Position numbers and translations under genes: made by a program. From contig JAGXNO010000069.1 of NCBI GenBank assembly GCA_019894975.1, forward strand, positions 1 to 14,357: DNA of 14,357 bases, read 5' to 3'. Source of the DNA: Promethearchaeota archaeon. GTDB taxonomy: Archaea > Asgardarchaeota > Lokiarchaeia > Sigyniarchaeales > SOKP01. The notes beneath the pieces are model-generated. The model saw nothing but the letters and a program-made list of their open reading frames with translations. It did no database searches and was not told the DNA's origin. Positions within the stretch are counted from its first letter, which is position 1. Every line of letters starts with the position of its first letter. Shown piece after piece: positions 1 through 14,357 of this stretch.

Positions 1-406
1 CTTCAGGAGTCATGGCAACAAGATCACCCTTATTGTTTAAAATATCAAAAATCTTTTCGATAGGTTCAGTATCATCTTTGCTCTCAGTTCCACGAATCAT
101 ACCAAGGCTTTTAAGGACTGGTCCTAAAATTTGATGTTTCATCATTTTCGGATCAATCATAAAATGGATTTTACGACCAGATACCTGACTGATGATTAAC
201 ATATCTCGTATGATATCACCTGCCACCGTGGTCAAAATAGCTTTTCCCCTAACTGGTATATTCTCTTTACCTTCGATTCTTAAATTCATAAAAGCTTGAA
301 AAAATAACCCACTTAAGCCTTTTACAGCACCATATAACACATCAAGAGCAATTAATTTGGGATTTAACTTATCTGAGGCTTCTGAAACTACTTGTTCTTC
401 AACCAT
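1..406 (-). CDS. Lysophospholipid acyltransferase (PlsC/LPLAT)-fold protein, 3'-truncated by the window edge; HX4D histidine absent
   Basis: Not in the ORF track. Manual translation from ATG at 406 is open to base 1: MVEEQVVSEASDKLNPKLIALDVLYGAVKGLSGLFFQAFMNLRIEGKENIPVRGKAILTTVAGDIIRDMLIISQVSGRKIHFMIDPKMMKHQILGPVLKSLGMIRGTESKDDTEPIEKIFDILNNKGDLVAMTPE. 'IEGKENIP..G.AIL', 'IHFM', 'LG..LKSLG.I' and 'LVAMTPE' match the order and spacing of PlsC blocks. AAGGTG SD-like site upstream. Confidence 0.8.
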   Translation of the reverse strand, partial: MVEEQVVSEASDKLNPKLIALDVLYGAVKGLSGLFFQAFMNLRIEGKENIPVRGKAILTTVAGDIIRDMLIISQVSGRKIHFMIDPKMMKHQILGPVLKSLGMIRGTESKDDTEPIEKIFDILNNKGDLVAMTPE

Positions 407-430
407 ATGATATTTACACCTTTTATTATA

Positions 431-625
431 TTATAACTTATCGATAAAATTGTTGACTTCTTCCATTCTTTTTTCGTAATATTCTTTTAATTCCTTTTCT
501 GATACAAAACTGGGGATAACCTTTTCAGTATATACATCAAAAATCGTACTCAATTTTGTTTTATGTCTTAAAGTTTCGAGAAATTCCTCTCCTAACTCTT
601 TTAATTGCCTTAAAAACTCTGCCAT
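431..625 (-). CDS. Small (64 aa) charged alpha-helical hypothetical protein
   Basis: ORF track gives 431..652. The ATG at 625 is more likely: it lies 4 nt after the activase stop and follows GGGAGG inside the activase 3' end. Co-oriented and tightly packed within the operon. Confidence 0.7.
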   Translation of the reverse strand: MAEFLRQLKELGEEFLETLRHKTKLSTIFDVYTEKVIPSFVSEKELKEYYEKRMEEVNNFIDKL

Positions 626-629
626 CTTC

Positions 630-1652
630 CTAAAAAACCTCCCATTTTCCACATCTACTGCCCCAACGAGCTATTACTTTATTCTCATCTTCGGGCATTT
701 TGACTTGAACGATATCGCAGTTGTTGGGGCAATCACCGCACAGAAATGCTGATGTTTTAAATTCAAGATCACCCACATTGAGACCTCGAAACACAGTTTC
801 GGTAGGATGATCTAAATAATAATCTCTTACTAAGATTGCCATTCCTAAGGCACCCATTAAAACGTTATATTTCGGAACGATGACTCTACATTCCAAATGT
901 CTTTCAAAAGCTTGAATAATCCCCTTATTGTAGGATACTCCTCCTTGAAATACAATAGGCTCTGCTAATTCTTTACCTTTTGATAAATTATTCATATAAT
1001 TTCTAACTAATGAATCACACAATCCCGCAATGATATCTTCCTTAGAATATCCAGCATTCTGCTTGTGGATCATATCTGACTCTGCAAATACTGTACACCT
1101 CCCAGCAATACTTAATGGATTTTTAGATTTTACCGCATAACTACCAAATTCCTCGATAGGGATTCCAAGCCTTGAAGCTTGATGATCAAGAAATGATCCA
1201 GTACCCGCAGCACATACAGAGTTCATAGCAAAATCAACAATTATCCCATCTCGAAGAATTATGATTTTAGAATCTTGACCTCCTATTTCTAAGATTGTTC
1301 TTACATCAGGATATAATGCCTGTGCAGCAACAGCATGGGCGATAATCTCGGTTTTAGCAAGATCGCCACCAACAATAGCTTTTGTCAGATATCTTGCTGA
1401 ACCCGTAGTTCCACAACTACGTATTTCATATCCTAGTAAATTTTCATCTTGTTCAATTTGGTTTTTTAATTGTTCCATACCCGCTTTAGCAGATTCAATC
1501 GGAGAGCCCCTATTGCGTAAAAACACACTTGTAAGTACGTTACCATCCATATCCATCAATACAAACTTACAGGTTACACTTCCAATATCTATACCGAGAA
1601 ATGCATCTTGCTTTCCACCTTCTTTAACGACTTTATCAGATACTTGTACCAT
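630..1652 (-). CDS. ATP-dependent [4Fe-4S] acyl-CoA dehydratase activase (HgdC / BadF-BadG-BcrA-BcrD ASKHA family) with C-terminal Cys cluster
   Basis: Motifs GIDIGS, TTGSAR, EIIAH, EIGGQDSK, CAAGTG, RCTVFAES, QGGV; C-terminal CGDCPNNC...RCGKW. Confidence 0.95.
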   Translation of the reverse strand: MVQVSDKVVKEGGKQDAFLGIDIGSVTCKFVLMDMDGNVLTSVFLRNRGSPIESAKAGMEQLKNQIEQDENLLGYEIRSCGTTGSARYLTKAIVGGDLAKTEIIAHAVAAQALYPDVRTILEIGGQDSKIIILRDGIIVDFAMNSVCAAGTGSFLDHQASRLGIPIEEFGSYAVKSKNPLSIAGRCTVFAESDMIHKQNAGYSKEDIIAGLCDSLVRNYMNNLSKGKELAEPIVFQGGVSYNKGIIQAFERHLECRVIVPKYNVLMGALGMAILVRDYYLDHPTETVFRGLNVGDLEFKTSAFLCGDCPNNCDIVQVKMPEDENKVIARWGSRCGKWEVF

Positions 1653-1664
1653 TTAATCACATCT

Positions 1665-2852
1665 TTATTGAGTTTGAAGTAATTGAAAGCATTCTTGAAA
1701 AAAATGAGAACCATTTGATTTATAAAAATTTCTTTGATCATCTTCCAGAGAAATATTTTCAATTCCTAGTTTATGCTTTCGTCTTGATTCAATTAGGTCT
1801 ACAAAAGCTTCTAATCTCGTCCTCATACCTTCGGTTCCACTATGCTCGTCAAAGGAAAAGAATATTATCGGGAGATCGTAGATATTTTTAAGTTTATTTG
1901 TTATAATCGTCCGAGCAGTCACTTCGGGCATACAGGTGAAAGGATACACATGGACGCACCCACTAAAGCCAGTCTGAGCTCTATCAATATATTCCCCTAA
2001 AACCCATTGGCATTCTCCTCCAATATCCATTGGAACGTACGGATGAGATAAGTGTTCTAACCATTTTCGATGAAAATTCAGATGGAATTTATGTGAAACC
2101 CAATCCCATAAGCTTAAATTTTGATGAATCTCTACACCCATTTCTCCCAATTTGCGTCTAATATCTACATTAACAAAAGGTTCTAAACTTATGTGAATTT
2201 CCCCAAAAATAGCTACTCGTAAAGGAGTTCTCGTTCTATCTACATCAATTGTGTTAAAATCTTCTTTAATTAGATTTTTAAAACTTCTTAACTCCTTAAG
2301 AGTGTTGGCCTGATCAAGCTTATTTATTACGGTGTTAAAAACTTTAGTTGTGTCTCCTTGGTTACGTTCATAAGCTCGAAACAATCCTTCTGCTGTTTGA
2401 ATATCACTCAGCAATTTTGCTTTTTTCAAGAAGAATATGACAGCTTTAACAAACTTTGAATAGGCAAATAAGTCTCTTTTACTACTTAATTCTTGGAGAG
2501 TCTTGACCCATTTAAAGTCAAGTAAGTCCGCTTGATCTAATGGGATTATATTCACATTTTTATAACCCATATCATGCAAAAGACGCTCTTGAACGGCACC
2601 ATAAAAGCCAAATCGACAAGGACCGCAATCGATGGCCATAACCAAAGTATCAGCACCCTTTTTTATGGCACTAACAAAATCACCCAAGGTAGCTTTAAAT
2701 GGAAAACAAACAAATTCAGGACTATATTTTACCCCTATTTTAATAGCTTCCCGATTAGTTGGATCTGGGAGCACAACTTCTATATCAAGTTGTTCAAATA
2801 GAGTTTTAAATGCATAAACATTGGGTCCCATGTTAGGGAATGAGAGAATCAT
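1665..2852 (-). CDS. COG3581-like Fe-S reductase/dehydratase subunit (2-hydroxyacyl-CoA dehydratase-related, PlsR-type domain)
   Basis: SFPNMG N-terminus, PEFVCFPFK, GPCRFGFY, GEIH, PFTCMPE, FDEH...TRLEAFVD. 12 nt upstream of the activase. GAGGAG SD upstream. Confidence 0.85.
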   Translation of the reverse strand: MILSFPNMGPNVYAFKTLFEQLDIEVVLPDPTNREAIKIGVKYSPEFVCFPFKATLGDFVSAIKKGADTLVMAIDCGPCRFGFYGAVQERLLHDMGYKNVNIIPLDQADLLDFKWVKTLQELSSKRDLFAYSKFVKAVIFFLKKAKLLSDIQTAEGLFRAYERNQGDTTKVFNTVINKLDQANTLKELRSFKNLIKEDFNTIDVDRTRTPLRVAIFGEIHISLEPFVNVDIRRKLGEMGVEIHQNLSLWDWVSHKFHLNFHRKWLEHLSHPYVPMDIGGECQWVLGEYIDRAQTGFSGCVHVYPFTCMPEVTARTIITNKLKNIYDLPIIFFSFDEHSGTEGMRTRLEAFVDLIESRRKHKLGIENISLEDDQRNFYKSNGSHFFQECFQLLQTQ

Positions 2853-3068
2853 GTATCTTATAGCTCCTCAAGTCTTCTTAATACGTATTGATAACTGATG
2901 ATTGATTATAATCGACGTTTATTTAGATAAACTATTGTTTAAATAACAAAGCAAAAAATAAAAATATACCCATTTGAAACTAAATATCAGAAGTATGATT
3001 GTCCTTATTAAAAATTTCAGTTCTGGTTATTAATATTATGAAACATATAAGATACATCTTATCATATC
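2853..3068 (-). promoter_or_regulatory. Upstream regulatory region of the four-gene operon, with several palindromes
   Basis: 216-bp AT-rich intergenic region with an SD (ctcctc on the + strand) and palindromes at 2880-2889, 2904-2913, 2917-2932 and 3047-3062. Confidence 0.45.
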
Positions 3069-3467
3069 TTACGGTGTCTTATAATCTATTTGCAGAAGTT
3101 CAGTAATATGACCAAGTGTGTCTGTTGTATCAAAGTAGACAAATTTTGCAGGGCCAATTATACCTCCTAAAACTTGTTTCAATCCTTTTGAATCCCACTC
3201 TTTAATTTCCTCATCAACATCTTTAACTAAAAACCCTACGTGATGAAGGCCAACATTCCCTTCCTCTAAAAATGTATAAAATATTGAATTCTTGTCTTGA
3301 GGTTCAATCAAATCTACCTGTAGGTTTCCAATCATTGATCTTGCGACTTTTACTACACCCATATCAATTCGGGTAAACTTTTCTATACCAAATAGACTTT
3401 TGAATTCTTTAACTGCTGCCTCACCGTCTTTATAGACATATCCAAAATGATGAATCTTACCAAACAT
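3069..3467 (-). CDS. VOC/glyoxalase superfamily protein (methylmalonyl-CoA epimerase-like)
   Basis: HHFGYVYKD, DLIEP, GLHHVGFLVKD, YFDT...TELLQ. GGTGAT SD at 3476-3481. Confidence 0.9.
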   Translation of the reverse strand: MFGKIHHFGYVYKDGEAAVKEFKSLFGIEKFTRIDMGVVKVARSMIGNLQVDLIEPQDKNSIFYTFLEEGNVGLHHVGFLVKDVDEEIKEWDSKGLKQVLGGIIGPAKFVYFDTTDTLGHITELLQIDYKTP

Positions 3468-3550
3468 TGATTAAAATCACCTTTTATCTTATTATTATTG
3501 AAAAATACTTCATTTAGGTTTAAAAATTGTCTTAAGTTATTAATAAATTT

Positions 3551-4096
3551 TTACTCTTCTAATTCAGAACCACAGTATTCACAAATAACCTGATTTGGGT
3601 CTGAACTCTTTTTCCCGCAATTTTTACATTGGGTATATATATCTGCTCTCGCAATCTGAGGTGTGGGTATATTCCTTTCTTCAGGAGTTAGAGAAATATA
3701 TTTATTAAAACTGGCTTTCACTCCTGCACTATGAGTAGCAATAACTATTTTATGAAAACCAGGTGTGACTTTTGGTCGATTGGGAACAATTAGCCCTATT
3801 TTATCTCCTAATTTTAAAGATTTATCATAGATTTCTAAAACTTCTTTATTTGGATAAATTACTTCATCTATTTTAACATCATAATCAAAAGGATATGTGG
3901 TTGCATCATAGACGACAAGTTCATCAACTTTTATTATTAAATCTTCAACATATTGTTCTAAAGATTGATTCTGCATAATCGGAGGTAATTCAAATTCTAA
4001 GGAATCACCTAAAATAGATACATGTACCAAGCGTTTCGCAATTAAATTAGGAATCTTCTTAATCCTATCTCTAACATTTTCAAAAAACTTGGACAT
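3551..4096 (-). CDS. Hypothetical protein with C-terminal zinc ribbon
   Basis: 181-aa ORF ending CKNCG...CEYCGSEL; beta-rich N-terminal region followed by a Pro-rich linker. Confidence 0.8.
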   Translation of the reverse strand: MSKFFENVRDRIKKIPNLIAKRLVHVSILGDSLEFELPPIMQNQSLEQYVEDLIIKVDELVVYDATTYPFDYDVKIDEVIYPNKEVLEIYDKSLKLGDKIGLIVPNRPKVTPGFHKIVIATHSAGVKASFNKYISLTPEERNIPTPQIARADIYTQCKNCGKKSSDPNQVICEYCGSELEE

Positions 4097-4144
4097 ATTT
4101 ATTTATTTCATTACAATTTGTTAAAGTTTTTCTTCATCAGTTTT

Positions 4145-4300
4145 TTATGACAATGTGAAAGTACTTCCTTTTCCAAACTCACTTTCTATGATTAGATTTC
4201 CATCTAATAGATTAGCTAACTTTTTTGAAAGGTAAAGCCCCAGACCAGTTCCTTCTTTATGTTTTCCTGATTTCAGATCCCAGTTATTACCTTTAACAAA
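4145..4300 (-). pseudogene. Remnant of a sensor histidine kinase (HATPase_c C-terminal fragment)
   Basis: Manual translation: [51 protein letters not shown], containing the G2 box GTGLGL and terminal [10 protein letters not shown]. The frame is closed upstream by TAA at 4343-4345 and has no usable ATG/GTG/TTG start upstream of the homology. Confidence 0.85.
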
Positions 4301-4383
4301 TGTTTTTATTATACATATTTTACTATATAAAAGATTGAAGTTTTAATATAAGGTTTGATGAATAAGTGAAGTGATTAAAAAGA

Positions 4384-5403
4384 TTGAATTCTACAGTCAA
4401 AAAAGAGGAAAAGAAACCTAAACAGGGAAAAAAAGAAAAAAAGAAGAGACAAAAGGATGTCGACGCAAGTAATTCAATTGAGGATCAAGAAGAGATAAAA
4501 AAGAGTGGTATTTTTTCCGCTTTAGACCAAATTGATACCAAGAGTAAAGAAGAAACCAGAGTAATTGAGGAGACATTAAGAGCAGGATTGATAAAAAGTG
4601 AAAAGTCCGAAAAAATAGAAGAAAGTAAGAAACCAGATATTGGTATTATAAATATTAAAAATAAAATTGAAAATCTAAGGAAAATCAAAAAGGAGCACAA
4701 TAATAAAGGGAGATTCGAAAAAGCTATTGAAATCTCCAATAAAATAGTAACAATAGCGTTTTCAAATAATTTAAAGGAGATTATCAGTGAGGAAAAGAAA
4801 TTTTTAGAGTTAATTAAAAATAACCGTTATCAAAAACCTGAAACCGTTGAAACTGTTGAAAATGAAGAAGGTTTAAGCCTAATCGAACCCACAATCCCTT
4901 CAAAACAGGTAATAGAAGAAATAGATCCTAGAAAAGATAACATAAAACTAAAATCCAATAAACCCAAATCTCAAGGTAAGGAGAAATTTGAAGAAGAAAG
5001 TCAAAGGTTCATGGAAGAAAAAGAAGTATTTAAACAGGAGAAACTAAAGCTCGAAGAAGAAAAAGAAGCATTTCAATGGGAAAAACAAATGCTAGAAGAG
5101 GTTAAAAAATATGAAAGAGATAAAGAAAAAGAACCTTCAAAAGAGGATATTGAAAATATAATAGATAAGCATGAAATCGATGAAATTAAGAAATTTGAAC
5201 AAGAGAAGGAAGATTATTTGAAAGAAAAAGCCAATCTTGAGCAACAAAAACTAAAGTTTGAAGAAAAAAGAGAAATCTTCAATCAAGAAAAATTAAAGTT
5301 CGAAGAAGAAAAAGAGACGTTTAAATGGGAAAAGCAAATGTTTGAAGAAATGAAAAAGCATGAAAGAAATAAAGAAACAAAAAGTGATGTAAATGAAAAT
5401 TAA
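4384..5403 (+). CDS. Highly charged E/K-rich helical or coiled-coil protein with internal duplication
   Basis: 339-aa ORF with TTG start and strong purine bias; two heptad-repeat blocks, each ending in WEKQM. Confidence 0.8.
   Translation: MNSTVKKEEKKPKQGKKEKKKRQKDVDASNSIEDQEEIKKSGIFSALDQIDTKSKEETRVIEETLRAGLIKSEKSEKIEESKKPDIGIINIKNKIENLRKIKKEHNNKGRFEKAIEISNKIVTIAFSNNLKEIISEEKKFLELIKNNRYQKPETVETVENEEGLSLIEPTIPSKQVIEEIDPRKDNIKLKSNKPKSQGKEKFEEESQRFMEEKEVFKQEKLKLEEEKEAFQWEKQMLEEVKKYERDKEKEPSKEDIENIIDKHEIDEIKKFEQEKEDYLKEKANLEQQKLKFEEKREIFNQEKLKFEEEKETFKWEKQMFEEMKKHERNKETKSDVNEN
4984..5379 (+). repeat. Intragenic degenerate direct repeat: two blocks offset by 249 nt, built from 21-nt units
   Basis: FKQEKLKLEEEKEAFQWEKQMLEEVKKYERDKE versus FNQEKLKFEEEKETFKWEKQMFEEMKKHERNKE; Trp codons at 5077 and 5326. 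Confidence 0.85.
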
Positions 5404-5433
5404 AATAATATTTTCTTTTAGGTTTTTATCCAT

Positions 5434-6234
5434 CTAATCTCTATTTATATAATCCAGAAAAGCTTTCACTACCATATGGAATTTTGGATCTGGGACTACA
5501 GTTAAATGGTCTTTTCCTTGGATTTGGAAATGGCAAGCATCTGGGACCAGCTGAGCTACTAAGGTTTTATCCCCTGGAATAAGCTCATTAGATCCTACAA
5601 CTGTCATTATAGGCACTTTTATTTTTTTTAGAGATTCCTTAATTTGAGAAGGAAAGCCCATTATTTCAGTACCCTCATTTAGTAAACCAGTTGTCACTGC
5701 TGCCAGAGCTAATAAATCATTTCCTCTTAGTTCTGCGTATTGACGGAACGCACGAGCCACAGGATCTTTAATATCATCAACACTTTCTGCTTGGAACGCT
5801 TCTATATTTCGCTTCATTCTTTTTATATTATTAGATCTTGATTTATCCTCTTGAAGTAAATTTAACACAAATCCTCCAAGAATGGCAGAGATAAAGATCT
5901 CAGGATTAGATAATAATAATCGAAATGTAATATACGCACCCATAGAATAACCAAATAAATTTGCTTTCTTAATCGAAAGGTGTTTCATAAGTTTTATAAT
6001 ATCATCATCCATTTTTTGCCCATAATAGGATCCATCGTGGGGTTTATCACTTTTTCCATGACCTCGACAATCTAATAAAACTAATCTATAATTACCTTGT
6101 AAATATTTCATCCAATTAGTTTGTTTCCAATTACCTTCAAGACTCGATGCAAATCCATGGATCATTACAACTGGAGGTCCTTCTCCTTCTATTTCATAAT
6201 AGATCTTAACTCCATCATTATCAAAATACGGCAT
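5434..6234 (-). CDS. Alpha/beta fold hydrolase
   Basis: HGF oxyanion motif, DCRGHGKSDKP, GYSMG nucleophile elbow, GSNE acid, C-terminal DH His. Confidence 0.93.
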   Translation of the reverse strand: MPYFDNDGVKIYYEIEGEGPPVVMIHGFASSLEGNWKQTNWMKYLQGNYRLVLLDCRGHGKSDKPHDGSYYGQKMDDDIIKLMKHLSIKKANLFGYSMGAYITFRLLLSNPEIFISAILGGFVLNLLQEDKSRSNNIKRMKRNIEAFQAESVDDIKDPVARAFRQYAELRGNDLLALAAVTTGLLNEGTEIMGFPSQIKESLKKIKVPIMTVVGSNELIPGDKTLVAQLVPDACHFQIQGKDHLTVVPDPKFHMVVKAFLDYINRD

Positions 6235-6246
6235 ATCAATATATCC

Positions 6247-6531
6247 TTATTCTTCTTTTATCCTTCTTAATTCAATTTTAACTAAATTGAATTTATCCAT
6301 ACACTCCATATTAACAACGTCAGGATTTCCACCCCATTGTTTAGGAAATCCTCCTCCAAATTGAAGCATGGTAATATATGGGAATAAATCATGATAAAAA
6401 AAACCACATAATCCTCCCGCACTATGCCCACTTAATTCTATTTCATCTCCTACTTTATGACCCGCATTACAATTACCTTTTACTTCTTTTATTGTTCCTA
6501 CAACTCTGTAGCCAACCTTTACATCACTCAT
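6247..6531 (-). CDS. TIGR04076-family small Cys-rich protein
   Basis: VKGNCNAGHKVGD, GLCGFFYHDLFPY, ECMD pattern. GAGGT SD upstream. 12 nt from the hydrolase start. Confidence 0.85.
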   Translation of the reverse strand: MSDVKVGYRVVGTIKEVKGNCNAGHKVGDEIELSGHSAGGLCGFFYHDLFPYITMLQFGGGFPKQWGGNPDVVNMECMDKFNLVKIELRRIKEE

Positions 6532-6649
6532 TTAATACTACCTCATTTAAATCTAATTTTATATAATTTTAAGTTTGATTAATTATAGTGTTATTATTAT
6601 ACAATTAATTTAAATCAACTCCTTTAACTTTTGATTTATCGTGATCTAA

Positions 6650-8146
6650 ATGCTAAAATTACACGATTTAGGACAGCCAATAGAATTCTGGGATTATTTT
6701 GAGCAAATTTCAAAAATTCCACGTTGCTCTCAACATGAAGAAAAAATTAGAAATTTTATCCAAGGAGAAGGTAAAAAATTGGGATTTAAGACTAAAGTGG
6801 ATGAAATTGGTAATCTCGCAATAAGTATTCCCGCAAAATCCGTTGAAAAAGAAAAATTAATTTTACAATGTCATATGGATATGGTCTGCGAGAAGAATAA
6901 TGATGTAGTTCACGATTTCTCAAATGATCCGTTGAAATTAAAGATTATTGAGATTGAAAATAAAAAATGGCTAACTGCTGAAGGTACTACCCTAGGAGCT
7001 GATAATGGTACAGGAATATGTTTCAATCTTTCACTCATGAAAAAAATTCATGATGGTTCAATGAAATTTGATTCATTAAGCTTGGAATTATTATTTACTG
7101 TACTTGAAGAATTTAACCTAGGTGGTGCTAAAAATATCGATAAATCTTTAGTGAACGGAGATATGCTTATCAATCTCGACTCTGGGGGAGAGGGTAGAAT
7201 TACAAATGGTTGCACAGGTGGTATTGGGTTTATTGCTGATATTAAAACTAAACCTGTTTCTGTTGAGACACTAGAGGGCAATTTTATACCCCATCAGTTA
7301 ACTTTGAGTGGTTTAATTGGGGGACATTCTGGCGGAGATATTACGAGAGGTAGAGGAAATGCCAATAAACTCTTATGTCATATCCTTTGGAAGTTACATC
7401 AAAATTACTCGATTTATATTAACTCTATTAATGGAGGAAATGCTGCTAATGCCATTACGCGAGAAGCTTATTCGATACTTTTTTTAAAAGAAGGAGAGTT
7501 TTCAGAAATTAGATCTTACATTAATAGCCTCTTTATTGAATTAAAGAAAAATTATGAGGGAATTGAGGAAAATATGCGGTTTTCGATAGAAGAAGTTGAT
7601 ACAGGAGATATTGATACTGTTTTTTCTAAAGATATTCAAGGAACATTACTAGATCTTTTATATATAATTCCTAGTGGTCCTCTATCAACTCATCCAAAGA
7701 TCAGAGTGTTTGCCTTAGCATCAACCAATATAGGAATAATAAAAACGGAAAAAGATTACATTAGGATAAGGATGCTTCATCGAAGCTTTAGCAAATACTA
7801 CAATGAAAATACGTGTGAGCAAATTATTACCTTATTACAAATGTCTGGGCTTGATATGGAGAGGAAAATAACTGGAGGATATCCTCCTTGGGAACCAAAG
7901 TTTGATTCTAAACTTCTAAAAGTGGCAAAGAAAACTTATATGAAGTTATTCAAGCAAGAAGCTTCAATAATAATGATACAAGGGGGTTTAGAGCCAACAT
8001 TTTTAATAAATTTAAATCCAAAGATGGAAGCAATAGCAATTGGACCGACTGCTTCAAACGTTCATTCCCCTAATGAACGGTTATATGTAGATTCTGTTGA
8101 AAACACTTGGAAATTTCTTACTAATATCCTAAAAAAGTTAGACTAA
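6650..8146 (+). CDS. pepD: Aminoacyl-histidine (beta-Ala-His) dipeptidase, peptidase M20C
   Basis: IPRCS, QCHMDMVCEK, GTTLGADNG, EE, NLDS, GGHSG, RGNANK, YPPWEP, HSPNE. Confidence 0.93.
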   Translation: MLKLHDLGQPIEFWDYFEQISKIPRCSQHEEKIRNFIQGEGKKLGFKTKVDEIGNLAISIPAKSVEKEKLILQCHMDMVCEKNNDVVHDFSNDPLKLKIIEIENKKWLTAEGTTLGADNGTGICFNLSLMKKIHDGSMKFDSLSLELLFTVLEEFNLGGAKNIDKSLVNGDMLINLDSGGEGRITNGCTGGIGFIADIKTKPVSVETLEGNFIPHQLTLSGLIGGHSGGDITRGRGNANKLLCHILWKLHQNYSIYINSINGGNAANAITREAYSILFLKEGEFSEIRSYINSLFIELKKNYEGIEENMRFSIEEVDTGDIDTVFSKDIQGTLLDLLYIIPSGPLSTHPKIRVFALASTNIGIIKTEKDYIRIRMLHRSFSKYYNENTCEQIITLLQMSGLDMERKITGGYPPWEPKFDSKLLKVAKKTYMKLFKQEASIIMIQGGLEPTFLINLNPKMEAIAIGPTASNVHSPNERLYVDSVENTWKFLTNILKKLD

Positions 8147-8158
8147 TACGTTTTATAA

Positions 8159-9568
8159 TCAGGGTTTTGAGTCCATCCACCGAGTATCAGCATTCCATTG
8201 CTCTAATAATTTTTCTAGGTCAAATCGACAGTCTTTATGTTGATTAGAGTCAGCTAAGTTATTGTATTCAAACGGATCCTCTTTCAAATCAAAAAACTTT
8301 ATCCTTTCATTAGTAAATTTACGGTTCTTCACATCGAAACTCTTCCCAAAAACATATTCTGGAGTACGGATGGCGATTTCTTGTCGAGTTGATTCAATAA
8401 ATGTGTAATTTTTTTCAAGGACTGCGATTTCTCCGTGGATGATTGGAGTAAGGCTCTGTCCTTGAACATGTTCAGGAATATCGATGCCTACTAAATCCAT
8501 AATTGTCGGTGTGATATCTACCAGCGATGCTACCTGTTGATTAGCAACCTTTCCATTAGTCATTCCTGGAACACACCATATATATGGGATCCTAGATGAT
8601 TCTTGGTTGTATCCTCCTTTTTGCCACCAACCATGGCTACCAAGATTATCCCCATGGTCTGCAGTGAAGATAACAATAGTATTTTCTTCGAGTCCAGCTT
8701 TCTTCAGATTTTCAAGAAGTTTACCGATAGTATCGTCGACCCAGCTTGTTGAACCATAATATAAAGCATACAAGTGACGTAAATCAAAACCTTCTGGAAG
8801 TTTTTCTGTATAAGGTAGACCAAGATTGTAATATTTAAAATCATATAAGTATGATTGGAAATTTAGAGGTTCATGAACCATTTCCCCATCGATAATAGCA
8901 TTCTCTCGGATCGGCATATCCTCTGGTTTATACATTCTCTTATACCGATCCGGGATATCATCATACGGAAGATGGGGTGGAGAGATATTATAAAAGAGGA
9001 AGAATGGGTTTTCGGAGTTTTTATGTGACTGAAGAAACTCACCTACTTTCTTGGCTTCATAATCCACACTGAATCCCTCTGGAACGAACTCACGACCTCC
9101 ATTTTCCGTAAAACTCTGACCAATCTGACAATGTTGGACTCTTGGTATTAGATAATAATCAAATCCAACATCATGAGGCCAAGAATGGATGTGCCACTTC
9201 CCAATGGTTGCAGTGTAGTAACCATTAGAACGTAAGATTTCTGGCAAAGTAAGATCTCTGAGATGTGGTCTTCCCCTCATTGGATAAAATGGTAAGATCC
9301 AGCGACTACCAAATGATATCAGTGAAACCTCGTTGTTGAAGTGACCACAACATCTTCGACTATATTCCCCCGATAGCATAATTGATCTCGCTGGCATACA
9401 AACAGGACTGTTAGATACAGCAGTTTCGAATCTTAAACCTTTACCTGCTAGACTGTCAATATTTGGAGTTTGGATAACCTCATTTCCATAACAATGTACT
9501 TCAAATGCTCTAAGTTGATCACAAGTACATAAAACAATATTAGGTCGTTTATTCTTTGAATCATTCAT
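8159..9568 (-). CDS. Cys-type (formylglycine-dependent) sulfatase, no signal peptide
   Basis: RPNIV..CDQLR, CMPAR (CxPxR), GKWH, PPHLP, ADHG, QKG, DLKEDPFEYNNL. Confidence 0.95.
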   Translation of the reverse strand: MNDSKNKRPNIVLCTCDQLRAFEVHCYGNEVIQTPNIDSLAGKGLRFETAVSNSPVCMPARSIMLSGEYSRRCCGHFNNEVSLISFGSRWILPFYPMRGRPHLRDLTLPEILRSNGYYTATIGKWHIHSWPHDVGFDYYLIPRVQHCQIGQSFTENGGREFVPEGFSVDYEAKKVGEFLQSHKNSENPFFLFYNISPPHLPYDDIPDRYKRMYKPEDMPIRENAIIDGEMVHEPLNFQSYLYDFKYYNLGLPYTEKLPEGFDLRHLYALYYGSTSWVDDTIGKLLENLKKAGLEENTIVIFTADHGDNLGSHGWWQKGGYNQESSRIPYIWCVPGMTNGKVANQQVASLVDITPTIMDLVGIDIPEHVQGQSLTPIIHGEIAVLEKNYTFIESTRQEIAIRTPEYVFGKSFDVKNRKFTNERIKFFDLKEDPFEYNNLADSNQHKDCRFDLEKLLEQWNADTRWMDSKP

Positions 9569-9677
9569 TTTTTCTTTCTAACAGACAAATATATATCTAT
9601 TTTAAAATGGCTTAATTTAATATCATAATAAAATCTTTACATTATTATCACCTTTTAGGGGATTAAAATTGGGAAAC

Positions 9678-10397
9678 ATGACTAAATTAGCAATTATATC
9701 AGACATTCATGCAAATAAATATGCACTTGAAAGCTTTCTTCAATACAATGAAAAGAATTTTCAAGCAGATAAAATATTAAATTTAGGGGACTTTGTAGCA
9801 ATTGGTCCTCATCCTAAAGAAGTAGTTCAAACCATTTTTAATGATAAAAGATTCGAAAACATAATTGGAAATAATGATATGATTGTATTGGGAAAACGAA
9901 AAGATGAATGGCGAAGGCCAACCCAACCTCATCATGAATGGATAGCTGATCAACTTGGAAAAGATCTACTTGAAGTTATAGAAAAAATTCCTACCTCAAA
10001 ATACATTGATGTGAACGGAAAAAAACTATTGATGCTTCACTCACATTTCTATGACACTCCTAACAGATCATTCTTGGATAACCTTTTAATATATCAAGGA
10101 AAAACTCTTGAAGAATTTATAAATGATTATCCAGAAGATGTAGATATAGTACTGGTTGGACATTCTCATTTACAATTATATATTAATTGGAAGAAGAAGA
10201 CAATTATAAATCCCGGATCAATTAGTATAACTTGGAAACCATTAGCATCCTTTTGTTTATTAGAGATTGATGATGAGAGCATAAATGTTAATTTTAAAAA
10301 TATACCTTACGATTATTCTAAATTAAAGCAAGATTATGATGATAACAAAGTTGTGGCAAGGGAATGGTTAATTAAATATTTTTATCCCTTTATTTGA
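9678..10397 (+). CDS. Calcineurin-like metallophosphoesterase (YfcE/MJ0936-like)
   Basis: SDIHAN, LGDFV, GNND, LH, GHSH, INPGS. ATG at 9678 preferred to TTG at 9669. Confidence 0.92.
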   Translation: MTKLAIISDIHANKYALESFLQYNEKNFQADKILNLGDFVAIGPHPKEVVQTIFNDKRFENIIGNNDMIVLGKRKDEWRRPTQPHHEWIADQLGKDLLEVIEKIPTSKYIDVNGKKLLMLHSHFYDTPNRSFLDNLLIYQGKTLEEFINDYPEDVDIVLVGHSHLQLYINWKKKTIINPGSISITWKPLASFCLLEIDDESINVNFKNIPYDYSKLKQDYDDNKVVAREWLIKYFYPFI

Positions 10398-10430
10398 TTA
10401 TAAAATTTAAATGAAATTTATCTCAGAATT

Positions 10431-10441
10431 AAAAAAAAAAA
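10431..10441 (-). terminator. Oligo-T (T11) archaeal-type terminator candidate
   Basis: A11 run on the + strand about 35 nt downstream of the CocE/NonD stop, between convergent genes. Confidence 0.5.
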
Positions 10442-10474
10442 TAAAATTTAAAAATGGATGTATCAACAGAATCT

Positions 10475-12511
10475 TTAAGTTTTAAATATTATCTTACGTC
10501 CAGTTGCTATTATTTTTGAACCTCTTTTAATCACGACTAAGCTTCCGAGTTCTCCTCTGCAAATATATATTTCATTCTTTCCTATCTCCCAGTGTCGAAT
10601 AATGTTCCACTTCTCCCATTGACCTTCAAAACTCAAATAAACCGCATTGTCATATATATGGAATTCAGCAGGACCTTTATATTTATCATCATGGGTTGTA
10701 ATTCTTAGATTTCCTTCAAATACATTAGTATCTTGATGTACTATAGGGAGAACTATATATGAAAAGAACTCATCATCATGAAAGATTGTGTTAAGTGCGA
10801 TTAGAATGTCTTCATCCGTTTCTGTATATAATTCACCCCCAGTATTAAGGTTGCGATCGTGTTTGGGGAAATTACTGCTGGAAATATCAACTTGAATACG
10901 GTGTCCTGCCATGAATACATGACTCATATCACCTAAATTTATTTCAAATTCATAAATCATGCCTGGTGACATTAAATCAGGATCACTCATTGATTCTCGA
11001 AATCTTGCTCTTAGAATTCCATCACCAACCAACATTGCGTTCCCATCGGGATGAACGTCTATTAGCTTAGCAGTAAAATCTGTATCAGTACAATTTGAGG
11101 AAGCACTTAGCACTACCTCGATAGGACCAGAAATCTCAAGATTATCTGTTAGCTCGTCGCTGGTATAGATAAGAATATCTTCTCTCCCCGTCTCCACTGG
11201 TCTTTGATCAAATGATCCTGCTGGTATTCCAAGGTTTCTTCCACCCCTCGTAAGTACCGGATTCGCTGGATCATAAATGAAACTTTCAGGTATTTCACTA
11301 TCAATAGATAATTCTGTATTAAGAATTCCGTCTTCATGTAAGTAATAATTAGTCCATTCGATTCCTCCCAAGGGCCACTGATCAGCCCATCGCCACTCAT
11401 CTAATCCGTGAACATAGTAGTAGACTGAGGGTTCATCCATTATTCCTGTATCTTCACCTTGTAACCAATAATCAAACCAATTATAATAGAGACTATAATA
11501 GAGATCAGATGGAAGACCTAATCCTCCATGAGTTCCAGGTGCCACATACAATTTTTGGTTTCCTTTATCTTGCAGAGCTACAAATGCATCTATTGAAGGT
11601 CTGGAAAAAAAGTCGTACCAACCTGCCACATGTATCATAGGAATATTTATTGCATCTTGAACATTGAGTTTATTTCGAAACTCATCCTGATTAGGATGAG
11701 ACATTATTTCATCACCAAATGGTTGTAACGCAGTGAAACTAGGATCTCCAGCTCTCAGAGGAAGGTTGGTCCATGTTGCTGAATCTAGGGCTGTATATCC
11801 AGGAGTTAAAGACGTATGTGTCATTAAATCGATAAGACTACCATAAAGATCTCCTAAGTAAGCAGGAATATTCCATGGATCTGGTACAGTACCAAGATGT
11901 GAACTAGATAGACCAGATAAAGTTTGAGAATATGTCCATATCAAGGAATCCTGCCTATAAGCACCTCCGTCAAAAGTTACATCATTATAAAGGTTCGCAC
12001 TTGCAACATACGATAATGCCGTAATTAAATGGGGGGGATTCTCACCGGCTGCTAAATATGTAGTAATACCTGAAGCTGAACCTCCATGAATACCAACTTT
12101 TCCGTTGCACCAAGGTTGGGATGCAACCCATTCAATTGCATCGTAACCATCAGGTCCATCATCATAAAAGAGACGATCCACACCTTCAGATGCATATCTA
12201 CCTCTTGTATCCTGGGCAACATATACGTATCCATGAAGTATATCATCTGGCCATTGAGTTAAATTTGTTGGATCCGGGGCATCTCCAGGAGCACCGATTC
12301 CGTATGGAGTTCTTGTAATTATAGCGGGGTATTTTCCAGGTCCCGGACGATAAATTCTTGTATATAAACGGACACCATCACGCATCGGTACCATTTCTTC
12401 TAAAAATATTGGTTCATCTGGATTAGCATTCACTGATGGAATTGTAATAATAAAAAATCCACAAATGACAATGAGGAGAGTAAAACTCACAATTTTAACA
12501 TTTTTTCTCAT
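10475..12511 (-). CDS. Secreted CocE/NonD family serine hydrolase (peptidase S15-like) with an extra C-terminal domain
   Basis: Signal peptide MRKNVK-hydrophobic-VNA; MRDGVRL, RTPY, QDTRGRYASEG, GGSASG nucleophile, GWYD, GTHG, PepX_C-like GHRIQVDISSSNFP. Confidence 0.93.
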   Translation of the reverse strand: MRKNVKIVSFTLLIVICGFFIITIPSVNANPDEPIFLEEMVPMRDGVRLYTRIYRPGPGKYPAIITRTPYGIGAPGDAPDPTNLTQWPDDILHGYVYVAQDTRGRYASEGVDRLFYDDGPDGYDAIEWVASQPWCNGKVGIHGGSASGITTYLAAGENPPHLITALSYVASANLYNDVTFDGGAYRQDSLIWTYSQTLSGLSSSHLGTVPDPWNIPAYLGDLYGSLIDLMTHTSLTPGYTALDSATWTNLPLRAGDPSFTALQPFGDEIMSHPNQDEFRNKLNVQDAINIPMIHVAGWYDFFSRPSIDAFVALQDKGNQKLYVAPGTHGGLGLPSDLYYSLYYNWFDYWLQGEDTGIMDEPSVYYYVHGLDEWRWADQWPLGGIEWTNYYLHEDGILNTELSIDSEIPESFIYDPANPVLTRGGRNLGIPAGSFDQRPVETGREDILIYTSDELTDNLEISGPIEVVLSASSNCTDTDFTAKLIDVHPDGNAMLVGDGILRARFRESMSDPDLMSPGMIYEFEINLGDMSHVFMAGHRIQVDISSSNFPKHDRNLNTGGELYTETDEDILIALNTIFHDDEFFSYIVLPIVHQDTNVFEGNLRITTHDDKYKGPAEFHIYDNAVYLSFEGQWEKWNIIRHWEIGKNEIYICRGELGSLVVIKRGSKIIATGRKIIFKT

Positions 12512-12539
12512 TTTTTATACACTCAATTTCTTTGGGTAT

Positions 12540-12566
12540 TTATTTCATTGCGCCCCTCCTCGGCGC
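12540..12566 (-). promoter_or_regulatory. GC-rich leader hairpin with SD in the loop, followed by a Met-Lys-stop micro-ORF
   Basis: Minus strand reads GCGCC-GAGGAGG-GGCGC-A-ATG AAA TAA, ending 28 nt upstream of the CocE/NonD start. Confidence 0.45.
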
Positions 12567-12658
12567 TCTGTTGGAAAATATATCTAAAAGATTAATAAGT
12601 TGTTTTGTAATAAAAAAATTGGATCGGTTCTAGATTATGATAACGTGATATAAAAGTT

Positions 12659-12689
12659 TTGACATTTAAATCAAAAATCTTAATGTCAA
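12659..12689. promoter_or_regulatory. Inverted repeat, possible operator
   Basis: TTGACATT-N15-AATGTCAA, about 32 nt upstream of the probable trmO start. Confidence 0.35.
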
Positions 12690-12721
12690 TAATTTTATCT
12701 ATAAAAGCCTTCTGTTATATT

Positions 12722-13228
12722 ATGGAAATATTAGACAGAGAATTAATTGATTTTAAAGATAGGAAATTTCCCTTAAAGGTGTGTTTTAAACCAATAGGCA
12801 TCATTCACACTCCATTTACAAGTTTAAAGGGTATTCCCATCCAATTTTCGCTATCAAACGCTAAGGGAACTATTGAAGTCTTTCCTGAATATATTACGGG
12901 CTTGAAAGATCTCTCTGGCTTCTCTCATCTTTACTGCATATACTTTTTTGATTTGGTAAAACAACCGGTCCCGCTTCAATCTAAACCTTTTTTAATGAAT
13001 GAAAAAAAAGGAGTCTTTGCTATTCGTACACCTTTCCGACCTAATCCAATAGGACTCTCAATACTTGAGATATTAGATATAAAAGAGAATGCAATAACTG
13101 TTAGTAATGTGGACATCCTAGATAAAACTCCTGTTTTGGATTTAAAACCATATACTTCTCAATTTGATAATGTTGAAACAACCAAAATCGGGTGGCTTAA
13201 AGATAGAATTATGGATAAGAAAAGTTGA
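12722..13228 (+). CDS. trmO: tRNA m6t6A37 methyltransferase TrmO (YaeB/TsaA/AF0241 family, SAM-binding beta-barrel), short single-domain form
   Basis: KPIGIIHTPF, GLKDLSGFSH, GVFAIRTPFRPNPIGLS, DILDKTPVLDLKPY, GW. ATG at 12722 preferred to TTG at 12659. Confidence 0.9.
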   Translation: MEILDRELIDFKDRKFPLKVCFKPIGIIHTPFTSLKGIPIQFSLSNAKGTIEVFPEYITGLKDLSGFSHLYCIYFFDLVKQPVPLQSKPFLMNEKKGVFAIRTPFRPNPIGLSILEILDIKENAITVSNVDILDKTPVLDLKPYTSQFDNVETTKIGWLKDRIMDKKS

Positions 13229-13231
13229 ATT

Positions 13232-14357
13232 TTAGCTTTCGACTTCTTGTATTAATAATTCATTCTTCTTTTTACGTACTCTTTTAGCTTGAATAGCAAT
13301 AGTTTCAAGAAGTCTTCGCTGATTTGTTGAGATCCATGGACCTTCACAATCAATTGCGGCATATGGAATATCAACCTTGTTAACTAATGGCCGTATAATA
13401 GCTTGTGAATTCATTGCCGGTTGACAATTAAACGTTCCCATGTTAACTAGACCATCGTAAATATCCTCCTCAATTGAATGTAAAAATCGACCAACGATTA
13501 TTGGTGTTTCACTAAGGCTATTTGAGGAAACATATTCACTACCTTTCTCAAAGAGATCAATAAAACCTATAAATGGGTCAAATAACAGTCCTGATTTTCT
13601 CATCTGTTTTCTGAAAGTTTTACATTGAGAATTTAAAAAGTCTAAAGCACTTCTGTTTCTTCTTGCTCTAATAACTTCTTTTTGGTCATCTTCAACCAAA
13701 TCCTCTGCTGTATATAATTTGCTATTATATTGTTCTTTTGGAGTTATATATCCCTTTTTAAACCCGTACCTTATTGAGCTTTCTGCCAATATTAAACTCA
13801 TAGTTTCCACTATATCCACAACTTTCGGAATAACTCCTTTCTCAAGAAAGAATTCTTCCACAGGATAATGATCAAACATTAGATTTAATCCACCAAAAAT
13901 TAAAACTTTTGGGGTTTCTTCAACAGTAGCTTTAAGAGGTATTTTTGATACCTCTCTTGCCCATCTGATTAAACCAGTGTTTAAGGTTTTCTTTTCTTCT
14001 TTTATATTGGTTATAAAATCACTAGTTATATCTTCAAATTTTTCCAAAGCAATTTCTTTATTTTCAGCAACACATTGCAAAGCGTTTCGAGCTTCGATTA
14101 GATATTGGCCAAGGATGAAATTAAGATTTTCCCATGCAAGTAAATCACGATTTAATCCCAGATAACCATTAGTATACTTAGGGAAAGCGCAAAAAATCAC
14201 ATTCTTTAAGTTTAATCGCTGTGAAAATATATCCCAAAGAGCTGGCCAAGCTCCATTCTGGCACGGACCGTGATTATCTATTGGTGTTCTATAAATAATA
14301 ATTTCGTCTTCACTTCTATGCTCAGAAATATCTTTTAAAACTGCACCAGCTATACCC
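13232..14357 (-). CDS. C-terminal part of a COG3581-like Fe-S reductase/dehydratase protein (possibly a multidomain activase fusion), 5'-truncated by the window edge
   Basis: The frame stays open beyond the listed start at 14200 to the window edge (GIAGAVLKDISEHRSEDEIIIYRTPIDNHGPCQNGAWPALWDIF...). GPCQNG, PKVLIFGG, GTFNCQP and IDCEG...RLLE parallel GPCRFG, RVAIFGE, PFTCMP and FDEH...RLE of 1665..2852. Confidence 0.8.
   Translation of the reverse strand, partial: GIAGAVLKDISEHRSEDEIIIYRTPIDNHGPCQNGAWPALWDIFSQRLNLKNVIFCAFPKYTNGYLGLNRDLLAWENLNFILGQYLIEARNALQCVAENKEIALEKFEDITSDFITNIKEEKKTLNTGLIRWAREVSKIPLKATVEETPKVLIFGGLNLMFDHYPVEEFFLEKGVIPKVVDIVETMSLILAESSIRYGFKKGYITPKEQYNSKLYTAEDLVEDDQKEVIRARRNRSALDFLNSQCKTFRKQMRKSGLLFDPFIGFIDLFEKGSEYVSSNSLSETPIIVGRFLHSIEEDIYDGLVNMGTFNCQPAMNSQAIIRPLVNKVDIPYAAIDCEGPWISTNQRRLLETIAIQAKRVRKKKNELLIQEVES

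Follow-up and report, generated by a model that had tools for sequence, protein, structure and literature searches.

A four-gene Lokiarchaeial operon that may form the downstream half of a lipid gene cluster with a split PlsA/Ger-like reductase

The window analyzed here is an entire contig of 14,357 bp from a MAG of the Promethearchaeota (Lokiarchaeia); the host is an Asgard archaeon, which a preliminary description of this DNA had considered as a possibility. Positions 1–2852 hold four genes (Table 1). Their shared orientation and their gaps of 12, 4 and 24 nt agreed with that description, and SD-like sites (GGAGG/GGTG-like) can be read in the sequence 8–13 nt upstream of all four starts. Because the window is the whole contig, genes past base 1 are absent from this assembly, and the C-terminal part of AT230 was not found elsewhere in it. 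The full-length AT230 sequence was taken from an identical, longer ENA contig, on which the 230-aa gene closes the operon and is followed by a convergent Na/Ca-exchanger gene. At the other end, the glyoxalase-fold gene lies outside the conserved cluster described below and is not kept beside RedB in other genera. Simple hydropathy predicted no transmembrane helices in any of the proteins; the amphipathic segments noted earlier in RedB might still serve as membrane docking sites. A complex prediction for RedB, the activase and AT230 with small64 as partner gave a score of 0.00, which counts neither as evidence of binding nor as evidence against it.

Table 1. Features of the operon and its upstream flank, in window coordinates.
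Feature	Position	Strand	Description
RedB	1665..2852	-	395 aa; Red2-type half of a split reductase of the BCR/HAD superfamily; N-terminus DUF2229, C-terminus HGD-D-like
Act340	630..1652	-	340 aa; HgdC-type ATP-dependent activase, one BcrAD_BadFG domain
4-Cys tail of Act340	651..740	-	C-terminal; C305-x2-C308-x3-C312 ... C334; CGDCPNNC...RCGKW
small64	431..625	-	64 aa; conserved, in no known family; start 4 nt past the activase stop
AT230	2..406	-	135 codons, open at contig end; full form 230 aa; PlsC/LPLAT fold
Spacer upstream of RedB	2853..3068		216 nt, AT-rich; presumed promoter region
Glyoxalase-fold gene	3069-3467	co-oriented with RedB	next gene upstream; Pfam assignment

RedB matched Pfam DUF2229 (PF09989) with 47.4 bits (cut-off 29.4), and its match to HGD-D (PF06050) was sub-threshold at 18.5 bits versus a gathering cut-off of 28.4. 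Most Pfam DUF2229 members are uncharacterised. Three cysteines (C49, C79 and C307) were invariant in 43 relatives and are predicted to form a 3-Cys [4Fe-4S] site. The AlphaFold model of RedB (pLDDT 92.4) contained a helical insert of ~100 residues, at about residues 107–205, and its best 20 Foldseek matches were all DCCP, HadBC, BzdNO or MbdON (TM ~0.5, probability 1.0). In fold and in its three invariant cysteines, RedB matches a catalytic subunit of the BCR/HAD type, with the cluster itself predicted. A single-sequence search of the PDB returned nothing relevant, and a profile search was needed: the family profile matched HadC (E = 2.6e-5 over 65 residues), and the FCDPE motif of HadC aligned with the third cysteine of RedB. 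Neither RedB nor its partner RedA, introduced below, was matched by an NCBIfam model for dehydratases, BCR or double-cubane proteins. RedB falls outside the double-cubane family, as it did not match NF040772 and has three invariant cysteines, not six.

Act340 matched PF01869 (E = 1.3e-49) and TIGR00241 (202.8 bits). Two sets of its cysteines did not vary among 21 activases with identities as low as 50%. C147 and C186 give it the two cysteines per monomer of an HgdC-type activator and, judged from the sequence, are predicted to bridge a [4Fe-4S] cluster in the activase dimer. The second set (C305, C308, C312 and C334) makes up the tail; the C-x2-C-x-N-x-C motif that had been reported is present in its first three cysteines. 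This tail may bind a metal or a cluster. The motif recurs after Act2, the second activase domain of a Ger-type long protein encoded on another contig of the same genome, C162 (CNACDNNC...LCSKY). The tail corresponds to the linker after Act2 in the C162 protein and in 12 bacterial ~1400-aa proteins, and the alignment of Act340 to the latter runs through the tail to residue 339. The single PF01869 domain of Act340 corresponds to Act2 and not Act1: scores were 240–293 bits against Act2 plus linker and 183–216 bits against Act1. For validated PlsA and Ger, the Cys-rich linker is assumed from shared architecture.

The small gene between the activase and AT230 had no Pfam or NCBIfam match and no usable match in an Atlas search. 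Its ATG start at 625 agreed with the N-termini of 13 orthologs; a 73-aa GTG ORF from the mechanical listing overlaps the activase. The 64-aa protein is acidic, Cys-free and probably helical, with 15 invariant columns across 14 orthologs.

AT230 belongs to the PlsC/LPLAT family by HMM and by fold. The fragment in the window matched PF01553 with 20.8 bits and the full 230-aa form with 38.8 bits (cut-off 23), and the best PDB fold was T. maritima PlsC (5kym, E = 3.1e-5; model pLDDT 72, moderate confidence). Motifs II–IV were retained, and the N-terminal helices were hydrophobic or amphipathic. In contrast, the His column of HX4D (motif I) was A, T or S in 121 of 121 AT230 relatives, with the Asp kept. 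The PlsC assignment made for this gene therefore stands for fold and family and probably falls for acyltransferase function: because the HX4D histidine is missing, AT230 is probably not an acyltransferase, and we rejected it as a working PlsC. In public records, AT230-family proteins go under the names of lysophospholipid or 1-acyl-G3P acyltransferase. Caution is due with ‘PlsC’ annotations in Asgard archaea, many of which refer to such His-less proteins, probably without acyl transfer.

The window does not hold a complete reductase. RedB is only the Red2-type half, and its Red1-type partner, RedA (PF09989, 152.9 bits), is encoded on another contig of the same genome, C14, together with a double PlsC that is catalytically intact (both HX4D motifs present; passes TIGR00530). 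At the threshold used, no PF01553 matches were found in this genome outside the double PlsC. The flanks of 2xPlsC-RedA on C14 carry a thioesterase gene and part of an acyl-CoA dehydrogenase. In sister genera the two halves form a single cluster, HAD-2xPlsC-RedA-RedB-Act-small64-AT230, whereas in this genus and genome they are unlinked and lie on separate contigs. Adjacency of RedA and RedB was the rule in every other lineage; we therefore rejected a reading of the operon as complete with one Red and one activase. A paralogous set was also seen in which an FAD_binding_4 domain is fused to its Red1.

Synteny was counted at 71 ortholog loci from named Asgard MAGs, with loci that had enough flank as denominators. 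Downstream of RedB orthologs, the activase was found at 61 of 64 loci, the small gene at 55 of 60 (among them some loci without the PlsC-like gene) and the PlsC-like gene at 51 of 60. The four-gene synteny is thus kept across relatives, in an arrangement that chance would hardly produce. Genes of the PlsC family also stay linked, and more strongly than the window alone could show: among relatives of 47–54% identity, Helarchaeota included, RedA-RedB-Act has acyltransferase genes ahead of it at 7 of 8 loci, so that the linkage is kept across Lokiarchaeia and Helarchaeota. No CoA-transferase was seen in the cluster. One sister genome carries a PlsA/PlsR-like pair (977 + 469 aa) within this cluster, and the same architecture, truncated, occurs on contig C162 of the present genome. 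Farther away, in a distant Asgard family, a gene for a DegV fatty-acid-binding protein sits directly beside the three-gene core, and Asgard families f5 and f27 mostly have the three-gene core only. Three distant, probably bacterial RedB relatives had no acyltransferase neighbours and no clear context pattern. RedA and RedB were found in 38/40 and 34/40 genomes of family f1, and both occur in families f2 (3/3), f5 (18/21) and f27 (3/3); families f7 (0/43) and f12 (0/19) yielded neither. Four genomes had RedA and no detected RedB.

The three core proteins map collinearly onto each of the 12 tested bacterial ~1400-aa proteins with domain order B-B-D..H, which is the published layout of Ger and single-chain PlsA (PMC13159169; PMC12838417). 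Act340 corresponds to Act2 plus linker (~307–631), RedA to Red1 (~660–975) and RedB to Red2 (~1000–1390). Domain-level E-values for RedB were 1e-13 to 6e-20 over the Red2 region and ~1e-6 to 7e-10 over Red1, and RedA shared only ~28–31% identity with Red1 of the long proteins. The profile search for related loci, which used a five-sequence alignment, comprised Asgard loci only. In the tree, RedA grouped with Red1 (SH-aLRT 97) and RedB with Red2 (SH-aLRT 80, a moderate value from a quick search; 95 for the RedB clade alone). All four were split with support 99 from six HGD-D proteins that this genome encodes; away from RedB, the genome has nine true HGD-D matches (67.8–327 bits). By its sub-gathering score and its separate clade RedB does not belong with the HGD-D dehydratases; Pfam scores and tree agree with its initial assignment as a DUF2229 ‘Red’ module. 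The tree thus bore out the separation from the genome’s own dehydratases, with ~1400-aa proteins of Ger/PlsA layout as its Red references. Because the comparison was made without the validated sequences (CPE1194/1195, Tmari_0479 and SHJ90043), the link to ether lipids rests on architecture and on Pfam DUF2229. Of the PlsA/PlsR/Ger architecture proposed at the outset, the Cys-rich linker, Red1 (RedA, on C14) and Red2 (RedB) were found, but a single BcrAD_BadFG domain was present where PlsA and Ger have two. Two activation domains (‘BB’) are conserved in all confirmed alkyl-ether producers (PMC13159169).

We give about an even chance to the proposal that this operon is the downstream part of a lipid gene cluster of Lokiarchaeia, in which RedAB and the activase make an ether lipid from an acyl glycerolipid. 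RedB would pair with RedA in a HadBC-like heterodimer that has a three-Cys [4Fe-4S] cluster in both of its subunits. The activase dimer would receive an electron from a low-potential donor and inject it into RedAB upon ATP hydrolysis, with the invariant 4-Cys tail probably an extra metal or cluster site on the electron path. Because the architecture is homologous with that of bacterial PlsA/PlsR and Ger, the enzyme would act on a fatty-acyl glycerolipid, at its ester carbonyl, with the double PlsC encoded alongside as the maker of this lipid, and the product would be an alk-1-enyl or alkyl ether lipid. AT230 keeps the glycerolipid-binding motifs and most likely binds or presents lipid at the membrane, with no acyl transfer; small64 may be an accessory subunit. 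The proposal builds on the gene content, domain homology, collinear mapping, conserved cysteines, fold, synteny and co-distribution described above, to which the ester-to-ether chemistry is added by analogy. Several observations weigh against it: the single activase domain, the moderate support for the RedB/Red2 join, the distant bacterial RedB relatives without acyltransferase neighbours, the bare three-gene core in most of f5 and f27, the purely archaeal phospholipids found in the cultured Lokiarchaeon (see below), the separate contigs of the two halves and the four genomes with RedA but no detected RedB. The reading of these genes as a lipid ether operon is thus supported in part, by the conserved PlsC linkage and the Red/Act homology, but the window holds neither a complete reductase nor, probably, an active acyltransferase.

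The gene set could also serve another ketyl-radical chemistry, with a split RedAB/activase acting on a fatty-acyl substrate tied to PlsC (acyl-lipid, acyl-CoA or hydroxyacyl chain); candidate reactions are dehydration or reduction in the chain, or reductive ester cleavage to aldehyde or alcohol in lipid remodelling or scavenging. We regard this as a possible explanation of lesser weight. The BCR/HAD superfamily spans dehydration, ring reduction and small-molecule reduction, no sequence feature fixes the reaction, and the thioesterase and acyl-CoA dehydrogenase fragment beside 2xPlsC-RedA would fit such a role, while the FAD_binding_4-Red1 fusion hints at varied chemistry in the clade. Against it stand the collinearity with the Ger/PlsA layout, which is one-to-one and takes in the tail motif, and the PlsA/PlsR-like pair within the same cluster of a sister genome.

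That RedB works alone on some small or unknown substrate, as a homodimer in the manner of DCCP and the DCCP reductase, and that RedA and the double PlsC on C14 are a separate system, appears improbable. DCCP chains were the best fold matches (7yyl, 6eno), the halves are unlinked in this genus and four genomes have RedA without detected RedB, but the cysteine count and the unmatched NF040772 do not suit a double cubane, RedA and RedB are adjacent in every other lineage, and the two share their family distribution. We consider it very unlikely that the operon encodes an ordinary soluble 2-hydroxyacyl-CoA dehydratase and activator of amino-acid fermentation with an incidental acyltransferase neighbour. 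The tree separation, the lack of any NCBIfam dehydratase, BCR or double-cubane match for RedA or RedB, and an acyltransferase linkage that is kept across Lokiarchaeia and Helarchaeota with no CoA-transferase seen all argue against this. The weak C-terminal HGD-D match could be cited in its favour, yet it lies under the Pfam cut-off in a genome with nine true matches; the other points on its side are the 65-residue profile match to HadC and the presence in the window of peptidases and the glyoxalase/methylmalonyl-CoA-epimerase-like gene nearby.

If the ether-lipid proposal is extended to the wider group, Lokiarchaeia and Helarchaeota would make fatty-acid-derived alkyl or alk-1-enyl ether glycerolipids via a disassembled PlsAR/Ger machine, tied to their only PlsC enzymes and to a dead PlsC-fold lipid presenter; we put this forward tentatively, as a conjecture. 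Bacterial PlsY and PlsC accept both glycerol-phosphate stereoisomers (PMC13400652), and the products could therefore be hybrid lipids, which, if they exist, could span the gap between archaeal and bacterial lipids in the lineage closest to eukaryotes. How eukaryotes, with their fatty-acyl lipids, arose from a cell whose lipids were archaeal isoprenoid ethers has long been debated as an unsolved problem. When the lipids of the cultured Lokiarchaeon were first analyzed, only archaeal phospholipids were found, by a method that, as the paper notes, might have missed ester-bonded lipids (PMC13400652). Long Ger homologs and PlsC/PlsY genes in Asgard archaea are already published, reported separately; a split, acyltransferase-linked reductase module was not found in the searchable literature. 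Here a conserved operon ties the genome’s only PlsC-family genes (at the threshold used) to a Ger/PlsAR-type reductase. The locus opens to testing a way in which the archaea most closely related to eukaryotes might make ether lipids from fatty acids, and it supplies a defined gene set and a specific candidate product, non-isoprenoid 1-O-alk(en)yl glycerols.

Among known systems, Ger (Thermotoga maritima Tmari_0479; Desulfatibacillum alkenivorans SHJ90043) and the single-chain PlsA of facultative anaerobes have the same modules in the same homology order: an activase with 4-Cys linker, Red1 (full DUF2229, HGD-D-like end) and Red2. The Ger hosts are likewise strictly anaerobic, and both systems are linked to fatty-acyl glycerolipids. 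Unlike Ger, the Lokiarchaeial system consists of three polypeptides in the gene order Red1-Red2-Act, has a single activase domain where Ger has two, and is clustered with PlsC genes, an HAD phosphatase, small64 and the PlsC-fold protein that lacks the His; no such partners have been described for Ger. In the two-gene PlsA/PlsR plasmalogen synthase operon of Clostridium perfringens, Red2 is separate (PlsR), as RedB is here, whereas two activase domains and Red1 are fused in PlsA; here all parts are separate and accessory genes are added. The closer PlsA/PlsR match is the pair in the same cluster of sister genomes (977 aa Act-Act-Red1 + 469 aa).

The (R)-2-hydroxyisocaproyl-CoA dehydratase HadBC with its activator HadI, the double-cubane cluster protein DCCP with DCCP-R, and the benzoyl-CoA reductases BzdNO/MbdON share with RedB the catalytic-subunit fold and a similar three-Cys cluster site, of which the third Cys motif aligns, and they too depend on an ATP-driven HgdC-type activator with a bridging cluster. 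In contrast to these systems, RedB forms a separate clade, its similarity to them is confined to ~65 C-terminal residues and falls below family cut-offs, it carries the ~100-residue helical insert, and its context is lipid, not CoA-ester. Lastly, T. maritima PlsC (5kym), a 1-acyl-sn-glycerol-3-phosphate acyltransferase, is the best structural match of AT230 and has motifs II–IV in common with it, but where that enzyme has the HX4D histidine, the AT230 family has A, T or S.

Gene calls on the whole 14,357-bp contig (C141; source MAG 3.9 Mb, 32% GC) bore out the four co-oriented genes and their spacing as first described. The nearest relatives of all four proteins came from Promethearchaeota/Lokiarchaeia MAGs; because of this, the host, which the preliminary description had raised conditionally as an Asgard archaeon, is settled on sequence grounds as belonging to that group. 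An ENA contig carrying an identical RedB showed that AT230 is completed at 230 aa and ends the operon, and that a convergent Na/Ca-exchanger gene follows. A search of the rest of this assembly did not find the remaining 3' portion of the AT230 gene. None of the window genes at 3069–8146 was kept beside the operon in other genera.

Gene content and coordinates of the loci discussed (C, contigs of the window's MAG unless a genome, G, is given; L, fetched loci)
Feature	Location	Content
Operon	window 2852–2 (minus)	four co-oriented genes, spacing 12, 4 and 24 nt
RedB		395 aa; N-terminal DUF2229 above Pfam cut-off, C-terminal HGD-D match below threshold
Act340		340 aa; BcrAD_BadFG / TIGR00241 activase
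small64		64 aa; no family matched
AT230		PF01553 acyltransferase-like; initial 135 codons, open at contig end
Adjacent genes	window 3069–8146	glyoxalase-fold protein, weakly methylmalonyl-CoA-epimerase-like; 181-aa protein with C-terminal zinc ribbon; alpha/beta hydrolase; TIGR04076 small protein; beta-Ala-His-type dipeptidase
339-aa ORF	window 4384–5403 (+)	no family
C14 locus	L007:1–4590	YbgC/FadM-type thioesterase, double PlsC, RedA, acyl-CoA dehydrogenase N-terminal fragment; co-oriented, 4.6-kb contig
C162 locus	L008:1–2715	Act-Act-DUF2229 protein, at least 905 aa, truncated by contig end
Paralogous sets	L042:7373–11525; L043:7403–12194; L044:7352–12212; L054:5830–10603; L055:5773–10546	three genes immediately upstream of RedB
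Nested locus	L081:975–9290 (G113:C38)	HAD-2xPlsC-RedA-[977-aa Act-Act-DUF2229 + 469-aa divergent Red2]-[FAD-Red, Act, Red441]-RedB-(4-kb insert)-Act-small-AT230
DegV gene	L065:3901–4854	fatty-acid-binding type; immediately upstream of RedA-RedB-Act core, distant Asgard family
DegV gene	L067:9496–10389	about 1.2 kb from the core, second genome
Inserts	L044:1731–5991; L049:1804–5994	about 4 kb of unrelated ORFs between RedB and its activase

Two further DUF2229 loci were found in the genome, on contigs C14 and C162. The C14 locus is the upstream half of the system, absent from the window: its RedA (351 aa) matches DUF2229 over its whole length, and its 571-aa acyltransferase has two strong PlsC domains. 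The reductase operon originally proposed stands as to its four genes, but the complete system extends beyond the window, which carries one half of it. The long C162 protein is the Ger/PlsA-like form previously reported for Lokiarchaeota; its neighbours encode a MarR-GNAT fusion and an old-yellow-enzyme-type flavoprotein.

We compared neighbourhoods in 40 loci of related genomes and 80 of named MAGs. Other genera of the window's family carry all of these genes as a single co-oriented cluster (HAD phosphatase-double PlsC-RedA-RedB-Act-small protein-PlsC-like protein), which in the window's genus has been separated into two loci. Counted over 71 ortholog loci (at least 61% identity), using only those with sufficient flank, Act lay downstream of RedB in 61 of 64 and the small gene in 55 of 60, while RedA was immediately upstream in 15 of 37. 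Linkage to the PlsC-like gene, on which the lipid reading had leaned, was conserved (51/60). Relatives at 47–54% identity, Helarchaeota included, have acyltransferase(s)-RedA-RedB-Act but lack the two genes that end the full cluster, and two further Asgard families mostly have the RedA-RedB-Act core alone (30–36%). Across 201 Asgard genomes RedA and RedB had identical family-level distributions; RedA occurred without detected RedB in four, and the window's family includes two complete genomes that have neither.

An acyltransferase-HAD-RedA-RedB-Act cluster, its RedB 49% identical to the window's, lies on a contig (L158, DATKTP010000256.1) whose label names the bacterium Candidatus Deferrimicrobium sp.; the cluster resembles those of Helarchaeota and reflects either mis-binning or transfer, as does a RedA in another Asgard family (G031) that is 79% identical to that of the window's genome. 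Three ORFs of the L044 insert gave no Pfam matches. In several sister genomes a paralogous set precedes RedB, comprising a protein of ~806–837 aa (FAD_binding_4 joined with one complete DUF2229/HGD-D module), an activase of 343 aa and a RedB-like protein of 441–444 aa. The tree placed this set within the acyltransferase-linked RedA/RedB clade, and a RedB query did not find it in the window's genome. The nested locus, seen in one sister genome, holds three activase/reductase sets, a PlsA/PlsR-like pair among them.

The PlsC-like assignment of AT230 held for its fold (best structural match, T. maritima PlsC), with motifs II–IV and the motif I Asp retained, but not for its catalytic residue: the His of HX4D was present in 0 of 121 family members, the column being A, T or S. 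Public records name these relatives lysophospholipid or 1-acyl-G3P acyltransferases, which probably overstates their function; we infer that AT230 may be a lipid-binding accessory. The C14 double PlsC has both HX4D and both PEG motifs, scored above the TIGR00530 cut-off, and supplied the genome's only PF01553 domains at E ≤ 0.001; a PlsY gene lies elsewhere. The small64 protein is highly conserved in sequence and is retained in a few loci lacking the PlsC-like gene.

Ger has the layout B-B-D-H-D-D-H, in which a pair of activase domains precedes two reductase modules that both contain DUF2229 and HGD-D-like pieces; PlsA is Act1-Act2-Red1, with Red2 fused or separate as PlsR (PMC13159169; PMC12838417). 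Asgard Act, RedA and RedB were collinear with 12 of 12 tested bacterial proteins of ~1400 aa with this layout: Act340, including its Cys tail to residue 339, aligned with Act2 plus linker, RedA with Red1 (28–31% identity over >90% of RedA) and RedB with Red2. The tail motif, CGDCPNNC...RCGKW, was invariant in 21/21 activases; in the C162 protein its equivalent, CNACDNNC...LCSKY, follows Act2. In a quick IQ-TREE search (51 rows, SH-aLRT support alone, validated PlsA/PlsR/Ger not among the rows), RedA grouped with Red1 (97) and RedB with Red2 (80; RedB clade 95, Red2 clade 98).

The best 20 PDB matches to the confident RedB AlphaFold model (pLDDT 92.4) were all BCR/HAD catalytic subunits (DCCP, HadBC, BzdNO, MbdON; TM about 0.5). 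An amino-acid-fermentation dehydratase and a DCCP-like enzyme are both unlikely identities. The RedB family profile matched HadC and the double-cubane protein via its C-terminal ~65 residues only, where the third of three invariant Cys (C49, C79, C307) lies, and RedA has exactly three Cys. The grouping with soluble 2-hydroxyacyl-CoA dehydratases that would have counted against the preliminary description did not appear: in the tree RedA and RedB separated, with support of 99, from six true HGD-D proteins that this genome also encodes. Nine true HGD-D (PF06050) matches above cut-off occur on contigs C138, C55, C22 and C63; therefore the organism additionally has conventional dehydratase/BCR-type systems. 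Residues ~107–205 of RedB, largely helical and weakly conserved, contain one amphipathic segment earlier considered for membrane docking; hydropathy predicted no transmembrane helices in any of these proteins.

We propose that RedA/RedB is a low-potential, ATP-driven iron-sulfur enzyme activated by Act340. Its target would be the ester carbonyl of a fatty-acyl glycerolipid that the co-encoded PlsC produces, and its product an alkenyl or alkyl ether, as with PlsAR and Ger. We give this conversion roughly an even chance; less probable, though still credible, is a related reaction of an acyl substrate. Because validated PlsA, PlsR and Ger sequences lay outside the comparison, the link to ether-lipid chemistry rests on shared architecture rather than on orthology with an enzyme of tested activity. 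Ger homologs (Lokiarchaeota and Heimdallarchaeota, PMC13159169) and plsC/plsY of Asgard genomes (PMC6737245, PMC13400652) are already published; the literature found by DUF2229 full-text search did not describe a split, acyltransferase-linked reductase module.

Follow-up and report, generated by a model that had tools for sequence, protein, structure and literature searches.

The combination of DUF2229 and HGD-D domains with a BcrAD activase is the domain set of BCR/HAD-type lipid ester reductases, and we know of no requirement of the PlsA/Ger systems for a partner with the LPLAT fold. In anaerobes, PlsA/PlsR converts diacyl lipids to plasmalogens (PMC9702350). PlsA has the architecture Act1/Act2/Red1/Red2 and is functional in E. 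coli without an LPLAT-fold partner (PMC12838417), and Ger, homologs of which were reported in Lokiarchaeota, Prometheoarchaeum included, converts esters to alkyl ethers in Thermotoga (PMC13159169). PlsC homologs of Asgard archaea, the group of archaea most closely related to eukaryotes, have repeatedly been used as evidence that such organisms could produce ester lipids of the bacterial type (PMC6737245; PMC13400652), and the same use is attributed to Coleman et al. 2019 (PMC6431249) in PMC13400652. In the literature that we searched, no paper was found that describes the missing His in Asgard 'PlsC' homologs. Conservation of a degenerate paralog beside an active one is known from the SCPL acyltransferase companions and the TbPRMT1 prozyme (PMC9541279; bioRxiv 10.1101/776112).

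The stretch of DNA analysed here, referred to as the window, comprises the opening 14,357 bases of a contig (C141) belonging to an assembly of 3.9 Mb in 175 contigs. It starts with an ORF for which the original prediction, made from the sequence alone, had proposed a PlsC fold lacking the catalytic His. The description of a PlsC-fold protein that has no canonical general base yet is kept for some function holds up, because the fold was found, the His is absent in the orthologs and the gene is under purifying selection instead of decaying; the inactivity itself is presumed. The protein is probably a non-catalytic helper of the neighbouring lipid enzymes.

Reading frame and fold of the His-less protein

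The ORF occupies positions 2..406 on the minus strand, has its ATG at 406-404 and is open down to base 2, thus it encodes the N-terminal 135 codons, about 60% of a protein of ~230 aa. The 24-nt intergenic spacer that precedes it (407..430, minus strand) contains a Shine-Dalgarno-like GGTG site (417-420), 10 nt 5' of the ATG. Nearly all of the 308 homologs of the 135-residue fragment are 227-236 aa long, with 68-95% identity across those residues, and in a separate metagenome run a DNA contig of 100% identity reaches 552 nt past window base 1. The other contigs of the same assembly contain no homolog of the C-terminal portion that the window lacks. The ORF ends at base 2 because the contig ends there, and not because of a lesion. 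When the frame was first described as intact over 135 codons, the openness of the frame was seen correctly, but the figure of 135 reflects only the truncation by the contig end. The protein had also been called unannotated, which proved to be wrong: orthologs carry the name 'lysophospholipid acyltransferase family protein' at NCBI and '1-acyl-sn-glycerol-3-phosphate acyltransferase' at JGI.

The fragment present in the window scored 20.8 bits (E 3.5e-4) with PF01553, under the Pfam gathering score of 23, and the full-length orthologs P0002, P0058 and P0115 scored 38.7, 35.3 and 31.8 bits, respectively, all above 23. The NCBIfam model TIGR00530 (AGP_acyltrn) gave 34.4 bits with P0002 and did not reach its cut-off of 102.95. 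A family profile compared with PDB sequences found no acyltransferase, the sole match (YegS, E 0.56) being noise, thus a structure-based fold search was needed. To this end P0002, an ortholog 94% identical to the window's part of the protein, was modelled with AlphaFold2 (pLDDT 89.5, pTM 0.85). The best structural match of the model was PlsC of T. maritima (5KYM), with a Foldseek probability of 1.0 and a TM-score of 0.57; VIA-align superimposed the two with Z 16.2 and an rmsd of 4.6 over 192 residues. The next matches, with Z values of 9.5-13.9, were GPAT1, 7ZKQ chain T (which we take to be tafazzin in a complex I assembly intermediate), plant GPAT, PatA and LpxM, whereas unrelated folds gave Z 6.3 or less. 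Since T. maritima PlsC and then other LPLATs are the top structural matches, with unrelated folds far lower, we regard the LPLAT/PlsC alpha/beta fold of this family as established. The fold had been proposed correctly in the original prediction.

A membrane anchor is unsupported: the predictions contain no transmembrane segment, and the hydrophobicity of the N-terminal helix is only moderate, with a KD19 value of 1.6 in P0002 and a median of 1.06 across 28 orthologs.

Motif degeneration and its history

The conserved motifs were compared in a MAFFT alignment of 21 members of the His-less clade with their 48 nearest His-bearing relatives, which had been collected by searching 1.84 billion representatives exhaustively with an HMM. 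The degenerate motif I, TTVAGDIIRD (residues 59-68; positions 203..232, minus strand), has V-A-G-D-I-I-R-D in place of N-H-x-S-x-x-D, and carries one extra residue in the His-less clade. The His column, H in 48/48 canonical relatives, is A, S or T in 21/21 clade members, and the Asn column (N in 48/48) has become V or I, whereas the Asp, which is Asp68 in the window protein, is kept in 21/21 members of the clade and in 47/48 canonical relatives. Both parts of the initial observation, the missing HX4D His and the retained Asp, were confirmed in this way. Among the 28 genome-derived orthologs a single one, L030, has a His in the motif. It reads SHNALRD, which is the literal HX4D spacing, an observation that speaks against a non-catalytic companion role; we treat this His as incidental because its position is the most variable one of the motif (G/K/P/D/S/H).

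In the motif II region, LGMIRGTE (83..106, minus strand), the canonical G-x-x-P-V-x-R (more generally G-x-x-F/P-[IV]-x-R), whose Arg serves in phosphate binding, has changed to G-M-I-R-G-T-E. Arg105 is invariant in the clade and stands at G+3 in the MAFFT alignment, versus G+6 in canonical enzymes, although R-G would match if the gaps were placed differently. The window ends at the start of the degenerate motif III, MTPE (residues 132-135; positions 2..13, minus strand), thus the alteration of FPEGT to MTPE had been read correctly. The 48 canonical relatives have Phe (48), Pro (44), Glu (42) and Gly (48) followed by T-R in this motif; the clade has M-T-P-E-[G/A/S]-[K/R]-x, with Phe in none of the 21 members and Gly kept in part. 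The Glu is also replaced in some orthologs, two of which (L036/L038) read MTPQ, while P0127 reads MIPID. Motif IV, located past the window's end, is A-P-I-I-P-[IV]-A-I in the orthologs, in agreement with the canonical x-P-I/V-I/V-P-[IV], and both Pro residues are present in 21/21.

It is conceivable that the protein is still an enzyme, an acyltransferase, a transacylase or a related hydrolase, which uses another base: Asp68 together with a migrated residue (His81 or Glu135), or substrate-assisted catalysis. Asp68 and Arg105 are invariant and Glu135 is present in most orthologs, the mean column identity across orthologs is 81%, with a dN/dS of about 0.1, and L030 has the HX4D spacing. Pseudoenzymes with migrated catalytic residues have been described in a review (PMC10211241). 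His81 (KIHFM), however, is equally the consensus residue of the canonical proteins (RxIHFMAK), thus it is not a substitute base specific to the clade. His91 (N/Q/Y) and Glu135 (Q or I) vary within the clade, the His of L030 is at the most variable position of its motif, and the motif III Phe and Gly that are invariant in the 48 canonical relatives are lost, the Gly in part. To our knowledge, no GPAT/AGPAT that has been characterised can dispense with the HX4D His (Heath and Rock 1998). Weighing these observations, we consider retained catalysis unlikely. An active site might nevertheless still be built from Asp68, Arg105 and Glu135, the last of which is kept in most orthologs, and this counts against a non-catalytic companion role.

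Purifying selection on the gene is strong: the median dN/dS was 0.096 (Nei-Gojobori method, 52 ortholog pairs with dS between 0.05 and 1.5), and the His-less orthologs of the genomes G083 and G174 gave 0.062 when compared with each other. When a relative of ~90% identity, assembled from a metatranscriptome library, is compared with the window, most differences fall at coordinates congruent to 2 mod 3, which are the third codon positions of the His-less LPLAT frame. Contigs from two RNA-type libraries match parts of the operon, X17 with 100% identity over 468-659, and X18 with about 90% identity over 1-480, 630-1662 and 1783-2762, although such contigs cannot prove transcription. These data bear on whether the ORF is a decaying pseudogene, or an artefact of annotation or assembly, as its truncation in the window and the sub-threshold Pfam score of the fragment might suggest. 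The truncation coincides with the contig end, however, the 308 homologs are of ~230 aa, the structure model is confident, and contigs of RNA libraries cover the gene. Decay is ruled out by the dN/dS values, and we give this explanation as a whole practically no probability.

In the phylogenetic tree the His-less clade is monophyletic (SH-aLRT 100) and sits on a long stem, thus the His was lost a single time in the clade and the His-less state has persisted ever since. The two checks proposed at the outset, whether the orthologs keep the His and whether the gene is under purifying selection, both gave the outcome expected for a maintained His-less protein: His was found in 0/21 aligned members and, at a variable position, in 1/28 genome-derived ones, and dN/dS is low. 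In a sample of 200 genomes of the phylum, the His-less gene was present in 38/40 genomes of the window's GTDB family (f1), in all nine genera sampled. Outside this family the same sample contained only one contig-edge fragment, and the weak matches in the sister family f2 are canonical LPLATs. The public orthologs are named Promethearchaeota or Lokiarchaeota, and some come from MAGs labelled Thor-, Hod-, Odin- or Hermodarchaeota.

Gene neighbourhood and candidate partners

The His-less gene is the last in a co-oriented row of four. Upstream of it on the minus strand are a conserved ORF of 64 aa (MAEFLRQLKELGEE...; 431..625), an ATP-dependent activase of the BcrAD/BadFG type with a C-terminal Cys motif (630..1652; PF01869 1.3e-49, TIGR00241 6.2e-60), and the DUF2229/HGD-D reductase-type subunit 'Red2', which is PlsA/Ger-like (BCR/HAD) (1665..2852; PF09989 2.4e-12, PF06050 weak). 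In the order of transcription, Red2, activase, 64-aa ORF and His-less LPLAT are separated by 12, 4 and 24 nt, and the order is kept in 8/10 extended loci. Red2 is 31-36% identical to bacterial proteins of ~700-750 aa named 'acyl-CoA dehydratase activase-related'. The 64-aa ORF, located directly 5' of the His-less gene, had no match in Pfam and no lead in the ESM-Atlas, and in NCBIfam only a far sub-threshold match (E 0.062). Tblastn located it in 29 records of related loci (58-91% identity), some of which share a genome, and in those records it adjoins the His-less LPLAT. In three genera the full cluster consists of a HAD-type phosphatase, a canonical two-domain LPLAT (2xLPLAT), the DUF2229 subunit Red1, Red2, the activase, the 64-aa ORF and the His-less LPLAT. 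Judged by similarity at the family level, the genes neighbouring the His-less LPLAT form a putative PlsA/Ger-like ester-to-ether module.

The 2xLPLAT is 557-558 aa long and both its domains are canonical, with NHxSHLD and FPEGTR in domain 1, and [NS]HNSEWD and YPEGTT in domain 2. It is present in 38/40 genomes of the family, and together with the His-less gene in 36/40. In the window's own genome the 2xLPLAT is encoded on a different contig (C14), together with a 4HBT thioesterase and the beginning of a gene resembling Red1. When the window's genus is compared with the genome G040, the 2xLPLAT and the His-less LPLAT are each about 54% identical to their counterparts. In two genomes of ~100% completeness, G083 and G174, the order is 2xLPLAT, one gene, His-less LPLAT; the 64-aa ORF is absent from this arrangement, and no match to the DUF2229 gene was found in either genome. 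A further link between the two LPLATs is provided by P0128 (872 aa, NCBI MFX1450948.1, Promethearchaeota), which matches PF01553 in three stretches, d1 to d3. In the tree, d1 branches with domain 1 of the 2xLPLAT, d2 with domain 2, and d3 with the His-less clade, thus P0128 is a natural fusion of the 2xLPLAT with the His-less LPLAT. The fusion was seen in one sequence only, on a contig of 6.4 kb, and its AlphaFold2 model (pLDDT 62.4, pTM 0.46) is too poor to show domain docking.

The sister family f2 has a related operon encoding a canonical LPLAT (NHQSE[FL]D, FPEGTR), a second LPLAT of 260-271 aa, Red1, Red2 and the activase; there is no gene 3' of the activase, i.e. none in the position of the His-less LPLAT. 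The LPLAT of 260-271 aa is most similar to domain 2 of the 2xLPLAT and reads N-F-Q-S-x-L-D-P and YPEM or YPEL, an independent loss by a change of His to Phe. As f2 has lost the His independently, the pairing of a canonical with a His-less LPLAT recurs in this operon family.

It was suggested originally that the protein might be a substrate-presenting subunit of the neighbouring radical enzyme. In such a role it would be a lipid-binding adaptor dedicated to the radical reductase-activase, handing an ester lipid to the Fe-S enzyme. The tight, co-oriented operon with its conserved order and the adjacency of the 64-aa ORF and the LPLAT in the 29 locus records are consistent with this suggestion. 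So is the presence of DUF2229 in T. maritima, L. lactis and B. thetaiotaomicron, producers of plasmalogens or ether lipids, which together with T. thermophilus were the control genomes with DUF2229, and Ger homologs are reported in Lokiarchaeota (PMC13159169). Several observations argue against a dedicated adaptor: the protein is strongly constrained in G083 and G174, which have neither DUF2229 nor the 64-aa ORF, the sole fusion seen (P0128) joins it to the 2xLPLAT, and f2 has Red1, Red2 and the activase with no gene in the His-less position. Among 80 bacterial loci containing the closest Red1-Red2 homologs, the activase is present at 60, whereas an LPLAT of any kind occurs within 7 kb at only three, none of them His-less. 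PlsA, moreover, needs no partner of this kind to function in E. coli (PMC12838417). The suggestion is weakened above all by the G083/G174 loci, the P0128 fusion and the 80 bacterial loci, and we now consider it quite unlikely. Because of these three observations and the pairing seen in the f2 operon, the 2xLPLAT looks like a steadier partner than the reductase.

The explanation that we favour, with moderate confidence, is that the His-less protein serves the fatty-acyl glycerolipid module of this lineage as a companion subunit without catalysis of its own, acting chiefly with the 2xLPLAT. It would be a catalytically degenerate LPLAT/PlsC paralog fixed in one Lokiarchaeial family, with the canonical 2xLPLAT as its main partner; in genomes that have them, the PlsA/Ger-like DUF2229 reductase, the activase of that reductase and the 64-aa protein would be further partners. 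Such a protein would have no capacity for a His-Asp charge relay. Since the alpha/beta LPLAT scaffold, Asp68, Arg105 and the PIIP of motif IV are kept, binding of an acyl chain or of the headgroup of a lysolipid or glycerol-phosphate has probably been retained. We infer the lack of acyl-transfer activity, the physical association with the partners and the nature of the ligand from sequence and predicted structure.

It must be noted that in most genomes the gene follows the 64-aa ORF and the activase by 24 nt, and that in the window's own genus the 2xLPLAT sits at another locus. Both observations run counter to a companion role centred on the 2xLPLAT; with the gene placed after the activase row and the 2xLPLAT elsewhere in the window's genus, operon logic points equally to the reductase.

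A more far-reaching possibility, which we put forward tentatively, is that Lokiarchaeia make fatty-acyl glycerolipids with a dedicated machine of several LPLATs, in which the family f1 protein and the domain 2-like paralog of f2 are obligatory LPLAT 'prozymes'; these would pair with the catalytic LPLATs, bind the acyl donor or the lysolipid, and couple acylation to the reductase. If this is true, the cluster would by itself give archaea a complete pathway to ester or alkyl-ether lipids of the bacterial type, and the repeated disappearance of the His would be adaptive and not a sign of decay.

Comparison with known systems

The database label of the family is 1-acyl-sn-glycerol-3-phosphate acyltransferase but the residue that defines this activity is absent, thus in inferences based on gene counting the His-less family should be kept apart from the canonical 2xLPLAT of the same genomes. 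As the catalytic His is missing, the protein should not be tallied as a working 'PlsC'. The family is a clean, lineage-wide case of a conserved degenerate LPLAT tied to a putative PlsA/Ger-like ester-to-ether module, and the sister family f2 adds a second, independent loss of the His. All three (the His-less family, the f2 loss and the ester-to-ether module) are concrete targets for the question of Lokiarchaeial lipids.

It is instructive to compare the His-less protein with T. maritima PlsC (5KYM), its closest structural match. The two share the alpha/beta fold, the size of ~230 aa and the N-terminal helix, and the His-less family retains the motif I Asp, the PIIP of motif IV and the RxIHFM strand. 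Unlike PlsC, it has no HX4D His, its motif I is longer by one residue, the motif II Arg is displaced in the MAFFT alignment, and TPE[GAS][KR] stands in place of FPEGTR in motif III. It also differs in scoring below the TIGR00530 cut-off and in forming a long-stemmed clade separate from the His-bearing relatives.

The relationship with the 2xLPLAT is closer in genomic terms. Both proteins belong to the same superfamily, they share a gene cluster in three genera, co-occur, are joined in the fusion P0128 and have diverged at a similar rate, whereas the His-less protein has a single domain and, according to the tree, did not arise by recent copying of one of the 2xLPLAT domains.

The PlsA/PlsR and Ger systems have in common with the locus the DUF2229/HGD-D reductase domain and the BcrAD activase encoded by the window's upstream genes, but the Lokiarchaeial locus has a candidate LPLAT-fold partner, and an LPLAT is near only 3/80 of the closest bacterial loci. 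The resemblance to prozymes such as the SCPL companions and TbPRMT1 is that a His-less LPLAT accompanies canonical LPLAT domains, in two sister families and through independent losses of the His; the folds and the organisms are unrelated, thus the analogy is one of logic only.

The small ORF of the reductase operon

The activase gene and the gene of the His-less LPLAT (the PlsC-fold protein without the histidine of HX4D) are separated by a 64-aa ORF (MAEFLRQLKELGEE..., window 434-625, minus strand), which was found at the same place in 29 related locus records with 58-91% identity. Its product is charged in composition and probably helical. The Pfam search returned no match and the Atlas search no lead for it, and the sole match in NCBIfam was far below threshold. 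The ORF was not found in either of the two genomes without DUF2229 and therefore appears to go with the reductase.

The canonical LPLAT block and variant loci

On another contig (C14, locus L006, 481-2157, minus strand) the window's own genome encodes an LPLAT of 558 aa. It has two domains, both canonical, one carrying the motifs SHESHLD and FPEGTR, the other NHNSEWD and YPEGTT. The gene is flanked by those of a 4HBT thioesterase and a Red1-like DUF2229 protein, and in other genera this block is joined directly to the operon of the window. In G083, which is among the genomes without reductase genes, the two-domain LPLAT and the His-less LPLAT have between them an ORF of 204 aa (L035 9066-9680, minus strand) that matches the toxin-deaminase domain of the BURPS668_1122 type (PF14424, 4.3e-08). 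Directly upstream of the main operon of G109 lie a 594-aa ORF and a second, divergent pair consisting of a Red2-like protein (444 aa, 40% identity) and an activase-like protein (343 aa, 52%; L042 11369-15509, minus strand); the 444-aa Red2-like paralog is present again in several genomes of the family.

Remaining ORFs of the window

The ordinary hydrolase-type genes between 5434 and 12511 encode an alpha/beta hydrolase, an M20 peptidase, a sulfatase, a metallophosphoesterase, an S15 X-Pro dipeptidyl peptidase and a TrmO-like protein. They are preceded by a repetitive, extremely Lys/Glu-rich 339-aa ORF (4384-5403, plus strand), which had no match in Pfam and has a counterpart with 44% identity in L033, a locus of the same genus. 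The 374-aa ORF that is open at the window end (13232-14356, minus strand) had no Pfam match at E 0.001, and it resembles the HGD-D-like C-termini of Red1 and Red2 at the level of motifs only (BLASTP E 0.02-0.07).

Other LPLATs with altered motif I

Loss of the catalytic histidine occurred independently within the same operon family. In the sister family f2, LPLATs of 260-271 aa resembling the second domain of the two-domain enzyme (L123 8428-9243 and L124 6478-7260, both minus strand) have phenylalanine for histidine in motif I (NFQSxLDP) and YPEM or YPEL as motif III; their genes lie between a canonical LPLAT and Red1-Red2-activase. In the 872-aa protein P0128 (NCBI MFX1450948.1) both LPLAT domains and the His-less domain are fused in a single polypeptide, and motif I of the first two domains is HX4E (NHETETE, NHESFLE) instead of the canonical HX4D.
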